From Oikopleura dioica (Eukaryota > Animalia > Chordata): a DNA stretch of 64,000 nt. The first letter of the stretch is position 1; every line of letters starts with the position of its first letter. The stretch spans positions 12,958,001 to 13,022,000 of the forward strand of contig OU015568.1 of assembly GCA_907165135.1 (NCBI GenBank), in the 5' to 3' direction. This document shows, one piece after another, positions 1 to 64,000 of the stretch. A program made the position numbers and the translations under genes. The notes below the pieces were generated by a model. That model ran no database searches and was not told the DNA's origin. It was given only the letters and a program-made list of their open reading frames with translations.

Positions 1-129
1 TCGCTTCTGCTGTGATAATCAAAGTATCACGAGGCAATAACCAATTTCGTAGCTAATAAGAAGGTTTTGACGAAGCTGCGGTCTCGTTGAATTTTTATTA
101 TTGCATCTGATCGCTTATTTTTACATGGA

Positions 130-683
130 ATAAAGGTGACGTCAATTAACCCGATAAAAGCGCGCTCATCGGTCAGGGATGCCATGCTTCCTGCGCGGCG
201 ATCCATCTTTGGCATGGACACGAGCAAACGCAAGCATATCTCAAGGTAGCCCAGACCATCCTCAAAGACGTATGAATAGCCAGAGAGTGTTAAGGATCTC
301 GATAACATGCACAAAGTCATCTTGGGAGCAAAATCGGAGGAGCATTTAAACAAGCTTGCTAAAAAGCTTGAAAACAACAACGTAGATTTCAAGGATTGTT
401 AATAATAACCGGTGTTTTATGAGTGAGATGATGTTGGTAGTACTGATTCATTAAATAATAATCCGCAATGAAGCTATGGATGGAACAGCCAGAAAACTAT
501 CCCACTGCGCTCGCCCTCAGGCCTTATCCTAAGGACGATGTCAAGAAGCTTTTCAAAGGTGCAGCTCGTCAAGTTCACATATTTCTTTAACTGAGGGTTT
601 GTTCAGGTTTCAATCTTTTGACTAAGCAAGACGAGCCGAAAAGCGTACCTGAAACAAAGAATGCAGAGCCTAATACAGAATAG
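130..683 (+). CDS. PTRHD1: Peptidyl-tRNA hydrolase domain-containing protein 1 (5' end unresolved, multi-exon)
   Basis: Spliced translation [57 protein letters not shown] matches PTH2-family PTRHD1 motifs; stop TAG 681-683. Confidence 0.8.
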
Positions 684-724
684 ACAATAATTTAGTTTAA
701 TTAATCGATTTTTCTTTGCTTAGA

Positions 725-2532
725 ATGGCAACGATCGAGGCCTCTGGTAGTACAGTCCGGAAGATTCTTCACAATCAGAATTTCGACCAGAGCACTTTCA
801 GAGGACTGAGGAAGAATATCTCATTATCAAAGCGACGGAAAACAAGAGAATCAGATGAAAACTCGAATTGTAAGCGAAAACGTCTTGTGGAAGACGATCT
901 CGATCCGAGGATCTTTCAAGAAGACTTCGATCTCGCATCTGACGAGGCAGAGCGATTATGTACTTATTTCAGGTAGGTGTAACAAAATTATTTATTTCTT
1001 TATTAAATGCTCTTAAATTTCAAATGGTTATATGGAAGACTTTAAGTTCTTACTTGATTGAACTTTATGGGGAGAGAGTTGAATAGGTTTATTATTTCGA
1101 GACTTAAAACTTTTATTGTATTTATGGCACGTATTTACGTCAATATCTAAACTTCAAAATATTATTATTATAACACGAAGTTGTAATAGACAATAAAACG
1201 GTTCTTCAGAAAAACACTTGAATCCTCGCCGAGTAAGTTCTCGCTGGAAAAAATTTGTACGTCTGCTAGTTTTCTGCGACTGACAGCAAACCTGAGGGAT
1301 CTAGCTCGCTCCGCCACATATGAGTTGCTCTGGAGTTTGGTGAATATTACAGCCGTCGCCCCAGAAGAACTCATTTCCCACCTTTTTTGTCAGCCGTCGA
1401 GACTTCTGGAAGACATAAAGTTCATACTTACAGCTTTGGTTTTATCTACGATTGTTAACCATTTTCAAGTGGAAAAAGATTTCATGCATAACAAACCATC
1501 ATGTCAGAAAGAGAGGAGAAATCGCTTCCTTTGCTCTGCCTTGCCTGCTGGATTTTGGGAAATCTAGCTAACAGTTCTGTTGGTATTCGAAACGCTCTTC
1601 TCCGAAGCAATGTTACGGAGCGCATTGTGAGTCTCCAAAAGTTCGATGAAATTGTTGACGAGCAATTTCTGGGCACACAGTCTTGGGCACTCGGTACGCT
1701 TCTGGGTCTTATGAGTATACTGCTTTATGAGTTATTCTTCCTAGGATGTCTATTACAAGGGAAAAATCCACCAGCATCACACAGCCAGGCGATACGGTCT
1801 CTCCCTCGTCTTCTCTTCCTCCTGGACACATGTAACGAAAAAATCAAACTTGACGTTCTCAAGGCTCTCACATCCTTCACAGAATTTTCTGGTTCGTCCT
1901 TCCATTATGAAAGTCTGTCTTAATCGTATCTTAGAGCGCTGCGATGCACTGGCCACTCCATATTTCATCGAAAAGATCATTTCATTTCTTGACCGTGATA
2001 ATTCCGAATTTCAACAGCTAGCTCTATTTATTAGCGGAAATTTGAATCATTAATTTATCTATTCAGTGTTTTTTATTATCTCGCGACGAACCCTTGTTTC
2101 CTGACACTCATTTTCGAAAACTGCTCCAAGTCTTCTTCAATTCAGGGCTTCGCCATTCGATCTCTGTGCAACATAATTCATAACGGTGACAAGTCCTTGG
2201 TTTTGCGTCTCGCTGGCGAGAACAATCTCTCTGAACCAATAATCGCAGCTCTTCATGTGCAAGATCAATCACTTTTGTCGACAGTTCTCTTGTCAACGAT
2301 GCGCCTCCACAATATCATCGATGCACATGACGAGGAGCATGCAGAGGACTTTGCACAATTTTTCGATGGTCAGTCAACAACACCTCTTAATCTCTCTGTT
2401 AACCAAAACCTTTCAGAATCAAATGGCTTTGATCAACTGGACTACCTAGCTAACAACTGCGAAAACGAGCGAAATGCTAGCGCCGCTGCCAGACTTTTGG
2501 AACGCCTCCAACAAAAAACGGGCTTTGAGTGA
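725..2532 (+). CDS. Divergent importin-alpha-like ARM-repeat protein
   Basis: Basic N-terminus resembling an IBB domain, then ARM-like segments ACWILGNLA and QSWALGTLL..QGKNPPASHSQAIRSLPRLLFLL; ATG follows TTAGA. Confidence 0.6.
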
Positions 2533-2722
2533 ATCACTTCAAATTTACGTTTATCCCACTTTTAGAAAAATCCGCTTTTCAGTTATCCTGCCTTTTTAGA
2601 GTTCCATTTTCTTTCTGAAATTGTCTAAAAAACTCAATTGTGAAGTCACATGATAGTTATCATTAATAATTTTATTATAATAAATCATTTGGTGCAGCAA
2701 AGAAAACATCCACCACTTTTAG

Positions 2723-4861
2723 ATGTCCGAAGATGTCCTGTTATCCGACTCGGAGTCATTTCATTCGGGCGTGAGTGAAAAAGACTTCAAGGAAAATTAC
2801 AGGCTTCACTATCTCGTCTGGTGCAATGACTATGACGACGTGGCAAAGTACATCCGAGGCTCTTCTTTCGACATGTTCGAATTCGAAAGAGTGGATCAGC
2901 GAGGCCGCACGCCGCTGCACATTGCTATCTCCCTAGGACATTTTGAAATTGCGAGATTATTACTTTCATCTGGTGATTCTAGCTGACCCTATCGGACATT
3001 AATAACTGATTTAGGTGCAAATCCGACTTCGAAAAATGCAGGAGGCTGGTCCGCCTTGCACGAAGCAACGTCAATCGGCGACCCTGAGTTGGTTATTGAA
3101 ATTCTCGTCAATCGCGCCAGTTTTCGAAAAATCAACGAGCTCCAGGGACGCAGCGCGTTTTTGAAGCACTTCTTCAGCATGCCCGATCTTTACCTGGAGA
3201 TGAAGTGGGAGATCACGAGCATGATCCCGCTCGTTGGTCGTTTTTGTCCATCGGATACGATGAAAATTTGGAAGAAAGGAGCAAACATTCGAGCCGACTT
3301 TCACCTTGTCGGAATGGAGAAAATGTCCTTCAAAAAAGGATTCAAGAGTATCCTTTTCAAACTAAACGAAAAGTCAAAAGTTCCAAGCGGAGACATTGTA
3401 GAAGTCGACCACGTGGAGAAAACAGCTTCTTTCGAAAGCTGGTCCGCAGAGGAAGGATCAGTAAATACTGATAGGTTTCTAGATGCAAAAAATTCAAAGA
3501 AATACTCTTTTTTTAGAGTTACTCCTTTGAATCCACGATTCGTCAGTCTCACCACGGCCCAGCGACTCCGCTTGGAAAAGGCAGTTCAACACAGACTCAC
3601 GAATCCGATCAAACTTTCGTCAGTAGATCCCCACAAAATCAAAATAGAACATGCTAAGAGTGGAATATGGGTAAACCCATCGGAATAGAAAGCCAAACTA
3701 TCTTTTATTGTAGGGATTTCAATCAGATAAAAAAGAACAAGTCTCTGGATACGACTGCGATGTTTACAGTATAAATGGAGTAGAACTTCTTCAGAGGACG
3801 AGGACAGAACACTGCGAAGAGAATCAAAAGACCGATGGGACAGCTTTAAAACGCTCCTCAAGCAACAGCTCTGGGGTTGAAACCTTCGGACAAATCCTAG
3901 GTGTCGATAAGGGAACGAAACTAACAGACACAACTACTAGTTCTTTCCAGCAAGCGTATAATCCAGGTTAGTTGATAATTCAATACGAGACGGGTAAAAC
4001 AGAATTCAAGACGGACTAACTCCAGAAGAATACTTTAATCCGACTCCGGAAACAGAGAATAAAGATATCGGTCGTCCGAAAATTATGAAAGAAAAGCGTC
4101 AATCCTTCAAAGGCTCTGCCTGGATCACGGAAAACAGTCCGATCTCTCTGGTCGATGAGCTCATTCCCATATTAGGTAAGCGAGACTTTCTCCCACGGTC
4201 AAGTATACTTTGCCCTCGAGCGCGTGTGACTCATCTAACAAGAAATATTAAGATATTCTTTGTAATTTCAATGATATTCCTTGGTTTGAGTCGCTGAGAG
4301 AGATGCTCAAACTTATTCCGAAAGGATTTCCTTGCAGGCTGGACGTTCCACTTTTTTATGTTTTTACAGCGAGAGTCACTTTCCAGAACATTAATGGAGA
4401 AGGCGAATTCTGCCAAAAAGGTAAAATGGCTCATCCTGTAACTGAGCAATAAATGGTCAGCGTTAAAACTTCCGTAGACGCCGATGGAAAACTAAAAATC
4501 GACGACAAAGTATTCCGCATTCCCGGCGAATACCAACAAGAGCATCGAAGTCTTCACGAAACCGTGGCTGAGCACAGGCGCAACCGCCGAGAAACTAACT
4601 TTGAGGATCCTGAGCTGAATGCTGCCATCGAAGAAAGTCTCAAAGAGCTGGGCGTGGCGAATGATCCTGCAACGAGAAGACAGATAATGGAAAGTCAGCG
4701 ACAAGGTAAAAAAGTAGAAAACACGTGGAAACACAAAAGTCAAAAGTGATCGTATCTTATATAATCTCATACTCTCTGATTCAGCTCAACATGATCTTAA
4801 CATGCGAATGGACGAGGACGAGGCACTCCAAGAAGCGATCAAGCGTTCGCTTAACTGCTGA
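2723..4861 (+). CDS. ANKRD13: Ankyrin repeat domain 13 family protein with C-terminal UIMs
   Basis: DQRGRTPLHIAISLG and GWSALHEA ankyrins; DLYLEMKWEITSMIPLVGRFCPSDTMKIWKKG family motif; UIMs EDPELNAAIEESLKE and DEDEALQEAIKRSL. Confidence 0.85.
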
Positions 4862-5199
4862 CGAATCAACTGTGTCATACGTTCCAAATTCCTATCTTCT
4901 CCTCAAGCTCTTCACCATTCTACCTGTATGCTTCAAAATTCTTTTACTTTTTCCTTTTATTCATGATTCAATATCCTGCGTTTGCTATACTTTGATTTAA
5001 AATGTCGTGTTACTTCCAAACAAACACATTCTTTCTTAAGAAAAAGTTTCTTCTTTCGAGGCGCTATTCTATTCCAATCAATCATGTTGGAGTCTTTTAG
5101 CACTATTCTTTCTATCGTAATCGGAGCATTTATCTGTGCAATAAAAAATAATTTAAAGCCTTTCAAAAATAATGATTTTAAAACTTTGTTTCAGTCAGA

Positions 5200-5532
5200 A
5201 TGGGTCAGGTGTACACGCAGATGCGCGGGGACAATCTCGGCTTCCCGGGACTCCCGTCGTCGACTACTTTCGGCTCCCATGGAGACCAGAAGGTTGTAAA
5301 GAATTATTTCTCCCACTCTTATGAAACAAAAATATTCAGGGTATTTGGGAGGCTGATCAAGCTGACAAGAATATGTTCGGCCGAACGAACAACATCCTCG
5401 CCGGATACTTGAACAAGGCAGTTCTCGCCCTCCCAGACATTCCAATGCTCGAGGGGTGCCGTAAAGCAGCATTGGACCGTCAAGTCGCTGTTAGTATTCT
5501 TTTTAGATTCGTCGCACCTTTTCCATAAACTA
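5200..5532 (+). CDS. Small unknown protein (MGQVYTQMRG...), 3' end uncertain
   Basis: ATG after TTTCAG; in-frame GT-AG intron joins GDQK to GIWEADQADKNMFGRTNNILAGYL; no family recognised. Confidence 0.35.
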
Positions 5533-5689
5533 GAGGATTGTCTCAGTGCCATAAATCCTATCCGTAAGGTCTAGGAAAACGGATTCCACCGTGACCCCGA
5601 CTATTTTTTCCGACAAAATCCTACTCGTTAAGAGACATACTTGCAGTATTTTTAACCAGGGATAAAAATATTTCGGTGGCCTCTTTCAG

Positions 5690-6228
5690 GGAGGGTTGCA
5701 ATTAGTCTGGTCCTCCAGACCAGAATTCGACCATAATCTGAATTCTGGTCCCCGGGCCCAGAATTCGCTTTTTAACCCCAATTCTGGTCCCAATTATTAT
5801 TATTCACTCCTTGATACGAATTTAACCAGTAATTTATTTCAATTCTAGTCTTTGCTTAAATCAAGGTTAGTGTTAGGGGGCACTGGGCAAAATGACGGAA
5901 CAAACTCACCCGAGGGGTTACTGAAGGTAACCCTAACTAACCCTAGACTAGACCCCGGCATTTTAGGACCTAAGGGGCGAAGCCCCGTGGTAAGGGACAC
6001 GGGGAGTAGACAAAATTCTTCTGATATCATACAGATGATTGTCAACTGGAGTTTGTCAGAGTCTCAAGGAATTTTCTCTCGACTTTTGAGTTCTTTTGTG
6101 GCTCGACCGTTGACTTTCTGGCCATTTGGACCAGAATTCGAGTTGAGAAGGGAATTCTGGTCCCGGGTGCCAGAATTCAGATTTTGGTCGAATTCTGGTC
6201 CGAGGGACCAGACTAATTGCATACTTCC
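5690..6228. mobile_element. Non-autonomous DNA transposon (MITE) with ~100-bp TIRs, MULE- or hAT-like
   Basis: GGAGGGTTGCAATTAGTCTGGTCC.. at the left end matches the reverse complement of the right end; direct repeat TCTTTCAG at 5682-5689 and 6229-6236 (extendable to 10 bp, CCTCTTTCAG). Confidence 0.9.
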
Positions 6229-6247
6229 TCTTTCAGTTCAAAATATC

Positions 6248-6732
6248 ATGCACACTGTAGCTCGTAGAAGAATTATCTTGCTTCGAACTGAATATCTTAA
6301 TATTACATCGTCTTCCAAATTTCGGATTTTAGGCCCGAGCTCAATACAAAACTTTCCCGATCTTTGGCCACGAGGCTTTCGATGCTCACCACCATGTGAA
6401 CTACACTGCTCGACGAGCAAACATTTTCCGTCACGAACAGCCTATCTGGGCGATGGAGCACTTTGGCATGGATCGCATCCGATTTTCCCAGGTGTGTTAA
6501 AATCATCAACTCGTCAGAAAGCAATTTCAATTTACGTCTTTCCCCGCCCAATTTCATTCGACCTAATCATCATGATATTATTTAGCCGGAAGAACTCAAT
6601 CCAGCCGTACGAAACCCGTCATCAGGATTTTTCTTCGGTAAATCTGTTGCCTACCCAAGCTCGAAAAACGACACTTACATCGACTTTGACACCAGAAACT
6701 GGGGCAAGTCTGGCATCCGAGTTCAAAAGTAA
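6248..6732 (+). CDS. Small unknown protein with Arg-rich, mitochondrial-targeting-like N-terminus (~115 aa)
   Basis: Three exons give MHTVARRRIILLRT-ARAQYKTFPIFGHEAF..RFSQ-PEELNPAVRNPSSGFFFG..RVQK*; first intron needs a GA donor. Confidence 0.45.
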
Positions 6733-6869
6733 AATCAAACATAGATTAAATTTCTGTTCATCTTATTTATTCGACTTTACAATAAATAAAAAAGTCCCGA
6801 GAATATATCGCTTAGATTGATTTAAATTTGTGCAGATATATGCTTTATACAGTTTGTAAAGCACCATCG

Positions 6870-7551
6870 TTAGGGTTTTCTTCGAAGTAAACTGCCATTT
6901 GAGGAATCGAGCATTTGCAGAAGCAGCAACCAAGTATTACACTCAACCAGGTGTTATTGAATCCTCTCATTCTGTCGAAAATCAATCGCATTTTAACTCG
7001 TTGATAGACCCAAACCAAGCTAAAGCGAATGTAAAATTACATTTTTTCAAACAAAGAAAAAGTACCATAAACTGACGAAAATGCCAAACCCAACCAAGAG
7101 TCCATTCGCCATTCTTATAACAGCTTCTTCCTCCTCTGTCGGTTCCCCAAAATCACCTTCATGTTTGACAAACTCAATGAGATCTTTTTCAACTTCAACT
7201 CCTGGCTCAAACATGAGCTTGTGCCCGCTCTCTGGCATTACAGTTTCTTCGTAATTTGTAGAGGAAATGCTCAAGGCCTGTAATTTCTAAAAAAATTGAC
7301 ACTGAACCAGCAATTGATTTTTTTGTATATACCTGCAAAAAATTATCAGCGACGTTGTTTAAAATAAGCCTGAAAATCAACAAGCTAACTCCGAAAACCA
7401 AAAATCGCCAAACAGCAAGTTTCATTCCCAATTTTTTGCCAACAACAAAAGCAGTGTACGGTTCGCAGAAGAAGCATCCTAGCCAGAACCAAAGACAGTA
7501 GCGAGCTCTGCATTCAACGATTCTCTCGAGTTGTCCACTTTGAATTCCCAT
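6870..7551 (-). CDS. Unknown membrane protein with two Cys-rich PLAC8-like motifs
   Basis: Hydrophobic segments plus WLGCFFCEPY and ILGCCFCKCSIPQ; GT-AG introns keep frame. Confidence 0.4.
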
Positions 7552-7957
7552 TTTTTAGATTTCCGGTTTTTCTCTCAGTCTTGTTTTTTGGAGATGTTCG
7601 CTGAGAGACCTGCCCCGGGCAAAGCTGGTTTTGGAGCACTCTCTCGTAAATGTTTCGCCTTTCTCTCTCAATTATTGAACAAGGGACTCGAGGAGTCAGT
7701 TGTGTACTGTGTTATGTTTGATCTTTTTGTCTTTGCAAATGGAGGGTGGCCTCTTGGTCCAACTCAGTCGATGATTCATCGCGCTATTTCGATTCAAAGA
7801 TTGTCAATTTTTATGATCGCTGCCGGAGGGAGGGTTGAACAGACTTTCTGATCATAAATGTCACCGACGATAATTGCTGGTATTTTATTATAACAAGGTG
7901 TTACTTACAACTTTGCCCCTATTTACAGTGCCTTCTCTTTCCATTTAGGCGTTTAGA

Positions 7958-8399
7958 ATGGTCGGAATTGGCCGTGCATGCGGTCTCCTCGCTGGGAGAA
8001 GAGAACTGGCGATAAATGTTAGAATTCTAGCCCGAGGAAATCAGGGCAAGGAACGAATTGATAAAAGCAAATTGGATAAATGGGGCAGAATCACGCCGGA
8101 GTTCAAGGATCCTTACGAAGCCCATTTTTACAAACTCCATGGGAGAGGGGTCATTTCTTTTCTAAGAGGTCTTTTCCCGAGATTAGCCAGAAGGTGAGCC
8201 CTAAAATAGAAAGACACCAGATGAAGTGAAGCAGCAGCAGCTGTCCGATCCTGACTACGCGAAAAGGCGAAAGTTTTTAGGTATCGTCGCCGCTTGTTTC
8301 ATTTCTGTTCTATTTTTCGGCACCGTGGCTTTGCGCAAGTTCCTATTTCCAAAACCTGATACAGATAGTCCTAATCCAAACGGTGGTTATTTCTTTTAA
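7958..8399 (+). CDS. Unknown single-pass protein, mitochondrial-like presequence
   Basis: ATG after TTTAGA; Arg-rich N-terminus; last exon with TM FLGIVAACFISVLFFGTVAL. Confidence 0.45.
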
Positions 8400-8683
8400 C
8401 AGCTAATCTATTTCTTGATTATATAATCCCTTATTACCCCAATTCTATTCGGAGAAAAAAAAAAATTTCAAGGAAACTACCGACTTATGTTCAGAAAAAG
8501 TGGTTGATTCTTTATTGGCGGAGCGTTCGACTTTCCCACTCCACTCCGCCCGGCGGGAAAGAGCAAACTTGTGAAAAGAAACAGAGAAAATCGCCCGAAT
8601 TCGTCACACTGAAAACAAAATACCCTCCAAAATGCCTCGATAATTGGTCATAAAAGTAACACAGAAGAGAAGCACTTATTGAA

Positions 8684-11401
8684 ATGTCAGAGACGACCGA
8701 ATCCGAAGAAATTCCAGTCTTTACTGATGGAAGTCCAGATTTGATAGAAAAACTTGATGACTTAAAAAGCCTTGGCGAGCTGAAAATTGAAACTCCTGAG
8801 CCGCAGAAATCGGTGGAAAATGAAGTCGAATCATCAGAAAACCCAATTGAACCGGAAGTTGCCGAAATTGCGAGGCAGGAAAGTTTGAAGGATGAAGCAG
8901 CGAGTACGACTGGCAGCGAATCTAATTTAGTCCAAAGTCACAGGTAAACAATCATCTTTTTTCTAGGTTATTTTTAATATTTGACAGTTTTATTTTTGAC
9001 AAATTAGTTTTTTCTTTGTTCGAAATGAGTGATGTTTTTGGTAGGTCCTCGCTACCTTCTCTTTCTGGGATTCTTTCAACTTTCTCCGGTCGCGGTGATT
9101 TCTGGTCGACATCGTCGACTTCGCCTCAAGTTGAAAAGTCTGATGGACCAGATTATCTTGGACAGCGTAGAAATCTTTCCCTTGTTGCAAAAGTAAGTTT
9201 TTTTTTACAGAAATATATAAAATGAATATCTTTGCCAATTCTGTTGGTTGCCAGAGTGTCATCATTATGTCGATTTAGAACAAGAAAATCCGAGCTCATC
9301 CTCTTCATTACTATTTGCTTTAGATTGCTACTCGTGCGTTAATTGACCCCTGTCTGGAAAAGTCGATTATCATCGAGGAAAATTACCCGCCATTAGTCCA
9401 ATTTTTAACGGTTTTGGAACAAGTATTACTTCATGGCTGGAAGCAGAAGATCTCGATGTTCAATAGAAATAAATCATTCTGGGCAGCTTTTGACCACAAA
9501 GAAATGGAATCAGCTGTTCCAGAGCTCAAGGTAGAGGGGGTTCATTTAAACGTTATTCCATTTCGTTTCAGGATACGAATAAAACCGTCAAAGACTTGCC
9601 GGGAATCAAGACTGGCCTCGGACGAGCACGAGCTTTTCTCCGTCTTGCATTGATGCAGAAGAAGCTTCCAGACTATCTCGATGCTCTCCAGGCGAGCGAC
9701 TCAAGCTTTCGTGCGGATTTCTGGGAAGATTGGGCTCTTCTAAGGCACGACGAAGCGCCGGAGATCTTCGGTCATATGCAGGGACTGTCAATCGTCGAAG
9801 CCAATTTGGACCTGAAGGGCGTCAATTTAGATGGACAAGTTGGCGTGATTGACTTCTCTCTCGTTGCCGCTGTTACTGATGCAAGTTCAAATGCGAATAC
9901 CAATCAATTAGAGAAAGAAAACAAAAGACTTTTGGACCAAAAGTCATTCCTTGAAGAGCGCAACAGACAATTAGAAGACCGGCTCAAGCTGCGATCGGAT
10001 AAATTGGACGTCACCGATGAGACGAAAAACAATCTTGAAAGCGAGCTAAAAGCTGCGAAAATAACAATTTCTAACCTTCAAGTATGTACTTCTTTACTCT
10101 ATTCTTTCCCATAGTCCGTCTTTAGGAAGAATTAGCTTCTGTCAAACTTGGTGCTGAATCAGATTCGAAAGCTTTGAATGAAAGTTTTGCCGTTCAAAAA
10201 AGCGGATTCAAGGCAAAAACAGAAGAGCTAAGTGGCGAAATCGACGATTTCAAGAAGAGATATTCAGTTCTTGAAAACCAAATGAAACTGGAGACGCAAG
10301 AACGACTCGAACTTGAGAAGATGCTTGAAAACGAAATAAAAAACAAGCAACAGCTAGAGTTGGGCATTCGTATGCTGGAACGAGACGCTTACGAAAAGCA
10401 AGGTAAACTATTACTAAAGAAGTTGTGTAGGGAACAAATTTGTAGATACTCTTGAGCAATTGCAAAAACAGCTCGAGGATACTCGTTCTATCAACCAGCG
10501 ATTGTTTGACGAAGTTCGCGAGAAAAACGACAAAGAACGGGAGCGTCTTCGCAAACTTGAAGAGTCAAAGGCAGCCATTTCCGCTCTAAGATCAGAAAAC
10601 GAAAACATTTTTACTGAACACGAGAAGCTGAAGATCCAGGTAAACTCATTCACTGCTCTAAAATATATTATCTTTTACAAAGGAAGCTGATGCGTCTGAC
10701 ATGAAACTTCGACTTGAGTCTGAAATCGACGATATGATAGTTCAACTTCTAAAATACGAATCAGATCTAAATCAAGAAACTGACCGACGGAAGATCGCTG
10801 AAAACGAAGCTAAAGCTGCTAAAATGGTGGCAGAGAATCTGTTGAAGGAATCCCAAAAGTTTATAACGCGTGGACTAAGTTGATTCTTTCTTTTTTATTA
10901 TTATTGAGTTCGAAATAAAGTCTCGTTTATTTAATTTTGTCTATTGAAAACATCTGTTGATTCCTGCAAAGAAAACCGAGCACGAAGGCTCCAAAAAGCT
11001 TGTCGCTAGTCTTGAAGCTGAGTTAGCAGAACTCAAGGCAACAGTTGGAGATCTTGAGTCAGCCCTGGGTGATATGGCGTCGCAGTTGGAAAATGCCCAG
11101 CTCGATCGCGACGATATGAAGGATCTGCATGAGAGTTTGACGGGTCACAGCTGGGTCGATGAAAAAACTGTCAAGACTTGTGCAAAGTGCACGAGAGATT
11201 TCACGATAAAGAGGCGCAAAGTTGGTTGAAAGTTTCAATTCCGTAGCTAAATTTTCTTTAAAGCATCACTGCAGGAACTGTGGAAACGTCTACTGTGGCT
11301 CATGTTCGTCTAATTCAATGCCGCTTGCTTCTAACCCAAAGCCTGTGCGGGTTTGTGACAACTGTCACACATTACTTCTAGCTCGTTTGAGTTCAACTTG
11401 A
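8684..11401 (+). CDS. RUFY1/2: RUN and FYVE domain protein
   Basis: RUN domain ([27 protein letters not shown]), long coiled coil, [37 protein letters not shown]. Confidence 0.9.
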
Positions 11402-11614
11402 TGCTCCATCAATGTTTCAACCTTATTCTCATCATTCACTTTTCCGCATTTTCTTCTTCATTCTGTAAAACGTAAAAAAACCTATTGATCACCAATTTTT
11501 ACCTCCGAAATTCGAAAAGAAAAACAGTATCGTTCCTAAAGAGTTTTTCTCCTTTCAAGAATTTTTCATGCTCTTCATTATTCAAAAATGCTTTATTGAT
11601 TGAAAACTATCAGA

Positions 11615-13433
11615 ATGACGGACGCGTTGTCTTTGATTAGAGAGTACACTCTTCAAAAGAAGGAGATCGAAACCAAAGATGGACTGGTTTATTTAGGTGA
11701 TTTCGTCTGGGACGTCAAGGTCTGTAATAAATTTATGTGAAAATAAGTATCATTTCTGTTAATAAGGCGAAGACAAACTATACCATTTGGGGTTCCGGTC
11801 GTGATGGACAGGCCAAAGAGTACTACACAATCGAGGCGATCCTGTTTTTCCTCGAGAACATCGAGCTGACCCACCCTCAGTACATCAAGGCAGCTATTGA
11901 AAAGTTCGGTAGCAATGATAAAAACGTCTCCCGTCCTGACAGAAAGGACTTACTGGCATTTCTGCAGGGACAAGCTCCCACGAGCATGTCAATCGACAGA
12001 AATGCCCAAGTCGAGCTGGGACGACCGAGGCCACGATCGGATTTGGGCAGGAATCAAGAGCCGATGGATATTGACTTTGATACCTCCAAAGTGGAGCCAT
12101 CAGAACGACTAAGAAATATTCTTGACAAGGTACTCTTCCTTACCATTTGTGCTCTTCAAGCCGATTACTAGCGATCTGGTCTTGTGATTACAAAAGATGA
12201 CATGCTCGATGGATCTGAATTGCCGTCGAAGACTATCGCAGAAATCAAGACCAAGATTCAAATCAACAAGCGAGGACGAATAACTGATACAGACGTCATT
12301 TCAGCTGGTCGAACTACTGAAATAAACACCAATAACTTTGAACGAGTCTGGCGGACACGAGAGTCTATTCTTCAATGTAATTTAACGTAGAACTTACTGG
12401 CAATAACCCATTTCAGCTCAAGCAACAAATTTCAAGATCGTGCTCAATTACCTCGAAGTCATAAAGAAGAAAGAAGCAGGCGTCTATCCTTCTAAGAATG
12501 AAGGCATGATTCCAAACAAAAACAAGCCAAAAACAGAAGAGCTCTACTCTCGTTACGATCAAAGTCGACAAGATAACACCGGTAGTTTCCAGATTGATAC
12601 CCTCGGTTCTAACACTGCCAATACTTTGTCATCTCTCGTCTCTGGTACAAAAAGGTCGATCGGTTATAATTGCTTCTTCCTCATATTTGTCTTAGACCTC
12701 ACAAAAAAGAAGAGCCCACAATTTTGGCTTCGCCCGCCGCTCAATCGCCACCTGCAAAGAAAAAGTCGAGAACTCCAATTATAATCGTTCCTGCCGCTTC
12801 TCAATCCATCATCACTCTCGCTAACGCTAGGAACTTGCTCGAGGGGTACAAATATGTCAGCCATGATGTAGTTATATTTCGACCATTCTCCTTTAAAAGA
12901 TTTTTAGGCTGCTAAAAGAGCACAAAGTAGAATTGATAGCGAAGTGCTCGTTCAATACAAAGGAGGCGGACGCACTATCCCATTCAAAATTATCAATAAT
13001 GTTTCAAAGGTTTGATGGGCGTTTATGTTTAAAAATTAACCATTTGATAGTTGAACAGTGAAGACTGGGAAAGAGTCGTCGCTGTTTTTGTTCACGGACC
13101 GGCATGGCAGTTCAAAGGATGGCCGATCATGGAGAACAATGATCCGAATTCCATTTTCCAGAAAGTCCTTGTAAGAAAGCTTATTTAGATCAAGCGCTTC
13201 AATAATTAAGGCCTTCCACTTGAAATGGACGAACAAACCGGTCGAAGGCAATGTACGAAAGTGGAGTTGTAACATTGTCGAACTCGACGCCATTAAACGG
13301 CACGCGGACTCGCAACGATTCCGACAACTTTGGCAAAAGATCGAATCCTACTGCAAACGGGTGTGTATTTGCTTTTCTATGTTTATTCTTACGTTATAAA
13401 TTCAAGGATCGACCCAATCTGCGAATCTTCTGA
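11615..13433 (+). CDS. CDC73: Parafibromin (Paf1 complex)
   Basis: [20 protein letters not shown]-terminus; [17 protein letters not shown] and [22 protein letters not shown]-terminal domain. Confidence 0.95.
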
Positions 13434-13470
13434 ACATATACTATTAACTTGCTCCTGCCGCAACTCAAAC

Positions 13471-14921
13471 ATGATGATGCCCGTACATTGCTGCCCGTGT
13501 TGTTCCTCGACGATAATTCAACATATGCAAACCTTCTTTCTATTTCTGTTCAAATTGTTGCTGCTTTAGAATGAGTGTTCCCCCAGGTGGAGATTTAACG
13601 GGCAAAGATGCCGTTTTCGTTCCAACGGGAGAACTTCCGATGGAAAACCCAGAGACTGTGACCGGATACGATTTTGACGAAGGCGTCGATTATGACAAGC
13701 TTTTTGAGTAAGAAATATGCTTGGAATTATTTGTGATCATTGTCTTAGTACAATGAGCCGAATGGGCTTTCAAGCAACCACCTTCGGAAACGGTATCAAA
13801 GAGATTCGTCGAATGATCGAGCGAAAACTCCGTCCATCCGAAGAAGATATTAAAAAGGCTGCTGAGCAAAACTCAGGTTGCGATACCAATTGCCGAATAT
13901 TTCTTGGATACACGTCTAACATGGGATCATGTGGTGTTCGAGAGGTAATTCGATTTTTGTGTAAGCACAAGATGGTCGACTGTATCGTTGCAACTGCTGG
14001 TGGCATCGAAGAGGATTTGATCAAGTGCCTTGCGCCGACCTACATTGGCCGATTTGATTATTCCGGGCGAGATTTGAGGTTAGGCTTTCAAGTTATATCG
14101 TTTTTAACTTCGATTTCAGAAAGCGAGGAATGAACAGAATTGGAAACTTGATCGTCCCGAATGACAACTACTGTAAATTTGAAGACTGGATCAATCCGAT
14201 TCTTGACGCTATGCTTGACGAACAGGAAAAAAACGGAACACGATGGACTCCCAGTAGAATGATCGAAAGACTTGGAAAGGAAATCAACAACGAATCAGTA
14301 TGAGATCAATCAATTTGTAAAAATTATCCATTAATGTGTGTTAGAGTATTTACTACTGGTGCTGGAAGAATAAGATCCCAGTTTATTCACCTGCTCTGAC
14401 TGATGGATCAATCGGAGATATGATATATTTTCATTCGTACGCAAAGCCGGGACTGATTCTTGATCTTGTCGGTAAGTTTGTTTCTCTTCGACGCTTCTTT
14501 ACTCTTTTACAGATGATATACGCGGCGTTAATAACTGTGCGAAGTTCGCGCTGAACACTGGTATGATTCTCCTTGGAGGAGGTGTCATAAAGCATCACAT
14601 TTGTAACGCGAATCTGATGAGAAACGGTGCCGACTATTCCGTTTTTGTTAACACCGGACAAGAATTTGATGGCTCGGATACTGGAGCTAAGCCGGATGAA
14701 GCTATTAGCTGGGGAAAAGTAAGTGGAATTTACAGGATAATACATGACCAAAAATTAAGATTAAAATGTCAGCTGAACCGGTGAAAATCAGCGGTGACTC
14801 GACGCTCATTTTCCCACTATTGGTCTCGCAAACCTTCGCCAAGTACAAGGATGAATTCATCAAATATAATGAAGCGCAAGCTGCAAGAGGTGACCAAGAA
14901 TGGTGGAAAATCCTCAAATGA
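13471..14921 (+). CDS. DHPS: Deoxyhypusine synthase
   Basis: [69 protein letters not shown]; start inferred from a 4-codon first exon. Confidence 0.95.
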
Positions 14922-15103
14922 AGCACCGATCCCATTTGAAGACGCTAGTACCAGATTTAGACCGTATTTTCTCAGTAATCAGCAAACCATCAAGCATATG
15001 TGAAGAAATCGCATGCTTTATTGGAATAGTTCATTTTAATTCGTCCTGAAAGAAGTTCAATTTAGGCTATTTGAAATTATCTCTCGCTAAATATCCTCTT
15101 TAG

Positions 15104-16250
15104 ATGATAAAAAGATCGCTTCAGCGTGAATGTAGACGAGCACTTGCAGCCAATGCGAATTTTATCAGAAGAGAGCTTGCTAGAATAGATATTTCTGGTA
15201 TATGGCCGCCGATTCCCACTCCGTTCAAACATTACGGGCGGTAAATTGGAATTTAAAAGAGCCAAGAACACGTTTCTAGCGGATACACAGACGCTGGTGT
15301 TGACTACGACTCGCTGCAGCAAAACTTGCAGAAGTGGAAAACAAAAGGATTCAAAGGAATAACCGTCCAAGGCTCAAATGGATCGTATCCTTATTTATCT
15401 CCGTCTGAAAGAATCGAGCTGGTTGAGAGGCTTAACGACATGTTGGCGGAAATAGCAAATGATCGCGACGATAAGATGCTTCTGATGGCTGGGGCTGGCG
15501 CGGAATCTACAGCAGAAACATTGAAAATAACGGAAGCAATGTGCCTAGCGGATGCCGATGTTCTGCTAGTAGTTACACCAAGTTTCTATAAAAATGCGAT
15601 GAAGACGAGTGTGCTAGTCAAGCATTTCAGCACGATAGCTGACTTTTCAGACAAACCGATCATCATCTACAATGTTCCAGCTAATACCGGTTTAGGTATG
15701 ATTCCAACCACTGAGTCAGGCGACATAACATCTTCTAGACATGCCAGTTGAGGCTATAGCCGATTTGTCCGACCATCCCAATATCTGTGGTGTAAAAGAT
15801 TCTGGAGGCGACATTGCTAAAATTGGTCACTTACTTTGGCTCACTGAGGGGAAACATTTCCAAGTGTTGGCGGGATCAGCCAGCTTTCTCCACCCAGCTG
15901 TTCAACTGGGAGCTTCTGGTGGGGTGTGCGCGCTTGCAAACGTAATTATCTATCATATTTCCCTTTTGAGATAACTATTAACTAAGGTTTTGGGTAGTGA
16001 AGTTGTCCGCCTGTACAATTTATCTATACAAGGCGATAACGAGCGCGCAGCTTTGTTACAGAAGCGTTTGATTCATCCTAACCAGATTGTTACGAAAATA
16101 TACGGTGTTCCTGGACTCAAGCATGTCATGGGAAATTTCGGATATGCAACAGGTCATTTACGCCCGCCACTCGCAAATATTGAGCTGCACGAGATGGAAA
16201 AAGCCATGCACGCATTTACGGCAGCAGGATTTCATGCTCCGCCTCAATAA
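15104..16250 (+). CDS. HOGA1: 4-hydroxy-2-oxoglutarate aldolase (DHDPS family, mitochondrial)
   Basis: [51 protein letters not shown]. Confidence 0.92.
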
Positions 16251-16418
16251 ATTCATTACGAAAAAAACTTGCTCTACAATCAAAGTTCAAAAAAAAAATT
16301 CGACCACTGTGTTAATTTAAATGATTCCACCCCTTCTTCACGAATTTCTGACGGTTTGCCCGAATAAAATGTGTGTAGCAAACATATTTCATCATCGTTT
16401 ATCTTTCCTTTCGCTAGA

Positions 16419-16951
16419 ATGACTTTCCGAGAGTATGCTCGGTATTTCTACCTCAAATATATGAAATTTCTGCAGCATCGAAATCGGGTTCGAATGGTCA
16501 AAACCGCAATCGGTGGTACTTTTTACACCCTTGGAGCGGGCGTCACGTGGTATCAAAGTATGAAGTTCATGGATGAAAGAAAGTCGCAACAGACGGGTAT
16601 TGATTCTTTTGCAGCTGCGGGAATTCTCGCACAGGTTTCTGGATTTGGAGAGAATAAGTTATCCAAGGGAAAATCTCTTGATGGTAAGGCAGTGAAATCA
16701 AGGAAGAGAACTAAACATTTTCAGATCTTGTTTCGGAGATGGAGCAAAAGTCGAGAAACTACCAGCATATCCCTGGTCCAAGGCCATGGGAAATGCAATC
16801 TTTAGAAGAAAAAGAAAAATATTTAAAGCGTGCCTATGCTCAAGTCGAGAAAAATCTAATAGATCAAAAAACGCGGGAAGACGAGGAAGAAGAACGAATT
16901 CAAAAAGAAATAGAAAATATACGAAAAAAATTAAAAGAACGCAACAAATAA
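16419..16951 (+). CDS. COX16: COX16-like cytochrome c oxidase assembly factor
   Basis: Single TM followed by the family-typical GPRPWE motif and charged tail. Confidence 0.6.
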
Positions 16952-17040
16952 AAACTCTAACTTATTTTCATCTTAATTTAACTGTCCATTACGAAGAATT
17001 TCGCTACTTCCATCTATTTACAAATCGACTTAATTTTCAG

Positions 17041-18004
17041 ATGAATGCGTTTGACGATCTCAGGAGCCAAATCTTTGCTTTGAACGGCGAGCTAGAGTCA
17101 CTAGAATATAATGCTGCGCGTGATAAGTTCTCCAAGATCCAGAAGTTTTTCGATGAGCATCTTTTGAGCGCCGAAGGTTTTGAGCAAAAGACATCAAATC
17201 GCGAACTGCATGATTTGCACAAGAAGATTGAGAAGAAAAAGCCAAAGACAAAACTGTCCCTTCTGAAGAAGAAAAAAGCACCTCAGGCGTCCCAATCATT
17301 AGATACAGTAAAAACGAGCCTAGAAAAGAAAAAAGAGCCAGAGACAAAGGTCGGCGAGCGATCGAGTCTACACTCGTTAAAAGGAGAGACAAAAGTTTAT
17401 GAATCATCGAGGAACGAAGATTTAGTATTTCAAGATTTTGAAGATTGCACTCTTTCCGTCAAAGGATCCGTTGGCTCGCTGAGAATAGAAAATATGAAAA
17501 ACTCGAAGATCTTCCTCGAAGATTCTGTTCTTGGTGCAGCCATGGTTAGGTAAAATACGCATAACCACTCTTTAGCTTTTGAAGTAAATATTTTTGTTTG
17601 ATATTGAAGATAAAATTTGTTTTAAGACGTTGCGAAAACTGCGAGTTTGAAATCGCAAGCCGGCAATTGCGAATTCAAAACTGCAAAAATACAGATTTCA
17701 AAATTGCTGTCTGCTCAAAGGTGGCTCTAGAAGAATCTGACACTCTTGGATTTGGCGTTCATCCTCGCCTCGCGCAGGTGTCAAAAGAGATGAAGGAAGA
17801 AAATATGGTCATTCTTGAGAATAGCCATTTAGGAATGGTCATGTTTCTGTTAAATACAAGCCCATTCTAGTTCGTTTGACAAATTTTTCTGCAAATATTT
17901 GCGGCTGTTCAATATTTTCAAAAATTTTGACCTTTTCGAAAGAAATCAACGATTTCGAATGGCCAGACACGCACACGCCCTCGCCCAACTGGAAAGAAAT
18001 TTGA
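17041..18004 (+). CDS. TBCC: Tubulin-specific chaperone C
   Basis: N-terminal helical region, C-CAP beta-helix (DCTLSV..CENCEFEIASRQLRIQNC), terminal INDFEWP..PSPNW. Confidence 0.85.
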
Positions 18005-18254
18005 AATTGAAATCAACCTCATTTTTATCAAACTTTCATTACATGTATCCTTTTTTCAAAGATTCCTCGCGTGCCTGTAAACAAATCAGAGCATTCTCAA
18101 GTGATAGTTATATAATCTTCAACACTACTGTTATTCCATGAATGCTTTTCATCAGTTTCAAAGTGTATTTTAATTTTTGTCAGATCTATCATCTACACGA
18201 GCTATTCTAGATAAAAGTTCGATTCAGTTCAAGTAAGTTTACAGATACTTAAAC

Positions 18255-18598
18255 ATGTCAGCACCCCAAAAGCGCCAGCAAGTCTTTCCTCCAGCTAAAG
18301 GTTCTTTTCCGATTGATCATTTTCAAGGAAAGGTCGAAAAACCTTCGATAAAATATTTTTGTTCACGAGTTAGTTCAACCTTGTAAGAATGCAACGAAAG
18401 CTATGATTCCTACATGAAATGTCTGAAAGACAATCTTAATCAGGCTTCAAAATGTCGAGAAGCAACTAAAGACTATCTTGAGTAAGCTTATCGTCTTTAT
18501 TTTTCGTTCAAGATGAGTTAAGATGTCGTATGAAAAATAACTTGATGCAACGGGAAAAACTGGAAAATCTGGGCCTTGCGAAAACGCCAAACACGTGA
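18255..18598 (+). CDS. COX19: Cytochrome c oxidase assembly protein COX19 (twin CX9C)
   Basis: PPAKGSFPIDHF, CNESYDSYMKC, CREATKDYLECRM. Confidence 0.92.
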
Positions 18599-18653
18599 CT
18601 TTGTATTTATGCATTTCATTTCATAATTTTACTTCAGAGCTGAGCGTTTATGA

Positions 18654-19740
18654 ATGTCGGATACAGTTCCTGGATTTGTTTGTGGCGTGGCCGGTGGATT
18701 TGGCGGTGCGGTCGGTGCAATACTTACAAACCCCCTTGAGGTACAGTAGCAGATTTATAAGCGTAAGATAAACAATCATTCAAGGTTGTTAAAACGCGAC
18801 TTCAATCGTCTGATCAATCAAAAAACACTGTAAAAACTCTTGATGGAAAACGAAGGTTAGCTCAATTTATCAAACATACCACTTATCCTATCCGATAGAG
18901 ATTTCCTGATCAAAAACCTACTCAAGATAACAAAAGACGAAGGCGTCAAAGCTCTGTATAAAGGACTTCCAGTGACGTTGATAGGGACCATTCCAGCTCG
19001 ATTCATCTATTTCGGTGCATATAACACGACTAAATCTTCTTTTGGAACAAATGAAAAACATGTACACATGCTCTCAGCCATGTCAGCTTCTGTTTCTCAA
19101 ATAATTGGTAGGCAATTGCTAAATCCTTTAATATTCATGTTTTTTAGGAACATCGCCTTTTTGGGTGGTACGAACAAAACAGCAGCTTCACAGATCACAA
19201 TCCCGCGCAGCATACACAGTCGCACAGTGTATACGCGACATCTACAAACAAAACGGACCTCTTGGATTCTGGCGTGGCTCCTCGGCCTCATTCTTCGGCA
19301 TGTCCGAAACTGTTTGCTTCTTTCTACTGTATGAATCATGCAAGAAGAAGTTCATTAATCATGGCGACGGCGCTGACTCTCATTTGACCTCGCTCGATGG
19401 GAGGAAAATCTTTAAATTATTCACATGCACGGCGATTTGTAAAATGATCGCTTCGAGCTTGTTTTATCCCCACGAAGTAGTGCGAACGAGATTGAGAGAA
19501 GAAACGAGTAAAACAAGATACAGGTGCGTTGAAATCAACGAAGAGAATGGCAGAAATTCCAAAAACTAATTTTTTTCTAGGGGATTTTTTCAAACGCTCG
19601 GGCAAGTGTATAAAGAGGAGGGTCTCTCCGGCTGGTACTCTGGCATGCGCGTTCATTTACTTCGACAAGTTCCTAATTCTGCAATTGTGTTGTGCGTCGT
19701 GGAAAGCACAATCTTCTTGTACAAAAAATATATTCTCTGA
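18654..19740 (+). CDS. SLC25A33/36: Mitochondrial pyrimidine-nucleotide carrier-like
   Basis: GAILTNPLEVVKTRLQS, GTIPARFIYF, YPHEVVRTRLRE, LRQVPNSAIV carrier repeats. Confidence 0.85.
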
Positions 19741-19947
19741 GCCGCGCCTTTTTCCTTCTTCCCTATCACGAATTATTTCCGGCGAGAACTCTTCAAAAAA
19801 CAATCGCGCGAAAGTCGCGCTTCAGTAATTAATGATTTCGCGAAAAGCTTCATCAATTACCATCCTTTCATTCAGACTTCTTTATCTGCAAAAACATGCC
19901 TTATCAAAATTCAAATTCAATAAACTTTTTCTGTTCAGAAAAAAGAA

Positions 19948-20527
19948 ATGACTACCTCGAGTTTGTCCAGAGATTTTCGTAAGATAAACATCGAGCAGTA
20001 CGAGGAAGACTTTTACGAGGACGAAATTGTTGATAATGGAGCAAGAGGGCCGGATATGAATCAAGTTCAGTCATTTATTAGTGCCGGAAAACCACAGGTT
20101 ATCATAATATAGTGAGTTCAATTCTATTATTTTCCAGGATGCACTCAAGGTTGCTCTTCAAAATGCACCAACTTGCGTTAATAATCCACAGACGAAAAAA
20201 ACTGCTGCTGAGGTAGATAGTATGATCAAAAGTAGGGTTATATTAGAAATGTTTAGATCGTTGTAAGAGCCTTGACGAGCCACAAAAACTCTCAAATTCA
20301 ACCATCAGTGGATAGTTTGACTCCGGACGAGCTGGATATCCTTATGAAGTACATTTACAAAGCATTTTCGCTGAATCAAGACTCGAACACCTGCGCTAGG
20401 TAATTCTCCGATCTAGCCCAAAAATGCAAATAAAGCTTCTAGCCTCCTTCAATGGCATGACAAAGTTCACACGAAAGCCGGCTCAGGAGCGATCGTCCGT
20501 GTTCTTGCTGATCGAGAACGGCTTTAA
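19948..20527 (+). CDS. ARPC5: Arp2/3 complex subunit 5
   Basis: DFRKINIEQYEED, DALKVALQNAP, DILMKYIYKAF, LLQWHDKV..GSGAIVRVL. Confidence 0.92.
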
Positions 20528-20868
20528 AGTTTAAACTTCTACATGTAACCTGTTACATTCTCCATTCTGCCCTTCACTCAAATTCCAACACTAAAAGTGG
20601 CCGGGCTATCAATTCGGAGATCCCCTTCCTTACCGCACGAGTTCCCTAATCACAAGCTACAAAACTCCTTTTACTGCAATGAACAACTCACCGCAAAAAT
20701 TCCAGAAAACCCCTTTCTTTCAAAAAAAAAATAACAAGAAAAGTTACAAGAAATGAACTAATCAGCTTTCAAAATTCTGTCTTCAACGTTATGCTTTTAC
20801 ATTATCAGAACAAAAAATATGTCTTCTCGTTTTTTAATTTTTCTTTCTAAGACAATTGAATGATTTGA

Positions 20869-21569
20869 ATGGCTTCGTATCCATCCGTCGTCGATAGGTA
20901 TTATCAACGATACACTTGGAATACAGAAAAGAAGTTTTCGGTAACACCCCAAGCTTTTCCCATTTCGACTCGATTCTAGGGACATTCAGGGCCAGCTAGA
21001 GTTCTTCGTCACTCAAATCGAATTCTTGTGAGTTGTCTTCATCCCGAACATCCCGTCCGCAAGCAAACAATTAAAAAGATCACCTTTCAAATTTCTGAAA
21101 AGTGCGATCGAGGGAATAACAAAGTTTCTGGAAAAAGAAAGAAGGGTGGACAGGTATTCTTTAAAATTTCAATTTGAAAATTGACCATTACTATTCTAGT
21201 GGCTAAACGAGAACGCCCCTATCTTGCGAATCGAGACAGAAGAGAGTGAAGATCCGATTTTGATTCAGAGTGGCTGCAGAGGAACTTTAGTCGAAGTCAA
21301 TTCTCAAATTATAGGAAAGGTCAAGAGCACGTCATTCTGAATGACTCATTCATCATATTTTTCTGGAAAGCTTTTATCCTAATAAAGATAATCCGAAACT
21401 TCTTTTGAACGAGTCGGAAGGCAAAGGTTACATCGCCGTTGTTTTGCCACGTGGGGAGGAACTTGGAGCAGCGTTCGGGGAGGAGTACACATTAGACAAA
21501 GACCGCGTCGAAGCTGAGAAACTATCTGACGAGGATGCAGGAGCTTGCCCGATCGCTAGCGCATGCTAG
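20869..21569 (+). CDS. ABITRAM: Actin-binding transcription modulator (FAM206A/Simiate)
   Basis: PSVVDRYY, HSNRILV, NKVSGKRKKGGQWL, GCRGTLVEVN, EGKGYIAVVLP. Confidence 0.85.
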
Positions 21570-22609
21570 AGGCGAGCTCAAACGGCTACGGGCTGATATG
21601 ACGAAGTTCAAGGCCCAAGAGCGACATCGAATGAAAGTAGTAGAAGACATCGTCAATAGCAAACAAATTTCTATCGCCCAAGTTGAACAAATCAAATCTG
21701 GCAATTTCGAACCGCTGGCTAAGAAGAGTAAAATTCTTCCTCCCGAAACCGACGTTGACAGAAAGTTGAAGCTCTCTCAGACGATTGCGTCTCCCATCGG
21801 TCATGTTTTATCCTCTTTTCTGACAAAATCTGGCACTCCTCATCAACCGGGGCAGCTGGAAACATCTTCTATAATCAAACTATCGCAGGGATCAACGGGA
21901 AAATCAATCAAACAGCGTTGGATGCCCAAGGACGCTCTAGAAGGATTGGAGGACTATTCCCATTGTTGGATTATCTTTCACTTCCATCTCAATGATCCCG
22001 AATCGAATGGAAAAAAGTCGAAAGTGGCTCCACCACGAGGAGGAGGGACGAAAGTGGGAATTTTTGCATCTCGCGCTCCATATCGACCTAGTCCAATTGG
22101 CCTCTCTCTCGTTGAAATAGACAGAATTGACCATGATAAAGGAGAATTGGTGGTCAAAAACTGCGATCTTGTTCATGAAACTCCAGTCCTAGATATCAAG
22201 CCATACATACCTGACTACGACAAGCCTGGCGAAGACAAGGATGTAAAAGTGGCGAAGTGGCTAGAAGAGAAGAATGCGAAAGAATCTGAAATCGCAGGAA
22301 TAGGATTTACGGGAAGAGCTGACCAACAAATGCAGGAGCTGTTTTCGGTTTCAGAATACGACTCTGCTGAAGCACTAAAAAGTGCTCTTACGGTAAATCT
22401 CAGAATTTGAAAGAACTCTCTAGATAAAAATTTTAGAAAATGCTAATGAACGACCCGCGTTCAATCTACCGAAAGACACAGCTTGAGAAAGGCGAGAAAA
22501 ATCGCCTATTCTTTTGAACTTTTCGAATTTGACTGTTACTGTTTGGTTTGACGGCGATTACGCTGAAGTTCTCAAAGTCGAGCCATATTATGAGCATAAG
22601 AACGATTGA
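21535..22609 (+). CDS. TRMO: tRNA m6t6A37 methyltransferase (TsaA/YaeB family)
   Basis: GTPHQP, LEGLEDYSHCWIIFHFH, KVAPPR..GIFASRAPYRPSPIGLSLV, TPVLDIKPYIP; N-terminal coiled coil. Confidence 0.92.
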
Positions 22610-22677
22610 GAGAGAAAGAGCTAGAAATAGGCTATTTATTTTCTCTGATCGAATTGCGTTCAGATGAAACTTAGAGA

Positions 22678-24334
22678 ATGACGTATCACGAAGAAGACTC
22701 GAGATCGAGTGGAGGCTCCGGTGGAGGTAATTGAAAGTGAAACCGGCATCTTACAAACTCTATTTAGCGCCTGGAAAATGCCTAATTATTGGAGACTCCA
22801 TGCTTCAAAAAGTGAATCCTGATGGTTGGGAGCACGGAGCTTACTACTTTGCATATGCCGGGATCAAAGTCAAACAGTTGATGCAGCAAATAAAAGTATA
22901 AACGAAACTGGTTTTGATAGTTTGTTACTTTTTTGTAGACCGAAGTCCTGCCGCCACCTACAGATATCAGTGTAGTATTTCTACATGTTGGAACAAATAA
23001 TGTTTCGACAAGAGCAGATTTGAAAGAGCGAGAAGATGTTTTGGAGCCGCCAGAAATTGCCGAGGATATCATGAATGTAGTTGATACTCTTCGCAAACAC
23101 TATGAATACGCGCACATTATAGTCAGGTTCGACGCCGTGTCCTTAGATAAAATCCCTATGATGCGTTTAGTGCAATATTACCAAGACTTGATCCATGGAA
23201 ACTTGGCGATCTCGAGCGCGTGAGCAGCATCAACAGCGACTTGAAAAGATCTGTTCACGATACTTACCTGAAAAACATCAAATTTGTCGACTTCTCAGAT
23301 CAATTTCTTTCCAACTGGAAGATCCGAAAAGAGTGCTATCGTTTCTTTTATGAAAGGCAGTTAGATGAGCCCGACTTATGTCATCTTTCTGATGAAGGAA
23401 ATGTCCGATTCAATGGTAAATTGAACTATTTCCTTCTTTCCTTCATTATTTCTCAGAATGCTTAAAAACATGTCTCGCGGGTGCGATGCATGAAGCGCGC
23501 TCACAGTGGCCCAGAGATGCAAAACTACTGGGTAAAAGAGAATGGGACGAATTCCGCCGCCGTACATTCAGAAGCCGAGATAATCCACGCTTCAAATATA
23601 CGAACTACGAGCCTAGTCAAAAATCATATGATCGGTTTATCAAGTCGAATCCTCGAGCAGCGGAAACCAACGGAGATCCCAATCCTAAGAAAAGCGGAGG
23701 AGGATTTAACATTTCTGAACTACTGGTAAATTTGATTCTCAAGTGAGTTTATTCAAGCTATATATTTTAGCTATTGAAAGCTAAGGGTCGAAAAGATGCG
23801 GAAGAGCGGGCGCAGGCCGCTGGCCAAGGAGGCCGTGATGAGAGACGACAGAACTCCCACGATGGTGATCAGCGAAATCCTTCAAGGAATCGTGACCGTA
23901 GTCGAAGTCCTCGTCGTAGCCCAAAGCGTAGAAGGGATTCGCGAGAGCGCGACTCACGAAGCTCTCGACGTCGCTCCCCTAGCTTTGATCGAGATGGTCA
24001 ATTCGATCGACGGCCAGATTCGCGTAGCCGAGATCGTTCATCGGACGTAGATTATAGAGCTAGGAGGCCTGACTGGTCAGATAGTGGGAGTCAAGGAAGA
24101 GAACGTGACTCTCGAAGTAGATATGACTCGTACACTGATACGGATTTTCGAAAACCTTCTCAGCGGGGAGATCGGCGAGGACATGATTCACGCGATCGAA
24201 GAGATGACCGGGATGATCGCCGGGAATCCTCGCGGGACAGACGTCGAGACTCTTACGACTCCTACGGTCGAGGCCGCTCGCCACAATCTCGAGATTTCCG
24301 AGAGCCGGATTGGAGCGAAAGAAGACGTCGCTAG
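22678..24334 (+). CDS. SGNH/GDSL hydrolase domain fused to a long Arg/Ser/Asp (RS/RD) low-complexity tail
   Basis: Six exons joined by five GT-AG introns: LIIGDSML (block I), YAGIKV (II), LHVGTNN (III), IIVSAILPR, DLCHL (V), then ~190 aa RS/RD region. Confidence 0.8.
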
Positions 24335-24516
24335 CCCTACTGTTCATCACAAAATGTTAGAATTCAATAATAGAACCTCCTCCTTTTGGTCATTTCGTAC
24401 CCCTGTTGAGTCGGTGCGAAATGGAGTTTTTGAAACTGCCAGCCCGATTAGAATTAGATCGACCCATCTCAAATGTTCTATTAACAACTCCTTCTAATTA
24501 TTAAATAACTTTTAGA

Positions 24517-24935
24517 ATGAACTTCGAAATTCGACGGCTACCGCTTTTCTGGATGAGAGGAAACGAAGTGGAACCCTCGTTTCAAATTGGAATCTTAAAA
24601 ATTAATACACTGGTTCCATGGAGACGATCTCTATCCGAATCTTTTATGAATTCATTCTAAAAGTTATCCCTTTCGCTCCTCTCGCCGGCTCTCCTGTCTT
24701 AAAGCTCCAAGAAATGCTTTTGACCCCTCGAAAAGACGAACGAAAGATCGAGCGCGAACTACAAACCAACTATCCTCATGCAATAATCGAAACGATAGAT
24801 CTCCACCGTGGCGATGCCTACGAAACTGTCGCCGAGTTCCCGAGCTTTGGCGTCTCAGCCATTGCTCGAAGTGCTGCCCAGTCGAAGCTTAATTTGAAAC
24901 AAAAACTAGAAAAAATATTTACTCCCGAAAACTGA
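24517..24935 (+). CDS. Small unknown alpha/beta protein (dsRBD- or BolA-like by eye); start could be 24618
   Basis: Open frame KIERELQTNYPHAIIETIDL..AYETVAEF..AAQSKLNLKQKLEKI; ATG after TTTAGA. Confidence 0.3.
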
Positions 24936-25133
24936 TTAAAATCCTTCATCCTGCCGCTCGTTTATTAGAAATAAACTTTATCATTCAAAGTGAATACGAA
25001 ATGTTTTGAATCTAATGTTACTTCCGAAAATCATTCGAAATAATTCTTCGAAAATTTATTGAAAAAAAAATATGATGAGGAACAGAACTGTGTGACGATT
25101 TTTGTGATAATTCATTTTTCAAGGTCTTTCATC

Positions 25134-25564
25134 TCATTTCAAGTCAGCTTGAATCGCCTGTCTTAGTTCTTCGTCGGTAATCGCATCAGTTGCAAGTTCG
25201 TCAGTAAATGTGGCCTCTTGGTTGATAAAAATATTGATGGGTCTTGTATTTCCTGATAGAACTCTGATTATATACCACCATCGTCGCCAGTGATCAGCTT
25301 GCGTGTCAAGGTAGAAAATCGCAAAGGTAGCATCAACTTCTCGTAATCGTTCAATCGATCGCCTTATTTCTGGTAATGGTGCATTTTCTCATAAAAATTT
25401 TACCTGGCAAGTGGACAAAAGGAGAAACCAACCACTGAAAGTTGATATCTTTGCAAAACTGCAGCTCTGAAGTTATTGACATCCGCTTGCCCATCGATCT
25501 CCACAAGAAACTCAGCTGCTCGAGAAAACGAAAAAGAAAGTAAAAGCAATTTCAAAAACTTCAT
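25134..25564 (-). CDS. Glutaredoxin-like protein with signal peptide, monothiol CPLA motif
   Basis: MKFLKLLLLSFSFSRA signal; SVVGFSFCPLARRSIERL..FAIFYLD..LSGNTRPINIFIN follows the Grx pattern; one GT-AG intron. Confidence 0.55.
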
Positions 25565-25903
25565 TTTCAATTATTTTGCCGAAAAATATTCTTTTCGATC
25601 TTATTTATAATTTCGCTGGTCAATCAGGTGGAAAATTTTGCCCAACAGCAACGACGATAGAAAATTCTAGGGCCTTCTAACGGCTAAAATAACAGTGCCC
25701 GGAAATTCCGGGCAGGGATGCAATAAACTTCAAAAATAGCAGGATTTTGAGGTGATCAATTTCTTTGAAGTTCAAAGTCTGAACACTGAACCTTTCAAAG
25801 CTCCATGAAAGATATTCCTATAAACATCAAAATAACGTTCATTTGATTGTATTGTATAAAATAAATATTTATTAAAATAAAAATGAATATAGAAAATTTA
25901 GTC

Positions 25904-28900
25904 TTAGCCGAGGATACATCGAGTGACTTTCTCGGTGATCAAATCTCCAAGAGTCGTACTCCAAAGAATCTGGGTGATGAAGGTTAGTCCAATTGCATGC
26001 GTCAGGAAGAGCTCTTTTTCGTTTTTGAAAAGATATGTGTTGAGGATTGATGTTCCGACGATCAAAACTTAAAAGAAATTTCAGCGGGGAGATGGTTGAA
26101 AATAACTTACCGAGAACGAAGAATATAACTTCCGCAACTGGCGCAAGCAGTTTCCTCATCTTTGTGATTCTCTTTCTCCAGTGTCGTTGTTGCGCTCCCT
26201 GACTTGGCTCTAGTGCCGGATCTACGACCTTTCTTCTGCGTTTTTTCTTGACTACTACTTGAGTTGTTGCGGGCTCGACGGGCTCTTCTGGTGCTGGAGC
26301 AGCGGCTTGTTCAGCTGGAGGCTCAACTCGTCGTCGTCTTTTCTTGACAACAGTTGTCCGCTCAGGAGCAGTCTCAGTGGGTTCTACCGGAGCCGAAGAA
26401 GCAACTTGTTCTGCTGGTGCAGCACCTTGATCTGCTGGAGTATCGGTCCGGCGTCTTCTTTTGACAACAGTTGTTTCCTCTTGACCTCCTTGTTTGGTCG
26501 ATGGTTGAGATGGAGCTGTTTCTACTGGAGACTCGATTGCCGGCCCATTTTCTTCGCCAGTTTTCTTTCTTCGTCTTCTTTTCTGCTCAGCTGGAACTGG
26601 TACTGGCGCTGCTTCCTTTTCTACTTGAGAATCGCGCTGTGCAGCCAAGTTGGCTGCCAACTTTGATAATGTTAGGATATTTTTTAAGAAATGGGCATTA
26701 CCTGTCGAGAGGCTTGTTCGGTCATCCTCCTGCTCAATCTTGGCTCAAGGCCGGGAATCGCAGTTGATGGCACTGAAAGCATCGATGGATTGTTTCTGTA
26801 AGCCTCCGAGATTAGGTCCGAAGTCTCTTGAAAATCTGTCAAGTTGTCGACTTTTTTCTCATCAACGCCGTCGAACATCTCAGGGTGAAAAATCGGATTG
26901 ACAACTGTGACGGATTCTCCAGTTGGATCATGTCTTCTTGGGTCAGAACCAGGAATATCTTCAGGGCGAATGAGCCACTCGTTTTCTTTTAGGATAACTG
27001 ATGGTTCCCATATTCGGCTATTTAGGTTGGGATTCGTTGTATAGCCGTCTTGAATCGGCAATTCTAAGAATCGTATATTTTCAATGACAAAATTCGAAAC
27101 TTACCTTCGACAAAACTTTCCTCGGCCTCCTCCTCGCTTTCATTTTCAGCTTCAGGATTAGAAGCTCTTCTCAATTTTGAAGCACTTCTAGCACTGTCGT
27201 TTCTTTTACTTTCGAAGTCTTCCATGGGTTCCGACTTCACAGTTTTGACCATCATTCCTCTGATCGATTCTCGGACGTTTATCGCTAAACAACTTTCAAT
27301 ATAAAGGCTACAATTGTCTATCTTACAAGATGGGACGACGGACATTTCCTTTGAGCTTGCACGAGCTGTAAGTCTTGAGAAGTTGCTGACATCGGAGTCG
27401 ATCGAATTTGATTTTCGTGGCGCTTTTGCTAAAATTATATATTTAAATCATGACGCTCTCAATTTTATTAGACAACTTACATTCTCTGCCAACTTGTGTG
27501 GTTATTTCGATATCCTCGAGCATCAGTGAAAATTTTCTTTGGTCCATTGCAAAGAATTCAGTTGCATTATTTTTTCGTTCGCCAGCTTCATCGATTTTCG
27601 TTGTTATTTTGTAACCCAATTTTGCTCTACAAATAAGTTATTTTTTCAATAAAATATTTGATACTCGTACTTGGTCCCTTTCATAAATACTGCTCGTTGA
27701 AGTTCTCCTCGAATGAAGCCTCTCTTGTGAATCATTCTTGAGAAAATAAGTGCACTCGCTTGGGGGCAGGGTTCAGTTTGCCCCAGTAGGCAATAAATCC
27801 AAGTATTTTCTCCATTTTCTGTGATTTTCAGTTGCCGATTACTTTGAATTACAGGTACGTGGCTGATTGATTCAGTCTCGTATTCCATAAGAATGTGAAG
27901 GATCCTTGGATAATTTTACAATGATAATAACGGTATGAAGCTTACTTGAAGACGATCCCCGCGGGAATGCTGGTGAAAATAGAAGCCATGAACATTCGGT
28001 TGAACCAGAGCAATCCATTGTTATTGGCATCGGTCATCGCGCGGATCCTCTCAACCTGGTCGTCAGAATCCAAGTCGGCCTCGGAGAGCAAGGAAGAATA
28101 AACCAAAACTGCGGCCATCATAGAGATAAGAATCTCTTCTATCTTCGGGAAAATCGTAGTGAGGGCAAGATACGATGATTTACTTTGCTTCTTTGACAAG
28201 TTGATTATTGAGGGTTGAAGAGCTTAATTAATTTTATTTTGATAAAATTTGTCGATGAGTTACCGAAGAGCGAGCGGCTTCCTTTCCATGTTCCAATTTT
28301 GGTGCCGTCGTTGAAGATCTGCATTGAGGAAATGAAGCCGTAATAATCTTCTTTTGAGTCTCGCGAGTAAAGACAAATGCTAACATTTTCGACGTTGTTG
28401 GCAAAATCTTCATCGATAGACAAAGTCAAAGCATTATTCTTGGCCATTTTTTTATTCGCGTCTCGGTAGATGATTGCTTTCTTTTCCCCGTTATCGCCTT
28501 CAAATAGAAGATACAGATCGAATATTGTGTTTTCGCTCATTTGGTTGATTGAAAACTTCATCTGGATGCCAGAAAGCCCATAGAACTCTCCAGTAGAAAG
28601 GTCATCGACTTGTCGTTCTGTTTGAATTTTAACTTTGTCCAAGAGATGACCAAAGATGAGCCAGAAAACGGCCAAGAGACCCAGAAAACCGATAAAACAT
28701 CTAAAGAATCTATAGAATGTTCTTAACCCTGTCTCGAGCGCTTAAAATTTGCCTATCTCGAGCGCGAGCGCATCTTCATGCGCTCGTGGTCTAGAAGATT
28801 TTTTGCAAAATGCCAAATAGAGGCAATTTCTCTCGAAATGGCTAATTTTCTGGGTTTAGCTACGTCTCCGAGACCTAGAAAACACCAACATGCGCGTCTG

Positions 28901-29506
28901 AGGCAAGAATAATCCATTATCATTGGTTAGATTTGCAAAAAAATCTTCTAGACCACGAGCGCATGAAGATGCGCTCGCGCTCGAGATAGGGTTAAGAATA
29001 ATACCGCGATTGGCAGTCCTGACTGACTGATTTTTGAAAGATGCACATTGACGTTACAATTCTCCATGCTAAAAACATAGGAGATTTGTAACGTAGATTG
29101 CGTAGGCGTCACTGGTTTGACGGAACTCTCAAAGAAGAGACACTAGAGTCAAATTTTAATTGGTTGACTAGTTATTTGATTCAAAAATTTAGAATCAGTC
29201 AGTCAGAAATGCCAATCGCGGTATAAACATACCCTAAAACTAGCTTGGACTCGTTGAAAATGGAGAAATTGATGCACTCCGGGCCTTCAAGTGCTTCGGC
29301 CGATAGATTCGACGAAAGTTGGAAAACACCGTAGTCAGTCAGGTTGCCAAAATAGTCCTTGCACTCAGTGATCGTTGAGTCGACTTTTCGGGGGTTTAAA
29401 AAAAATAAATTATCGTTAGATCCTGATTAAAGATTGTTTTAATAAGACACCCGATACCTACGCCAAAATCAAGGTATTTCGGCCAGTCGACGAAAAACGA
29501 AGCCAT
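25904..29506 (-). CDS. Unknown multi-pass membrane protein with a beta-rich insert and basic/Pro-rich repeats (may be more than one gene)
   Basis: Chain of in-frame exons with several TM segments (FIGFLGLLAVFWLIF, ILISMMAAVLVYSSLL, VAEVIFFVLVLIVG) and four (K)KRRRR repeats. Confidence 0.35.
28727..28991. mobile_element. piggyBac-type MITE (265 bp)
   Basis: TTAA at 28723-28726 and 28992-28995; ends CCCT..AGGG; ~60-bp inverted repeat CCTATCTCGAGCGCGAGCGCATCTTCATGCGCTCGTGGTCTAGAAGA. Confidence 0.9.
29004..29221. mobile_element. Tc1/mariner-type MITE (218 bp, TA target)
   Basis: TA at 29002-29003 and 29222-29223; TIR CCGCGATTGGCA..CTGACTGACTGATT matches the reverse complement at the right end. 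Confidence 0.85.
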
Positions 29507-29801
29507 CCTCAAATCTGAGAAAGAACGTCGTCAACGACGCGTCAATAGCGAGGCTCTAGAAAATCTTGAGAATTCCAAGAAATAATCTTTTTCTGAGACT
29601 TTCATCCGGAAATTAAGAAATGATAGAATCTGACAGTCTTTGAGAACCCAATTACGTTCAGCTGGAGCTCATCAAATTCTCTTTGATCAATTCATGAATC
29701 CGGTCTGTCTGGAGGACAGCTGCAGAATCATTAGCGCCAGCTTTTCCAGGAAATAAAAGTAGCCGAGGATTTCCAGGAAATAGAAAAATAAAAAACAACC
29801 A

Positions 29802-30536
29802 ATGTTCGAAGATATTGCAACATTTAATATTCTTGCTGACCTTGAGACTATCGCCAGTCTACTGAGTACAGATGGCTCTAATTGCTACTATCCTGATCTA
29901 ACAACTGCCGGACATCAGCTTTCAAATTCAATGCCCACTCCGAATCCTTCCCAGTCATATTATCCTCCTCCCGTTACTCCAGTGCCCCAAGTCATGGTTC
30001 TTCTCTGCTCTTCCCCCGACATTTCAGTCAGTCCATCAGCCTCCATTTATTCACCAGACTACATTTGTAATTCCGTCACGTCTTCTCCTGCTTCTTTGAG
30101 TTCTCCGCCTCAACCAATGCCATCAATAAATGCGAAACCGAGAAAGAAGCGAGTCAAAGTCCAGCAAGTCCGAAACAAGAAGTCAAAGTATTGTCCCTGC
30201 AAAGACTGCATAACTGCACGCTTCGAGCGAAAAATCCGACCGAGAAGCTCCCGTCATCCCTGCATCGTCCCAGACTGTAAAAGCTCCTTTGCTCGACCTT
30301 GCGGGCTGAAAACTCATCTCCTTCTCCACGAAAAAGGAGATCCGAGCCAGCTTCAATGTTTCATCTGCGCCTCTCTGGCCTTTTCAACCCGTGACACTCT
30401 CATCGAACACGTTCTTGATCATGAAGCTATGTCAACTGGATTTGTTAATCCTGCTCTCCCTTTACCTCCTGTTTATGATACTTTTGTTGACCCGAGTTTA
30501 CCATTCGACTACTCTTCATATTCGTATTCCATGTAA
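29802..30536 (+). CDS. Intronless C2H2 zinc-finger protein with Ser/Pro-rich N-terminus
   Basis: CIVPDCKSSFARPCGLKTHLLLH and CFICASLAFSTRDTLIEHVLDH; basic NLS-like KPRKKRVK. Confidence 0.8.
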   Translation: MFEDIATFNILADLETIASLLSTDGSNCYYPDLTTAGHQLSNSMPTPNPSQSYYPPPVTPVPQVMVLLCSSPDISVSPSASIYSPDYICNSVTSSPASLSSPPQPMPSINAKPRKKRVKVQQVRNKKSKYCPCKDCITARFERKIRPRSSRHPCIVPDCKSSFARPCGLKTHLLLHEKGDPSQLQCFICASLAFSTRDTLIEHVLDHEAMSTGFVNPALPLPPVYDTFVDPSLPFDYSSYSYSM

Positions 30537-30597
30537 ATAAATTTTAACATAGAGACTTTATTTTTCTTCGTAGATTTATTTATATCATTCTTTCAAG

Positions 30598-32604
30598 CTA
30601 AAGATCTTTGTGATGCGAAAATAAGATATTCATTCTCGCCCTTTCTTCTGGAGACAAAGTCGTTTTCTGAGGCTCAATTATCTCCCGTGATAAATTTTCT
30701 TTTGAGTAATACTTCTTTAAAAATGCAGTTACTTTCTCATCGTCAAAGACTAGTCGTTTCGTCTTTCCGTGCACTTCACTGCACTCTTGGCAAAGCCATT
30801 GTTCAGGAAATTGTCTTTTCGGGAATTCAGGATCTTCAGCCGGTGCACCTTTTAATCTTTCGTTGACGATATTATGTATCTTCCAGAGCCAGAGAACAGC
30901 GTCATCTAAAGAGCCAATTTGTTCAATGGGAAATCGTCTCTCCTCAGCTTGAAAGTGTTTGCCACAGTCTCTGCAGGAGAAAATTGTCGTCACATAGTCG
31001 TAGATAAGTTTTGGAACTTTTTTGACATCATCTGTCTCGTGAGAATTGGCAAGCATGTAGTGAAATGTTGTCCAAAGCCTTTTTGGGATTTTAGCAAAGA
31101 TTCAAAATTGAGTCGCAAATTATAAAATCCCATTCCCACATGGAAGTCCTCGAAATTGAGGCGAAGAGCCAGCACAAGCCATCCAAATTTCTGGCTGTGT
31201 CGATAGGTCACGCAACTTTTCATCCCATTCACTAAAGCCGATCCCTTCTTTTTCCTCGATCCATATTGATAGATTAGACATTTTGTCCCTCAAATGTGAA
31301 TCAAAGGGCAAAATTTCTTGAAACAGCAACGCGAAATCCTGCGCTAACTCCAATCTTGTACCGTTGATTTCTTCCACCGCGCAAAACTCGTCCTGGAACA
31401 TGAGAATTATTGTTGATTCCAGATCGGATAGGTAGATTTTCTTTCTATCGATTGCCGACAGGTCCATTTCCGCTGTTTCTCCGATTTCTTCGGGAAAACA
31501 TTAAAAATAAGAAGGAATATGCTCACTTTACCTGATTCAAACACGGGATGAAATTCGTTGTGGACGTCTCCGTCGTCGCTGTGCCCCTCCACTCCAGGTA
31601 AATTTTCCAAATCATATGTGAAAAACGAGCGCGCAGCAAAATCCGGAAAGACATTTTGCAGAAGATTTCTCCGCCAAACAAACATTTCGACCCATGTGAA
31701 TGGAGAAATGGTAGGGTCGACCTGCCGCTTAGCGTCGCGTTTATTGATGAGCTGTGAGAGAAACTCGCATTCTTGTGCGTCTCTTGAGCGAACACGGCGA
31801 AAGATGATACCATTTTTACAACCAAGATCAAGCATAACAGACCTAAAGATGGACTTGAAATCCCGGATTTGAATTCTATTGCTATGTTTTGAAGTCCTTC
31901 CTTGTTAGATAGGGATCATACTCTCGATCCTTCTCGTCCTCCACAAATAATACAAAGTTGACATCTAAATTGAATACGTTGATCGATTTCTCAAATGGAT
32001 AAAATCACCTGTATCAACATAATGAATGAATATCTTCGCAAAGTCCCTAGGACTAACGAAATTTAACTCCGGCTTCGGTGAGCTGAAAATCCATCTACTT
32101 GGCGGATTTTCCATCAGAAAGTCAATTGCTTCTTTCGTCAATCCAGCTTTAGATTCATTCTCGTACTTGACTGCCTTTCCGCCGTTTTTCCGCGTAGTAT
32201 CGTATGCTCCAAAGATACGAAAATTTGGATAACCGCCTATCCAAAATGGATCGCGATGACAAACGCCGTAGTTTTGCCCAGTACACTCAAAACCAGAGAC
32301 TTTTATCATGCAACTCCAATTTTCTATGCTTTTGGCAAAAGATTCGTAAACTGGGGCAAACTCGTGACAATGACCACATGTTATCGCATGAAACTGTACC
32401 AAATGCGCGACATCTTCAAATAGACTTTTTTTCAATCTGACTTTTCCTCTTACCTGAGTTTTTTATAGCCTTTGAAAGCTCCTTTCCATCTGGTATAATA
32501 TTTACATTCTTCGAATGCGTATATAAAGCTCCTGCATTTTTCGGCCTTCTTGCTTCGCAAAATATATTCAGACTTTCAAAAAGCAATAAATATACTGTTC
32601 TCAT
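30598..32604 (-). CDS. QSOX: Quiescin sulfhydryl oxidase
   Basis: Signal peptide, thioredoxin CGHC, CAGSSPQFRGLPCG, ERV CRDC, WLWKIHNIVNERL..EDPEFPK. Confidence 0.92.
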
Positions 32605-32709
32605 TGTTCTTTTTCGTTTTAATTTTAACCGAAAGCAGCAACAAAACAGAATGCACTTGAAAATACTCAAGAGCGATAATTCGTCGGCAAAATCTTTTTT
32701 GAACAGAAT

Positions 32710-33751
32710 TCATTCAAAGCATCGTCCATTGAAGATATCTTTTTGTAGCACTTTATCTGTGTAATTCTGAAATAAATGTTTACAAAGTGCTTTTCTGTTA
32801 AATATTACCTGGACGTAAAATAAAACCCCAGTGACAGGAACGGATCGAATCACGCATGGTGCAAGCCCTCTCGTGAAAATCTTCAACCCTTCGTTTCTGT
32901 AAATGTCGCTGACATATCCATACCACGTCGGAAATCTTCGCGCACCGAGAGGATCAGATTGAATTCGTGTTTTCACGACATCGGCAGGGAAGCAGACAGT
33001 CCAAGAAACTAATCCTGTTAGAGCTCCTGCCATGAGTTCGCTCAGTGAGCCGAAACCATTTTCCTTGAATAAATATTGATGAGCTATTCAGATATTCGAA
33101 AAAACCTTGAATAACTTGTTAGCATGAAAATAAACTAAGAAAAAGACGCCATAACTCGGGATATTCCTTATCAAGACAGCACCGAATCCAGTATACAGCC
33201 TCCGTAGTCCCACTTTTCTTCTCATTTCAAGGACCTTGGAAAAAGTTGATGGCTGTTTCTCCCTACTGCCGATTCCAGATTGTTGCATCTGAGTTTTAAC
33301 AAGCTCAAAAGGAGTCTCAACAATTGATATAGTGAATCCGGAAGCAGCCCCGGCGATGAACTTTTCTGCAGATTCGTTAAGATTGAGTGGCTAAAATTGC
33401 TTAGTTTCATGAAGCAAAGAGTGAATTTACCTCAAGCGACCTTCTAACAGTCCCTTCTGAGGCAAACAAAACGGAGTTCATTCCAGCTTGAGCCAAAACA
33501 GGCGGTAGTAGACCTTTTCCGAGTGCTCGAAGTCCTTCATTTTTTATTATTTGTAAGCAGCAGTCAATGCTGTTTTTATAGAGATGTGGGAATGCTTGTA
33601 CCCGAGTTTTTACGGTATCTTTTAATGGATTACAAAAGATTATAAGAAAAACTCAAAATCAGTGTAATCCAGTAACTAATGGATGGCCAGCGATAGTCGA
33701 AACGACTCCTCCAATACTCCCAGAAATCAATTCTCTTACTCCTTCGTGCAT
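32710..33751 (-). CDS. Mitochondrial carrier, SLC25A29/45/48-like
   Basis: GSIGGVVSTIAGHPL-DTVKTR, PFELVKTQMQQ, FPADVVKTRIQ carrier signatures. Confidence 0.8.
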
Positions 33752-33912
33752 TTTGAAATATTTCTCATAATTGCGAAAAATTTTTGGACGATCGTTTATT
33801 TATTCAAGAGCTGAGTCTTGTTTGCTATTTTTGTAATTTTTGATGATGATGAAAAAATATATTTATTGAATTCACTCGATTGAAAGACAGTTTACCAGTT
33901 CATTCAAAATAA

Positions 33913-34636
33913 TTATCTTGGTTGTTGTGGAGGATATCCATATGGAGCTGGTGGAGCCGGCTGAGGATACGGCTGAGCTTGCGGATATGGCTGAGCCTGT
34001 GGATATGGTTGAGCTTGTGGATACCCAGCTGGAGGTGGAGGATAAGACTGAGCTGGTTGCGGATATCCGGGATAGAGAATAACCATACCCTTGAGAAGCT
34101 TGGGGTTGTGGTGGTGTCGGTTGGGCTGGATAAGGTTGGTGAAAGTTTTGAGCAGGAGGTTGTTGGATCGATTGATTCGGGTAGGGTTGATGGGGCACTG
34201 GTTGGGCATATTGTACCGGAGGAGGCGGCTGCGGGTATGGTTGATGAGCTGGAGGGGCCGGCTGAGCATGCTGTTGCTGATATGGTGCAGGGGGATATCC
34301 AGGAGCAGGTTGCTGGTAAGAATTCGCAGCAGCGAGAGGATGTTGCTGCTGATTTGATGCTAATGCAGCTGGAGGGGTGGAAGTCGCAGGAGATTTTGGG
34401 ACTTCCCCTTGTTGCGCTCTTTTGTGCGCTTCGGCCATCGATAGCACCTTTGCCTTCCTTATATCATCTTGGAACTTCTTGTCTGGCTAACAAAAGTTGC
34501 TTATAGCTTTGATTTTATGATAAAAAGCTTACTGTTTCCTCGATGATACTCTCTTGCCTGGCGATTGATCCCGGTGCAGGCGAAGGTTCCGGCGCTGCTA
34601 AACCCCAAGCTTCCATGCCTTTCAAAAACTCTGGAT
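33913..34636 (-). CDS. Pro/Gln/Tyr-rich protein (YPQAQP repeats) with UIM-like helix; 5' exons not identified
   Basis: Open exons DDIRKAKVLSMAEA and repeated YPQAQP/PYGYPPQQPR*. Confidence 0.5.
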
Positions 34637-34828
34637 TTTTAAGATGAGCTCTGAATTTGACTTTGTGAAAAGAAAAATATGAAAGACGATTGCGGAAGCT
34701 CTGTTTGAGGTAACCACTGGCGGAATTTGCTTTGACGTTTTTTATTTCTGCCGTATGCTCTCCCAGTTAAACAATTATTCATTTGCCTCCTACAAATTTT
34801 CAGTTGAATTCCTATTCGAAACTTTATT

Positions 34829-35911
34829 TCAGTCATGGAAAGTTTGATTTTCAGCTTGATTTTCATTATCATTCCATTTTTCGGTTTTATGTAGACAGAG
34901 AACATGGAGCCTAAAAATGTTGCGTTCTTTTTATAAGCAAAATACAGACCTGTAATAACTTTGTGCAGCTCTAAATTCATCGAAAAAATAACTGTAAAAG
35001 ATCCCATTTATAAATGAAGGCTGATTTTCACACCACTGGAAACCATGCTTCTCGGGGTTGAATGTTTTCGCATCATCGTTGACAAATTTGTGATTTATGA
35101 CAAATATTTCATTGTCGATATGATTTTTCACTGTGTATGTCTTTTCTCGGAAGTCAAAGTCCCATAGTTTATAAGCTTGTATGAAAGTAGAATTTAGATC
35201 CAAGATTTCGCAGGAGATTTGCACATCGTTATGCACAATCACTCGACCCAATTCGTCAAATACCTTACTTTTGCAAACAAACTAAATTGAACGATGAAAT
35301 TCACATTATTAGTAGTAAGAATAAACCTGAGAGTTAAGATAGAAAGTCGTTTCGCTTATTGAAATGACACATCCGGTGTTGATCAAAGACACGGGATCGT
35401 CTCTGCTCATATTTGCCAGCAGTTGTTGTCTAAAGTCTTCTGGCAGAAGAGTTTCATTACTTATGTTCTCGATGTCGACAGATAACCAAAACCCGTAGTG
35501 TTCATATTTTAGGATCTTGGTCACGTCAACGACGGATAATTTCGACCAAGGAAGTGTAGCATTGATTTCATCGCATTTTTGTTTTGCTTCAGTATAACTT
35601 GCCAGATCGCGAAAAATTGTGGCATTATAGACTAAAATTCAGATCATCAGCAAACTACCACCTAAAGGGTCAGTCTGGTTTACCTTGCTGGTTTATTTTT
35701 ATTTCTAAACGTTCATACTCTCTCGATCCTTTTCGTTTTACAAATGAAGTTGTCAAGTGCTTGTCGTTTTGAAGAGTGGTCTCTTTTAACATCGATAGAA
35801 TAGTGTATGTTAGACCAGGTCTAAAACTATGGAAGAAATAGTAACAATTTATACTTACATCAGGCAAAACATGACGAAAAACAAGACAACGCCCTTACAA
35901 CAACGCTTCAT
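34829..35911 (-). CDS. C-type-lectin-like protein, paralogue 1 (N-terminal hydrophobic anchor)
   Basis: EAKQKCDEINATLPW..FWLSVD..GCV motif; colinear with paralogue 2. Confidence 0.6.
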
Positions 35912-36039
35912 CTTATATTTTTAAGATCAGGAACGGACTGGCTTTTATTTTAAATTGCAATGTTACAGATATCGTAAGCAATCACCCGTGAGATGAACAA
36001 TGTCCAGAACAAAAATAGATCGCGTTAGTTTTGGAAAAT

Positions 36040-37259
36040 TTAATTTGCAGTTTTATTAATAGAACTTTCTTCAGTCTCGTCTTTCGTAACGACTTGATTT
36101 TCAGTTTGATCGGAGTCAGCTAAACTTTTGCGTTCGTGAAGGCACATAACACTGAATCTTAACTCAACATAAAAAATATTTTCAGCTTTGAAGACTCACA
36201 AAGAGTATCTTTTTGATGTTAAAAATTTGTCACCAAAAAGGAAGTAAGAAATTCCAGTAATAAAAGACGGTTGGTCCTGGCACCACTTTTCATAGAGTTG
36301 CAAAAATTTAACTCAAGTCTTTTTTTAATGCTGATGATAAGAACAACCGTGGTATCAATTTTTGCAACTCTGCTGAAAGCCACGTTCCTCAGGGTGGAAA
36401 TCTGTGGCATCATCATCGATGAGTTTCCCGTGTGTAAAAAATATGCTTTGATTAAGATGATTTTTTGTGACATAATCTTTCTCATTCGCTTCAAGTTTCC
36501 ATAGCTTGTGCTTGTGAAGAAAAGACGAGTTGAACTTCAAAATTTCACAAGATATGGATTTATCGTTGTGAATGATGACTCGTCCTTTGTCGTCAAAAAC
36601 GTTATTTTTACACACAAACTAAGAATGATTTTGATTATTTTAAAACAAGTGTAATTTACTTGATTGTTAAAATTTCGGTTTTCGTCTATAGAATAAACAT
36701 AAACGCATTCATGATGGTTCTCCAAAGAGACGGGTGACGGTCTTTTGATATCTGCGGCCACTTCTCTTCTAAAATCAAGCGGTATTTCAGTATTGTTCAT
36801 AATCCCATTCACGTCAGTTGAGAGCCAAAAGGTTGACTTTCGGTATTTCAGAATTTTGGTGACGTCAACGATGGAAAACTTGGTCCAAGGAAGGGTGCCG
36901 TTCATTTCGATGCACTTTTTAATCGCTTCGTCTTTCCTTGTTGGTTCAAGAAATATGGTCGATTCAAAGACTGGTATAGAAAGATCAAGTGTCGATAAAT
37001 GTTCATAGTGTCTCTTTATACCTTGTTCGTCTATCAATATTTTCAGAATTTCAGTTTTCGCTGGTTCTTTCAGTCCCAAAAATTGTGTCCGCTGGAACTT
37101 GTCGTTTTCTTGTTCTTTCATCGTATTAAATATATTCATAAGTATAAATGCAACTACAGGCCTAAAACAAAACTTGTTCAGAAGGCAATTTTCTTCAAAA
37201 TTCACTTACAGTAAACATAAGAAAAAAATAAACAAAATTGCTTTCCAACGAATTTTCAT
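36040..37259 (-). CDS. C-type-lectin-like protein, paralogue 2, interrupted by a 76-bp element
   Basis: DEAIKKCIEMNGTLPW..FWLSTD..ECVYV; downstream exons still open and homologous to paralogue 1. Confidence 0.55.
36295..36370. mobile_element. 76-bp mini inverted-repeat element
   Basis: Perfect 14-bp TIR GAGTTGCAAAAATT; flanked by TA (36293-94) and TG (36371-72); removal of 78 nt restores GFQYEKWCQDQ. Confidence 0.7.
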
Positions 37260-37715
37260 ATTTTATCTGCGCTAGCCTGCAAACCTCATAAAAGTTTGAG
37301 AACTCGTCAACCATAATTTATGGTCTTCATGCCACAAAAAGAAGAACAGCTACACCGAAAATTGATGCTTATTATATTTATTTGATATAATAAAGGAATA
37401 AAACTTACTATGGCAGATATTACCATCATAGTACTAGCAGTGGACCTTTGCAAGCGCAGGCGGCCCGGCCTTCCTCGGGATCAGGCGCAATAGTTCGAAC
37501 TTGGGTTCTGTCAAAGTACGACAATTTCGGAAATTGTAAAATTTGATAATTGGACGAGTGGTCTAATAAATCGGCGATAAAAGTGGAGAACTAGAACCTA
37601 TTCAGAAAAAGATTTTCAGAAAAATATTGACGTCGTAAAACTTTATGGCCCCACATACGGGATCCTGTTTTGCCCTTCCTAGAACTTTTTGAAATATTCA
37701 AAATTTGATTTTTTA

Positions 37716-40700
37716 ATGAGAATGCTAAGAAGAGAATTATTCGTAAACGCTTGGTTTTTTTGCATTGGAATACTCATAGGTAGGGATGGCATACAAAAAT
37801 TAAATCGCGATTGCGAGGTCGCCTGGGAAAACCAAGGGTACCATCTTGTAGAGCAGAAAATTCTGATTCTGATAGGACCCAAAAAAGGATTTTCGTAAAT
37901 AGGTACCTGGATTTTTAGGCACTTTTCTGTAACTCCTCTAAAGGATGCAAAAATTAATTTTTTTTCGTGGAAAGTAGTGTATTTTTATGCGAAAAATCCA
38001 TTTCTGCAAAAAAATTTAACCGCGTAAGAAGAAAAAACCGAGAAAAAAGCTAAAAACTGTCGAGAGAGGAAAACAAAAATCAGTGACGCGGCGGTTACGT
38101 AACAGCGCGGCAGCCGCGTGGCGGCGCTGTTCGCCCGCTTGCCAATTTCACCGCTGGAAACACTTTTCATTGCTATCAAATCCTTATCAGCACTGTATTT
38201 CAATTCATTTGTTAATAATGATCATACATTTTATTTGAATTCTAAAAAGTGGGTTGTTCCTACGGAAGCTCCTGATTCGCGGAAAAGGGATGAAAGGGAA
38301 AAATGATTCCAGGTCCCCTTTTGCCGGTTTTTCTTCGATTCAGTCTTTCAAAACGCGATTTAAAAGCTACTGAATTCGAATTTTGCTATCATGAGTCTTG
38401 AGGAAGGGTTGAATAACCCTTTTCTCGAAGGGAAAGAGAGAGAAAGAGAAAAAATGCTTCCAATTACGATGTCTTGGAATGGCTTTTATCTAAATTCGAT
38501 ATATATTTAACACATAATTAATAAATCAAATATTTTACAATTTAAATCAAATAAAAAGCCAAAAAGACAATCTCAAGCGAATGATTTGCTGCAAAATTGT
38601 TGTTGGCTTCATTGCAGCTCTCGTTATTTTAGCAGTTGGATTTGCTGGTAAGTCTTTTTGATTGAAGCCTTGTTTTTTATTTCGACAATAAATTCTAACT
38701 CATAAATTCAGGTTTCATGGCTGGCTACCGCGTCGGTGCTGATTTGGACGTCGATGGAGTTGACGACGATGCTGCCTACAGAGACGTATTCGATCCGTTC
38801 GACCCCGACAACGAATTCATCACAAGCAGAGAAGGGCAACAGAATCTCGGATAGAATTCAGCTGGCTCTTACTTGCTACTTGTGCACTTTTACATGTAAA
38901 ACACGGCCTGTTTAAATTTAGCTGCAATTTCCCAAGAAGATACATTGAAAAATTACAAACTCTTGGCCATTTTTATCTTAGTATTATAAGTCATAGACTG
39001 TACGAAAGATCTATTAAATTGAAATAAAGAAGTATGATAAAACCGGCGTCTTAGTACTTTATTTATTACTCTGTATCAACTCGAACCGAGAACCACGACA
39101 GTGCAGCGACAGTTTCTCCGGTCGGGGAGCTCACTTGCTCTCGAAACTATAACAATGCGCGATTCATTAAAACACTCCTCATCTGATCTTAGCATCAGGC
39201 CTGATCAGCTGGAGAAAAGGGCCTCATTCAACAGAGCGGTGAGATTTTCAAGATCCGAGTCACTTCTGGGCGATCATTTTTTTCTGCGTGAGAAGCCGCT
39301 GCAATCCGCAGTTAATATTGGAGAGCACATCCGTCGCGATAAGGAGAAACAGGCCCAGAGCTCGCAAACGTCGAACAATCAAACGAGCAAAATGGAGACC
39401 CGGGCCTTCAAGCAAATCATCGAATTCATGAACGCTCGGTCTTTTTAGCGATTTTTTTTCGCTCGAAGATTTTCAGCGATTGAAGTTATGAAAAAAATCT
39501 CTCTACACGAGGCAAGCCCCTTAAATTCAAAAATCACAAAATGGGGCTGAGACGGCCCGAAAGGCCGGCAAGCCCCTTAAATTCAAAAATTAAAAAATTG
39601 GGCTGAGACGGCCCGAAGGGCCGGCAAGCCCCTTAAATTCAAAAATCAAAAAAATGGGGCTGAGACGGCCCGAAAGGCCGGCAAGCCCCTTAAATTCAAA
39701 AATCAAAAAATGGGGCTTAGACGGCCCGAAAGGCCGGCAAGTCCCTTAAATTCAAAAATCAAAAAATGGGGCTGAGACGGCCCGAAGGGCCGGCAAGCCC
39801 CTTAAATTCAAAGATCACAAAATTGGGCTGAGATGGCCCGAAGGGCCGGCAAGCCCCTTAAATTCAAAAATCACAAAATGGGGCTGAGACGGCCCGAAGG
39901 GCCGGCAAGCCCCTTAAATTCAAAGATCACAAATTTTTTGCAGAAATGGATTTTTGCATGAAAATACACTACTTTCCACGAAAAAATTAATTTTTGCATC
40001 CTTTAGAGGAGTTACAGAAAAGTGCCTAAAAATCCAGGTACCTATTTACGAAAATCCTTTTTTGGGTCCTATCTGAATCAGAATTTTCTGCTCTACAAGA
40101 TGGTGCCCTCGGTTTTCCAAGGCGACGTCGCAATCGCGATATAATTTTTTGTATGCCATCCCTACTCATAGGTATTCATCTCCAAATATCAAAATCTGCA
40201 GATACCGAAGAAGAACTTTTCAATGGAAAGAGAACTACAAAGGAAGATATGAAGGAAATTTTTGGAACAAGTGGACGAGAAAGAGGATCTAAGATCTTTA
40301 TTGACAAGAAAAACTTATTGATTTCAAAGCCTATTGATAACAAGGACGAGTTTAAGATGCTTTAGGTTTATTACTCATTGAGAAACGAAATCGAGAGCTC
40401 CGAAAGTTATTTTCCTGGAGCCCAAATCGTGCAACTTCGTTCCCGTCTTCGCCTCTTCCCGATTTCTGCAGCTGCAAATCAGCACCAAAGCCTTCAAAAA
40501 CGATAAATTATGACAAATGGACTGTTCCAAATTATGAAGAACTATCAAATTTCCGAGAAAAGGACATTGAAAACTTCAAAAAATCAAAATTTCATTCTCA
40601 AAACTCGCCACCTTTGATTCTCTCTAAAGCTCAATCGTCGATTGAGTACGTCAGGAAGCGGTCAAAAACCAAAAAATAAAAATTATGAGAAAGCATGAGT

Positions 40701-41964
40701 TGATCGTTGGGAAGTTATGGTTATGATATCAGCCCGGAAGAGCAATTCAACCCATATTTGAAAGTCGTTGCCGACGAGAATGAACATTTTAAATTTGAAT
40801 TCACTGCAACTTATGGCTACTTCCTTATTTCAAAAGAAAACGTCAATATGATCCGGACCAAGGATGAATACTTGCTTGTTCTCAACGAGTGGGCATTGAC
40901 TGAAGATTTGAATGAGATTCTGAAAGATGTGCAGTACATCCCGAAAATTTATGATGCCAGGCCGTTAACTGATATCGTTCACTTCAAGCTAACTCATTAT
41001 TCGTCAGGGAAAGAAGAAAGGGTTGCTTTTCCCGTAACGATTCGACGCAGGGAACTCCCGATATTACAGCTAAGAAGGTCGGATGAAATATCCGAAATGG
41101 TGACCATCGTTACTAAAACTGGACTACGACCATCATGCCTAAAGACGCTTATTTCTTCGATCCGCGAATTCTATCCGAAAGTGACGATTATCGTAGCAGA
41201 CGATTCTCCAAAATCAGAAATAAAAACTGATGAATTTCCGGGGGTCAAATATTATCTTATGCCTGAAGAAGAAGGGTTTTTCGCTGGAAGAGCTCTTGTC
41301 ATCAGTCAAGTCAGAACGCCTTATTTCATCTGGGTGGACGATGATTTCATTTTTACTGAAGATACAAAGGTAGTTTTGATGTCAATTAAATTCTTCAACA
41401 TTTTCAATAGCTCGAGAAATTCGTGGAAGTGGCTGAGGAATCGCAGTTTGATATTGTTGGAGGTCTCGTTGTCAACAAAGGAGATAAAAAAGGAGCTGAT
41501 TGGAACTCATATGACAAGATCAGCATTCAGTATTCTGCAGAAGGCAACTGCTACAAACGAGATAAGCATCAAATTCTCACGAATTTACCTGGCTTTGAAG
41601 GTAAAAAATGAAGAAAATATTTTTTCTTATTACAAACTTCGTTTTAGAGAACTGCATCGTAAACGACATTGTGAAAAACTTCTTTATCGGGAGAACTTCT
41701 ACCGCCGGGTCGATTCGAATGGATCCCAATTTCTCCCAACGAGGCCACAGAGAATTTTTCCTAGACTCGATAGGAAAGTTGCGAATAGCTTTTTGTGATT
41801 TTGTCACGGTATATCATGGGCAAGAAGAGTGCATAAAAAGTCAGCCGAATATTTATGCCGAACGAAGACATCCTCATGGAAGCAATCTTGCGAGACTTGA
41901 GCAGAGTATCGCTGAGAATTGGTTTTTCAGAAATTATTTTTCCTGTCAAACTGATTTTACTTAA
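37716..41964 (+). CDS. B4GALNT1/2: Beta-1,4-N-acetylgalactosaminyltransferase-like (B4GALNT1/2, GT12) type II membrane enzyme
   Basis: Signal anchor AWFFCIGILIGIHL (split by hAT element), VTIVTKT..TIIVADDS, GFFAGRALVISQVRTPYFIWVDDDF. Confidence 0.85.
38581..38854 (+). CDS. Passenger micro-gene inside the hAT element: 69-aa single-TM acidic peptide
   Basis: Exons 38581-38647 and 38712-38854 with canonical GTAAG..TTCAG intron; MICCKIVVGFIAALVILAVGFAGFMAGYRVGADLDVDGVDDDAAYRDVFDPFDPDNEF..; AATAAA near 39021. Confidence 0.65.
39080..39448 (+). pseudogene. Possible decayed hAT transposase C-terminal (dimerisation) remnant
   Basis: LEPRTTTVQRQFLRSGSSL..LETITMR loosely follows the P-x-TS-x-x-ER-x-FS-x-x-G hAT motif; no upstream catalytic core. 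Confidence 0.3.
39511..39933. repeat. 56-bp tandem array, ~7.5 copies, each with a GC hairpin
   Basis: Unit GGCAAGCCCCTTAAATTCAAAAATCACAAAATGGGGCTGAGACGGCCCGAAAGGCC starts at 39511, 39567, 39623, 39680, 39736, 39792, 39848, 39904. Confidence 0.95.
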
Positions 41965-42406
41965 AATATATTTCCACTCTACTCAACTTTGATTCTATCT
42001 TTCAAATAAATTATTTCAATCAAATCATTTCAATCAATGATCACCTCATCGGTAAAAATCAAAAAGCCACTAGAACGCTTCAAATATTCCTACAAAACGA
42101 GTGAGATGAACTCTACGCTTTAGAGCCCACAGCGTACATAATCTTATTTCATAATAACATCTTTTTCGCTGTGAAAATGAATGGAGGAAACACAAAAAGC
42201 GCATCGGTTTCCGACCACGATGCATTGAAGGCGTTTTCTCTTCCTTGTTTCCTATATTCCTATCTTCTCATTTTCATGATTACTTGCATTATTTGCGTGA
42301 CAACCTCAATCATTTTTCCTTGGTGACAGCGGGTATAAAATCGACAGCAAGGATTCCAAAGCTCCCAGAATTTTCGTTTTTCACTTTTCGATAAACCTGA
42401 CAACCG

Positions 42407-44101
42407 ATGAAAGTGCTTGCCTCGGTCCTCTTGGGCCTTTCGCAAGGCGAAATCGTGAACTGCACGGAAGAATATCTCAAACCCCCACTGAATTTAAATT
42501 GCTGTAATTATTAGCATAGTTCTTTAAAAAATATTTTTTCAGCCGGAGAAGCTGCTGACGGTAATAGTTGCGACACAACCACTCATCTATGCTTCACAAC
42601 GCCTGACTGCTATACTGAATACGGATGTAGACTTAAAGACAGCTGCCCTTGTGGAGCCTCTAAAGAGAACGATAGTGTTTGCATTCCTTGTTCCGATTTC
42701 CCAGTTGATCCAATACCCCCTCCATCTCTACCTATTCCAATTCCCCCCTTTGACGGTATCTTCAAAAGCTTTGACTGCACTGTAAATGGAGATTTTACGT
42801 TGAGCTTGAGAGACTCAACCGGATTTCCAAAAGGGAGACCTACGATTCTGCCTGTAAGTACTCCTTATTCACTGTTTCACTAATCAAAATAGGACAATCG
42901 GGAACTCTGCTTCATTGATCGCGACACTTCTCAAAAAGTCAAAGAATTAGCGAAGGAAAATGTAAGCTTTTTGACCCTTCTTTTTTTATAAATTCATATA
43001 AGATCATAACCGGTATTTACGGGGATGTCGGAGAATGCAAATGCCCATTTAATCGCTTTAATGAAGGACCAATTTCTTTTGACGACTGTGGCGTGTTTAA
43101 AGAATCACAGACACCCATTCAAGAAGGCGGAGACTTTTACACAGTGTGGACCTTCGGAATCGGATTCGATGATTTCTACGACCAAACTGTTAGTAGAATA
43201 GCTCTTTATATAATAATCAGAACAAACATAGTCATACAATGCTTCATACTTGAAATATCGAGGATATAGCTGGGAATTCGAGTGCAAAATCAAAACTTCT
43301 GGTGATGTTCAGGAAGCATTTTCTAGCATGGCCTGGGAACGACCTAGTGGCACTGGAGAGTATAAAGCTGAGCTTGAGTTCGACTTGAAGGTTTTTTTCG
43401 AAGGTAAGGATATCCGCCAACCTTGAAATTCCACGCTAGTAAATTTATTAGGTACCCCTGTCACAACGAACGACATCATCGAGCTCGAGGAGAACGATAA
43501 TCGAATCTTTCAATTCAATTTAGACGTAGTTAATGGTATTTATTCGAGATCACCAATTAAATTAAATACACGATTTAGCCCCTGAAAAATATATGCCATT
43601 TTACCGAAAATGCGACTTATTTTTTCATGATGCAAACGACGTGACAAGCAACCTCTTTATGCCCGAAATAATTATTGACGGATGCATAAATCCTGCATAC
43701 GCTGAAGAATTCAGAGTAGAATCCATTGACACGCCAGGAGACGCGCTCACTTGGTTCCGACCAAAAATATTCGAGGTTAGAGAGCTATTACTTTCAATAG
43801 GACAAATGTTTTCTTAAAGGAATCCAACTTTCTCCAGACAGGCGTCCTTGACTGTAAGGTTAGTGGTTGCCAAAACTTCGGTACTCTTGGATGTACTCCT
43901 GGTCCAGCTTGCGTCAGCGATTACCCTGTCATAAGAAATAATGGATCTTCAGGTATTTTTATTTTTTTAAATAAATCTTACCAATTTGTAGAAAACGTTG
44001 CGAGCGAGGAAGTTTCAGCCGTGGTAGAAATGAAAGCTTCTGGAACTCTGACCTACGAACTTTCAACACTGCTTTTATTTCCTCTTTTCTTTTTTAAGTA
44101 A
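42407..44101 (+). CDS. Secreted Cys-rich, zona pellucida (ZP)-domain-like protein with hydrophobic C-terminus
   Basis: Signal MKVLASVLLGLSQG; Cys-rich module, Pro hinge, ZP-like FDDCG..WEFECKIK and IIIDGC..FRPKIF; C-terminal LLLFPLFFFK*. Confidence 0.6.
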
Positions 44102-44482
44102 AGGACAAACATTTGTCATAACAAGCATGTGATAAATGATTTACCACATGTAATTGCTCATCTATCATTTATTATTTAGAAACTTTCTTAGTTAATAAAT
44201 ATTCACGAAAATACTGTTTTAATAGAATTATTTCATCTTCGAACTCGTCATAATAATAATAATAACACAAATTTCTGTAACTAGGCGCTGTTTTATTCAC
44301 CTGCATGGGGAACATCTTGCTCATCACGTGGTACAGTTACAAACAATGGTCATTCTCATGCAGAAAAGAAAGTTAAAAGATGGCCAAAAGAATAAAAAAT
44401 CTCCCAACCATGGATACTTTTTGAACAGAACAGAGAACTTGGCGAGACAGAAAAAGTTGAGCTGTTGCGTTTTCTCAAAGAT

Positions 44483-45054
44483 TTACTCTTCTTCTTCGCC
44501 TTCTTCTTCTTCATCACCTTCCTCGTCGTCACCGTGGGTCATGATGTAGGCGAGGTTCTTAAAATATCGTTTCAAGATAGGCAGGAACTAAAAAAGGTTA
44601 CCTTGTAATCGAAGTTGCCGGATTCATCGATCTTGGCAGCGTCCATCATGGACTTGAGCTCTTCCTCGTTGAATCGGTCAGCCTGAGTGGTGAGGACTTC
44701 GGCGAGGTAGTCCTTGGGGATAGTGCCCTTGCCCTCGGGATCGAAAAGTTTGAAGGCGTTGCAAATGACATCCTCGGAGTCGGTTCCGTGGAGCTTGTCA
44801 GCGAGCATGGAGAGGAAGACAGTGAAGTTGATGGCAGCTGGAGCTTCAGCCATCATCTCGTCGAGCTTGGAGTTCTCGATGGACATGACACCGAGGGAAG
44901 CGTAGGTGGATCGGAGATCCTCCTTATCGATGAATCCGTCTCGGTTAGCATCGATCATGCCGAAGGCTTCCTTGAACTCCTGGATCTGGGACTGCTCGAA
45001 CTGGGAGAAGACGTTCGAGGTTCCTGCCTTCTTCTTTCCCTTCTTTGGTGCCAT
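44483..45054 (-). CDS. Myosin regulatory light chain (EF-hand) with acidic tail
   Basis: [44 protein letters not shown]; GC3-rich codons; last exon [24 protein letters not shown]. Confidence 0.93.
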
Positions 45055-45337
45055 TTTTATTGAGTCTTGGAAAAGATAACTTAGATTTTACTTGATAGAC
45101 AATCTCTTTTCTTACCTCAGCTAGTGAATATAATCCAAACTAAACTAAAGCCAACTGACGTGTCAATCAGTACTTATACGGCAGTGCATGTCTCTTTTTC
45201 ACACTCTCTTAGGGGCGGGAGATAATCCAGCCAGGGCTGTCAATTGCTCATGATTTGAGGTTCAAAGCTTGTAAAAAGGTTGAGTTTATTGCAAGAAACT
45301 ATGTACAGTAAAATTTTTATAGCGTGATTTAGGTAGC

Positions 45338-46964
45338 TTAGGTTTTCACTCGTCTTAGCTGGGACTTGTTTATTACAATCTTTACGACGTCTTCCGATGA
45401 GTCCAAGGTGCGACCGGATTTTTCCATAAACGCCTAAAGACTTGTTAAAAGGATCTCTAAAGCAGTAATATTACTGTTATATTTTCTTCGCTGTTGAGTT
45501 TCTGGTGCATGGACCGATCAAAACATGTGTGTCGCTTCTGTCGATTATTCCAAAAAAGTACCGAGGCTGAATTCAAGGTCATTTCAATTCAGGTAAACCG
45601 AACTCTTACGCATTTCTGGATGAGAAACTCGTTCGCCGATGATAAGAAACGAATAAGGATCCATACGATCATTATTCCAGTGCTTTGAATGTAAAAGTAT
45701 ATTGAACTCCCCGTTAGGCCCGTTATAGAAATTCCAAAATTTCGCATTCCAAACTTGAAAACTACCCCTTTCTGTATCCTTAGGCATTCTTATCATAACG
45801 GAAAATCCGTCATCGTCATAATGCTGAGGAGGAATAGAAACGAGAGCCGCCCAGCCGTAATCTGTCCTTACTACGCCGTTCTTGTTCGTTTTCTTTCTTT
45901 TCCATGCATCAACTATACTTATCTCTGCTTCGCAAGTTGGATACTGACAATTTGTTCGCTTAGGCCAAGGCTCAAGCCATTTCAAGACAGAGTCTTCTAC
46001 CCCCTCTATGCTACATTTTACTCCCGTTAAATCAATCGTCGTCGTTGTTGCTGCTGTTGTTGAGGTTGTCGTCGTTGTCGTCGTGGTCGTCGTTGTCGTA
46101 GAAACAGTTGTTGTAGTTGTCGTGGATATTGGAACACACGAAGTGATTCGCTCGATCTCACTTCTAGACAAAGCGCTAGGGAAAGAAGCATCCATGTGGG
46201 AAGTTTGGAGGTTCAATCCAGCCCCGACAAAGCCATCATTGCAGGTGCAAATGTAAGATGTCGGGGTATCTGTGCAGAAAGCGTTCAAATCACAAGCGTG
46301 CGTTCCTTTAGAAATATTCTTATCAATATGTTAATTTATGGTACCTTCTGCGCACTCATCAACTTCAAGCAAAGAGAATGAGATACTGTCGTGGCAACTT
46401 TGGGTGAAGGGCGCAGTTTGGGTGAGAGGACGATCATCTGGTGAGCAGTCGTCAGACCAGTAAGAGATTTTCGCACCCGTGGCGGACTGCCAATCTTGAT
46501 TTCCTTTAGACACATCCCATGCGTACGGATCATAGTCTTGAATTATGCTTATGCTCATTCCCGAGGCGGAAACCAGCTCAAGTTGTTCAATGCACATTAT
46601 ATCTTTAGCCGCATATCTGAAGGAAATCTTCTCCGCATTGTCCAAATCACCTTCGAGTTCGCCAGACATCTCTTGAACTTTCTTCCCTTGGTAATATTTC
46701 AGGTCAATCATCTGCTCTTCTCCGTCATCTAGTGTCAAAAAGAGGGATTTTCTTGCCCCCGACGCTTCAAAAACTTGATTTTGTTTATGAATTAATATTT
46801 TTCAATCGTTTTTGTGCCAAAAAATGCATCCCTTTTATCGTAAATTCATTCAAAAACATTCCTATAGGCGGGTCTCTACCCTTATCACTGCAAAGCGCCA
46901 TATTTATCGTGAAGACGCCTTCAGAAATCTTCGCCAAAGCAAGCAGCTTGTGAAGAGCTCTCAT
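45338..46964 (-). CDS. Secreted modular protein: beta-sandwich + Ca-EGF + Thr-rich linker + Trp-rich carbohydrate-binding-like domain (house/oikosin-like)
   Basis: EVDECAEG..CDLNAFCTDTPTSYICTCNDGF; TTTTT run; AWK..GWAALVSIP..FQVWNAKFWNFY..KHW. Confidence 0.6.
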
Positions 46965-47752
46965 GTTTTCACTTTTAAAAAATATTCTTGAAAAAAAAAC
47001 TTAAATGTTCAAAAACTGAAATGTGTTGCTTGTATTTAGGAGATTGAGTTTATGTTTGAGCACGTCGGTGAGGCGGCATTCCGGTTTTATAACCGACTTG
47101 AACTAATCCACTATTCACCAGGTGTTCTGACCGCGCGGATCCACGAGTTAAATGCGACAGAAATACATCAAGTCGTCGGGATTACCAGATTGAACTCCTG
47201 TGTTTTTTCGCTTACAACCGCAATCTTCATTACATCACCCCCAGCTTGAAAAAATAGACTCGGCCTGCATTTCATAGATTTTCTTGCTCTCTGCCCTGCA
47301 AAGAAACTCAGAACTTCCATCTTTATGCCATTTTCGGCATTAAGATACTAAGTAATTTTGTTAATTAAGCTGTGCAGATTAAAGCACCATTTATTGAGCT
47401 ACTTTGATTGGAAAATATATCCGTTTTTAACACATGTTACGATTGAAAGCGTAGTGATCAGCTGAAAAGTGTACTTCACAGCTGTTATTGCGTTATTTTT
47501 TTAAAGTTGATTTAACAAGAAACAAAATCAATTTGAAAGAAAGTTGAAATAGGTCAGTGGCAGACGTTTGGAAATCAAGTAAAGGCACATGAAGTACTAG
47601 AAGATAGAAAGCTTTGCGACTTTGAAGCGTTTATAAAACCAGGGTTCTTTTATGATACAGGTACTTTGATTTGTGTGAAAGAAAGGCTCTTGAACCAGCC
47701 AAAAGACCCTCCAAAAGAAGAAGCTTATCAATGGAATTTTAAGGTGAGGTTA

Positions 47753-50700
47753 TTAATCTCTGTTCGGATCCGTTACTTCGTTTTCGATGAGGCCAGCTCG
47801 TTCGGTTGAAGATTTTGGTTCGCCCTTGTTGTTGAACTCGTGGAAGAGGGGATTGTGATTTTCAACCTTCGAGAAAATTACATAAAATTAAAGATTAACC
47901 TAAACTTACCGGTCTACTATCTTCGCCTGCGCTCCAAGCATCGTTGAAAGTAGTAGTGACTGTGTCTCCCCCAAGAACAAGCTGTGGAAGCTGCTTGTAT
48001 CGGTTTTCTCTGACCCGTTTGAGGTAAACGAGGCCTAATCCGGCGGCAATTATTACGATCGCGATTGAGACCGACGCCCAGCTCATTCCTTTATGAATTT
48101 CTGGAGTTTCATCTTGAGCAATGAGCCCATCGCAAATCTCGGAAGTCCAAACTTCCTCGTTTTCTCCACAGCTGATAACTGATTAGATAGCTGGAGATAA
48201 ATAAAATTCTACCTCAAAGTCATCGGAGAGGCACTACTATGGTCTGAGCAGACAACTCCATCCTCGCAAATTGATGGCACGTCTTCCAGTGGCTCTTCTT
48301 TAAATTGACCGGCTATTCGAACATCTAAGCAAAATTAAAGAAGGAAATAAAAAAAGAACACAGACCTTTTGTCGCCCAAGGGGCAAGTGTAATTCCGACG
48401 ATTTTAGATGCTGGAAGATTTGTTAGTGGGCGTACTTCTCCAGTTCGAGTATGTACAGTTAACATGCGGACGGCAGAGTTGCCAGATTTATCGGAGAGTG
48501 CAACGTAAAGTAAATTCTGAATAGGTTAAAATAAAAACAAATGTTTATAAATTAAAATCACCTCAAAAATGCTCATCTTTATGACTGGATTCTCGATATC
48601 ATCATGATAGTACGCCATAGAAGTGTGTTTCCCTGCGTACTTATATGTCCAGAATTTAAGAGAAGCCAGTTTTGTCGGTTTAACATGTCCAGCAGTAACA
48701 TCACAAAGTGCTTGCCAAATCGTAGATCCAGAAGCCCAGTAGATTTTACAAGAATAGGAATCTTGTACCAGAGATGTAACATTTGTTAGAGCTAGATAAA
48801 ATGTAAAGTGTAACTTTCTTCTTGTTATTTTACGAACCTTGAGTGGCTTGTTTCGAATTCGCGAATTCCTTTCTGGTAATAAAGGGAATATTGTTAACGT
48901 AGAAAACAGCTTGGCCAAACTGATCTTCAAAAACGACAATTTCGTTTCTACAAACACCGACTTCGTTCTCTCGGACGCCCGTATCCTGCATGACAACATG
49001 GATGGCTTTCAGAGATGGATTGATCTTTGCCAGTGCATTATTGGAGAATTTAATATAACCGGTCTCTGTATCGAGCGTTTCGAATCGGCGAGAGCCATCT
49101 TTGAAAGTAGAAACACTCAAGATATCGACTTCATGAAGGTAGGTAAAGGAAGTCGTGTCAGTCAGAATGTGGGAACGATCAGAGACGTCGACATCCGCCC
49201 AGAAAAGGGGCTTATCGTAATAGTCCTGAAAATATGGCATGATAATGACATCGCATATATTTTTTTACCTTTATCAGTTCTTGGAATTCACCCCGCCGAT
49301 CTGCATCTGTTCGGGCCGGTAAGTTCCACAGACCTCGGGAAATTTTCATCTTTTTCCCAATAAGGATTGAGTTCGTTCTTTTCAAATCTGTAGCCACATG
49401 ACGTAAGGGTACAACATCATCTGGCAACGAGAATGGAAGTACTCCTCCCAAGTATGCAACTTCGTTGAAAACTTCGTGCACCGTTACTTGGTCGTGATTT
49501 TCCAGTCGCTCAGGATTGACCATGACCACATTCATTTCTGTTTCAGAAAATACAAGAATCTCGAATCCAGCATCTCCGTCTTTTCCGCGGCAGAGTCGGG
49601 GCGGATCCAGTGGCTCCATGCTAGCCGAATACTGGAGAATCGAATCGTAGCCGGTGTGGCAGCCGCATTTAACTGATTTTTCGCCGTTCTAGTTATTGTC
49701 AGGGGTTTGAAAAAGTGGAAGAACGCGGGAAGAAAATGCGCGCGGGCGCCGCGCTTTCTTCTCCGCCGCGGAAGAAGGCGCGAAATTCTTTAAAAAAGGG
49801 GAAGAAAAACTTCTTCCCGCCTTCTTCTCGCGGCGGAAGAAGATTTTTTACACCGCGTTCAGGGGCGGGCCGCGCGTACCAAATTGTGTTAGACTTCCTT
49901 AACTGGAAATCATGCAAATAACTAAGAGTTTTTTTTGATGGTTCGATATCTAAGAAGCTCTAAGGAAATGGCTCTTTTCGTAAAATTAAAATTTGAATGG
50001 TATGATTACTAATCATTGATTAGGGATTCTCACGGGAAAACAAATTGTACTCAATTTTCTTGAAACTTTCAATCTAGATGTATTTTTTCCGCTGATTTCA
50101 AAATGCAAAAATCAAATGATTTTCACAATTGTGAAATTCTGAGTAAGTGGCAATTTATAGCCGATAAGGTCGCTTGGTGGTAAGCCCTAGTATTTCGTTT
50201 GTTTTGGAAGTAATCCTTGACTATGACTCGGCTAATTCTTAGCAAACGGTTAGCTTACCACTACCGGGAACTTTTTTGTTAGGATCACCCGCCGTTATTT
50301 GTGACAGATTTCCTACAGTAGGCTGCTCTTGTGGCACTTTCGTCAAATTTGCCTCCTGTGGCACTGCCTCTACGGTGGTCTACAACAACGGGCGCAAGTA
50401 CCACAAGACCACCCGTGACTTCAGCTCTAATTCGGGCTCAAAGTAGAATTTGTGCAAATCAAACCATTTCATGAAAGAACCACTTTAAAGAAATCGAACC
50501 ATCCAAAAAAGTCCTTATATTTGCATGACATCCAACTGAAAATAAAGTGGGCCGAGGCGCGCTCACTCACCGGGGTTGAATTGAAAGAGGGCTGGGCGTA
50601 CGAGAGCTCGAATACACCGCTCACCCCGCGCCAACCCTTTTTCTTCTCGCCCCGGAAGAATATCGCACCTTCTTCTGCGGCGGGGAAGAAGGCGGGGCGC

Positions 50701-53700
50701 CCGAGCGCATATTCTTCCCGCGCTCTTCCACTTTTGCAAACCCCTGGTTATTGTTATTACAAAATAAATATAATAAAGCGTACTAGATCACTGTAAACTG
50801 AAAAGCAAGACTGCTGACAGGGATTTTGAGACGAGCAGAGTCCAATTATAGAAAGATGGTTAAAAATTTCCGCACAGGCATCTTTATCCGTGTCACAAGT
50901 CGCTTGATTCATTGCACAATAATAAGTCTCATCTGAACCATCAGCACAGTCGTCTTTTCCGTCGCAAAGAAATTCGGAAGAGATGCATCCTCCGCTACTA
51001 CAGCGGAAGACGTTGTCAAGCAAGTTCAATTCATCATCGTAACAATTGGTGATGTTCGCGAGCGAGCTGCACTGGGCTTCGTCAGAGCCGTCTAGGAAAA
51101 TAAATCAGGTAAGTATTAAAACAACAAGGTGGCACCTTGGCAGTCCGCATTTCCGTCGCACTCGAGATTTCCAGTCGTTTGATCACCAATACATTGAGCG
51201 GAGCCATCTGCACGAGTCTTGCACAAGAATCCTTTGCATTCATTGTCATGATCACAGAAACGCTCGTCCGCGGCTATTTGTGTTACTGGGTTGATGTGAC
51301 AGTCGTTTTTGCCATCACAGACTTGACTTCGATCTAAAGTAAAATCAAAGTTCCCTTACTTATATTTTTTAAATACCGATGCACTGTGGCCCAGCATCAG
51401 CATCGCAGGAAAATTCTTCAGGGCTACAACCACAGTTTTCCTCGTCGGCTCCATCTGGGCAATGATTCTCGCCATCACAAATTTGATGCGATAGAACGCA
51501 TTGGTTGTTGCAGTAAAGCCCAGTTTCGCAAGGATGCGAATAACTTGGATTACCACATAAAGCGTCATCTTCGTCTTCGTTATTTGGACAATCATTTCGA
51601 CCATCACAAACCCATGCTTGCCGGGCGCAAACGTTTTTGCCTGATTTGTGGCAATGAAAAGCATCAGGAACGTCGCAGTCGAGTTGTTTACAGTCGGATT
51701 CATCCTCGCCATAGCCACAATTGATGATTCCATCACATTTCTGACTCTGACTGATGCATTTCAATGACCTTAAAAATAATCTAGAGTCAATTTCTCGAAG
51801 ATTCTGAATACCGAACGCAATAGTATTGGTCTGCTCTGCAATGAGGAGGAGGACATTTATATTCATCGTCTCTACGAATACAGTGCGCAGTTCCATCACA
51901 AAGAGCTTTCTGTGGAAGGCAGTCGCTCATGCGAGGAGTGTAGCCGTAACGTCGGACGATTGTTTTGCACTGATACATTCCACTAGGACACTTGCAGGCG
52001 CTATGAGTTTCGTCTTCTTTATTTGGACAGTCGATAGTTCCATCGCAGAATTTACTCTGTTCCACACAGCGCTCGTTTCCTTATAAATTGCTCAAAAAGT
52101 TCAATGAGTAAAATAAACCTGATCCTGAAGGCGAGCATTTTCGACGAGTTCCCGGAAGAACAGAGCAGGGATCTAAATTTTTTCGCGAAAATCGCAATTT
52201 GCGAATATTTTGCGATTGCGATGCGAAATTTCGCAGAAAATTCGCAATCCAAAAACTTTTTTGATCTAATCGCAATCGCATCGCAATCGCAACTCAGTTT
52301 TCGCTAATAATTCGCAAATTGCGATTTTTTTGCGAATTTCGGTCTTGTCAAAGTGCTCCCTTGTTATTCTGACATCAGTTTTCTTTGACTCAGAGCCTAT
52401 GTTCTGTGTTCTTAAGGCTTCATTGAAAGCCTGACCTCAAAAAATTTTCTTAATTCTATGAAAAGTTACTTTTTTCGCTAAAATTTCGCAAATAGCGACA
52501 AAATCGCAATTCGCGAAAAATTCGCAATTTGCGACAAAAATCGCAATCGCATCGCAATTTCCGGAGTATTTTGCGTCGCAATCGCATCGCAATCGCAATT
52601 GATTTTCGGCAAAAATTTAGATCCCTGGAACAGAGCAGTCAAAATTTCCGCACTCCTTCTCATCAGAACCATCTGCACAGTCTGGAACTCCATCGCAGAG
52701 AGAAATTGGAGCAATACAGTATTTCGAATCCCGTGTTCGTTCGGCTTCTTCCAACTGATCATTCGAAAGCCCTCCGCAGGTTAAAAATCCTCTGTCGCAA
52801 TGGTTACCTTGTTCCTTTGTTTGTTTCCAAACTTCCTCGCAGTTGCCAGTGTCACTATTCATTTTCGTAAATGAGCCGCAGTCATCAACGCATTTTCCGG
52901 TCGAGGAGTCCCTTCTGTATCCATCTCCACAAGTGCAGACAGCATCCGGTCTCATTCCGTTTCCTGGCTTGAGGAGACAGAGTTCGTTTGGATCGCATTT
53001 ATTTTCGCATGGATTTCCAGAGTCCAGAGATGGTTGTAAAGCTTTATCAATAACAACGATTGACATTGGCTTTTGATCAAGTGATTTTGCGAGAAGATTT
53101 TCTGCCTCACATTCCAAGCTTGCATCACAATTTTTATGGATGCGGTAGATGCTCTTTTGTTGTTCTTCCATTCCGATATATAAATATACTCCTCGAAGAG
53201 TGCGATTGAAAATATATGAGTGCTATCATCTGTAACAGGCTTGAAAACATACTGGAACTCGGTGAAATCGAAATTTGTTCTCGCAATATAATCCTCCCGA
53301 GCATCAACGAAGTAGATCATGGGCGAGGATGACCAATTGCCGCTGAAATCCTCTGAACTAGCAGTGATGTCAATAATGATGTCATTTGGCCAAGAAACTG
53401 GAGGAGCTCCTTGCATTGTGTTATCTAAGAGAATTTTTGCATCAGTTCCATCCATATTCACTCGGCCAATGTGACTGTAAGTTCCCCAGTCGGAATAGAA
53501 AAGGACACCCTTCGGCTGATAAAGTGCAACGGCTCTTATGTGCTTGAGTTTATCTCCAACTCCAGGAGTATTCTCGTCCATAAGAGTTTTCGTAAATCGT
53601 GGACCGTCCATTTCTCCAGTCATAACGAAGAGCTTTCCGTTAATTTTATCGCCAAAATAGATATTCCCAGTAATCCAATCTACAGAAAGAGCATCGATTT

Positions 53701-56700
53701 GAGCACGCTCTCGAAGACCGTAGGATTTAACATTCTCTGTGAACAAGTTTTCATTGAGATTTGAAATATCGTGGATCGAGTCTGCTCTAATCGCTCTAAT
53801 ATGAGTAGTACCTTTTTGGCTTCCGTCAACAGAGGCCCAGTAGAATTCACTCAACCTATAGTTGTAATCAAATGCGACAACATTGGACTGTTTCGTGGCG
53901 AATAATTCTGCTTTTTGCTCTTCAAAATTTAATCTGGCGAAGTTTTTCTGGTTGCCGAAGATTATTTGTGGTTTGTAAGTTTCAGAAGCGAACTCATGAG
54001 TTACTCGACAGATTCCGTTCTCATCAGACGCGTAACCGTCCACACATTTGCAGACTGGTGCTTTACCTTCTGTCGGCACGCATTTTTGGGAGCAAGGAAG
54101 ATGACCAACAGAGCAGTGTTCATCATCGGTTTTAACACACTTTTGAGTTGCGAGATTGAGGTATTCGCCGGCGCTACAGTCAATTTTCGGTAAAGCATCA
54201 TCGCAGTTTACCTCGTCATTACCATCCAAGCAGTCTTTCTCTCCATCGCAAATCTTTTCATTTGGAACGCATTTCTTGTCATTCCAATTGCTGGCAAAGC
54301 AAGAGAAGACACCGTTGCAGTGTTCACAGTCTTCTTCATCTTCCATCTCTTCGCAATCCGGAATGCCATCGCATTTCTGAAAGTCTTTGATGCATTCGCC
54401 ACTAGACGGGCATTTCCACTCATCGGGGGCACAATTGCTAAATGTTTGATCTGCTGTTTTTCTCGGGGTTCTAACTGAAGGCTGTGGATCTGGAAGTGGC
54501 TGATCGGATTGAACTCCGTCACATGTGCCGGTCATTGTGCAGTAATATTCGTCGTCGACATCGCGTCGTTTGATGATATGTGATCCGTCGTAACAACCAT
54601 GAGATGAGTCATCATCGCCATCAACAAAAAGGATCTTTGACTCTTTAACACACTGACCATTCTGACAGCGATAAAAACCGACTGGGCAGTGGATATGAGC
54701 AGCTTCGTGCGAGTTCTCACTCGTTTCATCCACTGCAGAAGCACCTTCTTGATGCCAACTATCACAAAACGACTCGTCTGCGCCGCGTTCACAATCGTCA
54801 GTTCCATCACATCGTGATTCCAGGTCAATGCACTGATTCATATCTGGGCAGAGCCAAACATGATCGTTATCGTCAACTTTTTCCAATCGACCATTTGCTG
54901 GGCATGACGGATTCATCGGGAAATCGATGCTTGTATCGCCAAGTTGGTGCCTAAAACAGGTTTTTGCATCTTTTGCCAATGCGTATCCTTTTTGACATTT
55001 GCAATGATGTCCCATGCTTCCATCTTGCGGCTTCTCGCAGATATGTTCGCAGCCACCATTGTGTGGCCCAATGACGGACGTAGCGATACTCTTAGTCGTA
55101 TCAACCTCGCAGAAATCTACGTTGCATTCGGTATGCGGAACAGTTATGTCAATGTTGAGTAGATCGCCAGCGAATTTGATCTCACTCGGTCCTCCTTTTT
55201 CGGGTAAACTTCCGGAAAACTTTCTCATCGTAATAGTTTGGGAGTCTTTACGCTCTAGGACGAAAAACAAATCAATTCCATTCGAAGCCTGGATGACAGT
55301 ATCACCAGTGATGTCGGTTAATTTTCGCCACTTTTTATCATCATGCTCTTTGCACTGAACAGATTTATCCATCACAATACAGAGACGATTTTCAGTAACC
55401 GCAAAGCTGTGAACTCTTCCATCAGGGATTTCAATTTTATATCCATCATCAGTGGTGAAGTGATACCCAGGCAGTTTGATGATGAAATAATTGTCTTTGT
55501 CGTCATTGGTCTCCCGAATGAGAGCAAAAATCGTGTCTATGCAATTAACAAGCTGCATTTGAATGATCTTCTGATTTCCCCTCGCCATAAATATGAGACT
55601 CGGATTTTTGGAGATTTCTTCTGACGCTTCATTCCAAATTGCTTCGGGATTCGTCGTACGGTAGTAGTTCGTGTTAAAAGCTTCACTGAAACGGAACTGT
55701 CTCATTTTTGTGCTTCTTGAAACAAGCTTCATGCTAAATTCTGGTGTGCCCCAAGTAAGTGGAACTCGACCGATATGAACAATCGGGAACGAGTTGTTCA
55801 GGAGGCTCGATTCATGAACAAGTACCAATGGCAAAAGGTTGGTATTCAAGAGAGCGGCGTAAGCAAGTTCGATGGTACCCTGTGGAACAGTCTCAACAAC
55901 ATCAAGGCTTTTTCCAAACAATGTAAATATTCGTGAAGGAGTTTGAAAGACCAGAAGAGCGGGGTCGGTATCTGCCTTCATTTCACACGCTCTTGTTTTG
56001 TCTTCTTCATCGTCTCTAACGCACAAAACGCGACTTTCAGCTGCAATGCCGCTTATATTACATTTAGAGAATCCTTCAGGGCATTTTTGTCTTTTTCTTC
56101 ATCAGACTCGCAATTCTCCTCGTCAGATCCGTCGAAACAGTTCTTCTCTCCATTACAAACGTCCCAGGAGTTGATACACTGGCGTTTATCAGCGCAAAGA
56201 TGATGTAAGTAGTCGACTCCACATGTGATTTCCGGCCGCAAATTACAATTTTCTTCAAGCTCGTCTTCACCTCCCGGACAGTCCCTGACTCCATCACAAA
56301 GTGCGCCTTGGTAATTGTCGTACTTTAGTCTTACTTGCTGAGCCGATTTAGAAATACATTTTCCAGAGTCACATTTGAACTCATCATCGCTACATGTATC
56401 TTTCTTGCAGTCGAGCTCGTCGGAATAATCGCCACAATTTTCATTCCCGTCACAGCGATAATTTTTATCGATGCACTTGTGATTGTGGCAATAGAACTGA
56501 CTTGAGAAGCAAAAGTCGACGAGGCTCGCTTTTGGATTTGAATTCTTTTTGCACTGGTAATTTTCGTTCATCGTGTAGCCGATATAACATTTGCAAATAG
56601 TTTTCTGTCCGTCGAAGTATTCAACTTGAGCATCTGCACACGCACGTGGAGCTGGATCAATGCTCTGGATAGCGTCGAACAGGACAAGATCTCTCGCAGA

Positions 56701-59212
56701 AGGAACTGATCGAACAAGGGATGTACTCCCATCGAGCTCTAATTTGTAGATTTTGTTATTTGATGATAAAAAGAGCTCTGTATTTTTGTGACAGCTCATT
56801 CGCATCAATTTATCTTCAACGAAGATTTCTTCACTGTCGACGATGTCGACGCAATCACGGCCAAAGAAGGTGACTAGAGCAGAGTCAATGCCAAGCTCGT
56901 GAGCGCAAAGTTTTCTATTTTCGATCGAAAAAAGCTTGTTTGCGCACACAACTATGTCTGGCACGATTTCTGGCATGAATCTCGTTTGAGGAGGACTCCA
57001 TTTACTGTCTTTTAGATCAACATAGATTATAACCGCCAGATATTTTTGATCACGAAGATCTTGCTTCGATCGGAAGGTGGTGTGGTGGCCAGACAGGTCT
57101 TTTATGTAAAGAAGGAAAATTCGACCATTTTCAGAGTCAACCGCCATCGAAACTGGGTCGCCCAACCGCCTCATTGATGATGTGATAGGAATGTAATTCA
57201 AGTCGTCATCGTCCTGATCTTTCAATTTGTGAATTGAGGAGGCGTAGATTCGACCATCGGCGAAAAAGAAGATTGTTTGTCGAGCTGGATCCAAAGCCAT
57301 TGCGGAGGGTGATTTAACAGGTAAGTATGTCAAAGTCTTGACTCTTGATGGCAACTCGAGGGAACGGTACATGATTTCAGCGCGAACATGTCCAGATAAA
57401 ATTGCAATGACATCATCGTCTGCTGTTTTGACAAGAAGCCCATCGAGTGGATGAGAATCATCTACAAGGCCTGCGTGTATCTGGTACTCTTCTTCTTCAA
57501 AATCGTAAAATGAAATCGATGACGAATGATGATTTCCAACATTTGCCATGAAAAAGAGATCGTCAGAATGCTTCTTTTGCGATAAATCACATTCTATTTC
57601 AGAACCGCCCCGCAAAGTCGATGAGTAGCAAAGATATTGGCATTTACCGTCTCCAGATCTAAGAGCAAGGGCCCCATCTTTTTCGGGACATTTTTCTGGA
57701 AGAGTAACATCTTCGCGTTTTATCACGATTTTCACTTCGGATGAGATACTTAGAGAATCATATGTTTTTATTGTTGGCTGCTGAGTTTCCTCGTCGATTT
57801 GAATGGTGTAAATATTTCTATCATCATTAACAACAAAAGACATGTCGGGAAGAACTTGCAAGAGACTTTGTATCTTCCCGTGCTCTTCCTTTTCGAACTG
57901 GGATATGTCAACGTCATCGAGCAATTGGCCGTTGTAATCGTGGACAAGCACATGCAACTTTTGCCCAGCAGCAAAATAAGGGACGAAGATTTTTCTCTGC
58001 TCGTATGAGACAGTGATCTGGTGGATGGCGTAAGATTTGTCATCCTTCAAATGAGAGAGCATAAACAGCCGTCTTTTTGTTTCGCCATCAAGGTCAAGCG
58101 CGGCAATGTCGAAGAAAGTATTGGTCAAAATGGTGCGCGAATGTTCAAGAGCTCCGATAAGTGGGTGATCGATGATGAAACGCAAGTTACGAAGTGGATC
58201 CAGTCCAACTTCAACTTCGCTTCTGTCACTCAGGAATACACATTTTGGTGACTCATCTGGATCGTCGAAATTAAGTTGACAGAGCCAAGTTTGAGGCCCA
58301 GTAAAGTAAATTTGTTGAAGATTTGTGTGGAGGGAAAGTTTCTATAATCACTTTCACTCCAGAAAACAAGAAGGAAACTTACGTGAATCTCGTTGATATT
58401 AAAATATTCCTGGAAATTATTAAATTGCAATTTATCCCAGCGATAATCACCATCCGGGGTTCTCAAAAAACACATAAGATCACTATTTGATAGTCTGATG
58501 AAGCAAAACAGGGAGGAGTTGTCGTCGAATGTTGGTGCTCGCGTGTGCTCATCGCTGAATATTGAAGTGTACAAGCGTTTTCCGTCTTGATCCTCTTCAT
58601 AAAATGTGTCTTTATCGATGTAAACGAAGGATTCGATTTCATATTGCACTGTTTCTTCTTTTTCTATACAGGCAGGAGCTTCGGGGTCGAACTCCTTGAG
58701 CAGATTTATACTTTTTGCTTCGTCACATTTACAGATTGGTTCAGTTCCATTAAATATAGCTTGACATGTAGCACTATCGTCGCAAGATGAAGAACAGTCT
58801 GAGTTGCAAGACGCCTCGTCCGAACCGTCATCGCAGTCATTTATCCCGTCACAAAGAGAAGATCTGAATATCTTTTAGAATCTCATTTGCATCGGCGCTC
58901 ATACTTAGGTATGCAAACTGTCGGCGTTGATTTACACTGCGTCCAAAGATAACTGACTTCCGGCGAGCTACAGATTTGAGCTTTCGATTCACCTTCTTCT
59001 CTATCTTTTGGATCTTTGAGATCACAATGGGTCTCGTCATCAACAGTTTGGCAGTCGCGCTCGCCATCGCAAGCGACTAGATACTGGAGGCAAGCGTTTT
59101 CATAACTGCTGATGCTCGGAGATGGTTTTTCACAGAAGAAGGAGTAATTCGGGTCGCATGTTAGGTCCGAGGGCAGTACACTGTACGGTAATAGCGACAG
59201 TGTAAATTTCAT
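47753..59212 (-). CDS. Large LDL-receptor-related protein (LRP1/megalin/vitellogenin-receptor type)
   Basis: Many LDLa repeats (CDGxxDCxDGSDE), YWTD-type propellers ([19 protein letters not shown]), EGF modules, [22 protein letters not shown], cytoplasmic NPLF. Confidence 0.88.
49700..50746. mobile_element. hAT-type MITE (1047 bp) in an LRP intron
   Basis: Ends CAGGGGTTTG..CAAACCCCTG; 8-bp TSD GTTATTGT at 49692-49699 and 50747-50754; subterminal GAAGAA/TTCTTC repeats. Confidence 0.93.
52166..52627. mobile_element. hAT-type MITE (462 bp) inside an LRP coding exon
   Basis: Ends CAGGGATCTAAA..TTTAGATCCCTG; 8-bp TSD GAACAGAG at 52158-52165 and 52628-52635; ATCGCA subterminal repeats. Confidence 0.93.
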
Positions 59213-59327
59213 GGTTCCAATTTCATCGTTATCTGAAGTTTATAATTAAACAGACATCGAATACCAAATTCAGTCAAAAAAGCAAACAGAAATTGAGTTT
59301 AATAATTCAACATTCGGGAAAAGCTGT

Positions 59328-60681
59328 TTAGATGTTGACTCCGTCTAAGTTCATCGACTCAATATCCAGTCCTTTTGTGTAATAAGTCAGGTCCTCAGCA
59401 TTTTTTCTCTCTTCATTCACGAAATTTCTAGCAGCGTCCTGTTACATGGTTTCACAAAACACTGCTGTGAGAATAAAAAATAAATATATCGTCAGCGTAT
59501 TCACGAGATTCATTCAGCTCTTCGTTTATGAGCAAAATACTTTCGTTTTTGAAGTTTATGAACCAATTCCTTGAGCGCGTCATTTTGTTGCTCTTTGGTC
59601 ATCTTCTCGAACTCCTCCATTCTCGTTATGAACATTTTGGTCGTCTCTTCGAAAATCTTCATTTTTGCTTCTTCATCGAGCAAAAGTGCGACGATACATG
59701 AAGATCGGAGCTTAATCAAGTCGTCCTTTATCCCGGCTATTACGTATTCTTTCTCTCAAATGTTTGGACACTTTTTTATGTAACACAATAATATTTGCCA
59801 AGCAAGTCGGCTTGTTTATTCTTGCCTTTGAAGCTACTATCTTCGAATATAGTAATTAGCCTCGTCCCTTGCGGCATTCATTCTTGTAATCCATCATCTT
59901 CCAAACTGCGAACTGAAAGACTTGATCGGAGAGTATTTTCTGCGATCGCTCCCAAGAGCAGTTTATGGCCATGTAAATAATTCCCAAAGTTGAGCCGAGA
60001 AACTTTAGAATCGGAGGGTCTTGGTCGATATTTTTCGGGTCCGCTAAAAATCATAAATTTAAAATCTTCGAACAGTTTTTACTTCTTGGAAGAGCCATGA
60101 CTTTCATTAATGAGTCGAGAATGTCAGTTTCAACCAAATTGATTGTGAACTTTTCATTCATACAGTCCATCAGCTTGTAAACAGAGTCCAAAAGTGAACA
60201 AATTGAATTCGTCTCCACATTATCTGCGATCATGGGGAAACCATGCTCGTCCTTTTTCCCGTCGACGAGGAAGTCCAAAAAGCACGCTTTCAGTACAGTC
60301 ACGTTGAAGTCGTACTTTTTGACGAGCATCATAGCAAAGTTGTCGATGTCCTTCATTGTCGGAGCATAATCGTGGTAGAAATCAACCACGAAGGAGAAGT
60401 ATTTCACTGCATCTTGGAAATCCTCGGGCGAATGAGTTTTTCTTGAACTCAAAACGCCCATAATTTTTGCAACAACTTCGTCAATTTTAACTCGCCGAAA
60501 AGTGTCCTCGACCTTGGCATGGACATCATCTCCGTCCATGTCGTACTCATCATCAGAATCTATCAAATACTACTTTAGAATCGCCTCGAAATTCGAAAAA
60601 GGTACCGGATATCTGAAGATTAAACTTTCGAATACATTCAAGAGTTTCATCAAAAAGCTGGTAATCTTTTCCGTCAAACAT
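59328..60681 (-). CDS. Unknown helical (ARM/HEAT-like) protein
   Basis: Chain of open exons with amphipathic helices; no family recognised. Confidence 0.45.
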
Positions 60682-61007
60682 TATTTTTTTCTTACTTAGT
60701 CAAAATTGGCACTTTGCTTGTCTAGGCGCTAATCCAAAGACGCCAGATTTGAAATAGTAAAGGTCAATTTATTTTGAAGATTAAGCTCTGTCAAGTAGCG
60801 CACAATGAAGGGTTGAATAGTTAAGTTTGTTTTGGGTATAGAAGTGGTAAAGGTAGTTATAGGAATCAGGAGGATTTTAATATAAAGGAACACACGGAGA
60901 AAGTTGGCGACAGTTGACGGGTTAAAAATTAAATAAAAACAAAGAGAAATTTACAGAAATCATATTTTTCGTACTTCGCAGATAAAAATCCACTTCAACT
61001 GATACTT

Positions 61008-61997
61008 TTACTGGACGCAACGAACAATGCCACGTAGATTTTGCTTCACACCAAAATGTTTCTGAACTTGGTCGAATCCCATCGTTTCGTACTCGACTTT
61101 TTTGCACATCAAAGAATCGAGTGATGAGAAACGCTCCGAAATTCCCAAATCTGGTAGCTCTTGAAATCAAGTTTTAGCTTTGAGGAAGGAGATTAAGTTT
61201 GTACCTAGGTAATAATTTTGTTGAGAAGAAATTGCAGAGAAATTCGAATTTTTCGTGACACACCAAGCCGCCCAGGCTTGACTGAAACAATCATTTATCA
61301 AAAATCCCACTTATTTCTTAACAACCTGTTTGAAAAATCAAGCCCAGAGTTTTCATTTGTTGCATTTATATAAATATCAGTAGGGGAAAGCCCATCTTCA
61401 TTAGGCGGAATAATGATCGGTAGTTTCCGGCAAGAGTGAGGAAATGTTCTATGAGGGCGTTTTTCGATTATTCCATTTTGCCAGAAAAGAATTTCTTCGC
61501 GATTCCAAATTGCCCATTTTAATTCGCCGTGAACAACGTACTCAAGAATATCACCCGATCGAAATCCTGCTTGAGAGAATTGATCAGGTAAGTGCCACCG
61601 ATCAAAGCTCATTCGAATCAAAATCAACTTGCGCTCTTTTGAGGCTTCTTGCTCAACGAATATTCTCCACGCCAGTTCGTCTTTCAGCGATCGTTTCACT
61701 TCCAAATCGGAATCGTGGACTACTCGATGGGAGGAATCGCCACCGTCAGTGCCGAATACAAAAGTATTGCCGTCGATTTCGTTGCTATTTGAAGGAATAT
61801 CCAGGTCATGGCCCAGAGCAGCTTTTGCTCTAAAAAGTCAATTAATTTCCTTATTTGATCGAACCTTTTATTTACCTTAAAACTTGCTGCTGACCCTGTG
61901 TCTTGACTGCTTGGACGAATGAAGCTGGCTGGTCAATTTCGTCGTCCATTGGAGCCCCAACTTGGGAGTACAGCCCTTTGCCCTGGCTCTGTCCCAT
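61008..61997 (-). CDS. LRAT-domain (FAM84/LRATD)-like protein
   Basis: MG start, GDILEY..KWAIW..FWQNGII and AWAAWC segments resemble the LRATD GDLLE..HWAVY..FAAWC pattern. Confidence 0.5.
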
Positions 61998-62082
61998 TTT
62001 CTCTTCGACTTCAGTCTAAATTTGCCTCTTTTAGAAACAGTTTGGTTTGAATGTACAGAATATTCTGAGAGACAGAAGTTAA

Positions 62083-64000
62083 TTAATTTTCGTCCTCAGA
62101 CTCGCCAGAATCCGCGTTTGAAGAGACCGCTGAAGAGTCATCTGAATCATACATGATGCCCGGCTTTTGAATTGGAACGTAATGAGTTTTCGAGTTTTCC
62201 TCGATTTTCAGCAGCTAAAAGTAGTACTTAATTGAATGGATGCTCGGAAGAGAGCTCATTACCAAAATAGCAGTATGAATATGAGAGCGCTTTGCAGGTA
62301 AACGATGGCAAGGGTACCAGCCCCAAACGATGACGCCTTTCATTCCATTTTTGGGGCGCCAATCGCCCCACGAACGAGCCCCACCGCAATTTCTCCACTC
62401 GGTCTTTTCCCAGTGAACGAATTGAGGACCGCCACGACGGAAGCCGTCCAAATTTGATAACACTAAAAATTGTTGGTCGACAAAATGGATTCTTTTTACC
62501 TTGATTGGAGTCATTAATTATGGCAGTGCGATGGAGATCGTGGTCAGAGAGCGACGACAGGGTGTCAAGTGAGCTAACTGAACCATCCAAGTTATTTTGG
62601 GCGACGTTTTCGCCAGGAGTAGACGGGATGGTGCCGACCCACGTTTGTGCAGCTTGGTTTTGCTCTGTCGTACTTGTTCTGAATTTTTTATAACAGCTTA
62701 TTGATTTATATTGACTCGAATTCAACCTTATCACGGAAGAGAGCGGAACATTTTCAGGAAGCCCGATTCCGGAATTACACGAAATGCAACTCAACAAGCA
62801 GTCCCCAATAAAGCGCAAAGTTCCTTCGTAAATTCCAGTGAAGGAAACTTCATCCCCAGCCAGTTCTTTTACAGCGTCGTGTGTTGATGTGTAAGATGTT
62901 AAAATAGGAGATACGTAACTAGGATATCCAATTGGCTAAAATGATATCAATCGAGGGTTTTGCATTGGTATTTTACCTGATCACAACTCGAGTTGATAAT
63001 GTTTCTCAAAATAGCCCTAGCGTTTTGAATTGATCCCCTCTCAGGATTTTGATTTCTCACAAATACAAGTTCCTCTTGCTGCGCCGCCCAATTTCCTCTA
63101 ACACTTTCCGAGTTGATTTTGATAATTTTGAAGCTCAACTGGCGCCGCACAAGCATCATCAATCTGTAGTCGCTGCTCTCATCTTCAGTCACAATGTGTC
63201 GAAACGAAAATAACTCTGGTTCGTTGTTCAAAACCGCTTCACGCCACTTTGGATCATTCTCGTGACAAATTACCGTCTTCCTTGCAGTTTCAATCTCTTT
63301 CCAGAGCTTGGAAAACGTGAGCTCACTGCTGGCCTCTCCAACGGTTAGTTTTCGCAACTCGTCGCTCTGTAATTTAATCGCCAGTCGTAAGGCAGGCGCA
63401 ACAATTTCATTCAATAAAGCCATGTCGTCAGTGAAAACCCACTCATCCGAAAAATCCGGCATGATGTTACCCTGGAACATTTGATAGAGCCCATTTAGGA
63501 ATATTGTCGCATCCGCAGTATTGCCAGCTTGTGACGCATTTGAGATTGCTTTTCGTCCGACAATGGACAGGGCAAAAACCAACGTTAGAAAATTCGTCGG
63601 ACATTCGGTTTCTTCAGGGTGTGTCATACTGAAACAGTGGTTTGCCCAGTGGGAATAGTGAAGCAAGAACTGGACTTTGCTGACCCCTGCTTGTGCCAGA
63701 TCGTAGTCAACATCAGTGTTGTGTGAAAATGCGACAGAAGTGACGACTTCGAAGTCAGAATCGTAATTTTCTCGATTCAGCGTCTTTATCAACTCATTTT
63801 TCGGATCCAATAGCTCGTCAAGTCTTTCGTACTTTGCCGCGAAATAAATGATGCATCTGGTGAAAGATGTCTTTACAAGTTTTCTGTAGTCATACATCCC
63901 TAGAAAATCGGTGCTAGAATCACAAATTGAATATCCAGGCATAACATAATTCTTCTGAACGACTCGCCAAGTCATCAGTAGATTCTTGAAAAAGGCGCTC
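62083..64000 (-). CDS. PCNX: Pecanex, C-terminal part (gene continues beyond window)
   Basis: [81 protein letters not shown]. Confidence 0.93.

What the first reader, a model, noticed from the sequence alone, without database searches (positions are those of the whole stretch)
22678..24334. Catalytic-looking SGNH esterase domain fused to an SR-protein-like RS/RD tail, embedded in a housekeeping operon
Seen: spliced product has GDS Ser, block II Gly, GTNN Asn and DLCH Asp/His, followed by ~190 aa of RS/RD/RE dipeptides. Established: SGNH folds occur in PAF-acetylhydrolase Ib alpha subunits, in ORF1p of some L2/CR1 LINEs and in the RNA-binding OSK domain of Oskar; RS domains target splicing speckles. 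I do not recognise this combination. Inference: a de-acylase recruited to RNP/spliceosomal condensates, or a domesticated LINE ORF1 esterase (YAGIKVKQL resembles the ORF1p-type block II). This is notable in a genome that uses non-canonical splice sites.
Basis: partly seen in the sequence, partly recalled or inferred. Interest (0 to 1): 0.8.

Follow-up and report, generated by a model that had tools for sequence, protein, structure and literature searches.

The report
Transposon-type esterase gene with alternative tails
A small Oikopleura dioica gene encodes an apparently active esterase of the kind otherwise carried by jumping genes (LINE ORF1 proteins); its mRNA either reads on into an arginine/serine/aspartate-rich, splicing-factor-like tail or cuts that tail out through an unusual non-GT/AG junction to reach a different, conserved C-terminus.

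Summary
A six-exon gene (22678-24334, five GT-AG introns of 41-45 nt) encodes an SGNH domain with all catalytic residues, followed in frame by a 187-aa R/S/D-rich tail. cDNA contigs from a sister O. dioica lineage, one starting with the spliced leader, carry esterase and tail in one ORF. The tail is under purifying selection (dN/dS 0.16, in-frame indels only).

Three points are new:
- **Second isoform.** A 955-nt segment (23781-24735) holding the tail, its stop codon and a highly conserved non-coding block is removed through a junction that is non-GT/AG in every placement. This joins the gene to a conserved 66-aa C-terminal exon (24736-24935), which had looked like a separate downstream gene. 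cDNAs show this form in two O. dioica lineages and a third species.
- **Transposon-type esterase.** The closest solved structure by sequence is the zebrafish L2 ORF1p esterase (4c1b, E 3.7e-11, ahead of PAF-AH Ib). Both transposon-specific signature residues are present. Outside the family, hits are PHD/zinc-knuckle/coiled-coil ORF1p-like proteins.
- **Restricted family.** All assignable members are appendicularian. An O. dioica paralogue has a longer R/S/K tail.

The operon context is supported for the upstream TrmO gene only. The function is inferred, not shown.

The parts
22659..22663 (+). Predicted SL trans-splice acceptor (ttcag) ahead of the gene
   Evidence: In the sister-lineage cDNA L014 the spliced leader is joined at the homologous position, directly before ATGAAA...ATGACG. 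In the window this is by homology only.
22664..22681 (+). 5-codon upstream ORF (MKLRE*) whose stop overlaps the main ATG (ATGA)
   Evidence: Read. Short uORFs right after the SL are also present in L014, L001, L007 and L011.
22678..22726 (+). Exon 1 (start codon; MTYHEEDSRSSGGSGG)
   Evidence: The exon 1/2 junction is conserved in cDNA L006.
22768..22895 (+). Exon 2: SGNH block I (GDS, Ser 22797-22799) and block II Gly (22860-22862)
   Evidence: Both residues are invariant in alignments A2 and A3.
22939..23126 (+). Exon 3: block III (H-V-G-T-N-N; Asn 22996-22998; transposon-type His 22984-22986)
   Evidence: Weak Pfam Lipase_GDSL_2 hit on this exon alone. The His at N-4 is the ZfL2-1 H191 position (PMC3905857; alignment).
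23171..23415 (+). Exon 4: Ser of the split codon 23125-26/23171 (S228-like), A-I-L-P-R, and block V D-x-x-H (Asp 23373-23375, His 23382-23384)
   Evidence: Intron 4 (23416-23456) is skipped in X1 contig record 2.
23457..23725 (+). Exon 5: basic linker with the family motif EW..FRRRTFRSRDNPRFKYTNY
   Evidence: The motif columns E224 W225 R229 T232 R236 R240 F241 K242 T244 N245 Y246 are invariant across five family members.
23771..23780 (+). 10 nt (CTATTGAAAG) common to both isoforms, after canonical intron 5 (23726-23770)
   Evidence: X1 record 3 has exon 5 + CTATTG + 24732 onward. L012 shows the same in the sister lineage.
23781..24334 (+). R/S/D-rich tail ORF (isoform A) ending in TAG 24332-24334
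   Evidence: Versus L006: dN/dS 0.16, 77% aa identity, 11 in-frame indels. cDNAs L006, L013 and L014.
23781..24735 (+). 955-nt segment removed in isoform B. AAAG is repeated at both ends, so the cut can be placed five ways (CT..AG, GC..AA, AG..AA, AA..AA, AA..GA), none of them GT/GC/GA-AG
   Evidence: Homologous junctions appear in L012 (P0015) and L001 (P0003).
24307..24528 (+). Conserved non-coding block inside the removed segment. It is 90-97% identical between lineages, against 77% in the tail ORF and about 50% in intron 5
   Evidence: No Rfam match. Fold z-score -0.2.
24505..24521 (+). Arm 1 of a 17-nt perfect inverted repeat. It covers the acceptor-like TTTTAG and lies just 3' of an ATTAAA
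   Evidence: I2. It pairs in the minimum-energy folds of both window and L008. One A-T to G-C double change is seen between lineages.
24651..24667 (+). Arm 2 of the inverted repeat, about 70 nt upstream of the 3' junction
   Evidence: It is a conserved island in an otherwise poorly conserved stretch.
24736..24935 (+). Terminal coding exon of isoform B (DERKIERE...KIFTPEN, stop TGA 24933-24935). It was earlier taken for a separate gene
   Evidence: 86% aa identity to P0015 and dN/dS 0.08. Homologous C-terminus in P0003 and P0026.
24970..24975 (+). AATAAA, likely poly(A) signal
   Evidence: L001 carries a poly(A) tail about 60 nt after the homologous stop.
21535..22517 (+). Upstream TrmO-like gene, co-transcribed with this gene
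   Evidence: Pfam TrmO_N E 9e-34. Its last intron 22392-22435 is skipped in X1. The polycistronic cDNA L013 runs from the TrmO last exon through this gene. The same neighbour is present in L002 and L008.

Best explanation
This is a host gene of Oikopleura dioica, the downstream partner of a TrmO gene in an SL-trans-spliced operon. Its N-terminal 200 aa form a catalytically competent SGNH esterase of the retrotransposon ORF1p type, most likely co-opted from a LINE in the appendicularian lineage. Behind the esterase comes a basic motif conserved across the family (EW..R..T...RFK.TNY).

The C-terminus is chosen at the RNA level:
- **Isoform A.** If a 955-nt segment stays in, translation runs into a 187-aa R/S/D-rich, disordered, SR-protein-like tail.
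- **Isoform B.** If the segment is removed through a non-GT/AG junction, the reading frame continues into a conserved 66-aa C-terminal exon.

Shown: the gene structure, both mRNA forms, purifying selection on both C-termini, the SGNH fold, intact catalytic residues, and sequence affinity to ORF1p esterases.

Inferred:
- The enzyme is active, probably on short acyl or acetyl esters as for ZfL2-1 and PAF-AH Ib.
- The tail directs isoform A to nuclear or RNP compartments.
- The weak non-canonical junction and the conserved long-range stem set the isoform ratio.
For: **Gene model and frames:**

**RNA evidence:**
- X1 contigs confirm intron 4 and give the isoform B junction.
- 58 sister-lineage reads join exon 5 to exon 6.
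- L014 is SL-started isoform A, L006 is isoform A at 100% identity to the Genoscope scaffold, and L013 is polycistronic with TrmO and retains the segment.
- L012 is isoform B. L001 is an SL-to-poly(A) isoform-B-type mRNA of a third species.

**Selection:** dN/dS is 0.04-0.06 for exons 2-5, 0.16 for the tail and 0.08 for the terminal exon.

**Fold and family:**
- Pfam Lipase_GDSL_2 scores below its cut-off on orthologues.
- The AF2 core has pLDDT 70-88, and Foldseek top hits are PAF-AH Ib and GDSL esterases.
- Profile against PDB: 4c1b ORF1p esterase 3.7e-11, PAF-AH Ib 1.3e-6.
- The H(N-4) and Ser signature follows PMC3905857.

**Outgroup hits:** PHD+esterase (P0013), PHD-like+esterase+CCHC (P0068), coiled coil+esterase (P0065), and a protein named Ty3 Gag-Pol (P0080).

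**Host-gene status:** conserved introns, an SL, the same TrmO neighbour in three lineages, and no ORF of 300 aa or more within 14-32 kb.

**Paralogue with an R/S/K tail:** P0010 / CBY09137.1.
Against: - No assay, localisation or binding data exist, so activity and RNP targeting are inferences.
- Pfam scores stay below the gathering cut-off.
- The direction of transfer (transposon to host) rests on distribution only. The tree is unrooted and contains no PAF-AH.
- The isoform B junction is flanked by a 4-nt direct repeat, the classic signature of reverse-transcriptase template switching. In the window's own lineage it rests on one low-depth contig.
- The tail is missing from orthologues of two other species, so it is not essential to the family's core function.
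- A group of about 280-aa homologues of unknown provenance (possibly viral) is the closest sister group and could be the true donor or recipient.
- The window's own spliced protein was never searched or folded as one piece. Orthologues of 63-92% identity per exon stood in for it.
Confidence: 0.7

Rival explanations
1. The R/S/D tail is translational noise from an inefficiently removed intron. The only functional product is isoform B (esterase plus the conserved C-terminal exon), and the intron-retaining mRNAs are unproductive.
For: - Orthologues in two other species (P0003, P0026) have no such tail.
- Isoform A shares the downstream sequence as a long 3' UTR in L013.
- The junction is weak and non-canonical, so retention is expected.
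Against: - A 187-codon open frame survives about 23% nucleotide divergence with 11 indels, all in frame.
- dN/dS is 0.16 with dS about 0.9, so constraint acts on the protein and not on the RNA.
- Eight of nine cluster members of the sister lineage are isoform A, and at least one of their cDNAs (L014) is SL-capped.
- An O. dioica paralogue has a constitutive R/S/K tail.
Confidence: 0.12
2. The isoform B junction is not biological in O. dioica. It would be a reverse-transcription template switch at the AAAG repeat, and the 24736-24935 exon would be a separate small downstream cistron.
For: - A 4-nt direct repeat lies at both ends and no placement gives GT-AG.
- In the window lineage there is one contig at depth 4.7.
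- Template switching is discussed as a source of apparent non-canonical sites in PMC7072748.
Against: - The same junction appears in independent studies and lineages (X1, L012), and the same protein join appears in a full-length SL-to-poly(A) mRNA of a third species (L001).
- The exon is conserved as coding only from the junction onward, in the frame continuous with exon 5 (dN/dS 0.08). The ORF stretch upstream of it is not conserved.
- In P0026 the homologous C-terminal domain is again fused to the esterase.
Confidence: 0.08
3. The esterase is a fast-evolving orthologue of the cellular PAF-acetylhydrolase Ib catalytic subunit (PAFAH1B2/3), not a transposon derivative.
For: - Foldseek ranks PAF-AH Ib structures first.
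- Profile hits to PAF-AH Ib reach E 1e-6.
- One ESM-atlas neighbour cluster carries a PAF-AH-type name.
Against: - 4c1b scores 15 bits higher than any PAF-AH. Its low Foldseek TM-score is expected, because that crystal is a domain-swapped dimer (PMC3905857).
- The family has His at N-4 and Ser after strand 4, where PAF-AH has Trp and Leu.
- No PAF-AH-named protein is among the best 120 word-search hits, whereas ORF1p-like architectures are.
Confidence: 0.1

Closest known systems
Esterase domain of CR1/L2-type LINE ORF1p (ZfL2-1 ORF1p, PDB 4c1b; Schneider et al. 2013, PMC3905857)
   Same: - SGNH fold with Ser/Gly/Asn/Asp-His all present.
- The two positions conserved only in transposon esterases are present: His four residues before the block III Asn, and Ser after strand 4.
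- Similar block I and II wording (IIGDSM..., F.YpGi.akqL).
- It is the best PDB match (45.8 bits, E 3.7e-11).
   Different: - It is a host gene with five conserved introns, an SL, an operon partner and syntenic orthologues.
- The esterase is N-terminal rather than C-terminal.
- There is no preceding coiled coil or PHD finger and no ORF2.
- It is followed by a family-specific basic motif and alternative C-termini.
PAF-acetylhydrolase Ib catalytic subunits (PAFAH1B2/3; PDB 1wab, 1fxw, 1vyh)
   Same: - Same fold and catalytic residues.
- GTNN block III and a ...LPR strand.
- Best structural matches to the AF2 model (TM by target about 0.62).
   Different: - Lower sequence score (30.9 bits).
- Trp and Leu at the transposon-signature positions.
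- PAF-AH Ib has no RS-like tail and no RFK.TNY motif.
SR and SR-related proteins, and arginine-rich mixed-charge domains (for example the U1-70K tail)
   Same: The tail has 30% Arg, runs such as RSRSPRRSP and SRSSRRRSPS, and RD/RE dipeptides. In the best 50-aa window, 42% of residues lie in RS/SR dipeptides.
   Different: - No RRM or other RNA-binding domain.
- The dipeptide counts are explained by composition alone.
- The tail is optional, being present in an alternative isoform only.
- Speckle targeting is untested.
Exitrons and retained coding introns that switch C-termini
   Same: An internal protein-coding stretch is either kept and translated or removed, changing the C-terminus. Both outcomes are conserved.
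   Different: - The junction is non-GT/AG in every placement and is not one of the GA/GC/GG-AG classes common in O. dioica (PMC7072748).
- The removed piece contains a stop codon and a conserved non-coding block with a long-range stem.
Oskar OSK domain, and the dead esterase domain reported by this scan in O. dioica EDC4 (s1-378121, unchecked)
   Same: SGNH-type domains recruited into RNP-associated proteins.
   Different: Those domains have lost the catalytic residues. Here all of them are kept across orthologues and paralogues.

Membership tests
SGNH/GDSL hydrolase superfamily | Block I Ser (GDS), block II Gly, block III Asn (GxN), block V Asp-x-x-His | tested here: met
   All are present in the window and invariant in A2 and A3 across orthologues and the paralogue.
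SGNH/GDSL hydrolase superfamily | Three-layer alpha/beta/alpha flavodoxin-like fold | tested here: met
   AF2 model of orthologue P0003: the core has pLDDT 70-88 and 140 PDB matches at E<=0.001, all SGNH enzymes among the 50 shown apart from designed scaffolds. The window protein itself was not folded, because no joined reference exists.
SGNH/GDSL hydrolase superfamily | Pfam Lipase_GDSL_2 above the gathering score (32.9 bits) | tested here: not met
   24.5-27.6 bits on orthologues and the paralogue, and 13.7 bits on exon 3 alone. These are significant E-values (about 1e-5) but below the curated cut-off.
SGNH/GDSL hydrolase superfamily | Hydrolytic activity | not testable with these tools
   This needs a recombinant enzyme assay.
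Retrotransposon ORF1p-type esterase clade (Schneider 2013) | His at N-4 of block III (ZfL2-1 H191) and Ser after strand 4 (S228) | tested here: met
   The window has H-V-G-T-N-N and I-I-V-S-A-I-L-P-R. Both align to 4c1b H and S. The His is invariant in A3. The Ser is kept in the orthologues but shifted in paralogue P0009/10.
Retrotransposon ORF1p-type esterase clade (Schneider 2013) | Closer in sequence to ORF1p esterases than to cellular SGNH enzymes | tested here: met
   4c1b scores 45.8 bits against 30.9 for PAF-AH Ib. Non-family hits have ORF1p architectures. A rooted phylogeny was not possible.
Retrotransposon ORF1p-type esterase clade (Schneider 2013) | Part of a LINE: N-terminal coiled coil or PHD, and ORF2 with endonuclease/RT downstream | tested here: not met
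   The esterase starts at residue 17 or so. No ORF of 300 aa or more lies within 14-32 kb. The gene has introns, an SL and a conserved TrmO neighbour. It is therefore a derivative, not an element.
SR / RS-domain proteins | RS domain rich in consecutive Arg-Ser dipeptides | tested here: inconclusive
   19% of tail residues lie in RS/SR dipeptides, and 42% in the best 50-aa window. This is no more than composition predicts.
SR / RS-domain proteins | One or two N-terminal RRMs | tested here: not met
   No RRM was found by Pfam on exons or orthologues.
PAF-AH Ib alpha subunits | Orthology to PAFAH1B2/3 (best reciprocal similarity, LIS1-binding dimer) | tested here: inconclusive
   It is the second-best PDB family. 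Signature positions differ. Reciprocal searches and a rooted tree were not possible with the sequences on hand.

The most novel reading that the evidence does not exclude
The 955-nt tail-encoding segment is a conserved regulated switch. A junction with no canonical dinucleotides is controlled by a conserved long-range RNA stem that masks an internal poly(A)/acceptor-like site. Cutting there toggles a catalytically active, transposon-derived esterase between an SR-like, RNP- or nucleus-targeted form and a form with a different folded C-terminus. In other words, a domesticated LINE ORF1p enzyme would act on RNP-associated acyl or acetyl substrates. The same genome may have recruited this esterase type more than once into RNA-processing proteins (EDC4 note, unchecked).
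Probability: 0.2. Interest if true: 0.85.

Novelty: new variant of a known kind. Interest (0 to 1): 0.62.

Why it matters
Esterase-type ORF1 proteins are widespread in animal LINEs, yet their function is unknown. The only structural study proposed lipid or membrane binding.

A host gene would give a tractable, non-mobile handle on what this enzyme class does. This one keeps the esterase catalytically intact for long evolutionary times, in a compact and genetically accessible chordate. It would also be, to my knowledge, the first domesticated esterase-type ORF1p.

Pairing the esterase with an SR-like tail in two paralogues points to a nuclear or RNP setting that can be tested.

Separately, the gene offers a clean natural example of a conserved non-GT/AG excision that chooses between two selected C-termini, with a conserved RNA stem beside it. 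That is useful for the open question of how larvacean spliceosomes handle non-canonical sites.

It also corrects public annotation. The NCBI model of the orthologue has a mis-framed tail and misses the terminal exon.

Tried and rejected
- **Exon-by-exon Pfam and PDB searches** of the window were nearly blank. The only strong hits, designed beta-propeller repeats, were repeat artefacts. Single exons are too short.
Database cDNA proteins served as proxies instead: P0003, P0007 and P0015, found with exon 4 in the large HMMER search and by cluster look-up.
- **Window paralogues:** tblastn of the exons against the window found none.
- **Conserved non-coding block:** Rfam at E<=1 over 22400-25100 found nothing. 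Its thermodynamic fold is no better than shuffles (z -0.2). RNAalifold gave almost no covariation because the block hardly varies.
- **Unconventional cleavage:** I looked by eye for IRE1-type motifs at the junction. The consensus loop motif is absent.
- **Transposon insertion:** I considered whether the 955-nt segment is a transposon, as with the hAT cases noted in this window. No terminal inverted repeats lie at its ends, and it is conserved between lineages, so I rejected this.
- **Downstream small ORFs** 24517-24660 and 24618-24731 are not conserved as protein between lineages and were rejected as genes.
- **The ~280-aa homologue group:** IMG/VR scans found nothing. Pfam and PHROGs on their neighbours found nothing. 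Their origin stays open.
- **Reads:** Read laying on the species-labelled raw-read runs gave only patchy coverage, because those animals differ by more than 10% from the window.
Full report
**Organism and rules followed.** I checked this indirectly: related cDNA contigs begin with the O. dioica spliced leader, and the closest named proteins are O. dioica entries.

Window exons were searched one by one by reference. For whole-protein work I used database proteins from cDNA contigs of close relatives (P0003, P0007, P0015 and others).

**1. The observation.** Reading in the frames, with the phase bookkeeping, gives six + strand exons:
- 22678-22726
- 22768-22895
- 22939-23126
- 23171-23415
- 23457-23725
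- 23771-24334

They are separated by five GT..AG introns of 41-45 nt and total 480 codons. Exons 2-4 carry GDS, the block II Gly, GTNN and D-x-x-H.

Exon 6 encodes 187 aa with 30% Arg, 17% Asp and 16% Ser. There are 21 RS/SR and 22 RD/DR dipeptides, which is what that composition gives on shuffling. The best 50-aa window has 42% of its residues in RS/SR dipeptides and 68% in RS/RD/RE dipeptides. The described product is therefore really encoded, and the tail is SR-like by composition.

**2. RNA evidence for the fusion.**
- A metatranscriptome (X1) that is 99% identical to the window skips intron 4 and the last intron of the upstream gene.
- The species-labelled raw-read runs come from a lineage more than 10% divergent. 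Even so, 58 reads anchored at 23775 carry the diverged end of exon 5 directly in front.
- The large HMMER search with exon 4 found only three representatives among 1.84 billion. Through them, a word search and a cluster look-up, I obtained cDNA contigs of the Genoscope-type lineage.
- L006 is 100% identical to scaffold FN653823.1 with all five small introns removed, and it has an uninterrupted 461-aa ORF running through the tail.
- L014 is the same form and starts with the full spliced leader.

The tail is under purifying selection. Window against L006 gives 77% aa identity, 11 indels all in frame, and dN/dS 0.16 at dS about 0.9. Exons 2-5 give 0.04-0.06.

**3. A second isoform and the true 3' end of the gene.** X1 record 3 joins 23725 to CTATTG and then to 24732 onward. 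I first took this for a chimera.
- P0003 is a 356-aa protein from a 1227-nt contig that starts with the SL and ends in poly(A). It has exactly this join...NISELL-LLK-DDRKIERE..., followed by a homologue of window 24732-24932.
- P0015 (contig L012) shows the same in the Genoscope-type lineage, skipping 1014 nt of L008.
- The terminal exon is 86% identical at the protein level between lineages, with dN/dS 0.08.
- The ORF stretches upstream of it (24517-24731) are not conserved. The supposed downstream gene is therefore this gene's last exon.

Because AAAG stands at both ends, the removed 955 nt can be placed five ways: CT..AG, GC..AA, AG..AA, AA..AA and AA..GA. In the sister lineage the first of these becomes CC..AG. 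None is GT-AG, and none is the GA/GC/GG-AG type frequent in O. dioica.

With the cut after AAAG, the donor reads AG|CTAAGG. That matches the 5' splice-site consensus at positions -2, -1 and +2 to +5. A weak spliceosomal site is my preferred reading, but it is not shown.

The direct repeat raises the spectre of template switching. The recurrence of the join in three taxa and several studies argues against it, as does the frame-specific conservation of the exon.

L013 is a 2343-nt cDNA that runs from the last exon of TrmO through the whole gene with the small introns removed and the 955 nt retained, to the common 3' end. Two things follow. Isoform A can be a retention form that shares the terminal 3' end. 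And TrmO and this gene are co-transcribed.

**4. What the esterase is.**
- Pfam Lipase_GDSL_2 matches orthologues and the paralogue at E about 1e-5, below the gathering score.
- An AF2 model of P0003 has a confident SGNH core, and Foldseek finds PAF-AH Ib and bacterial GDSL esterases.
- By sequence, P0003 alone already hits the ZfL2-1 ORF1p esterase 4c1b first.
- A five-sequence family profile scores 4c1b at 45.8 bits (E 3.7e-11), against 30.9 bits for PAF-AH Ib.

Schneider et al. (PMC3905857) define two positions conserved only in transposon esterases: His four residues before the block III Asn, and a Ser after strand 4. The window has H-V-G-T-N-N and I-I-V-S-A-I-L-P-R, and both align to the 4c1b residues. 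PAF-AH has Trp and Leu there.

In profile word searches, the only hits outside the family are proteins with ORF1p-like architecture:
- PHD plus esterase (P0013).
- PHD-like plus esterase plus CCHC knuckles (P0068).
- Coiled coil plus esterase (P0065).
- A coral protein named Ty3 Gag-Pol (P0080).

Nearly all of those from which I could cut the domain carry HVGTN[DN].

The gene itself is not an element. It has conserved introns, an SL and the same TrmO neighbour in three lineages, and there is no large ORF nearby. A domesticated ORF1p-type esterase is the best reading. The direction of transfer is inferred from distribution only.

**5. The family.** Members whose cDNAs carry the appendicularian SL:
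- The orthologues P0003, and P0008/P0026 from a further species. In the latter, a coiled coil replaces part of the linker and the same C-terminal domain follows.
- P0039-41.
- An O. dioica paralogue, P0009-11 (CBY09137.1). It has the esterase, the same basic motif and a tail of about 300 aa that is proline-rich first and then R/S/K-rich.

The motif EW..R..T...RFK.TNY behind the esterase is invariant in all of them and matches nothing in Pfam.

An SR-like tail is thus found in two O. dioica paralogues but not family-wide. In the P0008/P0026 species, the junction that removes a retained AT-rich piece is also non-GT/AG: GA..TA or AC..AG.

**6. Mechanism proposed.** Three things are shown: two mRNA forms, two selected C-termini, and an intact catalytic set.

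Three things are inferred:
- The esterase hydrolyses small acyl esters, by analogy with ZfL2-1 and PAF-AH Ib.
- The R/S/D tail is a disordered, probably phosphorylatable module for nuclear or RNP targeting.
- The ratio of forms is set by a weak non-canonical junction.

Inside the removed segment, the 220 nt after the tail's stop codon are 90-97% identical between lineages that differ by about 50% in the small intron 5. A 17-nt perfect inverted repeat (24505-24521 / 24651-24667) closes a 129-nt loop. Its first arm covers a TTTTAG acceptor-like site and sits just 3' of an ATTAAA. The repeat is kept in L008 with one A-T to G-C double change. I propose that it masks that internal site or shapes the 3' junction. 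This is untested, and Rfam and fold statistics give no support.

The important additions are the second isoform with a non-canonical junction, the corrected gene end, the appendicularian family with a tailed paralogue, and a sister group of unknown, possibly viral, provenance.

Noticed in passing
window 24307-24528 and 24642-24679: A non-coding block just after the tail's stop codon is 90-97% identical between O. dioica lineages that are otherwise about 25% divergent. It contains a 17-nt perfect inverted repeat (24505-24521 / 24651-24667) with one compensatory change in the sister lineage, and a second 10-nt pairing (24312-24321 / 24670-24679). There is no Rfam match.
   Followed up: partly
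window 22664-22681; L014, L001, L007, L011 5' ends: A very short upstream ORF starts at or just after the SL trans-splice site in every family mRNA seen. In the window and L014, its stop overlaps the main start codon as ATGA.
   Followed up: no
L015 6001-6861 (TARA scaffold), L016, L017; proteins P0046-P0063: About 18 clusters of ~280-aa homologues (esterase plus the EW...TNF motif, 25-28% identity, no His at N-4) are encoded as intron-less ORFs with TATA-like and AATAAA signals. The marine metagenome contigs are packed with same-strand ORFs that match nothing in Pfam or PHROGs. None was found in IMG/VR. They may come from an unknown virus or another compact genome, and they form the sister group of the appendicularian proteins in the tree.
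   Followed up: partly
L007 about 797-1066 against P0026: In another appendicularian species, the cDNA L007 retains an AT-rich piece that is removed in P0026. That junction is also non-GT/AG (GA..TA or AC..AG, with a 1-nt ambiguity).
   Followed up: partly
L008 940-2839 (FN653823.1), protein P0006: The public NCBI model of the orthologue (486 aa) reads most of the tail in the wrong frame and misses the terminal exon. cDNAs L006 and L012 give the correct products.
   Followed up: yes
P0034 (CBY09137.1) against P0010: The public 697-aa model of the O. dioica paralogue contains an internal duplicated stretch that is absent from eight 586-aa cDNA-derived proteins. This is likely an assembly or annotation artefact, or an allelic duplication.
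   Followed up: no
window 21273-24976 against L008 and L002: The window differs by about 27% at the nucleotide level from the Genoscope assembly across this locus, with synonymous sites near saturation. The window therefore comes from another of the cryptic O. dioica lineages. Gene order TrmO then esterase is kept, but the BAF gene that follows in L008 (4040-4703) has no counterpart in window 21000-27000, the stretch compared.
   Followed up: partly
window 21535-22517: The upstream gene is a TrmO (tRNA m6t6A methyltransferase) homologue. Its last intron, 22392-22435, is confirmed by RNA.
   Followed up: yes

Follow-up and report, generated by a model that had tools for sequence, protein, structure and literature searches.

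A cargo-bearing hAT-type transposon in coding exon 1 of an Oikopleura dioica glycosyltransferase gene: a candidate newborn intron

Among animals, Oikopleura dioica is the classic example of large-scale intron turnover, and where its new introns come from is still debated. In maize, exonic insertions of the hAT elements Ac/Ds can be spliced, and in sh2 a Ds element gave rise to a de novo intron. The hallmarks of the hAT superfamily are an 8-bp target-site duplication and a TAGGG terminus, and its terminal inverted repeats start with YARNG, as in Ac (TAGGGATGAAA). Introners, for their part, were reportedly presented by Huff et al. in 2016 as intron-generating DNA transposons. Such elements are found in Micromonas, Aureococcus, dinoflagellates, and others (Gozashti et al. 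2022, PMC9860276), and tunicate introners have been validated in Styela clava (Gozashti et al. 2025, PMC12130899). The main texts of these two papers mention neither hAT nor Oikopleura, and a literature search returned no paper on hAT-derived introns in O. dioica. In the larvacean Fritillaria borealis, most introns are derived from MITEs (Henriet et al. 2019, summarised in PMC11282704). Precise intron gain through the insertion of a transposon into AGGT is an older model, with a table of cases that includes Oryza, Drosophila, Oikopleura, and Zea (Yenerall and Zhou 2012, PMC3443670). As for splice sites, 11% of O. dioica introns are non-canonical (PMC8008620).

The window referred to below is the whole stretch of 64,000 nucleotides that was analysed, taken from chromosome PAR of the O. 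dioica Okinawa assembly OKI2018_I69 (GCA_907165135.1, OU015568.1). It includes the gene g12158, of which coding exon 1 is interrupted by a 2.4-kb element. The explanation put forward here, to which an even chance is given, is that of a newborn intron, the candidate being spliced at least partly on the alleles carrying the element. Since the exonic insertion is polymorphic and its empty allele is known, it allows a direct test of transposon-made introns in a chordate. It also tests the limits of the mechanism, with a size of 2.4 kb, long pairing arms, a nested gene on the same strand, and internal poly(A) signals.

The element and its cargo

The element covers positions 37781-40164 of the window (2,384 bp, no strand assigned), its first letters being TAGGGATGGCAT (37781) and its last ones ATGCCATCCCTA (40164). 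It is flanked by two copies of CTCATAGG, at 37773-37780 and 40165-40172, a duplication that is perfect over 8 bp; together with the flanking TA, 12 nt are common to both sides (TACTCATAGGTA). The CTCATAGG-type target is carried once by each of eight empty sites. The terminal inverted-repeat arms are located at 37781-38016 (236 nt) and 39931-40164 (234 nt), with 225 of 237 aligned columns identical (95%), and the termini, TAGGGATGG...CCATCCCTA, show a YARNG-type start. The original prediction of a hAT element with inverted repeats of about 235 bp is thus borne out. Inside the element, the list of open reading frames (ORFs) contains no transposase and no long ORF, the longest one encoding 115 aa. 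The element is assigned to the non-autonomous hAT type because the 8-bp duplication and the TAGGG terminus come without a transposase ORF. Judged by its sequence, 37781-40164 is therefore a cargo-bearing non-autonomous hAT-type element in coding exon 1, with arms that are unusually long for a hAT. The 23-nt terminus occurs at two places in the window, both of them ends of the element, with 0 expected; this terminus search found no second copy of the element in the window. An Rfam search of 36500-42500 matched no family.

The cargo includes a passenger micro-gene of two exons, g12159, at 38581-38854 on the + strand, which is also the strand of the host gene. It encodes 69 aa, with an intron at 38648-38711 and a likely poly(A) signal, AATAAA, at 39023. 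The search for homologues of g12159 found none except g17055, a copy 92-98% identical on the Y-specific region (OU015570.1), from which it is separated by three synonymous and four non-synonymous differences. The copy g17055 is intact, although the element that carries it (L003:5478-6398) lacks its 5' part and has an internal deletion; for this carrier, the sole gene called within 6 kb on either side is its own micro-gene. The deletion junction of this Y-region copy (38881 to 40069) is also present in two DNA contig runs from different studies, X25 and X26.

A second piece of cargo is a 115-aa ORF at 39101-39448 (+ strand), for which no Pfam match was found and whose origin was identified by an exhaustive protein search. 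It displays 74% identity to residues 381-487 of a 1,010-aa SPRY-domain protein encoded on a marine metagenome contig, which designates 39101-39448 as a captured fragment of a host gene. In X25, loose contig ends at 39041, 39056, and 39434 place the same pieces in other contexts. Adjoining the right arm, a tandem array with no strand assigned extends over 39511-39933, with 7.5 copies of a 56-bp unit (GGCAAGCCCCTTAAATTCAAAAATC...). The summed contig depth of this array is 1.2-3.1e5 in X25 and X26 versus about 150 for single-copy flanks, i.e., around 1,000 times higher. The unit thus resembles a satellite that is highly abundant in the Okinawa genome and that has, in this instance, been taken up in a transposon.

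Another hAT-like MITE, unrelated to the former element, is located at 52166-52626 of the window (site 52158-52634), with termini CAGGGATCT...AGATCCCTG and an 8-bp duplication, GAACAGAG. This MITE is dense in TCGCAA/GCGATTGCG motifs, and the 2.4-kb element has a single GCGATTGCG at about 25 nt from each end. The motif may be a transposase-binding motif shared by both elements.

The interrupted gene and the empty site

The host gene g12158 (37716-41964, + strand) encodes a B4GALNT1-like glycosyltransferase, its product matching human B4GALNT1 (PDB 9h6j, E 2e-55) and Pfam PF00535. The protein of the public isoform g12158.t1 (CAG5089280.1, 548 aa), when mapped to the window, is distributed over six exons (37716-37779, 40172-40344, 40407-40654, 40715-41369, 41411-41600, and 41648-41964), in agreement with the earlier view of a gene that is open apart from the element. 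Introns 2 (40345-40406, 62 nt) and 3 (40655-40714, 60 nt) are non-canonical GA-AG introns, and introns 4 and 5 are GT-AG introns of 41 and 47 nt. Both boundaries of each GA-AG intron are conserved in two wild contigs, L004 and L005.

The element interrupts exon 1 after 22 residues, so the gene is indeed a B4GALNT-like one split in its signal anchor, as first described. Exon 1a (37716-37779, + strand) contains the start codon, the 22 first residues, and most of the hydrophobic N-terminal anchor. Exon 1b (40172-40344, + strand) includes, near 40251, the ATG of the public isoform t2, a protein of 501 aa with MKEIFG as first residues, which begins downstream of the element.

The candidate GT-AG intron extends over 37780-40171 on the + strand and corresponds exactly to intron 1 of g12158.t1 (junction ...CIGILIG|IHLQISK). 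Its 2,392 nt represent the element plus one copy of the duplication. The splice dinucleotides are those initially proposed, with GT at 37780-81 and AG at 40170-71. At the left boundary, ATAG|GTAGGG, the final G of the left duplication copy is base 1 of the candidate intron, and the duplication forms AG|GT with the first T of the element. At the right boundary, the pyrimidine-rich CTCATAG|G, the right copy of the duplication is the source of the AG and forms AG|G. A GT donor, an AG acceptor, and a pyrimidine tract are thus all found (ATAG|GTAGGG ... GCCATCCCTACTCATAG|G). After deletion of 37780-40171, the rejoined frame reads MRMLRRELFVNAWFFCIGILIG|IHLQISK, and the N-terminus is letter for letter that of CAG5089280.1, which confirms a removal without footprint. 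As in an introner, the boundaries of the element are those of the intron, and the coding sequence is restored on removal. The unspliced frame ends at 37896-37898, the stop already predicted for read-through.

The existence of an empty site, which was to be looked for in other individuals, is established. Two DNA contig runs, X25 and X26, were aligned to 37300-42200, and each includes one contig that passes from 37770 to 40163, omitting exactly 2,392 bp, with 12 letters common to both sides. These contigs are genomic since the flank contig 40168-40990 spans introns 2 and 3. X25 covers the empty joint at a depth of 130.9 (flanks, 143-152), and X26 at 119 (upstream flank, 105-112). Over the flank 40200-40268 of X26, the reference alleles are at about half depth and the empty joint is at full depth, which suggests that in this run even a reference-like haplotype is empty at the site. 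Over 40168-40990, the X25 haplotype and the window disagree at 30 of 824 positions (3.6%), and X25 also has a contig identical to the reference at 41081-41261. The very high local diversity at 40168-41261 complicates read mapping at 95% likeness.

The ENA marine metagenome assemblies were searched with the first 80 residues of the g12158 protein as the query, and five uninterrupted exon-1 ORFs were retrieved. In the six metagenome contigs concerned (L004-L009; the names of two refer to Tara Oceans data), the alignment to the window breaks off at 37782 and starts again at 40163. Identity to the window is 93-96% for three of them and 78-88% for the other three. With the 363-aa catalytic ORF as the query, only g12158 itself and relatives at 35-40% were found. 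The residues CIGILIGI are invariant in the proteins of all six contigs. The wild empty sites read ACT[C/T]ATAGGTATT, in a single occurrence. The site is GGAATACTTATAGGTATTCAT in near wild relatives and ATTGGT in distant ones, and the GGAATACTTATAGGTATTCAT of the former implies that the AG|GT protosplice site predates the insertion. As the orthologous site is empty in two DNA runs and in six contigs covering 78-96% identity, the insertion is derived and young. It is polymorphic, the filled site being present, among the sources compared, in the reference assembly alone; the exon was originally uninterrupted, and this remains its common form.

Splicing or loss of the carrier allele

The newborn-intron explanation starts from a very recent insertion of a cargo-bearing non-autonomous hAT into exon 1 of g12158, on the haplotype represented by the reference assembly. 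Its target (ATAGGTATT in the nearest wild relatives) already contained an AG|GT protosplice site, and the duplication over 8 bp therefore yields AG|GT(AGGG) on the left and CTCATAG|G on the right. Removing the element with one copy of the duplication as a GT-AG intron restores the original mRNA exactly. We infer that the spliceosome uses both boundary sites in at least part of the carrier transcripts, which would make the element a leaky newborn intron. Read-through (stop at 37896-98), splice sites within the element, or premature polyadenylation there would account for the loss of the remaining carrier transcripts. Binding of U1 to the donor could take place co-transcriptionally, before the right arm is made, and later pairing of the arms could bring the acceptor close.

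Several observations argue for splicing, beginning with the anatomy of the element, the exact restoration of the frame, and the identity of the t1 intron with 37780-40171. The donor context AG|GTAG resembles that of intron 4 of the same gene (AAG|GTAGTT), and the species tolerates varied splice sites, with GA-AG introns in g12158 itself. Moreover, the model of transposon insertion into an AGGT target is established, and Oikopleura cases are listed for it (PMC3443670).

The competing explanation, rated a little short of an even chance, is a null or strongly hypomorphic allele on a rare haplotype, probably heterozygous in the sequenced male, for which the t1 intron is an annotation artefact. The GT-AG option would then be fortuitous, the element having happened to insert where an AGGT was already present. 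The mRNA of culture mates with empty alleles would have been aligned with a gap, for which the aligner picks the sole GT-AG register in the 12-nt ambiguity. Indeed, the OKI2018_I69 genome was obtained from long reads of one male (I69), whereas the RNA-seq used for the AUGUSTUS intron hints came from pooled culture embryos and adults (PMC8008620). The mRNA of an empty allele on the filled reference needs a gap of 2,392 nt, and 37780-40171 is the only GT-AG register available for it. As the RNA was pooled and empty alleles exist, splicing and polymorphism predict the same t1 gene model. The empty site at approximately flank, i.e., about single-copy, depth in X25 and X26 and the pooled RNA can explain the annotated intron without any splicing. 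The six empty wild contigs, the filled site found in no source except the assembly, and the annotated t2 that begins downstream of the element point in the same direction. On the other hand, the boundaries are good matches to splice sites and the spliceosome of O. dioica is permissive, two features that weigh against a null allele.

In silico insertions of a TA...TA element with an 8-bp duplication, placed at every position of the g12158 coding sequence, were used to estimate how often such a geometry arises. An exact GT-AG option appears at 2.9% of the coding-sequence positions and at 3.2% of sampled window positions; including GC and GA donors, an exact option appears at 8.9% of the coding-sequence positions. 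An option offered by about 3% of random coding positions favours a newborn intron, but this figure is subject to ascertainment bias, as the case was picked for its spliceability when the sequence was first read. For a null allele, the same simulation indicates that 3-9% of insertions look spliceable by chance. Taken at a single site, the exact GT-AG option is suggestive, yet not very improbable.

At the transcript level, the support for the intron 37780-40171 consists of the annotation. Two oligo-dT RNA runs from 2026 were compared with 37300-42200; the first one (X4) gave 0 reads and the second one (X5) 2 reads, both inside the element. With 0 reads on the gene in either run, they yield neither a junction read nor a pre-mRNA read and do not bear on splicing. 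These runs probably represent another cryptic lineage, or else g12158 is unexpressed in them; the former is proposed because many runs with the same species label are devoid of any of the sequence words of the locus. The initial claim of an element acting as an introner is thus supported for the geometry, the scarless removal, and the t1 intron, but not for splicing on the carrier allele, for which the annotation relies on pooled RNA.

The structure of the element pleads against splicing. The candidate intron is about 50 times longer than the median intron (49 bp) and harbours a nested gene on the same strand. Its sense strand displays a consensus donor at 38648, five TTTYAG-type acceptors, and eight AATAAA/ATTAAA hexamers. 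A minimum-energy fold was computed for 37716-40344; of 255 positions counted in the left arm, 234 have their partner in the right one, the duplex being predicted at about -380 kcal/mol. In this predicted fold, the donor hexamer pairs with 40160-65, the entire 40120-40165 is in a stem, and the pyrimidine tract and the likely branch-point zone are found inside the arm duplex of about 235 bp. According to these predictions, the splice sites would not be accessible and stronger competing signals would be present, in line with a null allele. The idea that pairing of the arms brings the two splice sites together is therefore half sustained: the fold does so, but the same duplex buries the donor and the acceptor region.

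An improbable alternative is that transcripts of the carrier allele lack exon 1a, either from a start within the element or with AG 40171 acting as a trans-splice acceptor. Translation from the ATG at 40153 or from M48 (t2) would give an enzyme without its membrane anchor. Trans-splicing is widespread in O. dioica, the annotated t2 starts at MKEIFG, and the right inverted repeat contains, at 40153, an ATG whose reading frame continues into that of exon 1b (MPSLLIGIHLQISK..., 40153-40365). However, a Golgi type II glycosyltransferase devoid of its anchor would probably be mislocalised, and t2 may be a mere annotation alternative. An assembly artefact, or a somatic insertion absent from the germline at this site, is very improbable: no independent run among those compared shows a contig bridging flank and element, an absence that contigs cannot establish, but the perfect 8-bp duplication, on which an assembly artefact was rejected as unlikely, and the complete inverted repeats are the signature of a real transposition, and the assembly derives from long reads of one individual. 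Altogether, readings other than a newborn intron and a null allele are given a small part of the probability.

The outcome matters in both cases. If the element is not spliced, pooled RNA mapped on a single-individual assembly turns insertion polymorphisms into false introns, and these would inflate the counts of "recent intron gain" in O. dioica.

Comparison with known systems

The cargo recalls Pack-MULE-type transduplication, as a captured SPRY-domain gene fragment and a small two-exon gene are found inside the element, which belongs to a different superfamily. With maize Ac/Ds, the element shares the hAT superfamily, the 8-bp duplication, and a TAGGGATG-type terminus, and an exonic Ds element is removed by the spliceosome, as the element in g12158 would be. 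Splicing of maize Ds usually employs intra-element sites and is imprecise, whereas the geometry in g12158 allows a scarless removal.

The MITE introns of Fritillaria, as summarised in PMC11282704, are those of the same animal class; they occupy lineage-specific positions and likewise bear inverted repeats with target-site duplications. For them, it has been proposed that splicing neutralises transposon insertions in genes. They are described there as mostly AG-AC/AG-AT, short, fixed, and proven spliced, whereas the g12158 candidate is GT-AG, 2.4 kb long, and polymorphic. As in introners, inverted repeats and a target-site duplication are placed exactly as an intron, the duplication completes one splice site, and the mRNA is unchanged by the removal. 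Unlike the g12158 element, with its 2.4 kb, long arms, and cargo, most introners are short, and the present intron is a candidate from its sequence. A single full-length copy of the element was seen, the comparison covering the window and the Y-region copy.

In common with the AGGT model, the insertion hit a protosplice site, ATAG|GTAT, AG|GT-type sequence is found at both ends, and removal is exact. It differs in that the 8-bp duplication holds AGG only, the T of the donor being the first base of the element. A family with a TAGGG terminus would thus complete a donor at any NNNNNAGG target. That currently active hATs of this kind exist in the Okinawa lineage, with exonic insertions spliced at once, including one of 2.4 kb that brings its own gene, is a tentative and rather doubtful proposal. 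If true, the birth of an intron and of an instant intron-nested gene would be caught while still polymorphic in a chordate.
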